A stretch of 64,000 bases of DNA from an uncultured Planctomycetaceae bacterium (GTDB lineage Bacteria > Planctomycetota > Planctomycetia > Isosphaerales > Isosphaeraceae). Numbering within the stretch: the first letter of the stretch is position 1; each line of letters opens with the position of its first letter. Where the stretch lies: positions 2,976,001 to 3,040,000 of the forward strand of contig CAWIAD010000002.1 of NCBI GenBank assembly GCA_963833985.1, written 5' to 3'. This document shows, piece by piece, positions 1-64,000 of this stretch. Under the pieces are notes generated by a model. The model had not been told where the DNA came from. It saw only the letters and a list, made by a program, of their open reading frames with translations, and did no database searches. A program made the translations under genes and the position numbers.

Positions 1-369
1 CACGACGTCCAGATCGTGCGCCGGCAGCGTCAGCAGCAGTTCGTCGGTGCCCTGCCTGCGCTCGTCGGACCAGGCGGTCATGGCGATCGCCGGCACGAAC
101 AGCAAGAGCACGTAGGGCATGTACTTGTTGAGCTGATCCAGGTTCGCCAGGTTGCTCGAGAAGAACTCGGGCGACCAGAACGCGAGCCAGGCGCTCGCCA
201 GCACGAACAGTGTGATGAACACATATCCGGCCGGATTACTGAAATAGCTTTGCAGGTTGCGTTTGAAGATGGCCCAGATGACATGCGGTCGGAACGGCAA
301 GGGTCCGTCGGATCGCGACGCCGGGGGAGCCGGCGCCTTGGTGGTCGGTTTGGTCTCGAGCGTGGTCAC
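1..369 (-). CDS. ABC transporter permease (GldF-like), 5' part; continues beyond window start
   Basis: Manual translation from GTG at 369: ...[28 protein letters not shown]...[20 protein letters not shown]-2 permease motif; directly downstream of ABC ATPase. Confidence 0.85.
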
Positions 370-537
370 CGGGAGAATCCTCTTTCAGGGTGGCGCGTGC
401 TGAATGGTACGGTGAGCGGCGTGTTCAGAACCTGCGGGATTTCAGGCCGGGGCAAACAGGCCCCGGAACAACGCCTCTCGACACGTGCCTCGACGCCTCG
501 CCACTCGTTCCTCGATACTCGCAACTCTCAAGGACAT

Positions 538-1266
538 TCAAACAGGCTGTGCCGTCATCGTATAGAACGCCTGCTCCAGGTTGCCGTTCTCGCGTGCCAG
601 ATCAGCCGGCTTGCCGTCGTAAACGATCTGGCCCTCGTGAATGAAGAGCACCCGGTCGGCCACGGGCTCGACCTCCTGGAGGATGTGGGTCGAGACCAGG
701 ATCGTCTTCGATTTGCCCAGGTCGCGGATCAGCGCGCGCACGCCGCGAATCTGGTTCGGGTCCAGCCCGCTGGTGGGCTCGTCCATGATCAAGACTTCCG
801 GATCGTGGAGCAGCGCCTGAGCCATCGACACACGCTGCCGGTATCCCTTGGAGAGCTTGCCGATGGGCTTGTGCTGAACAGATTCCAGTGCGCACTGCGC
901 GATCACGTCGTCCACGCGGCTGTGCAGTCTTGAACTGCCCAGGCCGCGCGCGCCGCCGAAGAACCGCAGCAGGCCCAGCGGCGTCATGTCCGGATAAAGG
1001 GGTCCGTTCTCCGGCAGGTACCCCAGGTGGTCCGCGGCGCTGATGCGGTCCGCCTGGACGTCGATTCCCGCGATCCGTGCCGTCCCGTGGGTCGGCGCCA
1101 CAAAACCGGTGAGCAGCCGCATCGTCGTCGTCTTGCCCGCCCCGTTGGGACCGAGAAAGGCCACGACCTGCCCCCTGGGTATCGAGAACGACACGTCGCG
1201 AACCGCCAGGAACGATCCAAACTGCTTGCACAGACCTTCGGCTTCAATCATGACGGGCGTGGACAT
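538..1266 (-). CDS. ABC transporter ATP-binding protein (GldA-like)
   Basis: Walker A GPNGAGKTT, signature LSKGYRQR, Walker B ILIMDEP-like, H-loop STH. Confidence 0.95.
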   Translation of the reverse strand: MSTPVMIEAEGLCKQFGSFLAVRDVSFSIPRGQVVAFLGPNGAGKTTTMRLLTGFVAPTHGTARIAGIDVQADRISAADHLGYLPENGPLYPDMTPLGLLRFFGGARGLGSSRLHSRVDDVIAQCALESVQHKPIGKLSKGYRQRVSMAQALLHDPEVLIMDEPTSGLDPNQIRGVRALIRDLGKSKTILVSTHILQEVEPVADRVLFIHEGQIVYDGKPADLARENGNLEQAFYTMTAQPV

Positions 1267-1584
1267 GCCGCAATGTTCCTCCCAGGCCTCGGATCAACGT
1301 CGGCCAGAAGATCGAGACGTACGACCGATCACGCAACCAGCCCGGTCAAGCGGGTACCGGGCCCATCGGTCGGTCATCCCGCGGTGCACAGGCGCACATC
1401 GCGCGGGCCTCGCTCCACTTCCCTACTTACGAGGGCTGGCCGAATGGGTTCATTATGCGCACACCGAAATCTGAACGCAACCGTCACGTTGGACATGTTG
1501 GACCTGGTCCCTTTCCCGGCGGCCTGCCCCGGCGTACACTCGATGGGTCGGCCAGCCTTCCATCAAGCAAGAACAGAAGCATCC

Positions 1585-2639
1585 ATGTCCAGCGCACCCG
1601 CCAGGCTTCGAGGCGCCCTGATCGGCTGCGGCTACGTCTCACAGCACCACCTTCAGGGTTGGACCCAGGTTCCCCGGGCCAGCCTGGTGGCGCTCTGCGA
1701 CCTCGACCCGGCGCGCCTCGAGCGCGCGCAGGCGATCATACCGGCAGCAACGTGCTACACTTCGGCGTCCGCGCTCTTCGAGGCAGACCCAGCACTTGAT
1801 TTCGTGGAAATCTGCACCCGGCCGGAGGCGCATCGGCCGCTCGTCGAACTGGCGGCGCGGCATGCAGCGCACGTGCTCTGCCAGAAGCCGGCGGCCGTGG
1901 AGAGGGCTGATCTGGAAGCGATGATCGCGGCCTGCGCGGAGTCCGGCGTGCGCCTCATGTTTCACGAGAACTGGCGCTATCGGCCCTGGTACCGCGCCTT
2001 GCGAGCCGAGATCGCCGCCGGCGCCATCGGCCGGCCGGTGCGGCTGCGGATCGCCCATCGCGACACCCGCGCCTGCGCGCCGGCGGCTACGACGACCAGC
2101 CCTATTTCCGGGAAATGCCCCGGCTCATCCTGCTGGAGATGGGCTGTCACCTGGTTGATACGGCCCGCTTTCTCATCGGCGAGGTCCGCTCGGTTTCGGC
2201 CACCCTGGGAAAGTTCGGGCCGTACACCCGGGGCGAGGACGTCGCGACGTTGTCGCTGGGTTTCGCCGGCGGCTGCCTGGGCCTCCTGGACATGAGCTGG
2301 TGCGCGCCGGCGGACCGGGCGCGTTCCGAGTGGGCGCTCAATGAGACGGTTGTGGAAGGAACGGCCGGCACGCTGCGGCTCCTGACCGACGGCACTCTGG
2401 AGTGGATCAGCCTGGAGGGGCGCAGCGAGCGCAGGCCCGTTGCCTTGCCTCCGGATCCCCAGGTTTACGTGGACGCCTACTTGCGCACGCAGACGCACTT
2501 CATCGACGGCCTGCTGACGGGCGCCCCACACGAAACCAGTGGCGCCGATACCCTGCGCACCATGGACGTGGTGTGGACTGCCTACCGTTCGGCTGACGAG
2601 GGCAGAACGCTGGCGATCGAGCCGGCTGGGCAAACGTAA
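1585..2639 (+). CDS. Gfo/Idh/MocA family oxidoreductase (frameshift near 2073)
   Basis: GALIGCGYVS Rossmann motif, CQKP, HENWRY; continues in another frame as ...LEMGCHLVDTARFL. Confidence 0.85.
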
Positions 2640-2717
2640 AGGACGATCGCACCGCAAGTTCTTACAAATCTCGGTACCAACAAGCTTGCTTTTCCGTCAT
2701 GGTTGCATCTGCGACCT

Positions 2718-3214
2718 AGTGGTCTGTCACAGCTAAGAATTGGGGTTGGGCGCCCCTTGGCCTATCGGGGCTGATGAGGGGACCACGAAGGTTCTCCAGG
2801 AATAAGAAAGACATCGTGCGGCTGACGGATGAGGAGCGGGTTGAGTTGGCGGTGACAGCCGGTGCAACTATTGAAGGAGACGCGCGTGCCGGTTCCTGCA
2901 ACCCGCCGGCATCCCAGGAGGGTCGACTACGAGTATGAGCGCACCGTGACGGCCGACATCTTCATGTTCGTTGAGCCGCTACATGCCCAAGCACGGCAGT
3001 TGGCTCAACATCGCCGAGAACGAACTGAGTTGTCTGCCCCCCCAGTGCGTCGCCGGTCGTCGCTTCGGCATTGCTCCGACCCTGCGCGGAGGCCACAGCC
3101 TGGTCCACCGATATCAATAGCATCCAACGCGCCTTGGACTGGCAGCTGAAGATCGACGACGCCCGATGCAAGCTGAAGTCGGTGTACCCCAAAATCAAGC
3201 GGTGACAGACCACT
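2718..3214 (+). mobile_element. Internally deleted IS630-family element (about 500 bp)
   Basis: Inverted ends AGTGGTCTGTCAC (2718) / GTGACAGACCACT (3214); transposase fragments KKDIVRLTDEER, RVDYEYER..ADIFMFVEPL, PKHGSWLNIAENELS, DWQLKIDDARCKLKSVYPK. Confidence 0.8.
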
Positions 3215-3383
3215 CGCTTGTGTCAGCCGTCCTGTCCGGGACCGGCGGCGGCGACCCGAATGCCCCCGGCCTTCTTTTCGCAAACCGTAGAGTTTCGCTA
3301 AACGGTTAAATTACCTCAGCCATCCCTCTCTTCCCAGATTTTCATGCTACATTAGAGCAGCACCTGTGAGGAGAGCGACATCC

Positions 3384-3662
3384 ATGAGCGCCTTGACCAC
3401 GCCCGGATTGAGTCTGGCGGGCGATTCGTTTCCCCGCGAGCTGATTGAGCTGAAGGAGAAGATCGCGGCTCAGCCGCCTGCGGTCCGCGCCGAGCTGGAG
3501 CCCCTGGTGGACGACGCCATGGAACACGCCTGGTTCCGAGGTCGCGCCATGGATCTGGCGCGGGACGCCCTGGAGAGCTTCCGATTCGAGATTGCCTTGC
3601 TGGAGTTCGACCTGGAGGCGACACGGAAGGAGCGAGAATGCGCGCGGGCAAGGGATTGCTGA
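3384..3662 (+). CDS. Small helical/coiled-coil hypothetical protein
   Basis: 92-aa ORF with GAGGAG upstream and natural composition (ELIELKEKI...LEFDLEATRKERE). Confidence 0.65.
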   Translation: MSALTTPGLSLAGDSFPRELIELKEKIAAQPPAVRAELEPLVDDAMEHAWFRGRAMDLARDALESFRFEIALLEFDLEATRKERECARARDC

Positions 3663-3679
3663 GCGACCCGGCCGCGCGC

Positions 3680-4720
3680 TCAGCGCCTGGCCCGGCGCTT
3701 GGGCTGGGCCAGCCAGGCGGTGACCACCCGGCCAACTTCCGCCAGGCTGTCGGCCGAGCAATTCTTGGGCAGGTCATCGGCCTTGTGCCAGTAGGGATAT
3801 TCGAAGTCGATGAGGTCGATCGCGGGGATGCCCGCGTTGTTGAGCGCGAGGTGGTCGTCGAGGACCTCCCGCCCCACCTGGAATCGGAAACCCTTGGCAT
3901 TGAGTTGCCGGGCCACGGCCCAGACGTCGCGAACCAGGTTGCCGGCCAGGTTCAGGCTGTTGGGCTCCTGATTGATTTGCAATTCCTTGCCGCCGATCAT
4001 GTCCAGGACCAGGCCGGCGACGTAGCGGACGCGGCTGTGCCGCGCTTCGACGTCCTCGACGTAGGCGCGGGCGAACTCCTTGGAGCCCAGGAAGTACTCG
4101 CCCTGCGTTTCGGGATGCCGCCCGTAGACCAGTTCTTCTCCGTCCAGGAGGACGAAATCGACACCCCAGGGGGTGTTCAGCTCGCCCAGGTGGTGGGCCA
4201 TCTCCATGAGCAGGGCCACGCCGGAGGCGCAGTCGTTGGCGCCCAGGAAGGGAAGCTGGTGCCGCTGGGGATCCGTCTCCTCGTCCGGGTGGGGGCGGGT
4301 GTCATAATGGGCCGTGATCACCACGCGCTGGGTGCGTTCGGGATGCCAGGAGCCGATCAGGTTGACCATGTTCACGCGCTGGCCGCCCAGCGGGTGCTGG
4401 GTGGAGAATGGCTGTTCGCGAATCGAGGCCCCCATCGCTTTCCAGTGGGCGGCGACCAGCTTGCGCTGCTTGGTATTTGCTTCGGAGCCGGCGATCCGCG
4501 GGCCCAGCTCGCAGATTCTCTCCAGGTAGCTGAAGGCACGCTTGCCGTCGATCGGGGCCGGGCTTGCTGCCATGGCGGAATTCGCCTCCAGGGTGCCGAG
4601 CCAGGAGGAGAATGGCACGATCGCGGCCACGGCGGCCAGGATGGCGAGCGCAATCACCAGGCCGCCCACGAGACGTGCGGCTCTCGAATGTCCCTTGTCT
4701 TTGCTTTCGCCTCTGGGCAT
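3680..4720 (-). CDS. M28 family Zn peptidase / glutaminyl cyclase-like, membrane-anchored
   Basis: AHYDTR, GANDCASGVA, DGEE, LDMIG, DDH, YWH motifs; N-terminal hydrophobic helix. Confidence 0.85.
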   Translation of the reverse strand: MPRGESKDKGHSRAARLVGGLVIALAILAAVAAIVPFSSWLGTLEANSAMAASPAPIDGKRAFSYLERICELGPRIAGSEANTKQRKLVAAHWKAMGASIREQPFSTQHPLGGQRVNMVNLIGSWHPERTQRVVITAHYDTRPHPDEETDPQRHQLPFLGANDCASGVALLMEMAHHLGELNTPWGVDFVLLDGEELVYGRHPETQGEYFLGSKEFARAYVEDVEARHSRVRYVAGLVLDMIGGKELQINQEPNSLNLAGNLVRDVWAVARQLNAKGFRFQVGREVLDDHLALNNAGIPAIDLIDFEYPYWHKADDLPKNCSADSLAEVGRVVTAWLAQPKRRARR

Positions 4721-4782
4721 CGGATCGGCTCCTTGCTCCTGCCGGACCAGCACAACCACAGGAAACCCCCGTCTTGCCGACG

Positions 4783-5362
4783 TCACCGGGTGAGTTCAGG
4801 ATAGGTGCGAAGCAAGAGGGCCAGCCGCTCCATCGGCAGGCCGACCACGTTGGAGAAGCTCCCCCGGATGACCGTCACGAACGGGTCGTCATCCTGCACG
4901 CCGTAGCCGCCCGATTTCCCCATCCAGAGGTTCGAATCGAGGTAGCGGATCCGCTCAGGATCCCTGAGCGGCCGGAACCGTACGACGCTATGCTCGATCG
5001 CCCCGACCCACTCGTCCCGGCCCGCGCGATAGAGGCACAGGCCGGTGACCACAGTCGTGTCGCGTCCTTCCTGGAGGCTCAATCATGCGGCGGGCGTCGG
5101 CCCGGTCCAGCGGCTTGTTGAGGATCTCCGACCCGACCGCACACACCGTGTCCGCCGCCAGGATCAGTGCGGAAGGTTGCTGATTGCCCACGGCCACGGC
5201 TTTCCGCCAGGCCAGGTCCGCCGCGTAGGCCGCCGGCGACGTACCGGCGGCTGGGTCTGGCTCGCTGATCTCGGAAGGATGAACCTCGAAAGTATAGCCC
5301 GCCTCCGTGAGCAACTGCCGGCGCCGGGGCGAGCTGCTGGCCAGGATGAGCGTCGGCTTCAT
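4783..5362 (-). CDS. maf: Maf-family nucleoside triphosphate pyrophosphatase (frameshift near 5081)
   Basis: LILASSSPRRRQLL, AADTV, KP, GKSGGYGVQ, SNVVGLP split over two frames. Confidence 0.9.
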
Positions 5363-5507
5363 TGAGTGGTCCAGAGCCGCCGGAGACCTTTTTTTCACGA
5401 GTTTCGTTGCGACCTGGACTGATCGTACGCCACCTCCCTCTTGTCAACAAGCCGGAAACCGAACAACCTGAAGAGGGAGACACTTCGCGCAGCTCAGGGA
5501 GCGCACC

Positions 5508-8500
5508 ATGCGTTGGCATCAACCTTTGCGAGCAAAACGGCCGCTGGCTGTCTTGTTTCCCTGCGCACTGCTGCTCTTATCGGCCTCATGGGTCCGGGGA
5601 AGAGTCCCTACCACTTCCGAGGGGGAGCGCTCCGGGGGGATGCCTCCGCGCGAGTCCCGGGACGCGATCCGCGTTCCACCGGGCTTCAAGGTGGATCTCG
5701 CCGCTTGCGAGCCCCTGGTGCGTGACCCCATCGCCCTGGACTGGGGCGCCGATGGCCGGCTCTGGGTCCTGGAGATGGGCGACTACCCCCTGGGGGCCGA
5801 CGGCAAAGGCAAGCCCGCGGGGCAGGTGCGAGTGCTGGAAGATGTTGATGGCGATGGAGTTTATGACAAGGCTACCACATTCCTGGACGGCCTTGCCTTT
5901 CCCACCGGACTGATGCCCTGGCGGCAGGGACTGCTGGTCGCCGCGGCGCCGGATATCTTCTATGCCGAGGACCGTGACGGCGATGGCAGGGCCGACCATC
6001 GCAGCGTACTCTACACCGGCTTCGTACAGGGGAACCCGCAGCACCGCGTCAACGGGTTCGAGCTCGGACTGGACGGCTGGGTTTACGGTGCCAATGGGGA
6101 TAGCGGAGGAACGATCCGCTCGCTCAAGACGGGAAAGACGGTGAATATCCAGGGTCGGGACTTCCGGTTCCATCCGGATACGGGCGAGTTCGAGGCCGAG
6201 AGCGGGCAGACCCAGTACGGCCGGCATCGTGACGACTGGGGCGACTGGTTCGGGACGAACAACCCGAGCTGGGGCTGGCACTTCGTGCTCAGCGAGTCCG
6301 ATCTGAAGCGCAATCCGTACTATGCCGCTCCCGACCCCCGGCAACCGCTCGAGCCTGACACCAGGCTCTATCCCATGAGCCGCATCCAGCCTCGATTCAA
6401 TGATCCCGGCGCGGCCGGCCATGTCACTTCGGGAAACAGCCCGACGCCATACCGCGATGACCTTTTCGGTCCCGAATTCGCTGCCAGCCTGTTCGTGAGC
6501 GAGCCCGTGCACAACCTGGTGCACCGGATGAAGCTTGAGCCAAACGGGGCAACCTATCGCGGAGTCCGGGCCGCGACCGAGACGAAGAGCGAGTTCCTGG
6601 CCTCGCGCGATAGCTGGTTCCGGCCCACCCAGATGAAGACCGGGCCCGACGGGGCGCTCTGGGTGGCCGATATGTACCGGGCGGTGATCGAGCACCCGGA
6701 GTGGATTCCCGCGCCGGTGCAGAAGCGAATCGACCTCCGCGCCGGCAGCGAGGAGGGGCGGATCTACCGGGTCTATCCGGCAGATCGCTCTCCGCGTCCC
6801 ATCCCTCGGCTTGACAGGCTTGACACTGCCGGGCTGGTGGCGGCACTGGATGCGCCCGGCGGGTGGCAGCGCGACACAGCCCAGCGGCTGCTGCTGCATC
6901 GCAGGGATCCATCGGCCGTCGGGCCCCTGCAAGCGCTGGCCCGCACGACCAGGCGTCCGCAAACGCGGGTGCAGGCGCTCTGGACCCTGGCCGACCTGAA
7001 TGCCCTGGACGAGACGACGGCCATCGCGGTGCTGGCCGATGATCACCCGCTGGTGCGCCGGGCCGCTCTCAAGGCCGGCGAGACGCTGCTGGCAAAAGCA
7101 CCCGCGTTCGCCTCCGCGGCACTCCGGGCCGTTGATGACCCCGATGCCCGTGTGCGGTTCCAGCTTGCGCTCGCGCTGGGGAGCTGGGCCGATCCGCGGC
7201 GCGGCAAGGCGCTGCGCAGCTTGCCCGCCGCGACCCGTTCGACCACTGGATCCGCGCCGCGGTCCTGAGCTCCGCGGCGCCACACGTGACCAGTTTCCTG
7301 GTCGAGCTCTTTCATTCCCCTGCCGAGCCGCCTCCGCTGGGCCTCGTTGAGCCCCTGGTTGTGCTGCTGGGGTCGACGGGCGACAGCGCGGCTGCCTCCG
7401 CACTGATCGACGTGCTGAGCAAGCCGGCGGGGCAGGGGGGCAAGCATGCGGCATGGCAGCTTGCCGCGGCGCGCGGCCTGCTCGAGGGAGCCGGACGCTC
7501 GCAGCACCCGATTGACCTTGCCCGTGAGCCCCGGCTGCACGGTCTGATGCAGGCGGCACGCGAGCTCGCGCGTGACCAGTCCGCCCCGCAGGCCGACCGG
7601 ATCCTCGCCGTGAACCTCCTCCAGCACGACGCCGCGACGGTCGAGGACGATCTCACTCTGCTGGTCGATCTGCTCTCGCCGCAGGTTCCCATCGCGGTGT
7701 CCCGTGCGGCCATCGTGGCACTGGGCCGGCTGGCGATCCCCCAGCTTCCCGATCGCTTGCTGGCGGGCTGGAAGAACCACTCGCCAGCCATCCGCAGCGC
7801 GGTGGTGGACTTGCTTCTCAGCCGCAAGGCGTGGACGAAGTCGCTCCTCAGCGCCATTGATGCGGCCCGGGTTGCGCCCGGGGAGATCAACCCGACCCAG
7901 CGCCTCGAATTGCTCGCCCACCGCGACCCGGAGACGAGAAAGCGTGCCCAGGTCGCCTTCTCGCACGTGGAGCAATCCAGGCAGAAAGTCGTGGAGGCGT
8001 ACCAGCCTGCGCTGTCGATGAGGGGCGACCCGGCCGCAGGGAAGGCGGTCTTCACGCAGGTCTGCGCAGGCTGCCATCGCCTGGGTGAACTGGGCGTCGA
8101 GGTCGGTCCCAATCTCGGCATCCTCACCGACAAGACGCCTGAGCCGCTCCTGATCTCGATACTCGACCCCAACCGTGCGTTCGAATTGCGCTACGCCAAC
8201 TTCACCATCGCCACCAGGGACGGGCGCCTTGTCTCCGGGCTGATCGCCAGCGAAACCGCCAACGCGGTGACGCTGCGCCGCCAGGACGGCAAGGAGGACG
8301 TCGTGCTCCGCACGGACATCGAGGAAATGACTTGCTCCGGCCAGTCGCTCATGCCCGAAGGCCTGGAAAAAGAGCTGAGCTTGCAAGACATGGCGAACCT
8401 GATCGCGTTTCTGGAGGGTGTGGAGCTTCCGCCCAAGGTCTTTCAGGGGAACCATCCGCACGTCGTGAAGCCAGGCTTCGACGGTACGATCCTGCTGCAT

Positions 8501-8935
8501 GCGGCGGATGCGGAAATCCGCGGCGACCGCCTCATCTTCGAGAGCAACCGCGGCGACCTCGGCTACTGGATGGCCGCCAACGATCGAGCCGCCTGGAAAA
8601 TCGAGGTTCCCCGGCCCGGCAAGTACAGCGTCTGGCTGGACTGGGCCTGCGCGTCTGATTCGGCCGGCAACCTGCTGGAGATCGACCTGGGCAAGCAGCG
8701 GATCCTGTTCCGCGTCCCCGCCACCGGAACCTGGGATCATTACTCTCGCAGTGTGATCGGTAGTCTCGAAGCACCGGCGGGAACCAACCGCGTCGAAATC
8801 CGCCCGGCGGCACCGCCCAGGAACTCACTTCTGGAGCTGCGCTGCATCGAGTTGCGGCCCATCAAGTCGACGGCCCGGGTTTCGGCCGTCGTACCCGGCC
8901 GTGCGACAGGCCCTGGCCCTCATGCCCGGCCCTGA
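5508..8935 (+). CDS. PVC-type heme-binding CxxCH protein (dehydrogenase-like propeller, HEAT repeats, cytochrome c, C-terminal CBM-like domain); frameshift near 7220
   Basis: VPPGFKVDLAACEP..DPIALDW; WFRP..GPDGALWVADMYR; CAGCH..VGPNL; SLMPEGLE; C-terminal beta-sandwich PATGTWDHY. Confidence 0.85.
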
Positions 8936-8960
8936 GCCCGTGAAGAACTGAGCCTTTTCC

Positions 8961-10368
8961 ATGAGCCAGCCATTTGATGTTCGGCCGGTCGCCGCGGAAC
9001 TTTACTTCCTGCCCATCAAAACCAGGGTCCCGCTGAAGTTCGGCCCCGAGATCACCACCGAGGTGACCTGCGCGGGTCCGCGTCACGCTGGCGGATGCGC
9101 AGGGCCGCAGAGCGAGCGGCTGGGGCGAGACCCCGCTCTCGGTGCAGTGGGTCTGGCCCAGCGCGCTGGGCTACGACGAGCGGCACCAGGCGCTCCGCGC
9201 CTTGACCGCCCGGATCACGGAATGCTGGCTCACAACGCCGGATCGGACCGGGCACCCCATCGAGCTGGGCCACCAGTTCCTGGAAGGCCGCCTGCCCGGC
9301 TTGCTGGCTCGATTCAACAGCGAGCAGCGTCAGGGAAAAGAGCCTGTTCCCTGGCTGGCGGCCCTTGTCTCCGCTTCGGCCTTCGATCTGGCAGTGCACG
9401 ATGCGTATGGCGTGCTCCACGGGCGGCCGACTTACGAGACATATAACAGCCATTACATGAATACGGACCTTGCTGCGTACCTGGAGCCAGCAAGCGCGGG
9501 GGTCTCCTTCGCCGGGCGCTCTCCCGAGGACTACCTGGTCCGTCCCCGGCCCGCGGCCGTGCCTGCCTGGCACCTGGTGGGCGGAACCGACCCGCTCGAC
9601 GCCTCGGAATTGACCGGCGCCGAGCCCGATGACGGCCATCCGGTGCTGCTCGCCGACTGGATCCGCCGGGATGGCCTGAAGTGCCTGAAGGTCAAGCTGC
9701 GCGGCAACGACGCAGAATGGGACTGGAACAGGCTGCTGCGCGTGGGACGGATCGCACAGGACCAGCGCGTGGACTGGCTCACCGCCGACTTCAACTGCAC
9801 GGTCGACGAGCCCGGCTACGTCATCGAGATCCTCGACCGGCTGCTGCGCGAAGCACCGCGCGTGTTCGGCATGCTGCTCTACGTGGAGCAGCCGTTCCCC
9901 TACGACCTCGAGGCCCATCGAATTGACGTACACGCAGTATCCGCACGAAAGCCGCTGTTCATGGACGAGAGCGCGCACGACTGGCGGATGGTGCGGCTGG
10001 GCCGCTCGCTGGGCTGGACGGGCGTCGCGCTGAAGACCTGCAAGACCCAGACCGGCGCACTCCTTTCCTTGTGCTGGGCGCGTGCCCACGGCATGACGCT
10101 CATGGTCCAGGACCTGACCAACCCGATGCTCGCGCAGGTCCCTCATGTGCTGCTTGCCGCCCACGCCGGCACGATCATGGGCGTCGAATCCAACGGCATG
10201 CAATTCTATCCCGATGCCTCGCTGCCCGAGTCTGCCGTCCACCCGGGGCTGTACCGCCGTCGCAACGGCATGCTCGACCTCTCGACGATCCGCGGCCCCG
10301 GCTTCGGCTACCGCGCCGGCGAGATCCATCGCACCTTGCCGGAACCCCACCTGAGAATCGCGGACTGA
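8961..10368 (+). CDS. Enolase-superfamily (mandelate racemase/muconate lactonizing-like) protein; frameshift near 9075
   Basis: KVKLRG (KxK), ADFN, VEQP, MDES metal ligands, terminal RGPGFG. Confidence 0.8.
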
Positions 10369-10410
10369 TCGCCCCCCCGATGGAAAACCGCCGCGCACAG
10401 AAAAAACGCC

Positions 10411-10459
10411 TTGACTCCTCAGACATGGCGTCTTAGAATCCGATTCAGACAACATGTCT
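10411..10459 (+). promoter_or_regulatory. Sigma70-type promoter with two AGAC-N5-GTCT palindromes (putative BlaI-family operators)
   Basis: TTGACT (10411)-17 bp-TAGAAT (10434); AGACATGGCGTCT 10421-10433 and AGACAACATGTCT 10447-10459. Confidence 0.7.
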
Positions 10460-10471
10460 GGGGGAGGGTTC

Positions 10472-10864
10472 ATGAAGCGGATCCAGGCGGATGTGACGGA
10501 GGCGGAGCTGGCGGTCTTGCAGGCGCTCTGGGATGCCGGGCCGGCCACGATCCGGCAACTGGTGGAACGCGTCTACGGCCAGGAGGGCACCTCGGTGTAT
10601 GCGACCGTGCAAAAGCTGCTGGAACGCCTCGAGGCCAAGGGCTGCGTGCAGCGTGACCGTAGCGAGGCTGTGCATGTGTTCCGTGCCGCGGTCGGCCGCG
10701 AGGATCTCATCGACCGGCGCTTGCGGGCTGTGGCCGATGCGCTTTGTGGTGGCTCACTGGCACCACTCTTGACCCACCTTGTCGCGGGAGGCGAGCTCAC
10801 CGCACGCGAACGCAAGGACCTGCGAGATTTGATTGATCGACTCGACCGCCAGCGAAGGAGGTGA
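10472..10864 (+). CDS. BlaI/MecI/CopY family transcriptional repressor
   Basis: TEAELAVLQALW, YATVQKLLERLEAKG winged HTH, CGGSLAPLLTHL; followed by M56 gene. Confidence 0.9.
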   Translation: MKRIQADVTEAELAVLQALWDAGPATIRQLVERVYGQEGTSVYATVQKLLERLEAKGCVQRDRSEAVHVFRAAVGREDLIDRRLRAVADALCGGSLAPLLTHLVAGGELTARERKDLRDLIDRLDRQRRR

Positions 10865-10867
10865 GCC

Positions 10868-12645
10868 GTGGACCAGCTCTTGATGATCGGGTTCCGGAAC
10901 GCGGCACTGGCGACGGTCCTGTGCTGCGCGGTTGCCATGATCGCGCGCGGGCTCGCCCGCCGGCCGGCCATCGTCCACGGTCTCTGGCTGATGGTCTTGC
11001 TGAAGCTGATCACTCCGCCCCTCTTCGATCTGCCGATCCCCGGCAGGGATCTCGGGTTCTCGATCGCCTCCTCGGCGCCAGAACATCCCCGGCCGCGGTT
11101 CATGGCAGAGGTCGGGACGGCACGGCCGCAGCCTGGGCCTGCCGTGCCGCCAGCACCCGACTGGACCAGGTGGCAATGGCAAGCCCTGCTGGTCCCCTGC
11201 CTTGCGTGGGCATGGCTGGTCGGCTCGACACTGGTGCTCGTCCAGGCGGTGCTGCGAATCGTCCGGTTCCAGCAGGTCCTTCGCCAGGCCGCTCCCGCGC
11301 CTGAGCATCTGCGCGGCCAGGCTCGCACGCTCGCGGCCTGGCTGGGGCTGAAGCGAGCACCGCAGATCAAGCTGGTGGACTACCCGCTCCGGCCCTTGCT
11401 CTGGGCCGTGGGCCGTCATCCCGTGGTGATCCTGCCGCGCGGCCTGTGGGAACGATTGGACGAACACCAGCAGTCGATGATTCTCGCTCATGAGCTGGCA
11501 CACCTGCGGCGCGGGGATCATGTCGTCCGAATGCTCGAGCTGGCGGTCACCGTCATGTACTGGTGGCTGCCGGCCGTCTGGTGGGCGCGTGCCGCGCTCC
11601 GCGACTCTGAAGAAGAATGCTGTGACGCCTGGGTGGTCTGGGCGTTTCCGGACGGAGCCCGCCAATATGCCGAGGCTCTCGTCGATACCGTGGAGTTCCT
11701 TGATCAGCCCCGGATCCTCAAGCCGCTGGCGGCCAGCGGCTTTGGCCGGGCACACCACTTGCGCAGGAGATTGACCATGATCATGATGGGGAAGACGCCG
11801 CGCCGCCTGGGCTGGGCCGGGCGCTGAGCATCCTTGGACTCTGTGCCTTGCTCTTGCCGGTCGCGCCAAGCTGGGCCCAGAAGCCCGCTGAGAAGAGGCC
11901 GGGGGACACCACGACTGCCGCGGAGAAGATTCAGGAGCCGGCCAAGGCCGCGGAGCCCCACCGGTGGAGCGTGATCGTTCTTTCCGCGGACGGCGGCGAG
12001 AAAGTGATCAAGGCGGATTCGCTCGACCAGGCCACTACCATCATTCAACAGCACATCGAGAACATTAGCAAGCAAGCGCGAACGCCGGAGCGTGCGGCCC
12101 AGCTCGACGCCCTGGCACAGGTCCTTGCTCAGCTTCAGAAGTTGAAGGCACCGGCGCTCCACGCCGCGGTGGTCCGCTCCAATACCGTCACGGTCAAGGA
12201 CAATCCCGGCTCATTCGTCATCCGCAATCCCGGCGCGGTCAAGGACGATCCCGGCTCATTCGTCATCCGCTGGGACACTGACACCAGGGATGAGAAAGAC
12301 AAGACCGGCACCAAGGCCAGGATCGACCAGGCCAGGTCACGGATCGAGATACTGACTGCGGAACTGGAGCAGGGGCAGCAGCGACTGAAGGCAGCCCAGA
12401 AAGAACTGGACGCGCTGATCACCGGACAAACCCACGCCGAAGCGACAGCCGCGATCGTGGAGAACCCGCAACTGGGTTGGAAACTGACGAAACATGTGAC
12501 GCCGGTATATTCCGCGCAGCTCCAGACGCCGGCGACCACCCCGCGGCTCTCGAAAGACACAGACCGCTTGCAGACGCTGGAGAAGAGGCTCGCGGAGCTG
12601 TCGGAGCTATTCCAGCAATTGAAGCAGCAAGAAAAGCCGAAGTGA
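10868..12645 (+). CDS. M56 (BlaR1-type) metallopeptidase with coiled-coil C-terminal extension; frameshift near 11820
   Basis: AHELAHLRRGD, EEECCD, LRRRLTMI; second frame continues with hydrophobic segment then coiled coil. Confidence 0.85.
12193..12270 (+). repeat. Intragenic direct repeat encoding VKD(N/D)PGSFVIR twice
   Basis: GTCAAGGAC(A/G)ATCCCGGCTCATTCGTCATCCGC repeated with 45-bp period. Confidence 0.8.
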
Positions 12646-12783
12646 TGGGGCGCCGCGGCTGTACCGGCCCGCGGGCTCGGTCAACGCCGCGCGACTCACG
12701 TCGGGCGGACCCGGGCGGGACTTGTTCCCGCCCTTTATGCTTTCGAACAGGCGAGGCATCGCAGGAGATGCACCACGATCGGC

Positions 12784-13257
12784 TCAAGAGCCACCCGGGG
12801 AGGCGGACGCGCGGCTGGCGGCCTCGAACTCGGCGAGGTAGGCCAGGGTGCGCTCGAGCTGGTTCTCCAGGTGGCGAACGCGCAGCAGGCTGCGGATGCG
12901 GCACAAGAGCTCGGTCTTGTTCACCGGCTTGGTAAGAAAGTCGTCCGTGCCGGCCTGTACCCCGCGCTCGAAATCGGAGGCCTCGTTGAGCGCAGTGACC
13001 ATCAGGATGAGCAGGTCCTTGGTCTGCGGGTTGGCGCGGATCGTCCGGCAAACCTCGAAACCCGAGAGCCGGGGCATCATGATATCGAGCAGCAACAGGT
13101 CGGGCTGGAACTCCTCGACCAGTCGAAGCGTCTCTTCACCGTCATTGGCTGTCTCGAGCTCGCACTCCAGATCGCCAAGGTACGCCTCGAGCAATTCGAC
13201 GTTCTGCGCGTTGTCGTCGGCGATGAGTATCTTCGGGATCGTTCTGGGCTCGTTCAA
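12784..13257 (-). CDS. Single-domain response regulator (receiver)
   Basis: ILIADDN, LLLDIMMP, MVTA, FLTKP; start uncertain (TTG at 13257). Confidence 0.9.
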   Translation of the reverse strand: MNEPRTIPKILIADDNAQNVELLEAYLGDLECELETANDGEETLRLVEEFQPDLLLLDIMMPRLSGFEVCRTIRANPQTKDLLILMVTALNEASDFERGVQAGTDDFLTKPVNKTELLCRIRSLLRVRHLENQLERTLAYLAEFEAASRASASPGGS

Positions 13258-13732
13258 CGCCAAACCTCCTCGGGGAACCAATCGGCCGCCGGCATTCCTA
13301 TAGGGGAGCCAATCAAACTCTGCCACGCGGGGCCGGGTCGTCCGGAGCGCCGCGAGGCACGGCCGAATTCCCAAGGGCTCGACCAGAGGCGAACTTTCGG
13401 TCCTTGAAGACGGAGCCGCCCAGCGCTCGCGGATGGACGCGAATCGCCGTTGGCCACGGCCTGCACACGGGTTATCGGTCCGCGCTCGCCGCCGATTCTA
13501 CTCCTTCAGTCGTCTCGCAGGAATCGGAATTGCAATGTGGTTGCACCATGACGGAGGAATCAGAAGTGCGGATCGTGTGATCTTTGGCGAAACTTCCTGG
13601 CGATGTGGGAAAAGCCAGCGCTCCCCAGATTGCCTCCCGGTCCAATTCTGCTAAGATTATAATAATTTCGCGGATACATCCTGTGCCGATCAGGCTCGAC
13701 CTCCTCAAGTCTCCACTCTGGGAGTTGCCACC

Positions 13733-14311
13733 GTGCCTCTGAGCGAGATTGATCGTAAGCTGATCGACCGATGCTTGGGACGCGAGCCCGGAGCCTGGAA
13801 CGAATTTGTCGACCGCTACGTGGGGCTGATCTACCATGTCATCCAGCACGTGGCCCATGCTCGCAGCCGCGTCGTCTCTCAGGCCGACATGGAAGATATT
13901 GCGGCCGAGGTGCTGCTGCGTGTCGTCGACGACGACTACGAGATTCTGCGGCGCTACAAGGGGGCCAGCTCCTTACCCACTTACCTGACGGTGATCGCCC
14001 GACGGACCTGCATCAAGGAGATGATCAAGCGCCGGCGCGAGGCGGAACTTGGCCACGCGAACGCCCATCGGGCCAACATCAGCGATCCCTCCGGTGAGGT
14101 TGAGGCCATTGCCACGGCGGAAGAAGTGGAGCGCATGCTCGAGGACCTGCCCGAGCGTGAGGCTGAGGTTGTCCGCCTTTACCACCTCAAGTTCATGAAT
14201 TACCGCGAGATCGGCAAGCGGCTGGGAATCCCGGAAGCCTCGGTCGGGCCGATTCTCTCCAAGGCGCGGAAACGGCTGCGAAACACCGCGGAGCACCGCA
14301 CCGCCATGTGA
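13733..14311 (+). CDS. ECF sigma-70 family factor
   Basis: AWNEFVDRY, DMEDIAAEV, region 4 LPEREAEVVRL..YREIGKRLGIPEASV. Confidence 0.9.
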   Translation: MPLSEIDRKLIDRCLGREPGAWNEFVDRYVGLIYHVIQHVAHARSRVVSQADMEDIAAEVLLRVVDDDYEILRRYKGASSLPTYLTVIARRTCIKEMIKRRREAELGHANAHRANISDPSGEVEAIATAEEVERMLEDLPEREAEVVRLYHLKFMNYREIGKRLGIPEASVGPILSKARKRLRNTAEHRTAM

Positions 14312-14326
14312 GTGGGCGAATTGAGC

Positions 14327-15538
14327 TCAGCGCTCCAGAGCAATCCCCGGGTTGACGGCCAGCGACGTGCCGACTCCTGCGGCCGGGTCTCCGGGTGCCG
14401 TGGGAACGGGGGCCTCCACGACATCGAGATCGACGATCGGCAGCAGGATGACATTGCTGGAGCGGTCCTTGTTCCGCTGCCCGCGTAGATTGGCCGTGGT
14501 GTCGTCGCCCGTCGAACTCGCGGGCGGCGCGAGGCGGACGTGCGCCTTCGGCTCCGGCACCGGGATCGATTCGCGAACGGCCGTAGCGCCGGCGCCGGCG
14601 CCGGCAGTTTGCTTGCGGCGGGCTGCCTCGGCCAGGTTCACCGCCGTGTAACCGGAAATGGTCGGTTGCACGAACCGGGCCGTCCGCTTGCTGGTGTCAA
14701 ACTGGTTTACCCGAGCATCCTTGAGCACGACATCCAGCGTGAGTAGCTCCTTCTTCCATTGCAGGACGATGCTCTCCGGCAAGACGCACATCGGCCTGTC
14801 GGCCGAGCTGGCAGGGTCCGGCTCCCCGGCGTCCACGGGTAACTTGCGATACTTCTTGATGCTGGCCTGGGCAATCACCTCCTTGCCGTCGACCGAGATC
14901 ACCCGGAACTCCTTGACCCTGCGGGTGCTGTCCGAAACGACCATCACACGTGAGTACTTCTGCCCGCCGGCCACCCTGGGAGCGAACGTGAGCAGCGTCG
15001 TACCCGGGTCGGGCCCGGGACGGATCCTGATGCGGGCGGCCTCGTTGGTACTGATCTCCTTCAGTCCCATGGCCTCCACGATCCAATCGGGCTGGTAGCT
15101 CACGGCCAGGTTGGTGGAATTCAGGTCGGCATAGTCGCAGAAATAGACCGAGCGGTCCTTGCTGTTCTTGTACCAGAACCAGAACCGTTCGTCGTTGGAA
15201 CCGATATCGGCAATGGTGGACATCTTCGTGGCCAGCTCGAGCTTGAAGTTGCGGGGTCGCTCGACCGCCAGATGTCCTGCCACCGCGCCGCTGCGGGTGT
15301 CGCCCTGCGGTCCCATGGTGATCGTGATCGCTGGCCTGGCCTCGACGCTGGAGATCAATTCGGCATTGCGATTGTGTTCGGCCACGAACTCGTTGAGGTC
15401 GAAGGCCGTCTCCAGCGGCTGGACGGCCGGCGCCCGGTTGCGGGCGATCGACTCGGTACCGGCCGTACGACAACCGGCCAGGCCCAGGGCAGCCATGATC
15501 ATCAGCATCGCCAGTCGCGGACGTGGCGCGAGTATCAT
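14327..15538 (-). CDS. Putative lipoprotein (possible LolA/sorting-like fold)
   Basis: Lipobox LGLAGC; ERPRNFKL..DIGSNDERFWFW; 403 aa. Confidence 0.7.
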   Translation of the reverse strand: MILAPRPRLAMLMIMAALGLAGCRTAGTESIARNRAPAVQPLETAFDLNEFVAEHNRNAELISSVEARPAITITMGPQGDTRSGAVAGHLAVERPRNFKLELATKMSTIADIGSNDERFWFWYKNSKDRSVYFCDYADLNSTNLAVSYQPDWIVEAMGLKEISTNEAARIRIRPGPDPGTTLLTFAPRVAGGQKYSRVMVVSDSTRRVKEFRVISVDGKEVIAQASIKKYRKLPVDAGEPDPASSADRPMCVLPESIVLQWKKELLTLDVVLKDARVNQFDTSKRTARFVQPTISGYTAVNLAEAARRKQTAGAGAGATAVRESIPVPEPKAHVRLAPPASSTGDDTTANLRGQRNKDRSSNVILLPIVDLDVVEAPVPTAPGDPAAGVGTSLAVNPGIALER

Positions 15539-15781
15539 GGCTCAATCCCCTGGAAACCGGAAAACCCGGGCCTCGGACTAGGATCCTTCATCCCCCCGGT
15601 GAAGTGCATTCCCGGCACCCCGGTGGAGAGCAAGGACCGATCCAAAACCGGCACGCAAGATGAACACGGAGTGGAAATCACGAAGGGACGCTCAACTTAG
15701 TGCATCTTGGCCGGGAGCACAAGCGCGATCTCCGGCGGGAATGCGGAACGCTCCGGCTCTTCGTATCGGCCGCGAGAGTGC

Positions 15782-16975
15782 TCAACTTGCGAGAAATCGC
15801 TCCAGGGAATCGAATCCCTGGTCGATGGTGCTCATGTCGGTGGCAAAGGACATCCGCGCATAGCCCTCGGCCCCGAAAGCCGAACCCATCACCAGGGCAA
15901 CCCCGGCCATGGTCAGGGCGGTCATGCAGAACGAGGTCGAGTCCACCACGCTCGTTCCGCCCAGTGAACGGCCGAAGTGACCGCTGACGTTCATGAACGC
16001 GTAGAACGCCCCGCCCGGAGGAGTGCAGCGGACGCCAGGCAAACCGCCGATCCGGTCCAGCACATGATCGCGGCGACGAGAAAACTCGGCCTTCATCGCC
16101 ACAACAGAGTCCTGTGGCCCCGTGATCGCTTCCAGCGCGGCCCACTGGCTGATCGAGCAGGGATTGCTGGTCTCCTGGCTTTGCAAGTCCCCCATGAACC
16201 TGGAGATCGCCGGAGGCGACACGGTCCAGCCGATGCGCCACCCTGTCATCGCATAACTCTTGCTGACCCCGGAAACCGTGATCGTCCGATCTTTTAACCC
16301 GGGCCGCAAGCTTGCGAAACAGGTCGGCACGGCGTCGCCGTAAGTGAGCTGCTCGTAGATCTCATCGGACAGCACGCCCACATCGGTCTGTAGCACCGCG
16401 TCGGCGAGGGCCTCGAGTTCGGACCGGGAGTAGACCACTCCCGTGGGATTGGAAGGGCTGTTCATCATCAGCAATCGCGTCCGCGGAGTGACTGCATCCA
16501 GCAACTGCGCCACGGACAGCTTGAAGCCGCATTCTTCCGATGTCTCGAGAATGACCGGAATCGCCCCCGTCAGCTTCACCAGGTCCGCGTAGCTCACCCA
16601 GTAGGGAGCGGGAATGACCACCTCATCCCCAGGCCCGCATACAGCCATGAGTGCATTGTGGATGGAATGCTTCGCACCGTTGGAGATGACCACTTCCCCC
16701 ATGGCGGTCGGCAAATGGTGATGCCGCGTGTACAGATCGGCGACGGCCTGGCGCAGCTCCGGGATGCCCGCGGCCGGAGTGTAATGGGTCTTGCCCTCCC
16801 TCATGGCACGAATCGCCGAATCCCGGATGTTTGCAGGCGTGTCGAAATCCGGCTCTCCCAGGGCGAAATCAAAGATTTGCAAACCCTTGGACTTCAACCG
16901 TTTAGCTTCGGCTGCCATGGCCAGTGTTGCGGACGGCTCAATCAACCCAGACCTTGCCGCGAGTGGAAGTGGCAT
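15782..16975 (-). CDS. aspC: Aspartate aminotransferase (class I/II PLP-dependent)
   Basis: GEPDFDTP, NSPSNPTG, SDEIY, SKSYAMTGWRIG. Confidence 0.92.
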   Translation of the reverse strand: MPLPLAARSGLIEPSATLAMAAEAKRLKSKGLQIFDFALGEPDFDTPANIRDSAIRAMREGKTHYTPAAGIPELRQAVADLYTRHHHLPTAMGEVVISNGAKHSIHNALMAVCGPGDEVVIPAPYWVSYADLVKLTGAIPVILETSEECGFKLSVAQLLDAVTPRTRLLMMNSPSNPTGVVYSRSELEALADAVLQTDVGVLSDEIYEQLTYGDAVPTCFASLRPGLKDRTITVSGVSKSYAMTGWRIGWTVSPPAISRFMGDLQSQETSNPCSISQWAALEAITGPQDSVVAMKAEFSRRRDHVLDRIGGLPGVRCTPPGGAFYAFMNVSGHFGRSLGGTSVVDSTSFCMTALTMAGVALVMGSAFGAEGYARMSFATDMSTIDQGFDSLERFLAS

Positions 16976-17593
16976 GCCAGTTCCTTTCTTCGCTCATTAG
17001 TTCCTTGGTAGCCATCGAAGGTAGCCGATGAGGTACCAGCAGAAACCGCTCGTCCATTCAATCCCCGGGACCTGGTGGTCTCTCCCGTCGCTCCCTTTGT
17101 CTTCCAAGCATACACCGGCTGACAATCCCAGGTTCCGACCGCGGCCCGGTCACGCGCCACATTCGCGGTATGGCCCGGGGAAGTGATCGCCGCGAAACGC
17201 AACGGGACGATGTCTAACCGAGGCAACAGACGAAGTTTACCGATCCCCCTTACTTCTCCTAGCTTCCGTAAACGATTTGCACGTGCCAGCGGGGCATGAT
17301 AAGTTATGCTATCAGGGCAAGCAGTGACGATTTTGGACCGCCCCGGATCGGGAATTCTGAGAGGACCTGCTTCTGGAACTCGGATTTTGCAGGGCCGCCA
17401 TCAACGAAGCAAGGGAAGCGGGCAGGTCCAGGACAAACAGGATTTATACGGGTCAGGCGCGGGTCGACCGGGGCGGCTTCGGCCATCGATACGTCGCCGG
17501 CGTCGGGCCAGCAGAAAAGGATTGACGGGTTCGCGGATAGGGAATCCCACGCTGCATCCAGGTTGTCGCTACGTCCGAGGGTGGGAGAGGAAC

Positions 17594-18873
17594 ATGTGCC
17601 GCGTCGTCGTGACCGGAATTGGTGTCGTCGCTCCCAACGGGATTGGCCGCCAGCAGTTTTGCGAGGCCATCCTGGAAGGGCGTTCCGGCGTCGGTTACAT
17701 CGAAAGCTTCGATACAACGGGGCTGCCGATCAAGATCGCCGGTGAGGTTCGAGACTTCGACGTCCTTCCCTACCTCGGCGAGTATCGCAAGAACGCCAAG
17801 CTGATGAGCCGTGCGGTTCGCTTTGGCGTGGGCGCGGCAGCCATGGCGGTGGATGATTCCGGCATACGCCCTGACCGGCTTGACCCGGGTCGGATTGGCG
17901 TCTGCATGGGAACCGGAATCACCCCGATGGACGTGGGTGAGCTGGTCACCCCCATCTTGAGGAGCATCGACTCCAGCGGCAGTTTCGACCTGGCGCGGTT
18001 TACCCAGGAGCGATCGGAATCCATTTTCCCACTCTGGTTGCTCCAGCACCTGCCGAACATGGCGGCGGCGCACATCTCGATCCTCCATCACGCCATGGGG
18101 CCGAATAACACCATCGTCACGGCATGCGCGGCGGGAACCCAGGCCGTGGGCGAGGCCTTCCGGCTCATCGCTCGCGGCGATGCCGACGTCATGCTGGCGG
18201 GCGGCTGCGACAGCCGGCTTGATCCGCAACTCATGGTGGCGTACTCCGCCATGAAGGCGGTGAGTGCCTCGCTCCGTCCTCCCTCCGAGGTATCGCGGCC
18301 CTTTGACGCCGAGCGCGACGGCTTCGTCCTGGGCGAAGGGGCCGCGGTCCTGGTGCTCGAAAGTTACCCGCGTGCGCGGCAGAGAGGGCGCGAATCTATG
18401 CGGAGATCACCGGCTACGGGTCATCGTTCGATGCGTTTGGAATCACCCGCCCCGAGCCCGAGGGCAAAGGGGCTGCGCTGTCCATGACCGCGGCGCTTCG
18501 CGAGGCCCGGCTGGACGCCTCCGACATTGACTACATCAACGCACACGGTACGAGCACGCGGCTGAACGACCTGATGGAGACCGTTGCGGTCAAGAGAGTC
18601 TTCGGCCCGCGTGCCACGTCGATTCCCATCAGCTCGCAGAAATCGATGATCGGACACCTGATCGGTGCCTCCGGGGCCGTTGAGGCCGCGGCGACCGCGC
18701 TGTCCCTCGAACGCGGCGTGGTTCCTCCCACCATCAACCTGGCCACTCCCGACCCCGCGTGCGATCTCGACTACGTTCCGAACACCGCCAGGGAAGTACC
18801 GGTGCACGCGGCCATCTCCAACAGCTTTGGTTTCGGCGGCCAGAATGCCTCGCTTGTCATGTCGCGCGTGTGA
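17594..18873 (+). CDS. fabF: Beta-ketoacyl-ACP synthase II-like; frameshift near 18390
   Basis: [14 protein letters not shown] (Cys), NAHGTST, KSMIGH, NSFGFGG. Confidence 0.85.
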
Positions 18874-19109
18874 CGGGGGGTCTTGGGCGGCTGCCTGTTC
18901 GCTCATGGGACGGCATGGCACCGCCGGTTGTCAGCAGGTGCGGCCTTCTACCGGCGCGGTGCCTCCACAGCGCGCTCTTTGACATCCCCCGCGCCAGGAC
19001 GTAGGTTTCTTCTTGGAGTCCGCCTGACATCGTCGCGGGCCCCCGCGAATCAAGGTTGAGCAGAGGACCGCGTTGGACAACGGTCACGCGGATCCACCGG
19101 AACATCGCC

Positions 19110-19550
19110 ATGAGCGCTTCAGGACGAGATCGTGGTAGGTATGGATCAGCAATCTCCGGCCACGGAATGGACAGGCGCCAGTCCTGCCGCTACCCAGCGG
19201 TGATCAAGGCGATGGTGCTTTCGCTGAACGACACCGCAACGCCCACGGATCACTCCGTTCAACTGGAAAACGTGTCAATGCAAGGCTGCTTGATCAAGTC
19301 GCCGCGCGGTACCAGGATCACGCCCGGGCAGCGGGTGCGGATGCGCGCATTAGGCGAGATCAGCACCCCGTCGGTTGAAGGCATCGTCCTTTCCGTGTTC
19401 AAGCCGTTGCTCGGCAAGCGATCCGTTCGCATTCGGTTCCTGGCGCCTCTGTCGTACCAGACCTTCAAGATGCTGGTCTACGGGGTGGAAGGGGTCGACA
19501 AGAACCAGCGGGATCGCCCGGAATACGAGAACGACCAGTTCTGGAGATAA
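19110..19550 (+). CDS. PilZ domain protein
   Basis: DRRQSCRY (RxxxR) and ENVSMQG (D/NxSxxG) motifs. Confidence 0.75.
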   Translation: MSASGRDRGRYGSAISGHGMDRRQSCRYPAVIKAMVLSLNDTATPTDHSVQLENVSMQGCLIKSPRGTRITPGQRVRMRALGEISTPSVEGIVLSVFKPLLGKRSVRIRFLAPLSYQTFKMLVYGVEGVDKNQRDRPEYENDQFWR

Positions 19551-19583
19551 GAGCCACCCGCCCGCTGCCCCGGCACCGTCGCC

Positions 19584-20966
19584 TCAAGCACCGGCGGCCA
19601 GGTCCGGCCGTAGCACCACCCGTTCCCCTTCCTTCAGTCCCGCTGTGACCTCGAGCCACTCCCTGGTCGCGTGCCGCGTGACGACGGCGCGCCGTTCGGG
19701 ACCCCGGGGCCCGATCACGAAGCAGTATTGCTGGTGGCTGAGAACCGTCATGGCGGAAACCGGTATCACCAGCGCCCCGGTCATCGTTCCGGTATCGATC
19801 TGCACGACGGCCGACATCAGCGGCAAGAGTCGCGGAGGGGTTTTGTCCAGGCGTACGTGCACGATGAAGTGCCGTATGCGCTCATCCCATTCCTTGTCGT
19901 TGGTCGAGGAGAGCAACGTGACGGAACTGACCGTTCCGGGGAGTTTACGACCGCCCAGGGAGGCCACCTCGACTGCGGCCTTCATGCCCACCTTGACCCG
20001 CGGCCCCATCGTTTCGTTGACCGAGGCCTCGACCTCCATGCTCGAAAGGTCGGGCAGCGTGAACAGCTCCTGCTTCTCGTAAACGCGCAGGCCAGGCTGG
20101 AGCGGGGTTCGTCTCCAGAACCCTTTCAGGGAGTAAACGGCGATGCCTTTCTGAGGCGCTCGAATCACGCAGCGATCGACCTGCTTCCGGATGTATGCCA
20201 GTTCCTCTTCCTCGGAGCGAACCCGGGCCGATTCCAGCAGGTCATTGTGCCGGGCCATCGCGATCTCGCCCTCCAGACCAACCATCTCCTTATGAATCTG
20301 GAACTTACGGAACAGATTGAACTCCCCCTCGGTCTTTCGCAGCTCATGCTCGGCCTGGGCCAGCGTCTGCCGCTCGGCAACGAGCTGCGCCTGCGAGGCA
20401 TAACCCTTGGCGAACATCCCCTCGGTCCACGCGAGGTGATCGCGCATCTTTTGCGTGTCCGCTCGACCCAGGGCAACCTTGCCCTCGAACTCCTTGGTGC
20501 GCTGCTCGACCAGACCATCGCGGTATTCGCGCAGGGCGATTTCCGCCGTTTCCAGCCGCAGCCGTGCCTGGACCGAGGCGGAACGTGCCTCGCCGAGGCG
20601 GATCTCCTGCTTGCGGGCTAGCTCGTCCAGTTCCGATGAATCCAGGCGGCAGAGCTCGTCTCCCTTGTTCACAGGCGTGCCGTTCTCTACCACGCTGATG
20701 ACCGTTGTTCCCTCGGACACGGTGATGTCCTCGACCTCGCATTCAATCGCCGTTTCCTTGGTCGCCTGGAGATCGCCGCCGGCCAGGATCGACGTCTCCA
20801 GATCCATCCGGCGGACCTCGACCCATGGAAGCTCTGTTTCGGGCCCCCGGCTGGCGGGCACATTCCGGTCGGCGGCCAGCAGCCAGGCTCCGCCGATGCA
20901 CGCCGGGGCTGCCAGCACGCAGAGACACAGCCAGCACCAGGACACCCTCGAAAGTCGACCTGCCAT
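19584..20966 (-). CDS. HlyD/RND efflux periplasmic adaptor subunit
   Basis: V..GTPVNKGDELCRLD, long coiled coil, IRAPQKG, terminal GLKEGERVVL; start uncertain. Confidence 0.85.
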   Translation of the reverse strand: MAGRLSRVSWCWLCLCVLAAPACIGGAWLLAADRNVPASRGPETELPWVEVRRMDLETSILAGGDLQATKETAIECEVEDITVSEGTTVISVVENGTPVNKGDELCRLDSSELDELARKQEIRLGEARSASVQARLRLETAEIALREYRDGLVEQRTKEFEGKVALGRADTQKMRDHLAWTEGMFAKGYASQAQLVAERQTLAQAEHELRKTEGEFNLFRKFQIHKEMVGLEGEIAMARHNDLLESARVRSEEEELAYIRKQVDRCVIRAPQKGIAVYSLKGFWRRTPLQPGLRVYEKQELFTLPDLSSMEVEASVNETMGPRVKVGMKAAVEVASLGGRKLPGTVSSVTLLSSTNDKEWDERIRHFIVHVRLDKTPPRLLPLMSAVVQIDTGTMTGALVIPVSAMTVLSHQQYCFVIGPRGPERRAVVTRHATREWLEVTAGLKEGERVVLRPDLAAGA

Positions 20967-21660
20967 CCCGGCGCTCCCCTTGTGACGACCCCGCTCAAGC
21001 CCCGGCCCCCCACCGGGCGCCGCGGAACTACTACCTGGCAGGATGACCGAGCGAACCCTCCGCCATGTCAACGACAATTGTAAGATGAAATTCTTTGCAA
21101 AGCAATGGGGACCTCGAGCGCGGATGGCATTTCGTCTGGACGGCGATCGTAGCCCGACATCCAGTTGAGACGCACGACGATGGTTAGCGGTGCTGTTGTC
21201 GCGATCGAAACTCTTCACGAGAAGGTATCAGTCGGGCGGATCGATCCGGCGACACTGATAACACCCGCCCCGTTACTCAGGGCTGTAGCACACTTTGGGG
21301 AATGGAACAATTCCAGGCCAGTTCAACATATCCCGGGTCCATGGCCCGGGGGTGTGGAGCAGACCGCCGGTGCCCACCTTGTCGACCTCGGACCCTGCCG
21401 GCTATGGGATGGGGTGCGAGCGAACGAACGAATTGAGGAGGTCATCGCCGCAGAGGGTAGCAAGCGAACGAACGAAGTGTAGGAACGTCGTGGCGGGGGA
21501 CTTAGTTCGTTCACTCACATCGCTCGCAGGGCTGAAGACCAGGGGAGGAGGGGCATGCCAGCGGAATGCCGGAACGGTTGAGGCCGGGGTAGTCGGGGCG
21601 GGTGGCTCTGCTTCCTGGAGCCGGTCTCCGCCATCTCCGTGATTTTCTCCCGCCGCCCTT

Positions 21661-22044
21661 TCAGATCCCATAACGCCTGACAGATCGGGTGGGCAAATCA
21701 TCGACCTCTTTCCAGTCAAGCAGCCAGGCTTTCACCAGCTCGAACGCCTGTCCCATGTTCTCGAAAGTGCCCGCTTCGCTCCATGCCCCTCGGAAAGCCC
21801 CGGCAGACCCCTTCAGGCTGCTTGGCAACACGGAGATGGCCCCCTGCATGTTGTAATGCAGCGTCCCCAGAGGTTCGTCAGCAGGACCTGTCCCAGGCAA
21901 CAAATCCTTTCGCCAAAACCACACCCATCGCCGGTCCTTGATAAAGACGTCATCCTTGCGCAGACGCTCCAGATCGACTCCTTGCTCAAGAGCAAGGGAA
22001 ATCAGCTCACGCGCCACCGCCCGGGAATTGTCGATCGGATCCAT
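21661..22044 (-). CDS. Hypothetical protein (candidate immunity/partner of adjacent kinase)
   Basis: 127-aa ORF with strong RBS AAAGGAGGAG, immediately downstream of the mini-kinase. Confidence 0.7.
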   Translation of the reverse strand: MDPIDNSRAVARELISLALEQGVDLERLRKDDVFIKDRRWVWFWRKDLLPGTGPADEPLGTLHYNMQGAISVLPSSLKGSAGAFRGAWSEAGTFENMGQAFELVKAWLLDWKEVDDLPTRSVRRYGI

Positions 22045-22080
22045 TTGCTCCTCCTTTCATCCCAACCACGGATCGTGCCG

Positions 22081-22482
22081 CTACTCGATCAGCAGCCATC
22101 GTGGCGTAGAGTTGTCCGCTGTAACCCCCCACATCAGATTGCCATCGGCATCAGGAATCTGGGGAAGGAAGTCTCGCAGTACCTGCGTCCTTTGGGCCAG
22201 ATCCGGTGGCATATCCGGTGGCAGCACCTGCTCTTTGACGAGGAAGCCCTGTCGGGGATCAGCGGGGGCCTGGGCCTTGACCACGTTGTCGGGCCGGATC
22301 GCCCGAGCCCTCTCCAGATTCTGGAACTCGTTCCCGGCCTGGACCGGGGAGGTGCCGCCCGGGTGGAACTCCTTGACGACCCACCCCGGCTGATCGAGGT
22401 TCTCGTAGACCACGCCCTCGGCGCCACGCCCGAGCTCTTGACCGATGCGAGGCATCCCGCCCATACCCGACGTGTTCGGCAT
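22081..22482 (-). CDS. Minimal protein-kinase-like domain protein (about 133 aa)
   Basis: LGRGAEGVVY glycine loop, VVK, NEF (alphaC Glu), DADGNLM catalytic-loop-like segment; start could be 22581. Confidence 0.6.
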   Translation of the reverse strand: MPNTSGMGGMPRIGQELGRGAEGVVYENLDQPGWVVKEFHPGGTSPVQAGNEFQNLERARAIRPDNVVKAQAPADPRQGFLVKEQVLPPDMPPDLAQRTQVLRDFLPQIPDADGNLMWGVTADNSTPRWLLIE

Positions 22483-22872
22483 CAGGGCTTGCCTCTCGCC
22501 CACAACGGAGCCCACGACGAAGATGAGCCGCCCCTCGGCGTTGTGGTCCCACACGGGCGTCTTCTCAAGTCCCCCAGCCATTCGTCATGCCGACCCGCTG
22601 CAACCTCGAGGCCAACTTCGATCTTACCGCCGACGCCGGCCGACGCAATGTCCGACGAAGAGTTCTTCAAGGGCCTGGAGGACGTGGAGACGCTGAAGCG
22701 ACGGAAGGGATGACTGTCCGTCCCTCCGCCTTCTGCGGGCATGCGACACCTTGCCCCTTTCCCGAGCCTGGGCTCTACCGGGGGCTGACGGCGGTTCCGC
22801 TGGGATGACCGCCACGTCTTGAACCGGGGCGATTTCGTCAGCCTTGGCGTAACTCGTTGCCATGACCTGTCA

Positions 22873-22927
22873 CAGCGGAGAGGACGGGACGGCCATTGAA
22901 CTTTTTATCGCCGGGATTCGGGGCTGG
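22873..22927. repeat. att-like repeat copy 1 (begins with tRNA-Ser 3'-end fragment)
   Basis: 50/55 identical to 24674-24728; starts AGCGGAGAGGACGGGA, similar to 26637-26652. Confidence 0.8.
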
Positions 22928-22991
22928 CAAGCCGATGTGCGGCGGCATTTCCCTGGAAAACCAGAGCAAGAGTGAACCATTCGTGTTCGGG

Positions 22992-23132
22992 ATGAAACCG
23001 GCCCGCCATTACGGAGTTCTACTCGACTCCGGTAAACTCAAGAACCGAGTGGCCGTGGCCCGGCACTTGAGCGTCAGCCGGGCACGGGTCACGCAGGTGT
23101 TGCGGCGGCTGGCTAGCGTTCCTGTCGAGTAG
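22992..23132 (+). pseudogene. HTH remnant of the type found in integrative elements
   Basis: ARHYGVLLDSGKLKNRVAVARHLSVSRARVTQVL. Confidence 0.5.
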
Positions 23133-23218
23133 GAACGTCCCTAAAAAGCGTCCATCGAGGCTCCCCAGTCATATCAAAAAGGCGTTGTGTTTCGCCTCTT
23201 TTCTTGTATGATTGGGGC

Positions 23219-24034
23219 ATGAGCAGCATTCAGGAATTTGTCGATTCACAGCTTGTCCGAGGTCGGAGTTTCTTCACGAAACCAGCCCTGGCCGATCTCG
23301 CCCTATCGCCGGAGGCGCTGAAGTCCGCAATCGCCCGGCTTTCCAGGAAAGGCGGCCTTGTTTCCCCGCGCCGGGGATTCTACCTGATCCTTCGGCCTGA
23401 AGACCGTGTGCTCGGCGCTCCCGATCCTGCCCGGTGGATTGACCCATTGATGAAGTTCCTTGAAGTTGACTACCGCATCTCCCTGCTTCGCGCGGCCGCG
23501 TTTCATGGGGCTGCCCATCAGGCGGCGATGGTCTTTCAGGTCATCGCGCCGCGACAACAGCCAGACATCGAAATCGGTCGGCAACGAATCGAGTTCCTGT
23601 TCCAGTCGCCGCGAGCATTCTCCAAGGCAAATCGTCCCGAATGGCTGGCACAACTGAAAACGGACGCCGGGTTCGCCAAGGTGGCGGGTGTGGAACTGAC
23701 CCTGCTCGACATCTGCCGTTATTTCCATCAGGCCGGAGGGATCAACGGAGCCGCGCAGGCCGTTCACGATCTGGGCAAGAAAGCCGACGCCCGCATCCTC
23801 GCCAAGGCAGCCAGCGTATACGAGAATTCGGCCGTCCGGCGACTTGGCTACCTTCTGGAACGATTCGGACATTCGCGGCAGGCCAAGGCACTCCGGCCCT
23901 TGGCCGAGAAGGCCAAATCCTTCAAGGCACTCGACCCGTCGGTTAAGCCCATCGTCCCGGAACTGGCCGCAACGGACGAACGAAACGCGGATTGGAAGCT
24001 CATCATCAGTGTGCCCGTGGAGATTGACTTGTGA
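23219..24034 (+). CDS. Type IV TA antitoxin, AbiEi family
   Basis: N-terminal wHTH (ARLSRKG..SPRRGFYLI), YRISLLRAAAFHGAAHQA, ELTLLD, RRLGYLLE; overlaps the AbiEii gene. Confidence 0.85.
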   Translation: MSSIQEFVDSQLVRGRSFFTKPALADLALSPEALKSAIARLSRKGGLVSPRRGFYLILRPEDRVLGAPDPARWIDPLMKFLEVDYRISLLRAAAFHGAAHQAAMVFQVIAPRQQPDIEIGRQRIEFLFQSPRAFSKANRPEWLAQLKTDAGFAKVAGVELTLLDICRYFHQAGGINGAAQAVHDLGKKADARILAKAASVYENSAVRRLGYLLERFGHSRQAKALRPLAEKAKSFKALDPSVKPIVPELAATDERNADWKLIISVPVEIDL

Positions 24035-24576
24035 TCCCAATGGCACATATCCAGGAATGGACGGCGCACGCTCGCTGGCCGGAATTGCGGCAGGTGGAGC
24101 AGGATTTGATGATCTGCCGGGCCATGTGCGACCTGTTCCATAGCCCGCAGTTGCAGGGCAAGATCGCCTTTCGCGGCGGCAAGGCCATCAACAAACTATT
24201 GCGAGCACTACTTCAAAGAGACAAGCACCGGGACTTATTCGACCTCAACGAAGGGCTACTCCAACTTGGCCTGGACTGTGACAAGTTGATTTCCTGTTTC
24301 CATCATTCTCTTGCCCAGGACGGCCGTCCGATCAGCCGGGCGAACGCCGAGGAGCGAATGCTCAAGAAGCTCAACAGAAGCCTCACGGAAGACATCGCGC
24401 CATTGCTGCCTACCGGGGTGAGCTTCGACGACGATGCCGCTATCGCGGCATTCGGCAGGGTCTGGGGAGAGCTGATCGCACGTATTCCGGGTGAGTCGTG
24501 GAAGTCTTCGAAGACGGTGATCGAGGCCATCCGCAATTCGAAGATTCCGTCACTGCTGGATGGCGTCATCAAGTGA
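24031..24576 (+). pseudogene. AbiEii nucleotidyltransferase toxin with in-frame internal deletion
   Basis: QVEQDL, FRGGKAINKL joined directly to LRALLQRDKHRDLFDL; RxSEDxD catalytic segment absent; only 181 aa. Confidence 0.75.
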
Positions 24577-24673
24577 ATCCGCCTTCGCCGGGGTGCGCGA
24601 ATTGTCAGGCGGCTGGGTGATGCAGGGTGACAGCCAACGCCAACACAATACGAATGCAATTCCACTGCAATGT

Positions 24674-24728
24674 CAGCGGAGAGGGCGGGACGGCAATTGA
24701 ACTTTTTATCGCCGGCGTCCGGGGCTGG
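24674..24728. repeat. att-like repeat copy 2 (begins with tRNA-Ser 3'-end fragment)
   Basis: AGCGGAGAGGGCGGGA matches tRNA end 26637-26652 at 15/16. Confidence 0.8.
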
Positions 24729-24766
24729 GACGCTGGATTGCGAGCATTTCTCGACACTTCGGCGGG

Positions 24767-24862
24767 TAGGAACGACACAGCTCAGCAGCGGCGGGGGCCG
24801 AGTGAGCTACGAATCTGGGAAAGCCGACATGCCCCTCCGTCTGCTGTAGCGCCTGGTTCGGC
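24767..24862 (-). other. Integron attC-like site
   Basis: Minus strand GCCGAAC..CTACAGCAGACGG...CCGCTGCTGAGC..GTTCCTA imperfect palindrome downstream of DUF1801 gene. Confidence 0.7.
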
Positions 24863-24930
24863 CTCCGCCGCGCCGCGCTGGAGCCACGCGCGCCGCGACA
24901 CGCCCGCGCGCCCAACACCACTTCGCGGCC

Positions 24931-25435
24931 CTACCGCTTCTTCCCCCCGACTCCGGGCAGGGCCGCGACCTGTTTCATCCACTCCGCGATCTGGCGTTCG
25001 TCGAGGTCGTCCACTGATTCGAGTTCCACGCCCCGCGTAGACTTGCCCATCCCCACCGGCGTCACAGGCGGTACAGGCACGAGTGCCGCACCGTTCACGA
25101 ACATGAGTTTGACGTGGCCGGCGAATCCGCCGCAACAGAAGCACCAGCCGTCGCCGACGCCATAGTACGACATGCCCCATTTCACGGAGCGCTTTAGGCC
25201 GGGAAGCGTCTTGGCGGCTAGAGCATCGATGCATTCAGTGATGCCGCGCTGCGGCTGCGGCAGGCTGGCGATGTAGGCGAAGACCGGCTTGTCGCCGACC
25301 GCAGCCTTCGCGGGGCTTGCCTTTCCGGTCGCCATGGATTCCGGCAACGTCGTGGGGGCCGTGCCTTGTGCCGCCGCGCTTGGCCGGTTTGCGGACTGCG
25401 GGCTTGGAAGTCTTGTCAGACTTGCGGGCGGGCAT
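24931..25435 (-). CDS. DUF1801 (YdhG-like) protein, gene cassette; frameshift near 25345
   Basis: VFAYIASLPQPQR, VKWGMSYYG, HVKLMFVNGAAL; RBS AGGAG before ATG 25435. Confidence 0.75.
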
Positions 25436-25465
25436 GGTGCTCTCCTGTACCTCGGATGTGTCTCG

Positions 25466-25564
25466 GCCGACGCCTTAGCTCAGCAAACGGCGGCCGCGCT
25501 GTGAGCCATGATAGCACGAGGACCCAGAATCGCGGCCGCCGTCTGCTGTAGCGAATTGTTCGGC
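25466..25564 (-). other. Integron attC-like site
   Basis: Minus strand GCCGAAC..CTACAGCAGACGGCGGCCGCG...CGCGGCCGCCGTTTGCTGAGC..G(T)TCGGC (one base missing in R'). Confidence 0.7.
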
Positions 25565-25584
25565 GAGCCAGCGACCACCGCAAT

Positions 25585-25974
25585 TCAAAGCATCGCCGAT
25601 CCGTTTGCAGGTCTGGACGGTCTGTCGATTAACGTAAGTATCGCCAGAAGGAACGGCACCAGTGCCGCTCCTACGATCTGAAGCGTGTGCATTCCGAGTT
25701 GGGGATGCTCCTTGCGGATCTTCTCTCTTCCCTCCCGGGAATAAGATTCCAAAAAACCATTACTTCGCTCGCCTCGCCGCATCTGTCGGACCACCGTCGC
25801 GCACACCGCTGCGGCATTGGCTGCCACTCCGAGACACCCTACAGGCCACAGGAAATTGCCCTGGACGAATGTTGCTTCGCCGATGAAGAGTGCGGCCAAC
25901 GCAACGACGGTGAACTCGACCAGGACAAAGCGGAAGCCGTTGAGAGTGTTGTGCTCGTAAAGGACCTTCCGCAT
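25585..25974 (-). CDS. Small membrane protein, gene cassette
   Basis: 129 aa with three hydrophobic segments; GTTCGGC core site upstream at 26028-26034 and attC downstream. Confidence 0.65.
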   Translation of the reverse strand: MRKVLYEHNTLNGFRFVLVEFTVVALAALFIGEATFVQGNFLWPVGCLGVAANAAAVCATVVRQMRRGERSNGFLESYSREGREKIRKEHPQLGMHTLQIVGAALVPFLLAILTLIDRPSRPANGSAML

Positions 25975-26148
25975 CGTCGCTCCGTTCCGCCACGGTCTCC
26001 CCCGCCCGAGCAGTTTGCATCCAAGCGGCCGAACTTGTGATTCTCTGAATCGAATGCGTTGAGAGTACCAGACGGTCTCCGCATGTCAATCTCCGCAAGG
26101 CCATTGGGATGCGTTGAATCGACCGCGAGAATTGACCCAGCAATCATC

Positions 26149-26512
26149 TCATGCTTGACGGTTGTCCAAGCCAGCGATTAGCCCAGAGATCATCCGCGAA
26201 ATCTCTTCGAGAGTTTCTTTGAACGCCAGGTGATCAGCAGAAGAAATGAAACCACGGCGAGACGCGATTTTCCAACGGAGGCACGCACTCTTGGACGGAA
26301 CCTCGTGCGATCGTGAAGAAGTTTTTCCGATCAGGTTTTGTGAATCGCCCATTGCCTTCGGCAAGGTTGGTCGCGATCGAGAGGGCGGCGCGATTGAGTT
26401 GATCGACGAGGAAGTAGTAACCGCGAGGGAAGGATTCGGTCAGGACCGAGATCCGATCGGCAAAATCAACGGCCTTCTGGTAGACCTGAAGATTCTCAAA
26501 CATGAAGGCCAT
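26149..26512 (-). CDS. Four-helix bundle protein (23S rRNA IVP-like); frameshift near 26280
   Basis: FENLQVYQKA, DQLNRAALSIATNLAEG, FFTIARGS..E, ISRMISGLI. Confidence 0.85.
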
Positions 26513-26613
26513 GAGACAAGATCTGAAGAGGAGCAGGAGATCAGTGGAACAGTAGTCCGCAGTCGAGCACGTTGTCTCTCTACTGATCCACTGTTCTCCC
26601 GCTCGACTGCTCT

Positions 26614-26638
26614 CTTTTTTGCCTGGAAGGCAAAAAAG
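26614..26638. terminator. Short hairpin flanked by T and A runs downstream of tRNA
   Basis: CTTTTTTGCC-TGGAA-GGCAAAAAAG. Confidence 0.45.
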
Positions 26639-26727
26639 CGGAGAGGGGGGGATTCGAACCCCCGAGACCGGTTGCCCAGTCTAACGGTTTAGCAAACCGT
26701 CGCTATCGACCACTCAGCCACCTCTCC
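26639..26727 (-). tRNA. tRNA-Ser(GCT)
   Basis: GGAGAGG/CCTCTCC acceptor stem, anticodon arm ACGGT-TTGCTAA-ACCGT, long variable arm, GGTTCGAATCC; CCA not encoded. Confidence 0.97.
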
Positions 26728-26979
26728 TGGGTATCTCGGCGCGTCGGCCGGATGGCAGAGTCGAGTGTATCCGAGAACAATACCAGATCCGGCGCGGGAT
26801 CGTCAATTCCGCGGCTCACCCGCAGGCCGAGCACGGCCCGTACGCCCGCACGGGAACTCCCGTGCCATCTGGACCGGTGGCGGCCTTTCAGAAACTGGTC
26901 GTCCTGCGCATTTTCCTGGATTGGTCCTGGCCCGGGTTGCACTAAGCTGGGTAGAAAACCAGAAATGCGAGGGCGGCCA

Positions 26980-29055
26980 ATGGGTAATGTCGACCGAGCG
27001 GTCTTGCTGAAGCAGATGGACCGGCTCCATCGCGACGGGACGTACACCCACCAGAGCGACTCGCAGCTCCTCGACCGCTACCTGCGGTCGCGCGATGAAG
27101 GGGCGTTCGAGGCGATCGTTCAGCTGCACGGTCCCCTGGTGCTGGCCCTCTGCCGGCGCTTCCTGCGTGATCCGCGGGACATCGAGGACGCCTTCCAGGC
27201 CACATTCCTGATCCTGGCCCGGAAGGCCGGGTCGATCCGTGACCGCGCCGTCCTCTCGAGCTGGATTTACGGAGTGGCCTACCGGGTTGCGGTCCGTGCC
27301 CGGGCCGACGTGCTCAGGCGGCGGTCGCTCGAAATGGGCGTTCCGCTCCTGGATGATTTCTCCGCCGCGGTCTTGCCCGAGCCCGACGAGACCGGGCTGT
27401 TGCTCGATCAGGAGCTGAACCGCCTGCCGGAGAAGTACCGCGCACCGATTGTCCTGTGCTATCTCAACGAGCAGACCCACGACCAGGCGGCCGCGGCGCT
27501 GGCCTGTCCGGTGGGAACCGTGCGCAGCCGGCTGGCGCGAGGCCGTGCGCTGCTCAAGGAGCGGCTGGCGCGCCGGGGTTGTACACAGGCCGCGCCCCTG
27601 CTGGGCCTGACGCCTGGGATCTCCATCCGGTCATTGACGACGGCCGTGCCAGAGCCGCTGGTGCGGGCGACGGTCGCGGCCGCGGCTCGGGCCCTGGAGA
27701 TGACAGGCACTGGAGTTCGCCCGGCCTTGCTCTCTCTCATCAGTTCCGGATCTCCTTCTCTCTCCGGGTCGGCCACGACCCTGGCTCAAGGAGTGCTCAC
27801 GACCATGGCAGTGACTCAGATGAAGATCATCGCGGCAGGACTGACGACGGCGGGCCTGCTCGCCGGCGGGCTCTCCGCCGGCGCATTCGCGCTGGGATCG
27901 TCGGGGCCGGGCCAGCAGGATGCGCAGCCCGTGCCGGCTCAAAAGACCGCGCCGAGGACCTCCGTGCCGCCGGCCACGCCAACTCCCGAGCTTGACATGA
28001 TCCCCGCCGCCAGGCCGCCGGTGTCCGTTCCTGGTCCGGGCCCTGGTGCGTCCGGCGTGGAAACACGGCTGGCCGAGCTGGAACGCAAGCTGGACCTGTT
28101 GCTCGAGCGAATGGGTCGGCCGCAAGCCCCCGCGGCCGGGGCGCAAGACCTCGTTTTCCCCTTTCGAACTCACGGAGTCGTTCCGAATGAGCCCCCCCCG
28201 GTTTCTGCGGTCCCGAGCGTGAATCCTCCTGACTCCGCGCCGCTTCAAGGGCCGCAAACGCAAGGGCCGCAAACGCAACTTCCTCCGGCTCGTGCTGAGG
28301 ATCTCGGCCCGTCCGACGTAGTTGCCCCGGCAGTCGCCCAGCGGCAGTTGCCGCCTGTGCCGGTCGTTCTGCCGATGCCCGCCACGTTCGATCAACTCAC
28401 TGGCCTGCCGAATCCGCCACCGCCGCCTCAAGACGCATTGAATAATCTTCCACTGCTAGAAAGGAGAGTCCCAGCGCTGCCCAGGGGAAACGATGTGTTG
28501 GGGATGATGGATTCCGGGCATTCGTCGCTCCGGGAAGTCAATGCGCAGCTTGATATCGCGGTGGCGCATTTCCGGAGAAGCAAGCAGCTTCTTGACGTTG
28601 GAGCCATCGACCGCGAGGCTTATCAGAAGTGTCTGGATGACATCCGGCTGCTGATGGCCAAGCTTCAGGGGATGGGTGAGGACCTGTCCGACGAACTCGT
28701 GCGGCTGAAGATCGAGCTGCTCAAGAAGCAGGCCGAGCTCAAGCTCGCCGACAGTCAACGGGCCTCGACAGCCAGGACCGCGGCAAGCACGAAGAAGATG
28801 GCAGAGAAAAAAGTGGTCAGCCCGGACGAGGCAGCCCATGCCATGGATGATCTTGGCGCCGCCGAGGCTCGGGTTGTGATCCAGCGCACCGAGGTTCAAC
28901 TGGCCGAGATGCGCATGGAGCAAGTCGAACGGCGCAAGCAGGCGATCTTGCAGGATCTCAGCGAAGTCCTGAGGATCCCGGAACTCAAGCAGGAGCTTGG
29001 CGTCCGGCGTCGGACTGCCGAGCCGGATCAGTCCAGGACTGGTCCCACCTCGTAG
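26980..29055 (+). CDS. ECF sigma factor with long C-terminal extension (TM, Pro-rich, coiled coil)
   Basis: DIEDAFQATFLILARKA, LPEKYRAPIVLCY, GTVRSRLARGR; about 500-aa extension. Confidence 0.88.
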   Translation: MGNVDRAVLLKQMDRLHRDGTYTHQSDSQLLDRYLRSRDEGAFEAIVQLHGPLVLALCRRFLRDPRDIEDAFQATFLILARKAGSIRDRAVLSSWIYGVAYRVAVRARADVLRRRSLEMGVPLLDDFSAAVLPEPDETGLLLDQELNRLPEKYRAPIVLCYLNEQTHDQAAAALACPVGTVRSRLARGRALLKERLARRGCTQAAPLLGLTPGISIRSLTTAVPEPLVRATVAAAARALEMTGTGVRPALLSLISSGSPSLSGSATTLAQGVLTTMAVTQMKIIAAGLTTAGLLAGGLSAGAFALGSSGPGQQDAQPVPAQKTAPRTSVPPATPTPELDMIPAARPPVSVPGPGPGASGVETRLAELERKLDLLLERMGRPQAPAAGAQDLVFPFRTHGVVPNEPPPVSAVPSVNPPDSAPLQGPQTQGPQTQLPPARAEDLGPSDVVAPAVAQRQLPPVPVVLPMPATFDQLTGLPNPPPPPQDALNNLPLLERRVPALPRGNDVLGMMDSGHSSLREVNAQLDIAVAHFRRSKQLLDVGAIDREAYQKCLDDIRLLMAKLQGMGEDLSDELVRLKIELLKKQAELKLADSQRASTARTAASTKKMAEKKVVSPDEAAHAMDDLGAAEARVVIQRTEVQLAEMRMEQVERRKQAILQDLSEVLRIPELKQELGVRRRTAEPDQSRTGPTS

Positions 29056-29128
29056 AACACGTCAAGCTGTCCCTACGGGGGGCGGTACACGCGACGGGAG
29101 CCCGCGGATTGCCTGAAGGCAACGCGGC

Positions 29129-29689
29129 TCACGTCGCTCGCTCTTTCACCATCGTGCTGATGGTCTTGAACTCGGGGCGGTCGGCCGATTCTAGCCATTC
29201 GAAGAGGACGGCTTCGGTGCTGGAGACGACGGCTCCGGCGTGCTCGAGGCGGCGGATGGCGAACTCCCAGTCGAAGCGGTGACGCGAGCTGACGGCATCG
29301 GCGGGAACTTGCACACGAAAGCCGAGGTCAAGCAATTCGACGGCGGTCTGGGCCACGCAGACGTGGGCCTCGATGCCGGCCACCGTGATGTGGCGAATGT
29401 GCCGGCTGTAAAGCTGCTCCACCAGTCGCGGCACGGCACAGCAATGGAAGGTCATCTTGGAGGGCCGTTCGGGGAGCAGGGCGGCCAGGGGGCCCACGGT
29501 GGGGCCCAGCCCGCGGGGGTATTGCTCGGTGGCCCAGACGGGCATCTCCAGCAGTGTGGCGGCACGGATCAGCCGCACGATGTTCTCGGTGAGCAGCACC
29601 CGGTCAGCCATGGCCGCCAGAAGCTTTTCTTGCATGTCCACGACCAGCAAGGCGCCATGCTGGGCGGTGAGCCTTTCGGTCAATCGCAT
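29129..29689 (-). CDS. Isochorismatase-family hydrolase
   Basis: LLVVDMQEKL, TEQYPRGLGPTV, GIEAHVCVAQT. Confidence 0.9.
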   Translation of the reverse strand: MRLTERLTAQHGALLVVDMQEKLLAAMADRVLLTENIVRLIRAATLLEMPVWATEQYPRGLGPTVGPLAALLPERPSKMTFHCCAVPRLVEQLYSRHIRHITVAGIEAHVCVAQTAVELLDLGFRVQVPADAVSSRHRFDWEFAIRRLEHAGAVVSSTEAVLFEWLESADRPEFKTISTMVKERAT

Positions 29690-29936
29690 GGGGAATGCCT
29701 TCTGCGGAGCGCCGCTGCTCGAGATCTCGGGCACCTGGTGCCCATGACTGGACATCCTGAAGTTACGTCGGCCGGTGCCCCCGGTCAAGCGGCCGTCACG
29801 CCTGACCGCGGCTTGCCTTGCCCCTTCCCATGCTCTAGCGTTAGGATGTTCTCCACCATGTACTTTCGTCCGTGTGCCGGCGCGTGCGCCGGAACGTCTC
29901 CTCCGGCCGTGCCGCGCCTGAGCCAGGATCCGAGCC

Positions 29937-31748
29937 GTGGCCGACAACCCTCGACTGCTGGTCATCGATCGCGAAACGTCGCGCGGCAAGTCCACGCTCG
30001 AAAAGCTGGGCCAGGCGTTCGACCTGGAGACGGTGCATTCCATCTCCAGGGCCATCGCCCTGCTGCGCGACACGGACTTCTGCGGGGTGTTCGTCGATGC
30101 CACGCAGCTTGCGGCCGTGCGCTGGGTGGGCATGATCATCCAGGCCGAGGAGATTCTCGACGCGATTGCCGACGGCGTGGCCGTGGTCGACCCGGACCTG
30201 CGGATCATCTGGGCAAACCCCGAGTTCGTGTCGCTGGCAGACCCCCAGGCGCAGGCCGCCGGGGGCACCTTCTACCAGGTGCTGGCCGAATCGGAGATCC
30301 TCGATAAGCAAACCTGTCCGTTCACCACAGCGGCCGCCTCGCGTGCGCCGGCGAGCACGGTGATGAAGATCCGCGGGTGCCGCTACGTGCGGGTGACGGT
30401 GACGCCCGTCCATGACGCGGCCGGCACGCTCACCCACCTCATTGCCCTCACCCGCGAGATCACCGACGAGACCCAGCAGCAGCTCAAGGTCACCGCGATT
30501 GCCAAGGCAGGAGACGAACTCGCGGATCTCACGCCCGAGGAACTGGCGCAGCTTGGAGTCGAGGAACGGACGGACCTCCTGAAGTACAACATCGCCCGTC
30601 ACATGAAAGATCTGATGGGCCTGGACTACATCGAGATCCGCCTGCTCAAGAAGGACACCGGCAAGCTTGTCCCCCTGCTCAGTGAGGGCATGTCTCCGCT
30701 CTCCGCCACGCGCGAGCTGATGGCGAGTAAAGAAGGGAACGGTGTGACGGGCTTCGTGGCCGCAACCGGCCAGAGCTACCTGGCGCCGGACACCACCAAG
30801 GATCCGCTGTACATCACGGGCGCCGAGAATGCGCGGAGCTCGCTGACGGTCCCCCTGGTGTTCCACGGCACGGTGGTGGGGACGCTCAACGTGGAGAGCC
30901 CCCAGCCGAACAACTTTGACGACCGCGACCGCCAGTTCCTGGAGATCTATGGCCGCAACATCGCCTCGGCCCTGAACACGCTGGAATTGCTCCAGGCCGA
31001 GAAGCACAGCACGGCGAGTGCCTCGGTCCAGGCGATCAGCCGCGAGCTGGCACTGCCGCTGGACGACATCATCACCGATGCCACGACGGTGCTCGACCGC
31101 TACGCCGGCCATGACGACGACATCGTGGCCCGGCTGCGCCATTTGCTCTTCCGCGCTCGAGAGATCCGCAGCATCATTCACAACGTGGGCGCGGCGATCG
31201 TATCGCAGCCCCGGCAGAACGTGCAGGTACCGGTCTCGCGGCTGGCGGGCGTGCGGCTGCTGGTGGTCGATGCCGACGAATCGATCCGCAAATCGGCCCA
31301 TCATCTGCTTGGCGTGCAGGGCGCCTTCGTGGAGACAGCCCGCGACGGCCACGAGGCGGTCGCCCTGATGCGCCAGACCCATTATTCCGCCGCGCTCGTG
31401 GACATCCGGCTCCCCGACCTCGACGGCTACCAGATCTATCACAGGCTGCACGAGGTCCAGCCGCAGACGCCGATCATCCTCATGACAGGCTTTGGCTACG
31501 ACCCCACGCATTCGATCGTCAAGGCGCGCCAGGAGGGGTTGCAGACGGTGCTCTACAAGCCGTTCCGCTCCGATCGCTTGATGGAGGCCGTCGAGCAGGC
31601 GCTGCGGGCGGCCACCTCACCCGGACCAGTAAGCCACGGAACCGAGGGCAACGACGGCGTGCCGCCGGCGCCGGCGGCGCCTGAGGCGGCCGGCGACGGC
31701 CCCAGCGCGGGGTCACGGGCCGCGGAGGCGATTCGCCATGAGTCTTGA
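29937..31748 (+). CDS. PAS-GAF-(pseudo-HisKA)-receiver signalling protein
   Basis: PAS (DAIADGVAVVD..WANPEF), GAF (GVTGFVAATG, SSLTVPL..VVGTLNVES), REC (VDIRLPD, MTG, YKPF). Confidence 0.85.
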   Translation: MADNPRLLVIDRETSRGKSTLEKLGQAFDLETVHSISRAIALLRDTDFCGVFVDATQLAAVRWVGMIIQAEEILDAIADGVAVVDPDLRIIWANPEFVSLADPQAQAAGGTFYQVLAESEILDKQTCPFTTAAASRAPASTVMKIRGCRYVRVTVTPVHDAAGTLTHLIALTREITDETQQQLKVTAIAKAGDELADLTPEELAQLGVEERTDLLKYNIARHMKDLMGLDYIEIRLLKKDTGKLVPLLSEGMSPLSATRELMASKEGNGVTGFVAATGQSYLAPDTTKDPLYITGAENARSSLTVPLVFHGTVVGTLNVESPQPNNFDDRDRQFLEIYGRNIASALNTLELLQAEKHSTASASVQAISRELALPLDDIITDATTVLDRYAGHDDDIVARLRHLLFRAREIRSIIHNVGAAIVSQPRQNVQVPVSRLAGVRLLVVDADESIRKSAHHLLGVQGAFVETARDGHEAVALMRQTHYSAALVDIRLPDLDGYQIYHRLHEVQPQTPIILMTGFGYDPTHSIVKARQEGLQTVLYKPFRSDRLMEAVEQALRAATSPGPVSHGTEGNDGVPPAPAAPEAAGDGPSAGSRAAEAIRHES

Positions 31749-32891
31749 GCAGCCGTGGCTCGGGGCACTCGGCACCCTGGCCGTGCCGGCGCTGGGCCAC
31801 CTCTATCACTTCGTCCTGGCCGTGAATATCACCAGCGGCTGGGGCCTGAGCGAGCGGAACCTGGGGCGGCTACGCCTCGTGCTGCTGGCCGTCGTGGGCG
31901 GCTCGGCAGCCTTCCTGCTCTGCCGGCATCTCCGCGAGCCCTGGTGGACCTGGCCGTGGCCCTTGCGCGGTTATGCCCTGCTTTGCACCGTCTCCGGCGG
32001 CCTGGTCTTGCCGATCAGCTCGCTGCTCCTGGGCATGCGGCCGCGGCCCGCGGGCGTGGAAGGCCGGACGGACCTTCTCGATCTTGACGACCAGCACGGC
32101 GTCGACGCCTTCGTCGGCGCGGGCAAAGGCCACTGGCTCTTGCGGTTGCCCGGAAACGAATCGCTCAAGCTGCGGCGCAGCGAGTGGACCCTGATCGATC
32201 CCGGCCTGCCGCCTGCGCTGGATGGGCTGACGATCGTGCAGCTCAGCGACCTGCACTTCGCGCCTGTTACCGGCGCACCTATTTCGAGCGCGTGGTGGAC
32301 GCCTGCCTGGAGTGGAGGGCCGACCTGGTGCTCGTGACCGGAGACCTGGTCGACGCCGACGAAGCCGTGGCCTGGATCGAACCGGTGCTCGCGCCGCTGG
32401 AGGGCCGGCTGGGCAAGTATGCGATCCTCGGGAACCACGACGTCGAGCACGGCCCCCAGCGCGTCATGACGGCGCTGGAGGACGCCGGGTTCAGTTCGCT
32501 GGAGGGCCGCTGGTGCGTGCTCGAGCACGCCGGCGCCCGGCTGGCGATCGGCGGAACCTCGGCTCCCTGGGGCCCGGCACTGGCCGCGGATCTCGTCCCC
32601 CCGGCCGATTTCCGGATCTTGCTGAGCCATTCGCCGGACCAGTTCTACAAGGCCCGCGACTGGGGCGTGGAGCTGATGCTCTCCGGCCACAACCACGGCG
32701 GCCAGATTCGCCTGCCGGCGTTCGGCCCGCTGTTCATGCCCAGCGTCTATTCAAGGCGGTTCGACCGCGGCTTCTTCCGAGCGGGGCAGACGCTCTTGCA
32801 TGTCAGCGAGGGCGTCGCCGGCAAGCACCCGTACCGCTACGGCTGCCCGCCCGAAGTGAGCTGCTTCGTGCTCCGGACCACTTCCGTATGA
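31738..32891 (+). CDS. Membrane-anchored metallophosphoesterase (YkuE-like); frameshift near 32265
   Basis: SDLH, TGDLVD, LGNHD, LSHSPD, SGHNHGGQ. Confidence 0.88.
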
Positions 32892-32964
32892 AGGAATTGA
32901 TGCTGCCTTCGAGCTTGCTGGTCGCGGCGCGTACGGCTTGCCCATTCGGCGGAAAATCGCATTA

Positions 32965-35099
32965 CTAAATATAAACGCGCTTGTTGTAGATGTACCACTC
33001 CACCAGCAGGATAGCCAGGGCGGCGCAGGCGAAGTATTTCCACCAGTCCTGCTGCCGCTCCTTGATTTGCTGGGTGGCGGCGACGGTGCTGTAGCCGATC
33101 TTGATCTTGTAGGATTCGGCCAGGTTCTCGGGTGTGCCCTCGGGCACCAGGCCGCGCGGTGCGAGGTCGCTCTCGCGGAAGTCGAAGAGATTGACGGCGA
33201 AGGGAAGCATGCCGGCGGGCTCCCAGCGCGCGTGGTAGAGGCCCGTCGTGGCGGCCTGGTTATACACGAAGGTGCCTTGCGGAGTGTGCGACAGCCGCTC
33301 CCCGGCACCTCCGCCAGGAGGAGCGATCACCAGGTCCTTCCCGAGGGTCTCGGCGCGGAGGATGACAGGGCGGCCGGGGGACCGGGTCTCGTCTCCGGTG
33401 CCTTCGCGGACGTTGCCCAGGGCCTGCATGCTGTTCAGCAGGAACAGCGGAAAGCTGATGAAGCGAAACCAGGTCGTGTTCGCCGTCGTCCCGTCGAGCA
33501 GCGGGAACAGGACCACCACGTCGGTGAAGCCTTCGCGCGGGGCAGTGAACGCCAGGGGTCCCAGGTTGCTCTCGATCAGCGAGGTCGCGCCCGGCGGCAG
33601 CTCGATGATGCTGGCCCTGGCGACGAAGACAAGCGAGAGGTCGCGGACGTACTGCATCAGCGGGTGCGAGATGTTCCAGTCCAGGATGACCGGCTGCTCG
33701 ACCGGCCTGGGGTTCGCGTACGCAGGGCCGGGTGGAAGCGCTCCGAAGTAGAGGGTGTTGGCCTCGGGGGGAGCATCGGGGCGGACGCCGTCGTAGATCA
33801 CCAGGTCGAACCGGCCCCCGCGGATCTCGCGTGCCAGGTCCTCACCTTTGGCTTCCTCGGGCGTGGCGATACGCACGTCTGCGCTGGTGATCGCGGTGGG
33901 CGTGTTGAAGGCGTCGCTCAGGTAGCGGTTGCCCGCGGTGATTGCCAGCACCTGGGCCTTGCGGGCGTTGCCCACAATCGCGAAGGCACGGTTGTCCACT
34001 TCCAGGGCGTCCTTGATCGTGAGTTTCACCTCGAGCTCGGCCAGTCCCGTGTCGGGGATGTCGAACTTGAAGGACTGGTCGCTCTGGGGCGGTAGCTGGA
34101 GAGCGATCGCGTCAATCAGTTCGCCCTCGGCCGCGGGATTGTCGGCGGAGTGGCGGATGAGCTGTGCCTCGGTGTCCACACGCTCGCCGCGGAAGTTGTG
34201 CACCCGTCCGAAAAGCTGGTAGATATCGGGCCGCTCGTCGCCGGTCCGAGCCTGGAGCGCGACGATCGCCACGTTGTCGGACGGGTTCTGCGCCCTGGCT
34301 TTCGCACCAGGTGCATCGGCGGCCTCGGCCGTCCCAGGCGCCCTGTAGGGCGGAGCCGGCGGGCCGATCACCACGACCTCGGGTTCCAGGTTCCCCAGGC
34401 TGAATCCCTCCACATCCGGGAATCCGCCGTCGGTGTAGACGTAGAGCTTGGGCGTGGCGGGGGCAAGGGTGGCGACAACGCCCTCGCCGAGCTGTCGGGA
34501 CGGGTTGGCCAGGCCGGCGGCCACCTGGAGCGCCTCGCGGAGCGACGTGGTCGCCTGGCTTGCGGGGATGGCGTCGATGCGCTGGAGCAAGGAACGCTTG
34601 TCACTGGTGTAGTTCGACACCACCCGGGCGGACTCGCCGAAGGAGATGACCATCGCCAGGTCGTCCCCCTCCATCGCCTGCACCACCTTGCGCGCCTTCT
34701 CCCTGGCGTTCTCCAGCCGGCTGGGCGGCACGTCAGTGGCGGACATGCTGGCCGAGTTATCGATCATGAGCACGTAGCGCTGGCCGGGCCCGCTGGTTCC
34801 CCGGCTGCGCAGTCCGGCCAGCGCCAGCATTGCCAGCGCCACGGCGAGAAGTTGAAGGAAGAGCAGCAAATTGCGTCGCAGCCGCTGAAAGAGGCTGTTG
34901 ACATGCAGGTCCTCGAGGCTCTTGCACAGAGCAGCGTGCTGGGGACATTGACCGGCCTGCGCTTCAGCTTCAGAAAGTAGAGTGCGATGATCCCCACCGG
35001 CACTCCGGCGAGGACCGCCCACCGCGCCGCGGACAGGGGAGAGATCAGATCGAGCGAGCCGCCAATCGCGTTCAGGCGGCCGAACAGGTTCCAGAACAT
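32965..35099 (-). CDS. BatA-domain/vWA membrane protein; frameshift near 34925
   Basis: IIALYFLKLKRR..VPSTLL, LFQRLRRNLLLFLQL, MIDAS DNSASM, YTDG, C-terminal LLVEW. Confidence 0.85.
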
Positions 35100-35263
35100 G
35101 CCGGGTCAACCTCCGCTTCCTGACTCAGAGCCTCCCGCTCGCGGCCGGCAAGCTGCGAGCGCTCGCCCTTGCGCCTGCTGAGCATCATGTAAAGCACATA
35201 AGCCACGACGGCGCCCGCGATGCCGTAAAAGATCCAGGGGCTCGTGATCCACCAGCCGTTCAT
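35072..35263 (-). CDS. Small single-TM protein
   Basis: MNGWWITSPWIFYGIAGAVVAYVLYMMLSRRK; ATG overlaps DUF58 stop. Confidence 0.5.
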   Translation of the reverse strand: MNGWWITSPWIFYGIAGAVVAYVLYMMLSRRKGERSQLAGREREALSQEAEVDPACSGTCSAA

Positions 35264-36219
35264 TTCACGAGCCCCCGCTCCCGCAGGTAATTGAGGATGA
35301 GCTTGTCGAAGGGATACTGGTTGGTAGTAAAGATATAAGTAATTCCACGCCTGGTGCACCACTCCTTGAGCCCGCCGACGAACGCGTTCAGGTTGTCCTT
35401 GTACTTCTTGAGCAAGGGCGCGCTCATGGTGATCTCGGCCACGTCGTCGTCCTCGACGTCGACGAGCCTCAGGTCCCCCACCAGCTCCGGCTCGACCTCC
35501 TCCTGGCTCAGGAGGTGGATCACGTAGATGTCCATGTTCCGTGCCAGCAGGTAACGCAGCGCGTCTTCATATCCATGCTTGTCAAGAAAATCAGAGATGA
35601 CGACGACAACCCCCTTGCCGGCGTGCCGGATGGCGAACTCGCGGGCGGCGGCCTTGAGGTCGCTCTCTCCGGAGGCCGCCAGGTTCTCGAGATAACTGAT
35701 CACCCGCCACATCTGCGACCGGCCGCGGACGCTGGGAATGCCCTGGTCCAGCCGGGTCGCGAATGTGTCCATGATCACCCGGTCGTGGTTGCACAAGCCC
35801 ACGAACGCCAGGGCGGCCGCCACCTGCTTGCCGTAACGCAGCTTGCTCGGCGTGCCGAAGTTCATGGACAGGCTGGTGTCCAGAAGCGTGTACACATGCA
35901 GGTCTTCTTCCTCGAGAAAGAGCTTGAGGAAGAGCTTGTCGAGACGGCCGTAGACGTTCCAGTCAATATGCCGGAGGTCGTCACCCACCGTGTAGTTGCG
36001 ATGCTCGGCGAACTCAACCGACGAGCCCCTCCTGCGGCTCTTGCGCTCACCCTTCATGCGGCCCATGATGATCTTGCGGCTGACCAGCTCGAGCTGCTCC
36101 AGCCTGTGCAGGAAGTCGGGGTCCAGCAGCGGGCCGGCACCCGAACCCGCGCCGTTTCGAGGCGCGGGACGCTCCGTCGGGTTCCTCGCGGTCGGGGTAG
36201 GCTGCGCGGTTTCAGACAT
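35260..36219 (-). CDS. DUF58 domain protein
   Basis: GSSVEFAEHRNY..GDDLRHIDWN, LLDTSLSM, VISDF. Confidence 0.92.
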   Translation of the reverse strand: MSETAQPTPTARNPTERPAPRNGAGSGAGPLLDPDFLHRLEQLELVSRKIIMGRMKGERKSRRRGSSVEFAEHRNYTVGDDLRHIDWNVYGRLDKLFLKLFLEEEDLHVYTLLDTSLSMNFGTPSKLRYGKQVAAALAFVGLCNHDRVIMDTFATRLDQGIPSVRGRSQMWRVISYLENLAASGESDLKAAAREFAIRHAGKGVVVVISDFLDKHGYEDALRYLLARNMDIYVIHLLSQEEVEPELVGDLRLVDVEDDDVAEITMSAPLLKKYKDNLNAFVGGLKEWCTRRGITYIFTTNQYPFDKLILNYLRERGLVK

Positions 36220-36275
36220 TGGCAAGCCTCGGTGCGGGGCAGGGGCTCAAGAAAAACACCACCCTCGGTGGGTTT

Positions 36276-36641
36276 TCACACCAGGTGGTCCGAGATCCAG
36301 AACAGGCACAGCAGAAGCGCCACGGCGAAGCCCAGGCCGACCAGCCAGGGGACGATCGCGGCCAGGAAGATCGTCCAGCGGAATTTCAGGCTGACCGGCG
36401 GGCAGCGGTGCAGGAATCCGAGTGCCGTGAACCAGCTCTCCAGGATCACCAGCGTACCCGCGCAGGCCGAGATCAGGGCCAGGATCGGCTCGTTCCGCCA
36501 GGCGAGCAGCGCGATGGTCATGAGGCCCGCGCAGAGCGCGGCCAGGCAGAGCACGTCACCCCTGGAGAAGACGAGCGGCTCGCTGCGGGTCGGCTCCCAG
36601 TCCACTTCTGGGACGGGAGGAGGGTCGTAGATGTCGTGCAT
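36276..36641 (-). CDS. Small membrane protein
   Basis: 121 aa, three hydrophobic helices, inside the moxR operon. Confidence 0.65.
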   Translation of the reverse strand: MHDIYDPPPVPEVDWEPTRSEPLVFSRGDVLCLAALCAGLMTIALLAWRNEPILALISACAGTLVILESWFTALGFLHRCPPVSLKFRWTIFLAAIVPWLVGLGFAVALLLCLFWISDHLV

Positions 36642-36685
36642 GGGGTGGTTCCGCCTGGTGGTGTCGCGCTCTGGATCAACGGCGT

Positions 36686-37714
36686 CTAGGCCACGGCCGC
36701 AACCCGCGCCTCGGCTTTCTCGGGAACGGATTCCAGGACCTTCAGCAGCACCTCGTCCGGATCAACGCCTTCGGCCTGGGCCTCGAAGTTGAGCAGCACG
36801 CGGTGCCGCAACCCCGGCAGGTAGACGCGCCGCAGGTCCTCGAACGACACGTTGTAGCGGCCGTCGAGCAGGGCCCGCACCTTGGCCGCGAGCACCAGGG
36901 TCTGCACCCCGCGGGGACTTGACCCCCAGCGGATGTACTGGTTCGTCACGTCGGCAGCGAACGGTCCGCGGGGATGCGTGGCCAGGGCAAGGCGGATGGC
37001 ATAGTCCTGCACGTGCGGTGCGATGATCACCTCGCGCACCAGGTTCTGGAAGCGGATCAAAGTCTCTCCGTCCATCGATTTCTCGGCCCGGGGAGACTCG
37101 CCGCGCGTGGTGCGGTCCAGAATCGTCACCAGCTCGTCCCGGGTCGAGTAACCCACGATCAGCTTGAACAGGAACCGGTCGAGCTGGGCTTCGGGCAGGG
37201 GATACGTTCCTTCCTGCTCGATCGGGTTCTGGGTCGCCATCACGAAGAACGGCTCCTTGAGCCGGTGCATGTGGCCGCCGATGGTGACCGAGTGCTCCTG
37301 CATGGCCTCGAGCAGGGCCGACTGGGTCTTGGGCGTCGCCCGGTTGATCTCGTCGGCCAGGACGATCTGACTGAAGACCGGCCCGGGCTGGAACTCGAAG
37401 AGCCGGCGGCCGTCGGGCGCCTCCATCACGATGTTCGTACCGATGATGTCCGCGGGCATCAGGTCGGGGGTGAACTGGATGCGATTGAAATCGAGGCTGA
37501 GCGCATCGGCGAGGGTGCGCACCAGCAGCGTCTTGCCCAGGCCCGGCACGCCTTCCAGCAGGGCATGCCCGCCGATGAAGAGGCAGGTGAGGACTCCGTG
37601 GACGATCTCATCATGGCCCACGATCACCTTGGAGATCTCGTCCTTCACCTGGTTGTACCGGGTCCGGAACTCGTCGGTGCGGGCTTCCATCGACTCTGAC
37701 GACGCGAGGGACAT
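36686..37714 (-). CDS. moxR: MoxR-family AAA+ ATPase
   Basis: GVPGLGKT, RIQFTPDLMPAD, LADEINRATPKTQSALLEAM, GTYPLPEAQLDRF. Confidence 0.95.
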   Translation of the reverse strand: MSLASSESMEARTDEFRTRYNQVKDEISKVIVGHDEIVHGVLTCLFIGGHALLEGVPGLGKTLLVRTLADALSLDFNRIQFTPDLMPADIIGTNIVMEAPDGRRLFEFQPGPVFSQIVLADEINRATPKTQSALLEAMQEHSVTIGGHMHRLKEPFFVMATQNPIEQEGTYPLPEAQLDRFLFKLIVGYSTRDELVTILDRTTRGESPRAEKSMDGETLIRFQNLVREVIIAPHVQDYAIRLALATHPRGPFAADVTNQYIRWGSSPRGVQTLVLAAKVRALLDGRYNVSFEDLRRVYLPGLRHRVLLNFEAQAEGVDPDEVLLKVLESVPEKAEARVAAVA

Positions 37715-37793
37715 CGGCGGCGATCCTTTCTTGTCTGGTCTGCGAGGCTGGTGATGTTCGTCATGTCTCGAGCGGCTTCTTGCTGGCCGGGGG

Positions 37794-37838
37794 CCGGCCC
37801 CGGCTCACGTCCCGGCCCCGGCTCACGTCCCGGCCCCG
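37794..37838. repeat. 18-bp tandem repeat, about 2.5 copies
   Basis: CCGGCCCCGGCTCACGTC repeated at the gene end. Confidence 0.75.
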
Positions 37839-40800
37839 GGATCGCGCTTGTCCTTGTCTTTCTCTTTCTCGCGGTCTTCCCAGACGCGCTGCTTGGCCTT
37901 GAGCAGGCGGTTGGTGTAGCTGGCCTCTTCGGCCCTGGGGGCATCCGGAGCCAGCCCGCCGCCGGGGCCTGGTCCCGCTGCCGGGCGCAAGGTCTCGCGC
38001 TCCTCGCGCGCGAGCCGCCGAGCACCGCGGCGCCGCTGGCCGCGGCCTCGCGGCCGGGCGCATCCGCGGCCGGGGTATCAAACCGCGAAGCGAACCGCGA
38101 GCGATCGAGCTGCTCGCCGACCTCGGCCTTGCGCGTGCGCAGCTTGTCGAGGTAGTCGCTGCTCTTCTCGAGGTTGTGGCCGCGCAGCCGGTTCCACTCG
38201 TTGGCCAGGGCAAGCTTCACCCGGTCCATATCCGGAGCGATCCGGCGGACGGCGACGTCGCCCAGGAACAGGCAGGCCGCCAGCCAGAGCAAGGTCGGCC
38301 AGAGCGCCGCGAACGAGCGGGGGATGACAAGACCAGGGTCGCGGCGGAAGTGGTCCACTGCACCGAGTGTCCGCGGCAGGTCGATGCGGCCGTCGGTGCT
38401 GGCCTTCCAGGAGGTCACCTGGCCGTCGGTGAGGCTCGCCAGTGTTTCCAGCGTGGTCGGGTTCGACGCAGCTCGCGGTACTCGTCGGAATAGGGGACCG
38501 AGACGCCCGAGGAGATGACTCCCTGGGTCTTGTCGGGGCCGCGGTATCCCAGGTTCACGAAGTAGTTGCCGCTCGCCTCGGCATTCTCGATCGTGGCCTC
38601 GTACCGGCCCGGCGAGGTCTGGACCAGCTCCACAGTGTGCGACTTGAGCTCGGGATCGACCATGTTGCCCTGGATCTGCAAGAAGTTGAGGAACTGGTTC
38701 TCCTTGTCCAGCGCGTCGACCACCACCTTGATCCGCCCTTCCTCCCGGCGCAACGAGAGCGTGAGGTTGCCGCGGTCGGCGGGCCGCATGCTCCAGCGCA
38801 CCACCTGCGACCAGAAGGCCGCGTAGGTGGGCCAGTCCGGCCAGGCCTTGGCCCAGCGCCGGCCGGCGTCCGAAGTGAAGGCGACCGCGCGGCCCAGCCC
38901 GTAGCTCCAGTGCGCCAGTACCGGGTTGACCTGCCCGGTGGGTTGGGGCGAGACGATCGGGATCTCCACCAGCTCGTTCTCCTTGGGCGAGGTCAGCACC
39001 AGACCGGTGATCGGCGGCAGGTCGTCACTGAGGCGCATCACCGGCTCGGTCAGCGGGCTGTTCAGCCGCGGCGCCCAGGGGGTCTGTTGCTCGTAGATGA
39101 GCGGGCGGGAAATCGTTCGTGCTTCCTTCTGGTAGATGCGAGGCAAGGCGCGCGGGTTGGTGACGTTGTAGAAGCGTCCCTTGGTCCTTTGCGCCAGGTT
39201 GCGCATCACATTCGTGGCGTTACTGTCTGCTCCGTGGGCGGCCGTGAGCACCGTGGTGACGGTGACGCGGCTGGCGACGAGCTGGTTGATCACGCTGCTG
39301 GTCGGCGGCGTGGGGTCGCCGTCGCTGATGACGACGATGTGCTTCGTCATCGCATCGCGCACGCCGTTGAGCCCCTTCATGGCCATGATCAGCGAGGGGT
39401 CGAAATCGGGCATGTCGCCGGGCGTCATCCGGTCAATCGCCTTGAGCATCGTCCCCCGGCCCGTGCCGATCGGCCGCAGCGTGAACAGCCAGGCTTCCTG
39501 GCCCTCCCAGTGGATCATCCCCGTGTAGTCGTAGCTGGAAAGCGCATTGATGGCCGCCTTGGCCACCACCTTCTGCCAGTAGTTGCCCTCGGCGATCTCG
39601 CTGGCGTGCATGATCAGCACCATGGCGCCGATGCCCTGCACCTTGAGCGCCTTGATCTGCATGTCCACCGGCAGGGCTTTCTCGACCGGAGTGTTCATCC
39701 ACCCCCCGGCGCCAAAGCTGTCGCGGCCGCCGAGCATCAGCAGCCCCGCGCCCATGTCATGACAGTTCGAGGCCAGGAGCTGGTGCTGAGACTCGGTGAA
39801 CGCTTCCTTGGGGACGTTCGCCAGGATCACCGCATCGTAGGGTTGAAGCTGCCCAGGTCGGTCGGCAAGAGGTCGCCGCCGACCCCGCCCGAGCCGTCGA
39901 TCCGGGGCGCCACCAGCGGCTTGACCTCGATCTCCTTCTCGCGCAGGGCCTTGATCAACTCGACGTGCTCTCCGGCGGTCCCCTCGATCAACAGCACCTG
40001 CGCCTTGCCGCGAGCGTGGGTGAAGCCCTCCGCAACGTTGTTGATCGACCGCTTGTCGCCGCTGTCCTGTTCGGGGATGAACTCGGCTGTGAAGGTGTAG
40101 AAGTTCGGCTCGGTGATGAGCTGCTGGAGCGTGAAGACATTGATGCCGCGCTGTAGCTCCACGGGCACGGGCTTCTCGTTGCCGGACGCGGGGGCACGGT
40201 AGTTGTCGGCTTTCTGGAAAACTTGCAACGTGCCGCGGGTGGGCTCGCTGGCGCGGATGACCACGTTGATGTTGACCGTCTCACCCTTCTTCACGTCGGG
40301 CGGAATCGAGACCTTCTCCACCAGGACCTCACGGTCGTAGCGGTAGTCGATCGGTACGACGTCGACCTGGACGCCCAGCGCCTTGGCCGCCATGGCTTGC
40401 TCGAGCAGGTTGCCCCGGTTCTCGTTCCCGTCAGAGATCATCACGACCCGCCGCGCCGTGTCTTCGGGAAAGGCGGCCAGTGCGAGCTTGAGCGCAGCGC
40501 CGGGATCGGTGTTCTCGGGGTCGATCGTGCTCTCGATGCCCATCGGCAGGTTGAGCTCGCTGGGAGCGGGCGGGACCTCGACGCGGGGCGACTTGCCGAA
40601 GACGATCATGCCGGCCATGTCGTCGCGGCGGCGCTTCCGAGACGCGCCCCGGACGTAGTCGATGGCCCCCATCTGCTGCTCGCGGGGCATGCTGTTCGAC
40701 GCGTCGACAACGAAGAGCGTGGTCAGCCGGTCCGACCGGCGCACGCTCTGTGTTTCCGCCAGCGCCAGCACGATGAGCGTGATCACGGCGGCCCGGAAGA

Positions 40801-40936
40801 GGATGGACAGGGCCCGCCGCGCCCGGCCCAGCCCCGCCAGGCTGCGGAAGCTCACCCAGACCAGGGGAGGCAGGATGAGCGGAAGCAGGATCAGCCACCA
40901 GGGCTGGCCGAACGCGATCGACAGGTTTCCGACCAT
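37823..40936 (-). CDS. Large membrane protein with two vWA domains and a glutamine-amidotransferase-like domain; several frameshifts (about 39845, 38465, 37990)
   Basis: DASNSM, ISDGNEN, GLLMLGGRDSFGAGGW, ISDGD, YGLGRAVAFTSD, C-terminal YTNRLLKAKQR. Confidence 0.8.
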
Positions 40937-40993
40937 CGCCCTTTGATCCTCCAGGAAGCCTCGTTGCTCCGCGAATCCGCTGCCGCCTGGCCG

Positions 40994-41923
40994 CTAGAGC
41001 CGGAACCGCTGGACACGGTGGTTGTTCGAGTCGATCACCGAGACCTCACCCAGATGGTCCACGGCCAGGGCCCAGGGATTGAACAGCTCGCCCGGCCCGC
41101 GCCCCGACCGGCCCCACGTCCCCAGGGGCAGACCGTCGCGTGTGAATTTCTGGACGCGGTGATTGCCGTACTCGCAGACGTAGAGGTTGTGGTCCGGCCC
41201 CAGCGCCAGGTCGTACGGATAGCTGAGCTGGCCGGGCTCGGTTCCCCGCGTGCCCCACATCCGTAGCAGTTTTCCATCCGTGTCGAACACCTGGATGCGG
41301 TGGTTGCAGCTATCAGCCACATAGAGCCGGTCGTTCTCGTCGATGGCCAGCGCCCGCGGCCGCAGGAACTCGCCCGGCTCGTAACCATGGCCGCCCCACT
41401 CGCGCAGCCACTTGCCTTCCGGCGAGAAGACCTGAATGCGATCGTTCTCACCATACTCGGCGACGTAAAACCGGCCGGCACTGTCGAGGACGACGTCCGT
41501 CGGGTAACCGAACCGGCCCGGCGTGGTACCCTGGATCCCGTCGCCGATCTGGAACAGCATCGACCCCTCCCGCGAGTACACCAGCACCCGGTAGAAGTGG
41601 GTGTCCGCCACCAGCAAGCGGCCATGGCGATCGATGGAGAGCCCGCTCGGGCCGTCGACGTTAAAATCGGGCGTGCGCCAGCCCCGCAGGTACTGCCCGT
41701 CGCGGTCGAAGACCTGGATCCGGTCCGTCAGGTCGGCGATGTAGAGCTGGTCCTCGGCGTCAAACGCGGCGACCCGCGGCTTGTGCAGCCAGCCGGGATG
41801 CGTGCCGTGGATGCCCCAGACGAGGTCAGGCACCGAATGCTCCTTGAGGTCGCAGCCCGCCTGCAAGCAGGCCAGCACAACCAGGCACCAGGCAGGCACC
41901 AAACGGGAGAGAGGACGCTGCAC
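40994..41923 (-). CDS. NHL-repeat beta-propeller lipoprotein
   Basis: Repeats of G..PGxFxxP..LA...YVAD..NHRIQVF; LQAGC lipobox; start inferred. Confidence 0.85.
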   Translation of the reverse strand: MQRPLSRLVPAWCLVVLACLQAGCDLKEHSVPDLVWGIHGTHPGWLHKPRVAAFDAEDQLYIADLTDRIQVFDRDGQYLRGWRTPDFNVDGPSGLSIDRHGRLLVADTHFYRVLVYSREGSMLFQIGDGIQGTTPGRFGYPTDVVLDSAGRFYVAEYGENDRIQVFSPEGKWLREWGGHGYEPGEFLRPRALAIDENDRLYVADSCNHRIQVFDTDGKLLRMWGTRGTEPGQLSYPYDLALGPDHNLYVCEYGNHRVQKFTRDGLPLGTWGRSGRGPGELFNPWALAVDHLGEVSVIDSNNHRVQRFRL

Positions 41924-42075
41924 CGGAAGACACCCCGCACGAGCACCAGGTCGGACCACGGCAAGGCCTTGGGCAAGGCCGACACGAATTCCTAAAATGT
42001 ACAGTTGTGGCAGCCTCGGACGCAAGTCCTAGGCTCGCTGATTTCCGACCGGGATCGATTGGATGAGGGCACGGT

Positions 42076-42381
42076 ATGGCCGAATGGGTCAAAATGTGCC
42101 GGCTTGACGAGTTGCCCGCTGGGCGCGGCCTCGCCCGCGAGGTGCTTGGCCTGCGTGTGGCCCTCTTCCGGGAGGGGAACACCGCCGCAGCGCTCGGGGA
42201 CCGCTGCCCGCACGCTGGCGGGTCGCTGGGTCAGGGCTGGATCGCCGAGGGCGAGGTGGTCTGCCCCTTGCACCGCTGGCAATTCCGACTCCGCGACGGC
42301 CGGTGCACCACCATCCCTGGAGAACGGGTGCACCGCTTTCCCGTGCAGGTCCGCGACGGGGATGTCTGGGTTCTGGTGTGA
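42076..42381 (+). CDS. Rieske [2Fe-2S] ferredoxin (NirD-like)
   Basis: CPHAG...CPLH. Confidence 0.9.
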   Translation: MAEWVKMCRLDELPAGRGLAREVLGLRVALFREGNTAAALGDRCPHAGGSLGQGWIAEGEVVCPLHRWQFRLRDGRCTTIPGERVHRFPVQVRDGDVWVLV

Positions 42382-42501
42382 ACCCGTTGCGTTCGCGCAC
42401 GCCTTGATTGCGCTCACGTCATCCCACGCCCGAGGGGATGCCAGTGACACGCCCTGCCGCCCGAAGGCGGTCGGTCCGCTGAGCGCCCACGGCAGTGGCG
42501 T

Positions 42502-44656
42502 TCACTCTGCGTCGATGAGCACCCCCTGCTCGCGCAGCTTGCTCCGTTCGGCCGCCGAGAGACTCCGGCGGCGGAGCAGGACGACGGATTCGCTGAGACG
42601 TTCGACCTCCTTCCTGAGCACCGCCACAACCCGGTCAGCCGTTTCGGCATCAGGGCAGCGGATGATCGTGCCGGTCGACACCTTCGCCCTGCGGACCCAG
42701 CCGCACCAGTCGCTGACCTGGCGAAGTACGTTGGCGGGGACATCATTGCTGGCCACGCCCTGGAGCCGGCCAATGATCTCCGAGGGCGACATGCCTTGCG
42801 CCACGGCCCGGACCAGGGATTCCCGTGTCAATCGAAGCGTGAGGGCCCCGTGACCGCCGTGCTTCTCACGATCACAGAAGGGGACCAGCTCGGCCGCAGG
42901 AGCCATATCAACTCCAATGACGATGATGCTGAAATCCGGCTGGACCACCACGCGCGTCTGAGATGGCGCCGGTGTCGACGTCTCGGCCGCCGCCGGCTTG
43001 CGACCGAAGTAGGCGTCGAGCCGGGGCGTGCGGGCAACGCACAAGATATGTCTGGCCGTGACGGCCGTCTGCACGCAGCCCAGCGGAATCAGCCGCTTGT
43101 GGAAGAGAGCCGCCAGCATGGACCGGGCTACCTCCTCCCTGCGCTCGAACAGGGGCGGGACGTGCCGGGAAGCCACAAATACGTTGACCTCTTCATGGCT
43201 CTTCCGCCCGAGCAGAAGAGGATTGAACTCGCCGAAGACCAGATGGCCCAGGAGATCCTCCAATGCGTGAAAGACCCCTGGCTGCATCATCTCAAGAGAA
43301 CGGAACATCGAATCGCGGAGCGCCTGGTGGTCGCCGGTCCGGACCTGGCGGCGTTTCGGTTTCTCGTCCCCGCGGACTGGCACGGCGGACACGTCATACG
43401 CCAGGAACCGGAAGTCGGCGCCGAAGCCGTGGTACTCGCCGTCAAGAAGTGAGAACAACTCCAGGCCTTGATTGACGTCGCCTTGTTCGGGTTGGAGAAG
43501 GGGCAATTCATAGACCGCCTCGTACTGTGCCTCAAGACTGCTGGAAAGCCAGGCCCTTCCCCGGGGAGAGACCTCCAGACGCCGCGGCACGGATTGCTTG
43601 ATGTCGCTCACCAATTCCAGAAGCCGCGCCCATCCGCCGGCCTGGGAGAGCCGCCTGTCAAAGGTCAGCTTCAGGGCATGGACCAGATCCAGGGGGTATG
43701 GCGTGAACCCGCCCAGGATCCGATCCATGTCCTTCTGATAGATCTGGCCGTCCTGCCGCAACCTGGCCGGCTCGACAAGCATTTCCAGCAAGAAGGCTCG
43801 CAGATCGTCCACCACGAACCCTGCTTCCGGCCCGTAAACCTCGAGCTGACTGGCCACGGCCAGCGGTGGACGCGCGCGGGGCTGAAGCGCACGCGCCATG
43901 CCCGCGCGCACGATGGGCAACAGCCCGATGACGATCTCCAGAGTTGCCGGGTCGAGATCCTCGAACAGAACCAGGCAAGCCTTCAGGACATCAAGGGCTT
44001 CCTGGAGCGCGGGGGCCGGCACGTCGGGCAGCTTCGCAACAATCCGGTCGCGCGTGAGCGGGCCGTTCGCCTCGCGCAGCACCTGGAGAACTTGAGGCGC
44101 AGACGGGGTTCTGGAGCCATCCGGAGACCCATTCGGGCCAGCGATGACTGGCCACGTAATTTCCCACGATCTCCTCAAACTCGAGATACTCATCGATGCC
44201 GACTTCCTGGAGCAGAGTGTCGACGATCACATCCGCCCCCATGTTGGAGGCGTCGCTCACGTAAGCTTGCAGCAGCGTCGGATTCACCTTCCGGAGCAGG
44301 TGATACCGGTCGAGTGCGCGCACATGCTCCAGGAACTCGGAACTGAGCAGCGTCGCGAAGACCCGATCACGCGGTTTGCCGAACCGCTCGCTCTTCCGCT
44401 CCACCAATCCGGCCGCTTCCAGTTCCTGAAGCACTTCGGGAGCGAAGATGTCAGCGCTTGCGCCCTGCGCAGGGCCGGTCGCGCGCCGGGAACGATCCTG
44501 CGCCGGCACCTCGTTCAGATAGGCCAGCCGGGCCGCTGGAGACAGCTTCTGCCACGCGGCCTCGCAGCGCCCCAACTGCTTGGCACTGTCAGCCCGGAAC
44601 GGAAAAGCAGACATGATCCAGGACCGCACTTCCTTCCAGCCGGTGGTTCTGGACAT
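42502..44656 (-). CDS. Protein with C-terminal helicase-associated (Helicase_C_3-like) domain; frameshift near 44130
   Basis: VVVQPDFSI, LTRESLVRAVAQG, VPANVLRQVSDW. Confidence 0.75.
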
Positions 44657-44765
44657 GACGTCTGGCCGCCTCCATCACTCTGGACAAGCCGGGTTTCCCC
44701 GCGCCACAATCGGGCAAGTCGCAACGCTGAACACCCACACCGAAAATACCAGCGGAGTTCCGTGC

Positions 44766-44993
44766 ATGGCCACTGAAGAAGAACGCAAGCACGCTTACAA
44801 GGCATTCAAGAAGCGGCTCAAGCTGATGCGTCTGGACGATCAGTCCGGGCTGAGCCCCGGCAGCAAGACGTCGCGCATCGGCGGCATCACGCCGCCTCCG
44901 GGCCATCCCGCCGGCGTCTGGGATGAGCTCGTGGCCGAGGGCAAGCTCAAGCAAGAAGGGCACGGCATCTATTCGATGGCCAACGAGATCTGA
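44766..44993 (+). CDS. Small basic hypothetical protein
   Basis: AYKAFKKRLKLMRLDD...VWDELVAEGKLK; GGAG RBS. Confidence 0.7.
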   Translation: MATEEERKHAYKAFKKRLKLMRLDDQSGLSPGSKTSRIGGITPPPGHPAGVWDELVAEGKLKQEGHGIYSMANEI

Positions 44994-45068
44994 GCAGGTC
45001 CGCGGAAGTCTTTGGGCAGGATTGCCGTTCGCTTGCCCCGGCGGCTCAGGGCCCTGCCTGGCCGCTCT

Positions 45069-45230
45069 CCTCGTGGGGTACGATTCCAATCGTGCCATGC
45101 CATTCTCGTGGGGCACGATTCCGATCGTGCCATTCCTGGTCCATCAGATAAAAGAAGTGACACGATCGGAATCGTATCCCACGAGGAGGAGAGGATGGAA
45201 GAAGCGACACGAATGGTATCGTGGCCCACA
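45069..45230. repeat. REP-like cluster (two forward and two inverted copies)
   Basis: GTGG + GGCACGAT-TCCG-ATCGTGCC hairpin units at about 45071, 45106 and inverted at about 45159-45185, 45206-45229; between convergent genes. Confidence 0.8.
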
Positions 45231-45347
45231 AAGAGCGGCCTCCTGGTCATCCAGGATCGCATCAACCCGCTGAATGCCTGTCAAGGAACCATTGCAAACC
45301 TGCTGAACAGCCGGCACGCCACCAGCCTCCGACATCGTGGGGGGTGG

Positions 45348-45800
45348 TCACGGTGCTTCTGGCTGGGGCATGTCGCTGGTGCGGATCAGCTCGCCCCAGG
45401 CGCGGAGGTAGGCCACCAGGCCGTCGAACCGCCAGCCGCCATCCTCCGGGATGAACTGGAACACCGCGCCCACGCGGTTGGTCGGGCAGATCCAGACGTT
45501 CGGCCCATCACGCCAGGCCTGGAAGTTCTTGTTGATGGTGCGCGGCAGACCGGCAATGCCTCCCTCGGGTCCGAACGCCAGCTCGTGAGCGGCAAGGTAG
45601 CGCCGGGAACAGAGCTGGCGCGCCATGCCCAGGCGGTCGGCCTCCGGCAGATCGGTCTGGTCGCCCAGGCTCACCAGCTCCGAATAGACGCGCACGGCCT
45701 CACGCACCGGCCGGGTCGCCGCAATCTCGTAAGCCAGGCCGGCACAGGCCACGATCACGATTGTCCCGATGATGAGCTTCAGGCGGGTGCGGTGCTGCAT
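45348..45800 (-). CDS. Exported hypothetical protein
   Basis: N-terminal hydrophobic helix; last gene of GTPase operon. Confidence 0.65.
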   Translation of the reverse strand: MQHRTRLKLIIGTIVIVACAGLAYEIAATRPVREAVRVYSELVSLGDQTDLPEADRLGMARQLCSRRYLAAHELAFGPEGGIAGLPRTINKNFQAWRDGPNVWICPTNRVGAVFQFIPEDGGWRFDGLVAYLRAWGELIRTSDMPQPEAP

Positions 45801-45864
45801 CGGCGTTCCTGGTTCTTTCCTTTCGGGCAATGGACAGGCAACAGGCATGGTCGCTGGCTTCATT

Positions 45865-47337
45865 TCATTTCCTGAGCCGCTTCTTGAGGTCGTCCCGCAG
45901 GCGCTCGATGACCGAGTCGGTCTTGGCCTGCACGAGCAAGTGCTGGACGACGGTCTTGATTCCCTTGGGTCCCCACTGGCAGCCCTGGCGGAGGTACGTA
46001 CTGGCGCCGTGCCCGATGACGTATGAGGTCGACGCCGCGGCCGCGGCCTGGGTGATCCCGATGGCCCCGTAGCCCAGGGCCGTGAGCGGGCCGGCCAGGC
46101 CGCCGGTCATGATGGTCAGCCCCGCCATCGCCGACTTGACCCCGCTGGCGACCAGGCGGGTCGCTACCTGGAGCAGGCCCATCGCCCCCAGCGCGATGCT
46201 CATGTCGCGCACCAGCTTGATGGCCGAGGTCCTCGTGAGCGGAATGCCATAGACCCGGGACAGTGACAGGATCATCGCCACGTCCACCGCCACGCCGCCG
46301 GCCAGGTCGGCCACGGGAATGGGGTTGATGCCCACCGCCGCACCCTTGGCCAGCGAGAAGTTCCAGATCAGCCGGTTCGCCGCCTCGTCGCGAATCCGCA
46401 CCTTGCGGCGGACGATCTCCTCGTGCAGGTCGCCGGCCAGAAGCAGCGTGTTCAGGGCCACCAGCGCCTTACCCTCGCGCTCGAGGACGTCGAGGATCCT
46501 CGCCTTGAGCGGCTCGATCACCGGCGCGGGGCGTTCCCAGATGATCTTCGACGTGCCGTCGGGCTCCTGGATCTTGATTCGCACCGGGTCCGGCCGGGCC
46601 GCGGTCAGCACGATGTCCTCCGGCCGGATGAGCCCTTTCACGCGCTCGTCCTCAAGCTTGGCGTGGATCTGCTGGCGGTCGGCCTCGGGATAGCGGTCGA
46701 TCTGGTTGAATACCAGGAGGATCGGCTTCTGGTGCGACCGGAGCTGTGACAGCGCCTGAACTTCCCTGCGCTGCATGTCGCCGGAGATGATGAAGAGAAT
46801 CAGGTCCGCCGTCCGGGCCACCTCGCGAGCGAGGATCTCCCGGACCTCGCCGGCCACCTCGTCGATGCCCGGCGTGTCCACAAGGACAAGCCTGGCCTGG
46901 TTCAGCCCCGCGGAGCCCGTGGCCCCCTCCTCCCAGCGCTGGGCCAGCCGCGAAGTCGTGGTGCCATGCGTGGCGCCGACCTCGAACACGTCGCGGCCGA
47001 GCAGGGCATTGAGCACCGACGACTTGCCCCGGCTCACCATGCCGAAGGCCGCGATCTCGATCGTCGTCTCGTCCAGCTTCTTCGTCAGCTCGCGGAGCTG
47101 AGCAATCTCCGTGGCAAGCGCTTTTTCCTCCTCGGGCGTGAGCTTGAGCCCGGCGAGCGTCGTTTCCAGGCTGTCGCGGGCACGTATGACGGCGTCGGAG
47201 GAGTCCGCTCCGGTGTGGTTTGGCGGGAGTTGCGCGGACGGTCTTGGTGCAGGTCCCGCAGCCGGCGGCGCATCACCCGGCTGGGCCGCGGCCTGGTCCG
47301 AGTTGTCCGGGGTTGGCTCGGTCTCAAGCTCGGCCAT
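45865..47337 (-). CDS. Era-like GTPase with DUF697 membrane domain
   Basis: GMVSRGKSS, DTPG, NQID, INPIPVADL. Confidence 0.85.
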   Translation of the reverse strand: MAELETEPTPDNSDQAAAQPGDAPPAAGPAPRPSAQLPPNHTGADSSDAVIRARDSLETTLAGLKLTPEEEKALATEIAQLRELTKKLDETTIEIAAFGMVSRGKSSVLNALLGRDVFEVGATHGTTTSRLAQRWEEGATGSAGLNQARLVLVDTPGIDEVAGEVREILAREVARTADLILFIISGDMQRREVQALSQLRSHQKPILLVFNQIDRYPEADRQQIHAKLEDERVKGLIRPEDIVLTAARPDPVRIKIQEPDGTSKIIWERPAPVIEPLKARILDVLEREGKALVALNTLLLAGDLHEEIVRRKVRIRDEAANRLIWNFSLAKGAAVGINPIPVADLAGGVAVDVAMILSLSRVYGIPLTRTSAIKLVRDMSIALGAMGLLQVATRLVASGVKSAMAGLTIMTGGLAGPLTALGYGAIGITQAAAAASTSYVIGHGASTYLRQGCQWGPKGIKTVVQHLLVQAKTDSVIERLRDDLKKRLRK

Positions 47338-48670
47338 CAAGGGCATTCCTCATGCGTTCGTGGACATCGTGGGTCCAGGACTCACATAGCCGTGCCAGTC
47401 CGAGCAAATCGCGATCCGCGCCGGGCCGGCCGACAAGCTGGATACCCAGGGGAAGACCCTGCCGGCAAAAACCGACAGGGAAGCAGACCGTCGGAAAACC
47501 GAGATAACTCCAGGGCGCCTGGAACACGGGATCCCCGGTCGTCGAACGGTCCGGTGCGGGACCGATCGCCGCGGGAATGACGAAGCCATCCGCATCCCCC
47601 AGGAGCGCGAGCATGCGGGTGACAGACTCTGCCTTCTGCCAGCGGGCCAGCGCCACGTCCGCGTCGCGATAGCTTTCCCCTTCGCGAATGAGTTCGGTGA
47701 TCCGCGGCGGATAGGCTTCCGGATAGAGTGCAAGCCGATGCCGATGAACCGAGCTCGCCTCACTCGCCATGATCATCCTGTGGCTCGTGAGCAGGGTCTC
47801 GAACAGGTCGGGTGCCTCCCGCTCCCCGACGCGGGCCGCACCCCAGCCTTCAAACCACTTCAGAAACGCCCCCATCGCCCAGCGCATCTCGGCGTGGGCA
47901 CGGTCGTCGAAGAACCCGGCCAGGCGGACTAACTGCACAGGACTGCGCTCCGGATATCGCGCTTCCAGCGGCTGTTCCTCCAGGCCCTGCAACGCCTCGT
48001 AGATGATCCTCAGGGCGCCCACGTTGCGAGCGAGGGGCCCAGGATGGTCAAGACTGGGAGCCAGCGGATAGATTCCCTCCGTGCTGAGCTGCCCGAAGCT
48101 CGGCTTCATCCCGCAGACACCGCAGAACGCGGCCGGCCGGATGATCGAGCCGCCGGTCTGAGTGCCCAGCGCGCCCAGGCACATGCCGCACGCGACCGCA
48201 GCCGCCGACCCGCTCGATGACCCGCCAGGCGTGCGATCCAGGTTCCACGGGTTGCGTGTGACGGGAGGATCAACCCAGGCGTAGGCCGTGGTCACCGTCT
48301 TGCCGAGGATCACCGCTCCTGCCGCGCGCAGCCGCGCGACGATCGCCGCATCGCGGTCCCTGGGCCGATCGTCGCCGCGCGGGGAGCCGCAGAGCGAGGG
48401 CATACCCTGGACGTCGATGATGTCCTTGACCCCGATCGGCATCCCGTGCATTGGCCCGCGGTCACGGCCGGCGTGCAGCTCGGCATCCAGCTCCCGGGCC
48501 CGAGCCAGGGCGCCATCCCGGTCCACACGCACCCAGGCCCGCACCTCGTGCTCGCGCCGATCGATCTGATCGAGGCAGTTTTGAAGGATCTGGACGCACG
48601 TCGTTTCGCCGAGGCGCAGGCGGCGGGCCGTGCCGGCGATGGTCCCAGAATCTTCGGGAAGGAGCCTCAT
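47324..48670 (-). CDS. Amidase-signature family enzyme (GatA-like)
   Basis: GVKDIIDV, TPGGSSSGSAAAVA, GTQTGGSIIRPA. Confidence 0.92.
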   Translation of the reverse strand: MRLLPEDSGTIAGTARRLRLGETTCVQILQNCLDQIDRREHEVRAWVRVDRDGALARARELDAELHAGRDRGPMHGMPIGVKDIIDVQGMPSLCGSPRGDDRPRDRDAAIVARLRAAGAVILGKTVTTAYAWVDPPVTRNPWNLDRTPGGSSSGSAAAVACGMCLGALGTQTGGSIIRPAAFCGVCGMKPSFGQLSTEGIYPLAPSLDHPGPLARNVGALRIIYEALQGLEEQPLEARYPERSPVQLVRLAGFFDDRAHAEMRWAMGAFLKWFEGWGAARVGEREAPDLFETLLTSHRMIMASEASSVHRHRLALYPEAYPPRITELIREGESYRDADVALARWQKAESVTRMLALLGDADGFVIPAAIGPAPDRSTTGDPVFQAPWSYLGFPTVCFPVGFCRQGLPLGIQLVGRPGADRDLLGLARLCESWTHDVHERMRNALDGRA

Positions 48671-50257
48671 CGCGCCCCCTTCCGCGGCGATGAGACGGGG
48701 CCGGCGCTCGAGGAAGGTTGCAGCTTCTGGAGGATCCGGTGCACGAACTGCCCGGCGAAGTCCTGCAAAAACTCGGTCCGGCTGGTCTCCTCGAACTGGC
48801 GCAGCACCACGCTGTCAATTCCCCCCGCGCCCCAGGACTGCTCCTGGCGGAAGTACTCCAGGAACGCCTTGCCGGAGATGCGCGTCAGGTAGGCCATCGT
48901 CACCGCCTGGACCGCGCCGCCGGCCGCGAAGCCCACCAGCGAGCGCTTGAAGATGCCGGCGATCAGCGACGTGGCGGCCTCAATGAGCCCGAGCTTGAGC
49001 ACCGATTGCACCATCTGGCCTGCCAGCCCGCGCACCTGGCCTGCCGAGAGCTCCGCCCCCTGCACGCGCCAGCTCGGCGATCATCTCGAGCTGCACGGCG
49101 CCTCCGGAGAGGATGTCGAGCGCGGGAATCGGGTTGGCGAAGACCGTGGCCGCGGTGATCCACTGGTGCTGGTCCACGACCTCGATCGCTCGTCGCTCCC
49201 GCTCGCGGCGAAGCTGCTCCTGGGCCTCCTGCTCGAGCACCCGGCCGCGCACCAGCAGGTTCATGGCGTGCAGAAGTTTTCCCTCGCCGCGAAGCAGCTC
49301 GACCATCCGCGACAGGAGCCCGGCGATGTCCGGGTCTTCCTTCTCGATCACGGTCTCGAACGTGCCGTCCCCGCGCTGGATGCGGACCGGCAGGGGCCGG
49401 GGTGCGGCCGCCACGGCCACGATGTCCTCCGGCTCGATCACGCCGGAGAGCCGCTCGCGCAGCCTGGACCGGATCGCCGCCAGGTCGGCGTCGGGGAACT
49501 GGTCCTTCTTGTTGAGCACGACGATCGACCGCTTGCCCAGCCGGGCCAGCTCGACCAGGGGCGTATACTCGCTGCGGATCAGGTCATGATCCACCACGAA
49601 CAGCAAGAGGTCGGCACGCACCGCCAGGGACCGGGCCAGGGTCTCGCGCGCCTCGCCGCCTTCGCCGGCTTCGGACATGCCGGGCGTGTCGGTCAGCTCC
49701 ACGAGGGCGTCCACCGACCGGAGCTGATAAGTGTGCGCGGCACCCTCGAGTGTCGTTCCCATCACCGCTTCGGTCTTGCCGACCTCCTGGCCGATCAGGG
49801 CGTTGATCAGTGAGGTCTTGCCCGCCGAGACCGTGCCGAAGACGACGACGCTCAGCTTGTTGAGCTCCTCCTGCCGCTCGGCATGCAGCCGCGCGAGCTC
49901 GCGGGCAAGCTTGGCCCTTTGAGACGGATCATTCACCCGGTCGATGAATTCCCCGGCGCGTTCCGCCTGGAGCCGGGCGGACGCGGCCAGGGTGCCGGGT
50001 ACCGGCTCCGCCGCGGAACGCGACGCAGCATCGCTGCCGCGCCGACCGGGTCGCCGGAACCACCGACCCACGGCCAGGGGCGCGCCGAGCCCGACGGCCA
50101 ATGTCAGCAACAGTGCCGCTGGCAGACTCATGCCGCGGATCCAGGGACCGGACCGCCCCTGGTTCCCAGCGAGCACGACGACCCCGGCCGCCAGCAACAG
50201 CAGCGCCGCCGCGAGCAGAAGGTAGACGTAAGCGTTGCGCGTGCGACGGATGCTCAT
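48667..50257 (-). CDS. Second Era-like GTPase with DUF697 and N-terminal TMs; frameshift near 49060
   Basis: GTVSAGKTS, DTPG, NKKD, ANPIPALD. Confidence 0.85.
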
Positions 50258-50605
50258 GCCGGCGGCCGCCTCCCCGGGCCAGTTGGTTGCGGCGTCATGA
50301 GCACGGCCAACCCCGACCCAGGCGCCCTTCTTCGATTCTGACGCCAGATGCCACGCAGTGGCTAGGGGTCTTCAGCAGGGCTCCAGCGCAGCAAGCCCGC
50401 GTCAGGGCGGACCCCAAGGAGCCAGACCCGGCTGGAGCATCCGTGGGACGAGCTTAAAACGAGCAAGGCGCTACGTCCCACCCTCGCTTCCCAGACTCTG
50501 TCGAGAGGCCCCATGGATGAGAATCTGATGATTCGTAATGGAATGCCATTGCCCTCTTGAGCCAGGGTGTCCGGCAAAGCAAACGGCCCTTACGGCTGGC
50601 GATCG
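50142..50605. repeat. 464-bp direct repeat, copy 1 (5' end and upstream region of GTPase operon)
   Basis: Near-identical to 56281-56744 (offset 6139; about 7 substitutions counted by eye). Confidence 0.92.
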
Positions 50606-51131
50606 CGTACCGGATCGATTCCTGAGACCTTTGCTCTCACCAAGCAGAGAACATGGCTCGTGGGAAAGTCGAAACTTCCGAGCATGGACCTCGCCGTGAG
50701 CGTAGCCATGGCCCGGATTCGAAGCTCAACGGCAACGACCCCGCGTTAATCATCGACTGCTTTGTTTACCCCTGGACCCCAACCGGCCCTATCGGCATGA
50801 TGAAGGCCAAGGGAGCCACGCGGCGGGATCACGGCCAGTCGGCGGGCAGGTAGTGGGCGTCGTTGATCCTGTTTTTGCCCGCGATGTTGCCGCACAGTCC
50901 GGCACGGTCGTGATCCGCGCCGTAGCCGGAAATGAGCGTGAAGTTCGGCTGGCCGGAGCCGCCGAGGAGGAAGGAAGTCGAGCCAGTGAGCATGCGGGCG
51001 AATCCTCTGCAATCGAAGTACAGGCACGTCCAGAGCTTGATCCATCCCGCGCAGTTTGCTCGCGATCAGACGAATGCCCCTTCGCCATCCGTGAGCACGC
51101 GGCGGAGGAGCCGGGTGCCTTGATCTCCAGG

Positions 51132-51584
51132 CTAATGGACTCCAGAGAGGGGCACGCCAACCGTTTGGGCGGCGGATTTCAGCTTGTCATCAAGGGTTGC
51201 CAGCGGCAATCCCCGCCGCATGGCCAGCTCCAGGTAGGCGGCGTCATGGGCCGAAAGATGATGATCGCGGGCAAGGTTCAACGTATTCCCGAACGCATGG
51301 GCCTTTGTTTCGTCATCGACGGCGATGGGGAGCGAGGACAGAAACCCAATCCAGGTGACCGTATTGGCCTGGGTTGACCGTTTACGGCGTTCTCCGACCA
51401 GCAGGGTGTTCGCCACCTCAAGATGCCAGAGATCGGGCACAAAAGCCTGCTCGCAAGCCAATGCGTCGAGCACGGTCTGCGAGTAGGCGTCCTGCTCGTC
51501 GGGGAAGCACCACGCCACGGAAACCGAACTGTCGATGACCAGCCCAGTCTCGGGCGCCTTGGCGGCTGTTTTCTTCCGGCTCAA
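51132..51584 (-). CDS. vapC: VapC PIN-domain toxin
   Basis: VIDSSV, LEVANTL, LSAHDAAYLELA, LATLD. Confidence 0.9.
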   Translation of the reverse strand: MSRKKTAAKAPETGLVIDSSVSVAWCFPDEQDAYSQTVLDALACEQAFVPDLWHLEVANTLLVGERRKRSTQANTVTWIGFLSSLPIAVDDETKAHAFGNTLNLARDHHLSAHDAAYLELAMRRGLPLATLDDKLKSAAQTVGVPLSGVH

Positions 51585-51834
51585 GGCCGTCCCTCCTCGA
51601 TCATCTCCTTGATTTCGCGGGCCTTGAGAGAGCCGTGCTTGCGGGCATGGTCCTGGCTATAGGCCCGGAACTGGGCGATCACGGCGGATACGTCGTGGGC
51701 GGGCACGGCCTGGGCGGGGGACAAAACCGCGACAGGCTTGCCGCGTTTGGTGATGGTGATCGTTTCACCCTTCTCCACCTGGCTCAAGAGCGGGGCAGGT
51801 GCGTCTTGGCTTCGTAGCTGCCAACAGAGTTCAT
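51581..51834 (-). CDS. Phd/YefM-family antitoxin; frameshift near 51792
   Basis: MNSVGSYEAKTHL...QVEKGETITITKRGKPVAVL. Confidence 0.85.
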
Positions 51835-52308
51835 CTGGTACACTCCATGCATGAACTGGTCTAATGCACCTAGTCTAACCGATCTTGCCAAGCCGGTTTA
51901 ATCGCTGGCCCACCCTTCCGCGTACTCAACCAGTATCCTGAGCGTCGTCTGCACGTGGTCCGTCATGCCCAGCCCGGAAGGGAAATCAAGCGATGTGCTC
52001 TCGGCCTGGATTTGGTAGCCATGCGAACACCTCCTGGAAAAGGGACAGGGAAAGTCGCGATTGTGCCAAATGGCATGGAGCGGCAATCCACCCTGCGAAA
52101 CAGGTCCGTGACAGTTGGCATCCATCGCGAATAGTGCCAGCCCGACGCAAGTTACGACTCCTGGATCGGAGACAGACCGGGGCACCGTCGGACGCTTGTC
52201 CGGAGGCCGGGTGGCACTATTCCCCTTTAGCTTCCCATCACTCGCCGATCGCCAGTTTTCCTGTCACACTCGCAAAGCGTTCGGAGGTATTCTCTTCGGA
52301 GGCAGGAG

Positions 52309-52944
52309 ATGAGCATTCAAAACGATGACCGCGAGGCTGATGAAATGTTTCCCCTGCTCGTCGAGGCCGGTAAGGGAAATCGCGACGCCTTCGAGAAAGC
52401 ATTCAACCAGCACCGCGTGGAGTTGCGCCGCGTGGTTGCCCGGCGGCTGGACCGATCGCTACGCGGCCGCCTGGATCCTTCGGACATTGTCCAGGAAGCC
52501 CACCTGGAGGCCCTGGAACGTCTTCCGGAGTACATGGTACGCCGGCCGATGCCGTTTCGTGCCTGGATTTTCCGGACCGCGCTCCAACGATTGCTCAAGC
52601 TCCGCCAGCATGCTCTGGCTGCCCGCCGCGACGTCGGCCGGGAAAAGCCACTGCCCGAGCCCGCATCATCCGCGGGCATCCGGCCGATGCTGACGTCCGG
52701 CTTGACGCCCAGTCAGGACGCGGCGGCGCGTGAGCGGACGAACCGGCTGAACCAGGTACTTCACCAGCTCGCTCCAGCCGATCGGACCATCCTTGAACTT
52801 CGCACCTTTCAGGGGTTGTCTTACGAGGAAGTTGGCAATCGCATGGAGATTGATCCCGCGGCAGCGCGGAAGCGCTATGGGCGGGCGTTGCTGCGGCTTC
52901 GCGTCCTGCTCCTTGCCAACGGACTTACGGAGTCGCGACTGTGA
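52309..52944 (+). CDS. ECF sigma factor coupled to a Ser/Thr kinase
   Basis: LRGRLDPSDIVQE, TPSQ, region 4 LSYEEVG..AARKRYGRAL; overlaps kinase start. Confidence 0.9.
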   Translation: MSIQNDDREADEMFPLLVEAGKGNRDAFEKAFNQHRVELRRVVARRLDRSLRGRLDPSDIVQEAHLEALERLPEYMVRRPMPFRAWIFRTALQRLLKLRQHALAARRDVGREKPLPEPASSAGIRPMLTSGLTPSQDAAARERTNRLNQVLHQLAPADRTILELRTFQGLSYEEVGNRMEIDPAAARKRYGRALLRLRVLLLANGLTESRL

Positions 52945-55199
52945 GCCATCACGGTGTTGCCACGGGAACCTCGCTGTCCGCGCTGGTTGCCCGTGCCGCG
53001 GACGAATTCCTGGACCAGCTTGGTCGGGGCGACCAGCCCGAGGTCTCCGAGTTTGCCCTGCGCTACCCGCAGATTGCCGGAGTTCTTCCTCAGATTCTTC
53101 CCTTTTTACGCATGCTTCAGGACTTCGATCCCGCTTCGAATCAGCCGTTTTCCCTCGCCCCTGAGACCGGTACGCTGGGGGATTTCCGCCTGGTTCGTGA
53201 GCTTGGCCGGGGAGGGATGGGCATCGTCTATGAGGCCGAGCAAATTTCACTGGCGCGGCGCGTGGCGCTCAAAGTGCTTCCGGTCAACCCCGGGCTCAGC
53301 AACAGGCAACTCGCGAGGTTCCAGATCGAGGCCCAGGTCGCGGCGGTTCTCAATCATCCCCACATTGTCCCGATCTTCGCTGTGGGATGCGACCAGGGGG
53401 TGCACTTTCACGCGATGCAACTGATCGAGGGATCCTCGATTGCGGGGCTGCTTCACCAGCCCGCCCAACGCCACGATGGGGCCGCCGGATTTCCTGCCCG
53501 CGAGGCGGCCCGGATGGCGATGCAGGCGGCTGATGCCCTTGAGCACGCTCATGCCCTGGGCATCCTTCACCGCGACATCAAGCCCGGCAACTTGCTGCTC
53601 GATGGGCGCGGGCATCTCTGGGTCAGCGATTTCGGCCTGGCCCACCTCCAGGGAGTCAGCGACCTGACGCTCACCGGAGACCTGCTGGGGACACTCAGGT
53701 ACATGAGCCCTGAGCAAGCGGCCGGCGGTCGAGTTCTCGATCCGCGGACAGACGTCTACTCCCTGGGCGCTACCCTTTACGAGCTGCTTGCCGCGGAGCC
53801 GGCTTTCGACGCGGCCGATCGCCAGGAGTTGCAGCGACAGATTGCCGGTGCAGAGCCCCGCCCACTCAAGGAACGCGATGCCAGCATTCCCCGTGACCTC
53901 GAGACCATTGTCTTGAAAGCCATGGCCAAGGAGCCGGCCCACCGCTACGGCTCGGCGGGGGAGCTGGCCGAAGACCTTGGCCGCTTCCTTGCGGATCAGC
54001 CGGTTCTCGCGCGTCGGCCAAGCCTCACCGAGAAAGCTTCCCAATGGTCTCGCCGCCATCACCGCCTCATGGTCGCGGGTGCTTTCTTGCTGATGCTGGT
54101 CGCCGTGTCGCTGGCCGGAGGTATGGCGGTCTTGTGGAAAGAGCGGCAGAGGTCGAATGCCGCGCTTTCCACGGCTCAGGAAGCGAGGAATCGCGAACGC
54201 GAAGCGCTTCGATTCACCTTCGCGGCATCGGACCGGATCACTTCCAGGGCGCTGGCACTGGTCGCCGCTCCAGATTCCGCGATCAGCGAACTAGACCGGG
54301 AATTCTGCCGTGCGGCGATGGCGTATTACCAGGCGATCTCCGATCGCTATCGCGACGACCCGGAGATGCGCCGGATCGCCGCGGCCGCCGATCACCGCAT
54401 CGGCTTCATCCGGATGATTCTCGATGAACCGGGTGCGGAGGACGCCTATCGCCGGTCGCTCGCGCTCTACGAGAGCGTGCGTTCCAGTTCGCTCAGAGAT
54501 CCAGAACTGGAGACCGAACTGACTCTCGTGCTCGCCGATCAATCGCTCCTGCTCCGGAAAAGGAGGCAGTATACAGAGGCGGCGGATTGCCTGCGCCGGG
54601 TGTTGCAGGTTCAACAAGGCCTGGTCGACGAGCGACCGTTGGTAACATCGTTCCTGATCAGCCTGCTCTTCCGTCAAGCCGAGCTTATGGTACTTCTGGA
54701 AGACACGAATCAGGCGAGCCAGGCCGAGAAAATTCACTCTCGGCTTCAGGAGAACTTCGCCCTGGCACGGCATCGAGGGGCCGGAAACTCCACCATCTGG
54801 AACAGACTTGCCTGGCCGCTGGTAAGTCGGCCGGGTGCCACGGCCCAGGACGCGAGCATGGCCGTCGCGATTGCCCGCGAGGCCGTGACCCTGGCACCCA
54901 AGGATGGAGCTTGCTGGAACACCCTGGGCATTGCCTGTTACCGTGCCGGAGATTTCACAGCGGCCGATGCCGCCCTGGATCGGTCCATGGACTTGCGCTC
55001 CGGGGGCGATCCTTATGACTGGTTCTTTGTCGCCATGATCCGGGACCATCAGGGACAACGAGACACGGCCTTGCAATGGTTCCAGCGTGCCCACCGCTGG
55101 CTGGACGCTCAACCACATCGGGACGCGCTCGCGGAACTGCCTGGCTTTCAGTCTGAGGCCATGCGCGTCCTGAAGATTGAGACAACCTCCTCGAAATGA
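52941..55199 (+). CDS. Hanks-type Ser/Thr protein kinase with TM and TPR repeats
   Basis: LGRGGMGIVY, VALK, HRDIKPGN, DFG, GTLRYMSPEQ; TPR-like WNTLGIACYRAG. Confidence 0.93.
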   Translation: MSHHGVATGTSLSALVARAADEFLDQLGRGDQPEVSEFALRYPQIAGVLPQILPFLRMLQDFDPASNQPFSLAPETGTLGDFRLVRELGRGGMGIVYEAEQISLARRVALKVLPVNPGLSNRQLARFQIEAQVAAVLNHPHIVPIFAVGCDQGVHFHAMQLIEGSSIAGLLHQPAQRHDGAAGFPAREAARMAMQAADALEHAHALGILHRDIKPGNLLLDGRGHLWVSDFGLAHLQGVSDLTLTGDLLGTLRYMSPEQAAGGRVLDPRTDVYSLGATLYELLAAEPAFDAADRQELQRQIAGAEPRPLKERDASIPRDLETIVLKAMAKEPAHRYGSAGELAEDLGRFLADQPVLARRPSLTEKASQWSRRHHRLMVAGAFLLMLVAVSLAGGMAVLWKERQRSNAALSTAQEARNREREALRFTFAASDRITSRALALVAAPDSAISELDREFCRAAMAYYQAISDRYRDDPEMRRIAAAADHRIGFIRMILDEPGAEDAYRRSLALYESVRSSSLRDPELETELTLVLADQSLLLRKRRQYTEAADCLRRVLQVQQGLVDERPLVTSFLISLLFRQAELMVLLEDTNQASQAEKIHSRLQENFALARHRGAGNSTIWNRLAWPLVSRPGATAQDASMAVAIAREAVTLAPKDGACWNTLGIACYRAGDFTAADAALDRSMDLRSGGDPYDWFFVAMIRDHQGQRDTALQWFQRAHRWLDAQPHRDALAELPGFQSEAMRVLKIETTSSK

Positions 55200-55405
55200 G
55201 CCTCTCCCTGACATTCTCACGAGGACGACGCTGCTCCTGAGGCGCCCTCGACAGGATCGTTCCGCGCCGCTCGCTGCCGGTTCGTGGGATCAGACCACCG
55301 GGCCGAACGGCGAGGTTGCGCCCAGGGTTCGCGCCTGGCCAAGGCTCTCCGGCGCGGCTCCCTGAAGCTCAGCACCAAGAGCCGATCGTGAAGGAGTATT
55401 CGTTC

Positions 55406-56152
55406 ATGCCGCTGCCTGATCTTCGTCGCGCCAGTTTCGTTGCCTTTGCCTTGACCATCCTCGCCTGCCAGCAGGCCGCGCGGGCGGATAACATTTACAA
55501 CGTGACCGGTTTGAACTCCAGCGACTTCATTCCGTTCGAAAACGATGGCACCCCCAATCGTCCGCCCGGCGATCACCTGGGCAATGAGATCACCTTTGCC
55601 GGCACGGCGCGGGAACTCGACCACGTCCAGGTCGTCTTCGCCTCGATCGGTCCCATCGAGACCGACACTTATACCCTGGACCTCTACCGCAATAACGGAC
55701 CAATCGACCCAGGCAGCGGTCTGGCCATGCCCGGCACCTTGATCGCAGAGTTCAAGACCAGCGCTCTGAATCAACCGCTACCCGGTAATGGTGGCTACGG
55801 TGTGGACTGGTATTTCAACCCCATCCTGGTTCCCGACACGCTTACCGCCGTGATCAGTTCCAGCTACAGCACGACCACTCCCGGCCAGTATATGGGCCCA
55901 TACGCGGCGGTTTATCCCCCGCTGAACGGCAGTGCCATCAACACCGTATGGTACGGTGACGGCACCCCCGGCAACTGGCAAGCGAACAACACCTGGGCTC
56001 TGAGCGACGGCGGCACGACCAATTACTTCGACATGCGGTTCGACGCTGTTCCGGAACCATCGTCCATGTGCCTGGCCGTGATGGGCGCCGTCCTGGTTCT
56101 TGGCTCCAGCCTGTTTCCTCGGATTCGAGAACGTCTGGCTCGCCGTGAATGA
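55406..56152 (+). CDS. PEP-CTERM surface protein
   Basis: Signal peptide ending ARA; C-terminal VPEPSS + hydrophobic helix + basic tail. Confidence 0.85.
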   Translation: MPLPDLRRASFVAFALTILACQQAARADNIYNVTGLNSSDFIPFENDGTPNRPPGDHLGNEITFAGTARELDHVQVVFASIGPIETDTYTLDLYRNNGPIDPGSGLAMPGTLIAEFKTSALNQPLPGNGGYGVDWYFNPILVPDTLTAVISSSYSTTTPGQYMGPYAAVYPPLNGSAINTVWYGDGTPGNWQANNTWALSDGGTTNYFDMRFDAVPEPSSMCLAVMGAVLVLGSSLFPRIRERLARRE

Positions 56153-56280
56153 CCAATGCTTGTTTTTTCCCCGGGGCCGTGTTTCGTACACACCGGGCAT
56201 GGGCGAACTCGCAAGGTTCACCCATGCCCAGCACCGAAATCCCGCTCGATCTCTGCACCATACGTTTCGATTCAAGTATT

Positions 56281-56744
56281 CAGAGACCGGACCGCCCCTG
56301 GTTCCCCGCGAGCACGACGACCCCGACCGCCAGCAACACCAGCGCCGCCGCGAGCAGAAGGTAGACGTAAGCGTTGCGCGTGCGACGGATGCTCATGCCG
56401 GCGGCCGCCTCCCCGGGCCAGTTGGTTGCGGCGTCATGAGCACGGCCAACCCCGACCCAGGCGCCCTCCTTCGATTCTGACGCCCGATGCCACGCAGTGG
56501 CTAGGGGTCTTCAGCAGGGCTCCAGCGCAGCAAGCCCGCGTCAGGGCGGACCCCAAGGAGCCAGACCCGGCTGGAGCATCCGTGGGACGAGCTTAAAACG
56601 AGCAAGGCGCTACGTCCCACCCTCGCTTCCCAGACTCTGTCGAGAGGCCCCATGGATGAGAATCTGATGATTCGTAATGGAATGCCATTGCCCTCTTGAG
56701 CCAGGGTGTCCGGCAAAGCAAACGGCCCTGACGGCTGGCGATCG
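56281..56744. repeat. 464-bp direct repeat, copy 2; carries a 38-aa truncated GTPase N-terminus (56280-56396, minus)
   Basis: Near-identical to 50142-50605. Confidence 0.92.
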
Positions 56745-56918
56745 TGGGGAAATAAAGGAAATAAAGGAAATAAAGAAATAAGAAGAAATAAAGGGACAGG
56801 CATTGTAAGGGAAAGAAAGGGGAAAGAAAGGGAAAGAAAGGGACAGGCATTGTTGCTTGCCCCGAGACGCTTGCAAGACTGCAATGCCTGTCCCTTTCTT
56901 CTGTGTCCCTTTCTTCTG
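56745..56918. mobile_element. Palindromic mini-element with stuttered flanks (copy 1)
   Basis: AAAGGGACAGGCATTG (56837-56852) / CAATGCCTGTCCCTTT (56882-56897); flanks GGAAATAAA x3, GGGAAAGAAA about x3, TGTCCCTTTCTTCTG x2. Confidence 0.7.
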
Positions 56919-57324
56919 CAAGCGGGGCGACGAGATCGCGCCACGCGGACGACGCTACGAGGGTCGCGTCGTCGTGTTGATCGGGGCGGTGAATAGTTCG
57001 GCCACCTTCCAGTTCGCCCAGGTCGTGAAAGAAAGCAAGCTGGCGACGCTTGTCGGTCAGACTACCGGGGGCAATCAGAGGGGGATCAACGGCAGCGCCT
57101 TCTTCTTCGTTACCCTGCCGAACTCGAAGATCGAGGTCGATCTGCCGCTGGTGGCTAATTTCATCGGCGACGAGCGGCCCACGGGCGAGAAGATACCGTT
57201 TCAGACGATTCCCGATGCCGGTATTGACCCTGACGTTTTGGTTAAGCCCAGCGTCGAGGACATTGCGGCGGGCGTGGATAGCGAGTTGAAGGCGGCCAGG
57301 GCGCTGCTGAAGGGCGGGAAGTAG
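56919..57324 (+). pseudogene. C-terminal fragment of an S41-family peptidase
   Basis: YEGRVVVLI..NSSAT, ATLVGQTTGG, LPNSKIEV, GIDPDV; 5' end cut at the palindrome. Confidence 0.75.
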
Positions 57325-57339
57325 GGGGGAAGCCAGGAT

Positions 57340-57630
57340 GGAGCACGTCAGAATCTTGCCCTGCTTCGCGTTCTGGGCGACCGCCGCCAGTACGAGCGCC
57401 TTGAACGCGTCTGCATCGACCTCCTCGCCTTCGTGTGGGTCGATCGCCCATCTCGCGTTTCCTTCCAGGCTGGAATTGAAGAGGCCCGATGGGTCAGGGA
57501 TACTCGCTCCCTTGGCGAAGGTCAGCTTGACCTAAGGGTTGCCGGTGCAGACGATCCCGTCGCGAGACCAGGTAAGAGCTCCCGCGGGATTCGACGGCTT
57601 GAACCATTTCCGCTCCTCGGTCGTCTCAGG
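57340..57630 (-). pseudogene. DUF1801-family fragment
   Basis: KWFKPSNPAG..WSRDGIVCTG*VKLTFAKGASIPDPSGLFNSSLEGN..IDPHEGEEVDADAFKAL; internal stop, no start. Confidence 0.65.
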
Positions 57631-57893
57631 ATCAACCCGGTGGCCGCGGGGATCGCAGAGGTGCCCGAGGCCAGCCCGCACACGTCGATCAAGGAGCGGG
57701 TCGGCCACGTCCATTAGCAGGGGCGAGCGGAGGACCTGAAGGCCGCCGAGGCCGGCAGCGTGGCGGGGTCGCAGGCGGCGGAGGACCTGGAAGAGGGCCT
57801 GTGGCTGTACCCGATCGAGTACCGCCGGGGGCTGGAATCGGAGTCGGGTCGCAGTCGCGAAGGGATCGTCGAGGAGTTCTCACTGGGCAGCTA

Positions 57894-59066
57894 GTGTCCT
57901 GAGTTACAAATTCACCAAATAACCTTGACTTATCATGTATTCGTCATATAATCTCTCAAAGGAGATTTATGATGAATAAAGGTGGTCGCCCCAAGGCTAC
58001 TCTCACTTTGAATGATGTCGAGCGCCAGAAACTCGAAGCGTGGTCGCGCCGGCCCAAGACCAGCCAGCGTCTCGCCCTCCGTTCGCGGATCATCTTGGCT
58101 TGCGCTCAAGGTTTCGATAATCAGGAAGTCGCCGCACAGCTCCGGGTGAATGTCGTGACGGTCGGGAAATGGCGGAAACGTTTCCTCCTCGATCGTCTCG
58201 ACGGCCTGTCCGACGAGCCAAGGCCGGGGGCGCCCTGCAAAATCACGGACGCAATGGTCGAGGCCGTTGTGACCAAGACTCTGGAGGAGAAACCCAAGGC
58301 CGCCACGCATTGGAGCACTCGGGGCATGGCGGAAGCCGTCGGCTTGTCTCAGACAGCGATCTCGCGTATCTGGCGAGCGTTCGAGTTGAAGCCTCACCGC
58401 AGCGAGACGTTCAAGCTTTCCACGGACCCCTTTTTCATCGAGAAGGTCCGCGACATCGTCGGGTTGTATATGAGCCCGCCGGAGCGCGCTATCGTCTTGA
58501 GCATCGACGAGAAGAGCCAGGTGCAAGCGTTGGACCGTACCCAGCCGTTGCTTCCCATGGGGCCTGGCCAGGCGGAGAGGCGAACTCCGGATTATGTACG
58601 CAATGGGACGACTTCGCTGTTCGCCGCCTTGGACGTCGCGACAGGTCGTGTGATTGGCAAATGCTACCGTCGCCATCGACAACAAGAATTCCTCAAATTC
58701 CTCAACGAGATCGATAGCCAGATCGCCAAAGCACCAGGCGTCGAGATTCACCTCGTCATGGACAACTACGGCACACACAAAGCTCCAGCCGTGAAGCGGT
58801 GGTTCGCTCGCCATCCCGAGTATCATCTGCATTTCACTCCCACCAGCGGCTCTTGGCTGAACCAGGTTGAACGATTCTTCGCGGAGATTACCGAGAAGCG
58901 AATTCGCCGTGGAGTATTCCGGAGCGTGGCGGCGTTGGAACAGGCGATCCATGAATTCCTGGCAAAACACAACGTAAATCCCAAGCCTTTCGTATGGACG
59001 GCAGATGCTGATATGATCTTAGATCGAGTGGCGAGGGTTTGTGAGCGAACTTCTAACTCAGGACAC
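57894..59066 (+). mobile_element. Intact IS630-family insertion sequence
   Basis: TIRs GTGTCCTGAGTTACAAATTC / GAACTTCTAACTCAGGACAC; TA on both sides within CTAG. Confidence 0.95.
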
Positions 59067-59069
59067 TAG
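57969..59069 (+). CDS. IS630 family transposase
   Basis: HTH ([15 protein letters not shown]), [22 protein letters not shown]. Confidence 0.95.
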
Positions 59070-59150
59070 TTATTGCTGGTGGATTACACGGGCCGGCTGT
59101 ATCGCGAGGGGAAGGCGGCGATCTCGGCGGAGCTGGCCGGGATTCCTGGA

Positions 59151-59260
59151 AGAAGGACAAGGACAGAAGGACAAGGACAGGCATTGTTGCTTGCCCCGAG
59201 ATGCTTGCAAAATGGCAATGCCTGTCCCTTTCGTCCCTTGTCCCTTTCGTCCCTTTCGTC
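59151..59260. mobile_element. Palindromic mini-element with stuttered flanks (copy 2)
   Basis: GGACAGGCATTG (59175) / CAATGCCTGTCC (59227); core differs from copy 1 at about 4 positions; flanks AGAAGGACAAGGAC x2 and GTCCCTT(TC) about x4. Confidence 0.7.
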
Positions 59261-59685
59261 TCTCCTGGCTCGAAATTCCTCGCTTGAAGGACTTTTCGCG
59301 CGCGCTTCGTGAGCCGAGGCGCGATGGCTCTATCGACGTAGCGGGCGTTGCTGATGATCCATGCGCATGTGGATGCGCAAAAAATACCCCATCGCAACTT
59401 ATGAGTTGAACATTCAAAGGCTCCGTCCTATGCTTCGGAGGCGCAATTGCCTTCAACGTCGATGTGCTTCGCATGAAGGCATTCGATAGAACGATGAATG
59501 CGTTCACGCAAGATTCCTGCTAACCACGTTTCCAAGCGAGCCTGGCCGCATTGAATATCGCGGTGGGCTGTGGTTCCCCCGCGACCCGGACAGCACCATC
59601 CGAGACGTGGCGAGCGCGGCTGCGCGCTGGCCACACGTCCAACCCGTGTGCGAACCGCGTTAAATCTCCCATGCAGGACACAACC

Positions 59686-61053
59686 ATGCGAAAGGAAAGT
59701 TCTGATCGCGCCAGTCCCACCCGGCGGAAAATCCCCGCCCTACTGGGCCTCGGACTCGCGGCGTCCATGCTACTCGTCGCGGGCCTGCTGCCGCCCCTTC
59801 TCAATTCAGGCGATGCGCGCGCCGAGGGTACGAAGAACCGGGCTAAGAGCAGCCCCAGCCGCGTACAGGCAAGGCGGCGCAAACCGATACCAAAACCAAG
59901 CCCCGCGCCGGCACCTGCGCCCTCGCCCACACCCAGGCCAGCCGTAGTCAGCACACCATGGGTCGTGTTCGGCTACAGCGACCTGGGAATGCACTGCATG
60001 AACCAAGACGACTCCGAGCTCTGCTTGCTGCCGCCCTACAGCACCTATCGCGCTCAGGTGATCATCCGCGGAGAGGAGCCGCACATCGTCACCTCGGGAG
60101 CAACCGTTTCTTACAGCATCCCGGGCAACACCTATTCCGTCGGCAAATCCAACTTCTGGAACTACGTCCAGGCGCTCTTCGGAGTGAAACTGCCACCGAA
60201 TATCGGTCTGACGGGAAACGGGCTCACGGGGAGGATGTCGCCGACAAGCAACAACGACTGGCAGGTCACGGCAGTCCCCCTGACGCCCATCATGGATAAC
60301 GGCAAGACGAATACGTTTGCCCTCGGTAAGATCACCGTGACGCAAGGCAGCAAGACAATGGCCACCACCCAGGCAGTCCTGCCGGTGTCTTGGGAGATCA
60401 GTTGCAACCTCTGCCACAATCGGCCCGGCTTCCCGACCACCGCGGCCGACATCCTGGAGGCGCATGACCGCCTTCACAACACAAATCTTCAAAACCAGAA
60501 ACCTGTGCTTTGCGCGATCTGCCACGCCGACCCGGCGCTGGGCACGACCGGCGTCGCGGGAGTTCCAACGCTGTCGGCCTCGATGCACACGGCCCACGCC
60601 AGCCGATTCACGCCTCCGGTGCTGGCTCAGGTCAATGGCATCAACTGCTATGCGTGTCATCCTGGCATCAACACCCAGTGCCAGCGCGACATCCACCTCA
60701 CCAAGGGCATCCACTGCGGCGATTGCCACGGCACCATGACGGCCGTAGGCAACCCAAACCGTATCCCGTGGACTGACGAGCCCAAGTGCGCGAACTGCCA
60801 CAACGTGCCCGGGCACCAGTATGAGGAGCCAGGCAAGCTCTACAAGCAGTCGCGCGGACATAACGGCGTGATGTGCACCAGCTGCCATGGCGCACCGCAC
60901 GCCATCACCCCGACCGTGACCGCCAACGATAACGTCCAGGCGATCACGCTCCAGGGATACGCCGGAACGATCGACAACTGCGTGGTCTGCCACAAGCGGC
61001 GCCCCGACGACAGTTTCAACCACTCGCTCGGCGAAGGAGGTGGTGGCGACTGA
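59686..61053 (+). CDS. Exported multiheme cytochrome c (7 CxxCH)
   Basis: CNLCH, CAICH, CYACH, CGDCH, CANCH, CTSCH, CVVCH; signal peptide, Pro-rich linker, DLGMHCM motif. Confidence 0.88.
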   Translation: MRKESSDRASPTRRKIPALLGLGLAASMLLVAGLLPPLLNSGDARAEGTKNRAKSSPSRVQARRRKPIPKPSPAPAPAPSPTPRPAVVSTPWVVFGYSDLGMHCMNQDDSELCLLPPYSTYRAQVIIRGEEPHIVTSGATVSYSIPGNTYSVGKSNFWNYVQALFGVKLPPNIGLTGNGLTGRMSPTSNNDWQVTAVPLTPIMDNGKTNTFALGKITVTQGSKTMATTQAVLPVSWEISCNLCHNRPGFPTTAADILEAHDRLHNTNLQNQKPVLCAICHADPALGTTGVAGVPTLSASMHTAHASRFTPPVLAQVNGINCYACHPGINTQCQRDIHLTKGIHCGDCHGTMTAVGNPNRIPWTDEPKCANCHNVPGHQYEEPGKLYKQSRGHNGVMCTSCHGAPHAITPTVTANDNVQAITLQGYAGTIDNCVVCHKRRPDDSFNHSLGEGGGGD

Positions 61054-61262
61054 TCTGAAATCAGCCGCGGCGTGAGCAACTCGAACAGACTCCACAACGT
61101 CGACGCGGCCGGGATCGGTTCCAGGCGTCGGTCCCGGCCGCCGTCCTCTGGGAACAGACAACACATCCCTTCGGTGTCTTCCCTCTCGACTCCTGAAGCA
61201 CATTCGTCCACATCGACTCCGGGGAGTTCTCTCCAGCCCGCCTGCGCACACGCCACGACGCC

Positions 61263-61307
61263 AAGGGACAGGACAAAAACAGGACAAAAAGGACAGGCAA
61301 CGCATTC
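61263..61307 (+). repeat. Stuttered element end upstream of transposase
   Basis: CAGGACAAAAA x2 then GGACAGGCAACGCATTC. Confidence 0.65.
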
Positions 61308-61366
61308 ATGACCTGGGCGGTGGAATCGGGTAGCTTGTGCGGATCTTGCTGGGAGGTCCGTGCATA

Positions 61367-61700
61367 ATGATTGCCCGTGCGCATCTGGTGGATCCGTCGG
61401 TTACCGGCTGGTACCACTGCATCACGCGGTGCGTGCGACGGGCGTTTCTGCTGGGTGAAGGCGGGCTCGACCGCAAGGAATGGATCGAACGGCGGTTGCG
61501 GGAACTTGCGGAGATCTTTTCTGTTGCCGTGGGCGGGTTCGCCATCCTCGACAACCGCCTGCACCTGCTGGTGCGGCTCGATCCTGATGTCGCCGCCGGG
61601 TGGTCGGATGAGGAGGCCGTTCGCCGCTGGGGCCGGCTCGTTCCGCCCCGCGACAAGGCCAGGCAGGCTCTGGCGGTCTCGGAAGCCTGGATGCAGGACC
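61367..61700 (+). pseudogene. N-terminal part of HUH/Y1 (RAYT-like) transposase
   Basis: YHCITRCVRRAFLLG, DRKEWIERRL, DNRLHLLV (expected HxH has H>R), WSDEEAVRRW; cut at stutter. Confidence 0.8.
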
Positions 61701-61748
61701 GGAGAAAGAAAGGACAGGAGAAAGAAAGGACAGGCATCTTGCGACTTC
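61701..61748 (+). repeat. Stuttered element end truncating the transposase
   Basis: GGAGAAAGAAAGGACA x2 then GGCATCTTGCGACTTC (shared with 63080-63095). Confidence 0.65.
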
Positions 61749-61925
61749 CCATTTTACAAAAGTGGCTGGTCTGAACCGCTATGGGTTCTTCCCCGTGAGT
61801 CATGAAGAGGAAGGGGCTGAGTCGCTTTGAGTGAGTTCGAGTCGATGAGAACCTCTCAAACCTCACCCAGGAAGCGATTACCCAGGCGGTCACGATGTCG
61901 GAGTCTCGGTGATGCGTCGCGGGGA

Positions 61926-62492
61926 CTAGAGTTCGTCCTCGTGCGGCAGGAGCCGAGCCACCGTCTCGGTAAGGCGACACTGTCCGAGCGTGGCCAGATA
62001 TTCGGCCGCGGTCTTCGGGGGCCGCGTCAGGCCCTCCCGCTGACGCCGTGCCGACTCGAGTACGGCAGCCGGGGCCTCGTCCCAGAGACGGACGATGAAC
62101 TCATCTGGGTGCACGGCTTCGATGTGGTAGCCGCCCAAGACCGAGGCTGGGAAGTCGCTCAAGTTGAACGTGACGATGACCCCTGCTCCGCCGTGGATGG
62201 CTGCGGCGAGTACGTGACGGTCATCTGGGTCAGGGAGCGTGACGGTCCGGATGAGGAATTCATACCGGGTGATCAGGCAGTCCGGGACGTGCCGGTCCAT
62301 GAGTTCTCGACACCGGTCAAGGCTTTCCCGGGTGATGTCCGGACGGTCCGCCAGGACGCTCCGTATCCACTCGTCGTGGATTTCGTCGGTCCAACGGGCT
62401 TGGAAGAGGCTCGTCAAAGCAAGCCGCATGAGGAAATCGCGGAGCGGGGCCGGGTAGAGCACGCAGGCGTCGAGGACAACGATTCGAGCCAT
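61926..62492 (-). CDS. PIN-domain protein (putative toxin)
   Basis: VVLDACVLY, WTDEIHDEW, PDPDDRHVLAAA, TFNLSDF. Confidence 0.9.
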   Translation of the reverse strand: MARIVVLDACVLYPAPLRDFLMRLALTSLFQARWTDEIHDEWIRSVLADRPDITRESLDRCRELMDRHVPDCLITRYEFLIRTVTLPDPDDRHVLAAAIHGGAGVIVTFNLSDFPASVLGGYHIEAVHPDEFIVRLWDEAPAAVLESARRQREGLTRPPKTAAEYLATLGQCRLTETVARLLPHEDEL

Positions 62493-62496
62493 GCGG

Positions 62497-62958
62497 TCAG
62501 TAGCCCATATCGAGGTCTTGGCTCAATGCCGCAAGCTCATCGAGGGCTTCGTGCCGCCTGGCCTCGAAATCCCGCTTGTAGGCGAGGAGGTCCGTCAGTA
62601 GCACGCGGCGGTGACTCCCCACCTTCCGGCCGGGAATCGCCCCCTCGTCCAGGAGCTTCACCAGGTGCGGCCGGGAGACGTTCAGGAGGTCAGCTGCTTG
62701 CTGGGTCGTCAGTTCCGCATGAACCGGCGTCAGGGTCACCGCGTTCCCCTGGCCCAGCTCCGCCAGTGCCCGGACGAGCAACCGCAACGCCAACGGAGGT
62801 AGCACCAGCTCCTCCCTCTCGGTGCCGGTTCTTAGCTCCAGCCGGAGCCCGCCTTTTTGACCCAGGTGGGCCGCGAGTTTCTCGCCCATTTCCCTGGCCA
62901 GGGCCGCGTCGGCCTCGCTCGGTGTGACCACCTCATTGCCGTTTGCCAGTTGGGCCAT
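62497..62958 (-). CDS. Excisionase-like HTH protein (putative antitoxin)
   Basis: ELTTQQAADLLNVSRPHLVKLL..VGSHRRV; upstream of PIN gene. Confidence 0.88.
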   Translation of the reverse strand: MAQLANGNEVVTPSEADAALAREMGEKLAAHLGQKGGLRLELRTGTEREELVLPPLALRLLVRALAELGQGNAVTLTPVHAELTTQQAADLLNVSRPHLVKLLDEGAIPGRKVGSHRRVLLTDLLAYKRDFEARRHEALDELAALSQDLDMGY

Positions 62959-63070
62959 CGCTTGCCGCCTCCTTCCGTCGGTTCTCGACTCCCAATTACG
63001 CTACCACATCCGAACCATAATCGCAACAAACGAAACAATGCCACCGGGCGGCATGGGCGTCGATTACACC

Positions 63071-63260
63071 GGAAGGTCAGGCATCTTGCGACTTCTCAAC
63101 AAGCGGAGGGCTTACGATCGGCAGATATTCTCATGAAGCGCGGTCCAACGGGCTTTCTTCAGGCTTGTTATCCATGAAAGCTTGCGCGATGGCTTCCGGT
63201 GCGTCCATCGTTAGGATGCGTTGCATGTCCCATCGCTCCTCATCGCTCCTATCGCTCCTT
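63071..63260. mobile_element. Putative non-autonomous mini-element (about 160 bp plus stutter)
   Basis: Left end GGTCAGGCATCTTGCGACTTC; right end (minus) GGGACATGCAACGCATC; outer stutter CATCGCTCCT about x3. Confidence 0.55.
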
Positions 63261-63329
63261 GGAGCGGCTTGACCACGGCAAGCCAGGCGGCCAGGGCAAG
63301 TTCGGACAACGAATCCCGCACGGACGGCT

Positions 63330-63636
63330 TGCACGCCACCCTGAACTGTGGCTGGCCCCATTCGTGCTCCTGGACGATCCGGCCGCGGAGCCGACGAACA
63401 ACCGCGCGGAGCGGTTGCTTCGCGACCCGGGCGTCATCGCGCGGAAGGTATCGTGCGGGAACCAGACCGAGGCGGGTCAGGGCGCATGGGAGCGGCTGAC
63501 CAGCGTGGCGATGACCTGCCAGCAACACTCCCAAGACTTCGTCTCCTGGCTGGCCGGGTGCCTGCCCCTCGACGCTCAGGTGCTCCCTATCCCGCCGCCC
63601 CCAACCCAGGCCGCTCGACCCGAACGCCGGGAGTAA
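63330..63636 (+). pseudogene. IS66-family transposase C-terminal fragment
   Basis: EPTNNRAERLLR..VIARKVSCGNQT..G. Confidence 0.75.
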
Positions 63637-63788
63637 TCCCCCGGGGCCACCCGGCCCGTTTCCGTCCCCGGCCTGAGTCGATGATCGCGTGAAGAGCTTC
63701 GCGTCCCCTCGGCATCAATACCTCCTTACATCAAGATCACGCTTTACTGCCTTTCAGGGTAAACGACGTGTTGATCTCGGCTGAAACA

Positions 63789-64000
63789 TCACGGCCCGCC
63801 ACGATAGACGTCCTTGCGATGACCAAGCCGAAGCACGATCACGATCAAACGGTCATCCCGGATGGCGTAAATCACACGGTAGTTGCCCACGCGAATTCGA
63901 TAGAGGTCGTCTTCCCCGCTCAGCTTTTTGACGCCTCGCGGACGTGGCTCAAACCCCAAAGCCTCAATGTGAGCCGCGATGCGTTCGCGAGGTTTTCGGG
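63789..64000 (-). CDS. relE: RelE/ParE family toxin, 3' part (start beyond window end)
   Basis: Manual translation PRPRGVKKLSGEDDLYRIRVGNYRVIYAIRDDRLIVIVLRLGHRKDVYR. Confidence 0.9.
   Translation of the reverse strand, partial: RKPRERIAAHIEALGFEPRPRGVKKLSGEDDLYRIRVGNYRVIYAIRDDRLIVIVLRLGHRKDVYRGGP

Follow-up and report, generated by a model that had tools for sequence, protein, structure and literature searches.

The window, a stretch of 64,000 nucleotides from an uncultured Planctomycetaceae bacterium, carries between 56.7 and 63.3 kb an island of broken genes, transposase fragments and mini-elements (Table 1). A motif scan found nine GG[AT]CA[GT]GCA ends within the island, that at 63075 on the plus strand being a GGTCA variant, and just five more matches in the other 57 kb. 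Tandem arrays lie on the outer side of eight of the nine ends, 63075 being the exception. The recurring end motif described in an earlier sequence-only reading is real, with coordinates at most 4 nt from those of the scan, and its array units were found as listed at the eight ends, as was its array-less copy (given as 63074); a ninth site, 56794, had been merged into the first array in its list.

Table 1. Features of the island and its borders, in window coordinates.
Feature	Position	Strand	Remarks
467-bp copy of window 50139-50605	56278..56744	-	98.3% identity; DUF697/GTPase gene start and upstream region
Tip-prefix array and aborted end	56745..56806	+	motif 56794, stops after 13 nt
End motifs, plus strand	56794, 56841, 59175, 61291, 61728, 63075	+	GG[AT]CA[GT]GCA
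End motifs, minus strand	56893, 59227, 63230	-	GG[AT]CA[GT]GCA
Mini-element 1	56807..56918	.	53-bp core between inverted motifs 56841+ and 56893-
Decapitated S41 peptidase	56919..57324	+	starts at array edge
Broken 3' piece of host gene	57354..57633	-	74% to an ORF in L225
3' part of family transposase, pseudogene	57634..59150	+	pieces 57634-57893 and 59066-59150
IS630-family element (DDE_3 + HTH)	57891..59069	+	later insertion; 7 further full copies
Mini-element 2	59151..59257	.	53-bp core (59175+, 59227-); mirror arrays
Multiheme cytochrome c ORF	59551..61053	+	between outward-facing ends
Left end with array (motif 61291), transposase promoter region and first ~115 codons	61268..61709	+	cut at 61709
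Non-autonomous unit, 61728+ to 63230-	61701..63261	.	arrays at both ends
HTH_17 (excisionase-like) + PIN_3 pair	61926..62958	-	likely toxin-antitoxin module
Multicopy IS66-like fragment	63262..63636	+	cut at array edge; Pfam E 0.011, below cut-off

The copy at 56278-56744 stops at the first array, and the peptidase fragment (56920-57321) corresponds to the last 134 aa of S41 peptidases of about 510 aa (81% identity, 100% coverage). Mini-element 1 has tips of 10-11 nt with mirror arrays and folds as a single hairpin; the tips of mini-element 2 are different. The 3' transposase pseudogene is split by the IS630-family element, the ends of which carry no stutter, and is cut by an array at 59150, while the 5' piece includes the RCVRRAFL sequence and has its HuH motif damaged to NRLH. 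Inside the non-autonomous unit, besides the gene pair, is a degenerate inner copy of the left end at 63075 that shares 21 of 22 nt with 61728. The four breakpoints recognized earlier were confirmed, namely the end of the host duplication (467 bp rather than 464), the start of the S41 fragment and the transposase cuts at 59150 and 61709, and a fifth was found at 63262, where the IS66-like piece is cut. Paralogous outer flanks break at the edge at 8 of 12 ends versus 1 of 23 controls, a test which shows only that the edges are junctions, as those of any insertion are. No empty-site orthologue of the island emerged: relatives keep only 48000-50300, the remainder being scattered.

The sequence-only reading had also regarded toxin-antitoxin pairs and a cytochrome as captured cargo, a weak claim of which one part stands. 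The HTH_17/PIN_3 pair lies inside the ends and is the one true passenger; the cytochrome gene lies between outward-facing ends and is therefore flank rather than cargo, and no stuttered end was found beside homologues of the pair, the cytochrome, the S41 peptidase or a fourth fragment at any of nine loci in relatives. Dedicated cargo cassettes were considered and rejected: the 18-nt end that borders the toxin-antitoxin pair is present twice in the source genome and in none of 30 relatives.

The transposase whose fragments lie in the island is represented in the source genome by 33 matches, including 13 near-complete copies (88-100% identity); an intact one lies at C2:3955385-3956428. It matches the Pfam family Y1_Tnp at 24.7 bits (cut-off 23), and its structure model (pLDDT 92.3) is closest to E. 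coli TnpAREP 4ER8 (Foldseek E 1.8e-4; Z 12.2, rmsd 3.0, 159 aligned); a sequence search of the PDB gave no significant match. The residues H65, H67 and Y177 are kept in at least 90% of 78 sequences, and both traits of TnpAY1 class 2 are present, HuH as NHLH (64-67) and Y---NP as YIDLNP (177-182). By published traits rather than by the HMMs and clustering of its authors, the transposase appears to fit TnpAY1 subclass 2.3 of Quentin 2018 (PMC6006769): the length is 343-349 aa (subclass median 325), the distance from H65/H67 to Y177 is 112/110 residues (median 110, ascribed in the subclass to a 55-aa insertion), the Y[VI]DLNP motif and a long C-terminal tail are shared, the TS motif is invariant in aligned sequences as T197-S198, and the copies are multiple, diverged and 34-38% identical to Alteromonadales members. 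The region between beta1 and alphaA, where subclass 2.3 has a 10-aa insertion, is six residues shorter here than in the Alteromonadales relatives. Subclass 2.1, with about 238 aa, a short core and a C-terminal HTH (Bac_DnaA_C, HTH_23, HTH_28), was rejected for this 348-aa protein, which has the core insertion and in which a Pfam search at E up to 1 found no HTH family.

Among relatives, the transposase gene lies between terminal inverted repeats at 41 of 71 loci, which come from about 30 genomes and are kin and not independent; a right-end motif is present at 35 of 56 gammaproteobacterial-type loci. In the source genome only one of 16 copies has the canonical right end at 1.6 kb, with a degenerate candidate for two more. 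The left end has no GTAG/GGAG foot, and its motif lies outside any stable stem. Thirty-nine of the 41 two-ended loci have no target-site duplication and the other two have one of 2 nt, with edges defined by a parser and some imperfect, in agreement with the absence expected by the sequence-only reading. At one insertion in Pseudoalteromonas, icd-ilvB synteny is intact, which weakens the case for captured cargo. The window motifs belong to a TnpA-Y1 (HUH) transposon family: they are its subterminal inverted ends and those of its mini-elements. The link that had been drawn between motif and transposase is correct, while the claim of a new mobile system does not hold: both the family and the end type are already known, TIR-flanked Y1 genes having been named TIRtrons in 2013.

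The arrays are confined to the outer side. Outer repeats of at least 9 nt occur at 29 of 71 left ends of relatives (inner side 5/71; flank controls 15/1380) and at 10 of 16 left ends of the source genome (inner side 0/16; controls 6/320), and in gammaproteobacterial-type relatives outer arrays are found at 19 of 47 left and 14 of 35 right ends (inner side 1/47; controls 8/860). Such repeats accompany 54 of the 226 GGACA[GT]GCA sites genome-wide as against 1.4% of 3000 random sites. Both the polarity and the enrichment that had been suggested as checks were thus found, and 55 ends of DDE insertion sequences in the same assembly had no arrays. The repeat units, formerly described as junction-specific, are not arbitrary: 157 units, from 55 ends, can be read as nested prefixes of the tip of the element itself, not of target DNA, and are anchored about 10 nt outside the motif (at 49 of the 55 ends the tip begins 8-12 nt ahead of GGACA). 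Units stop at or before motif position 7 in 132 of 157 cases and are mostly of 8-16 nt, with a long tail up to a 557-bp self-duplication; their end points spread continuously and fall on 13 different dinucleotides, none of them fixed, and the tips likewise start without a fixed cut dinucleotide (AA, AG, GA, CA, GG). Spacers accompany 49 of the 157 units (A41 G37 C13 T8). Copying from shifted nicks could have produced them instead of untemplated addition.

A target origin of the tip was ruled out where the target is known: at 50605, within the transposase and at a 99.7% duplicate alike, the original sequence continues differently. A purine-rich tip is not a family rule, gamma-type tips being A/T-rich and tips being conserved among copies in some genomes; an RNA intermediate with a terminator U-tract and a primase primer were both abandoned, because in some lineages the tips consist of conserved element sequence. 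No published description of tip arrays was found in a search of the text of freely available papers, nor was there a match in four text supplements of PMC3733652.

Arrays grow after insertion, since at one site in three assemblies outer units are common and inner ones differ: loci L196 and L198 share their flanks and six outer left units and have different inner units, and L197 differs on the right, all three being metagenome assemblies, perhaps of one study, in which mis-assembly is possible. Ends also appear to be rejoined singly. In loci L038 and L130 the element and the flank to its right agree at 99.96%, whereas the left flank has been exchanged from the tip outwards, and at C2:510432-510484 a mini-element stands in place of about 510 bp of a transposase copy. 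The 106 open frames beside junctions of the 41 two-ended loci gave eight Pfam matches, among which, at low power, no family occurred on both sides of a junction as after a clean gene interruption; four loci (L050, L057, L078, L099) look decapitated on one side.

The best model of the arrays, and probably the correct one, is a nick at the tip followed by short extension by a host polymerase and re-ligation; the iterative cut-rejoin step of the sequence-only reading would then be best understood as cut, copy and rejoin. The transposase would make its nick at the element tip, about 10 nt out from the motif, and a host polymerase would lengthen the released 3'-OH end by a short stretch of the element, mostly halting ahead of the motif or within it, perhaps where the enzyme is bound. 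The 5' tip, linked to the protein, would then be re-ligated to the lengthened end, each cycle adding one unit next to the intact end. One to five extra, mostly purine bases, presumably untemplated, would often be left. Should a foreign 3'-OH attack the protein-linked tip instead, the end would be rejoined to unrelated DNA, and such misjoining could give rise to flank swaps, deletions, partial self-duplications and decapitated genes; repeated events may have built the island. A nick-extend-rejoin model was put forward for BIME amplification (PMC3333891, legend of Fig. 7B), and the 5'-phosphotyrosine of TnpAREP can be resolved by an added attacking oligonucleotide (PMC8266576). The lack of a fixed dinucleotide at unit ends and the failure to find Ku in three of five array-bearing genomes also fit the model. 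What the sequences themselves show is the anatomy, polarity and anchoring of the arrays, their inner-side growth and the flank swaps; the catalytic steps, the choice of strand for the nick and the role of the polymerase are parts of the model. Over half of the ends have no array, the source genome carries Ku and the Pseudoalteromonas insertion keeps its synteny, all of which count against this model. Known TnpAREP enzymes are described in PMC8266576 as cutting at guide-chosen fixed dinucleotides, whereas none is fixed at the present tips, and adjacent deletions are reported to be common for ordinary insertion sequences (PMC11708052).

Replication slippage, set off by a protein roadblock or a nick in the template, with the outward polymerase running off or stalling at the tip, realigning inward by microhomology and recopying while the transposase binds or nicks without ligating, is unlikely. 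It would explain inner-side growth as well, and it is favoured by low-complexity tips, by the prevalence of short units and by microhomology at flush junctions, which exceeds a crude null (0.77 versus 0.46 nt, p about 0.004) and points to polymerase realignment, not pure re-ligation; however, 23 of 44 flush junctions have none, units of 75-557 nt keep the same anchor as short ones, and the extra bases are A or G on the motif strand, where untemplated A on the opposite strand would read T. Microhomology would be unnecessary if the enzyme cut at the tip and again further inside, on the new strand or a sister, and exchanged strands, like the BIME model with a second cleavage, which for TnpAREP was proposed and partly shown in vitro (PMC3333891); the varied dinucleotides and continuous range of the unit ends and the frequency of extra bases make such two-cut recombination quite improbable.

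Just as improbable is a single-step origin, in which the whole array would form during insertion through abortive priming and template jumping at the end of the arriving element, in the manner of retroelement junctions and perhaps with end-joining enzymes at work. The location of arrays at junctions, purine-rich spacers typical of end joining and the Ku of the source genome are in its favour, but inner units differ at the same site in three assemblies, Ku was not found in three of five array-bearing genomes (which are incomplete), and the element contains no reverse transcriptase or polymerase gene. The arrays of the source genome are known from assembly alone: in a search for raw reads the best runs contain at most 7% of the words, and the contigs cover mostly IS630 relatives, none of them extending across an array. 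An assembly or polishing artefact can nevertheless hardly be the cause, because the same anchored pattern occurs in records with short-read-assembler contig names (k141, k99, NODE) and in isolate genomes, including complete replicons, and is absent from the DDE ends of the same assembly.

An extension of the nick, extension and re-ligation model, conceivable though on balance not favoured, is that these are end-joining transposons: the HUH enzyme would never cut a target and would only activate two 5' tips on opposite strands, each capturing any free 3'-OH (own flank, nascent strand or break), so that every failed attempt would add an inner unit, the array would be a polarised record of activity, and misdirected attempts would rewire the chromosome. 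If so, HUH transposition would have a third mode in addition to peel-and-paste and rolling circle, used by thousands of uncharacterised TIR-flanked Y1 elements, which pose a puzzle, since inverted ends oblige a single-strand enzyme to work on opposite strands. Through one-ended joining, if real, these elements would generate deletions and duplications that leave no target-site duplication, and the enzyme would be a programmable-free 3'-OH ligase of possible value as a tool. The arrays offer a readable footprint: they predict a nick on the motif strand, about 10 nt from the motif on its outer side, and this simplifies a first cleavage assay.

PMC6006769, a table of which gives the share of species as about 15% for subclass 2.1 and about 3% for subclass 2.3, reports no REP-like or other ends for subclass 2.3 and lists it mainly in Chromatiales and Alteromonadales. 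The present family, by contrast, is bounded by terminal inverted repeats, includes mini-elements, carries tip arrays and abounds in Planctomycetota; the missing ends of subclass 2.3 would be supplied in this way, for a mobile element of planctomycetes and marine gammaproteobacteria. The family shares the HUH-Y1 fold and the lack of target-site duplication with IS200/IS605 elements (IS608, ISDra2) but was excluded from them by its Y---NP in place of Y---Q, its long transposase, the lack of tnpB and of subterminal hairpins, its inverted ends and its untidy junctions. IS200/IS605 elements have two different hairpins on one strand. REPtrons (PMC3333891, PMC8266576) resemble it in fold, in a tandem amplification proposed to proceed through nicking, extension from the 3'-OH and rejoining, and in a 5'-phosphotyrosine open to foreign 3'-OH, but as described there have a GTAG-footed hairpin and a fixed CT cut site; in the present family units vary continuously in length and the gene moves with its ends, and membership of group 2/3 RAYTs was rejected as GTAG/GGAG-footed hairpin REPs are absent beside the gene. 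Replitron-1, another HUH element, likewise carries additional sequence at its termini and has ends that coincide with rearrangement breakpoints, although its 'fuzzy ends' are described as donor flank, not nested self-copies (PMC10288648), and the insertion sequences for which Ngan et al. 2024 (PMC11708052) propose entry at pre-existing breaks have DDE enzymes, a class with array-free ends here. TIRtrons (PMC3733652) share the architecture of a Y1 gene between terminal inverted repeats at fixed distance and have gene-less TIR dimers similar to the present mini-elements, although no TIRYT was placed in subclass 2.3, the assignments being to 2.1, 2.2 and 2.5, and the text of that paper says nothing of tip arrays, flank swaps or a mechanism. 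In the TIRYT consensus GGGGWSAS, given for the majority of TIRs, the core GGACAG corresponds to the last six positions; more generally GGACA[GTC] matches positions 3-7 or 3-8, and the two outer positions are mostly A.

The transposase associated with the end motif GG[AT]CA[GT]GCA (core GGACA) matched Pfam Y1_Tnp above the cut-off, its nearest named relatives are Isosphaeraceae and other Planctomycetota records, and its predicted structure (pLDDT 92.3) is nearest to E. coli TnpAREP. Its NHLH, YIDLNP and TS motifs and HuH-Tyr spacing of 110-112 residues appear to fit TnpAY1 subclass 2.3 (Quentin et al., PMC6006769), for which the authors of that survey identified no ends. The source genome (10.2 Mb, 65% GC) encodes 13 near-complete copies (343-349 aa, 88-100% identity) among 33 matches, and matches are present in 14 of 40 relatives; the family is large, with 1079 clusters at 50% identity (E up to 1e-30).

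Among 79 loci from genome contigs of relatives, the left motif was found in 71 (the wrong motif was picked in 2, which lowers the count), none was found by the pattern used in 6, and 2 were too short. An inverted motif lies 1.2-2.1 kb from the left motif in 41 of the 71, frequently with mirror arrays. For a Shewanella-type relative, 56 of 80 metagenome loci were usable, the others having too little flank; a related motif lies about 75 nt 5' of the gene in 47 of these and about 220 nt 3' in 35. Because inverted motifs stand on either side of the gene, the element is a TIRtron as defined by Di Nocera et al. (PMC3733652), and the mini-elements found here (two inverted ends without a transposase gene) correspond to the TIR dimers of those authors. 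The canonical right end is clear in 1 of 16 copies in the source genome, most of which have lost it. Diverged arrays of a REP-like palindrome with core GGTCGGGCTCACGCCCGAG (66 sites genome-wide) lie 3' of most transposase copies there, and these palindromes may have replaced the right end in that genome.

Tandem arrays are confined to the outer side of the ends. The comparison of repeats outside and inside the motif that the sequence-only reading had proposed gave an excess outside, at 29/71 ends in relatives and 10/16 in the source genome versus 5/71 and 0/16 inside; flank controls gave 15/1380 and 6/320. Gammaproteobacterial-type relatives carry arrays at 19/47 and 14/35 ends, whereas the source genome's assembly has none at the 55 ends examined from four families of DDE IS. 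Units were resolved by a parser at 55 of 114 ends. Each of the 157 units is a prefix of the element, and at 49 of the 55 ends this prefix begins 8-12 nt 5' of GGACA; most units (132/157) end at or before motif position 7. Units have a median length of 11 nt and a tail reaching 124 nt, and there is a single self-duplication of 557 bp; 108 unit junctions are flush, and 49 have 1-5 extra bases (79% purine). Some genomes keep the tip, the outermost bases beyond the motif, conserved from copy to copy; in the source genome it is scrambled and rich in A/G. Its identity as target DNA was ruled out wherever the target is known, and no target-site duplication was found. At two right ends in complete Pseudoalteromonas replicons (L213, L214), direct duplications of 140-200 bp end at the right tip and represent the array in its long-unit form.

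One insertion site was available in three assemblies (L196, L197, L198). Since L196 and L198 have six outer left units in common and different inner units, and L197 has a right array of its own, arrays appear to lengthen after the element has inserted, by units gained beside the intact end, although short-read assembly error could affect this comparison. In HUH chemistry (PMC3333891; PMC8266576), the enzyme stays on the 5' side and a 3'-OH is freed. We infer from sequence that a nick at the tip would allow the flank's 3'-OH to be extended into the element and the extended end to be re-ligated to the protein-linked tip. The product would be a duplication anchored at the tip and placed on the inner side of the array; attack on the protein-linked tip by a different 3'-OH would instead give a flank swap. 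This route resembles the BIME amplification model (PMC3333891) but differs in needing no second cut, because unit ends show no fixed dinucleotide. Polymerase realignment is a live alternative source of the arrays, and the mild excess of microhomology at unit junctions speaks for it.

A flank swap is seen between L038 and L130, two loci in which element and right flank are 99.96% alike but a different left flank adjoins the tip. In the source genome, flanks were testable for four two-ended units, and all four join non-contiguous DNA; three of these lie in the window, and the fourth takes the place of about 510 bp of a transposase. A duplication (99%, at least 1.6 kb) terminates at a tip. At four junctions in relatives a gene is decapitated, and its missing half is absent from the far side; a low-power search of the relatives' junctions for a clean gene interruption found none. 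Two Pseudoalteromonas isolates speak against a general rule: they carry the element between icd and ilvB, and comparison with an empty site of about 79% identity shows synteny to be intact.

The stuttered ends noted earlier in the window (C2:2976001-3040000 of the source genome) are real. The motif scan gave 9 matches between 56794 and 63230 and 5 in the remaining window. Synteny with relatives is conserved up to about 50300. The earlier proposal of captured cargo, which included a cytochrome, can be upheld for the TA pair only.

Features of the island (left to right) and other loci, in window or source-genome (G000) coordinates unless a locus (L) is named
Feature	Position	Remarks
5.7-kb low-GC block flanked by 467-bp direct repeat	50139-56744	PIN gene, ECF sigma, Ser/Thr kinase with TPRs, PEP-CTERM-like gene; left junction without end motif
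Island 1: 467-bp copy		copy of 50139-50605
Island 2: array and aborted end		right of the 467-bp copy
Island 3: first mini-element		53 bp, two-ended
Island 4: S41 peptidase		final 134 codons only
Island 5: host gene		broken piece
Island 6: transposase, 3' part		split by IS630
Island 7: second mini-element		
Island 8: cytochrome c gene		
Island 9: left end and first 115 codons		same transposase as 6
Island 10: 1.5-kb unit		inverted ends, PIN/HTH pair inside
Island extension beyond window (L118)	63789-65085 (window-equivalent)	ParE-type toxin and partner, third transposase fragment
Duplication ending at tip	C2:1453097	
Swapped left flank, Shewanella-type element	L130:1060-1120	may resemble an integron attC-type repeat
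46-bp mini-element	C2:5023786-5023831 (L119:1786-1831)	near-identical copy 7.7 kb away; adjoins tail of a presumably IS5-type transposase
GGTCGGGCTCACGCCCGAG-core palindromes	L001:2430-2800 (example); C2:1859932	also flank a different Y1 gene, at C2:1859932
Shorter Y1 transposases (251- and 263-aa frames)	C2:3098982; C2:6400696	different end sequences; tip-anchored arrays upstream
Second family branch, 44% identical	C2:551463; C2:2519151; L019; L033	GGGGCCACCCA end, long arrays
GACAGGCATTCTTGCCTGTC REP-like family	C1:1082049-1082961	around Y1 gene at C1:1082471

The enzyme class and the TIR arrangement are already described in published work, and no description of tip arrays was found in the literature searched. 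The contributions of this locus are the extension of arrays to subclass 2.3, previously unreported ends for that subclass, the polarity of growth, and one-ended flank swaps. Two further Y1 families in the source genome (C2:3098982 and C2:551463) match the array pattern by eye. Since the shorter Y1 transposases, the one at C2:3098982 among them, have tip-anchored arrays as well, a single genome shows this footprint in more than one Y1 subclass. The REP-like family GACAGGCATTCTTGCCTGTC, with the core GGACAGGCA in common, has 21-40 sites genome-wide, with tip-anchored partial copies at 3 of 21.
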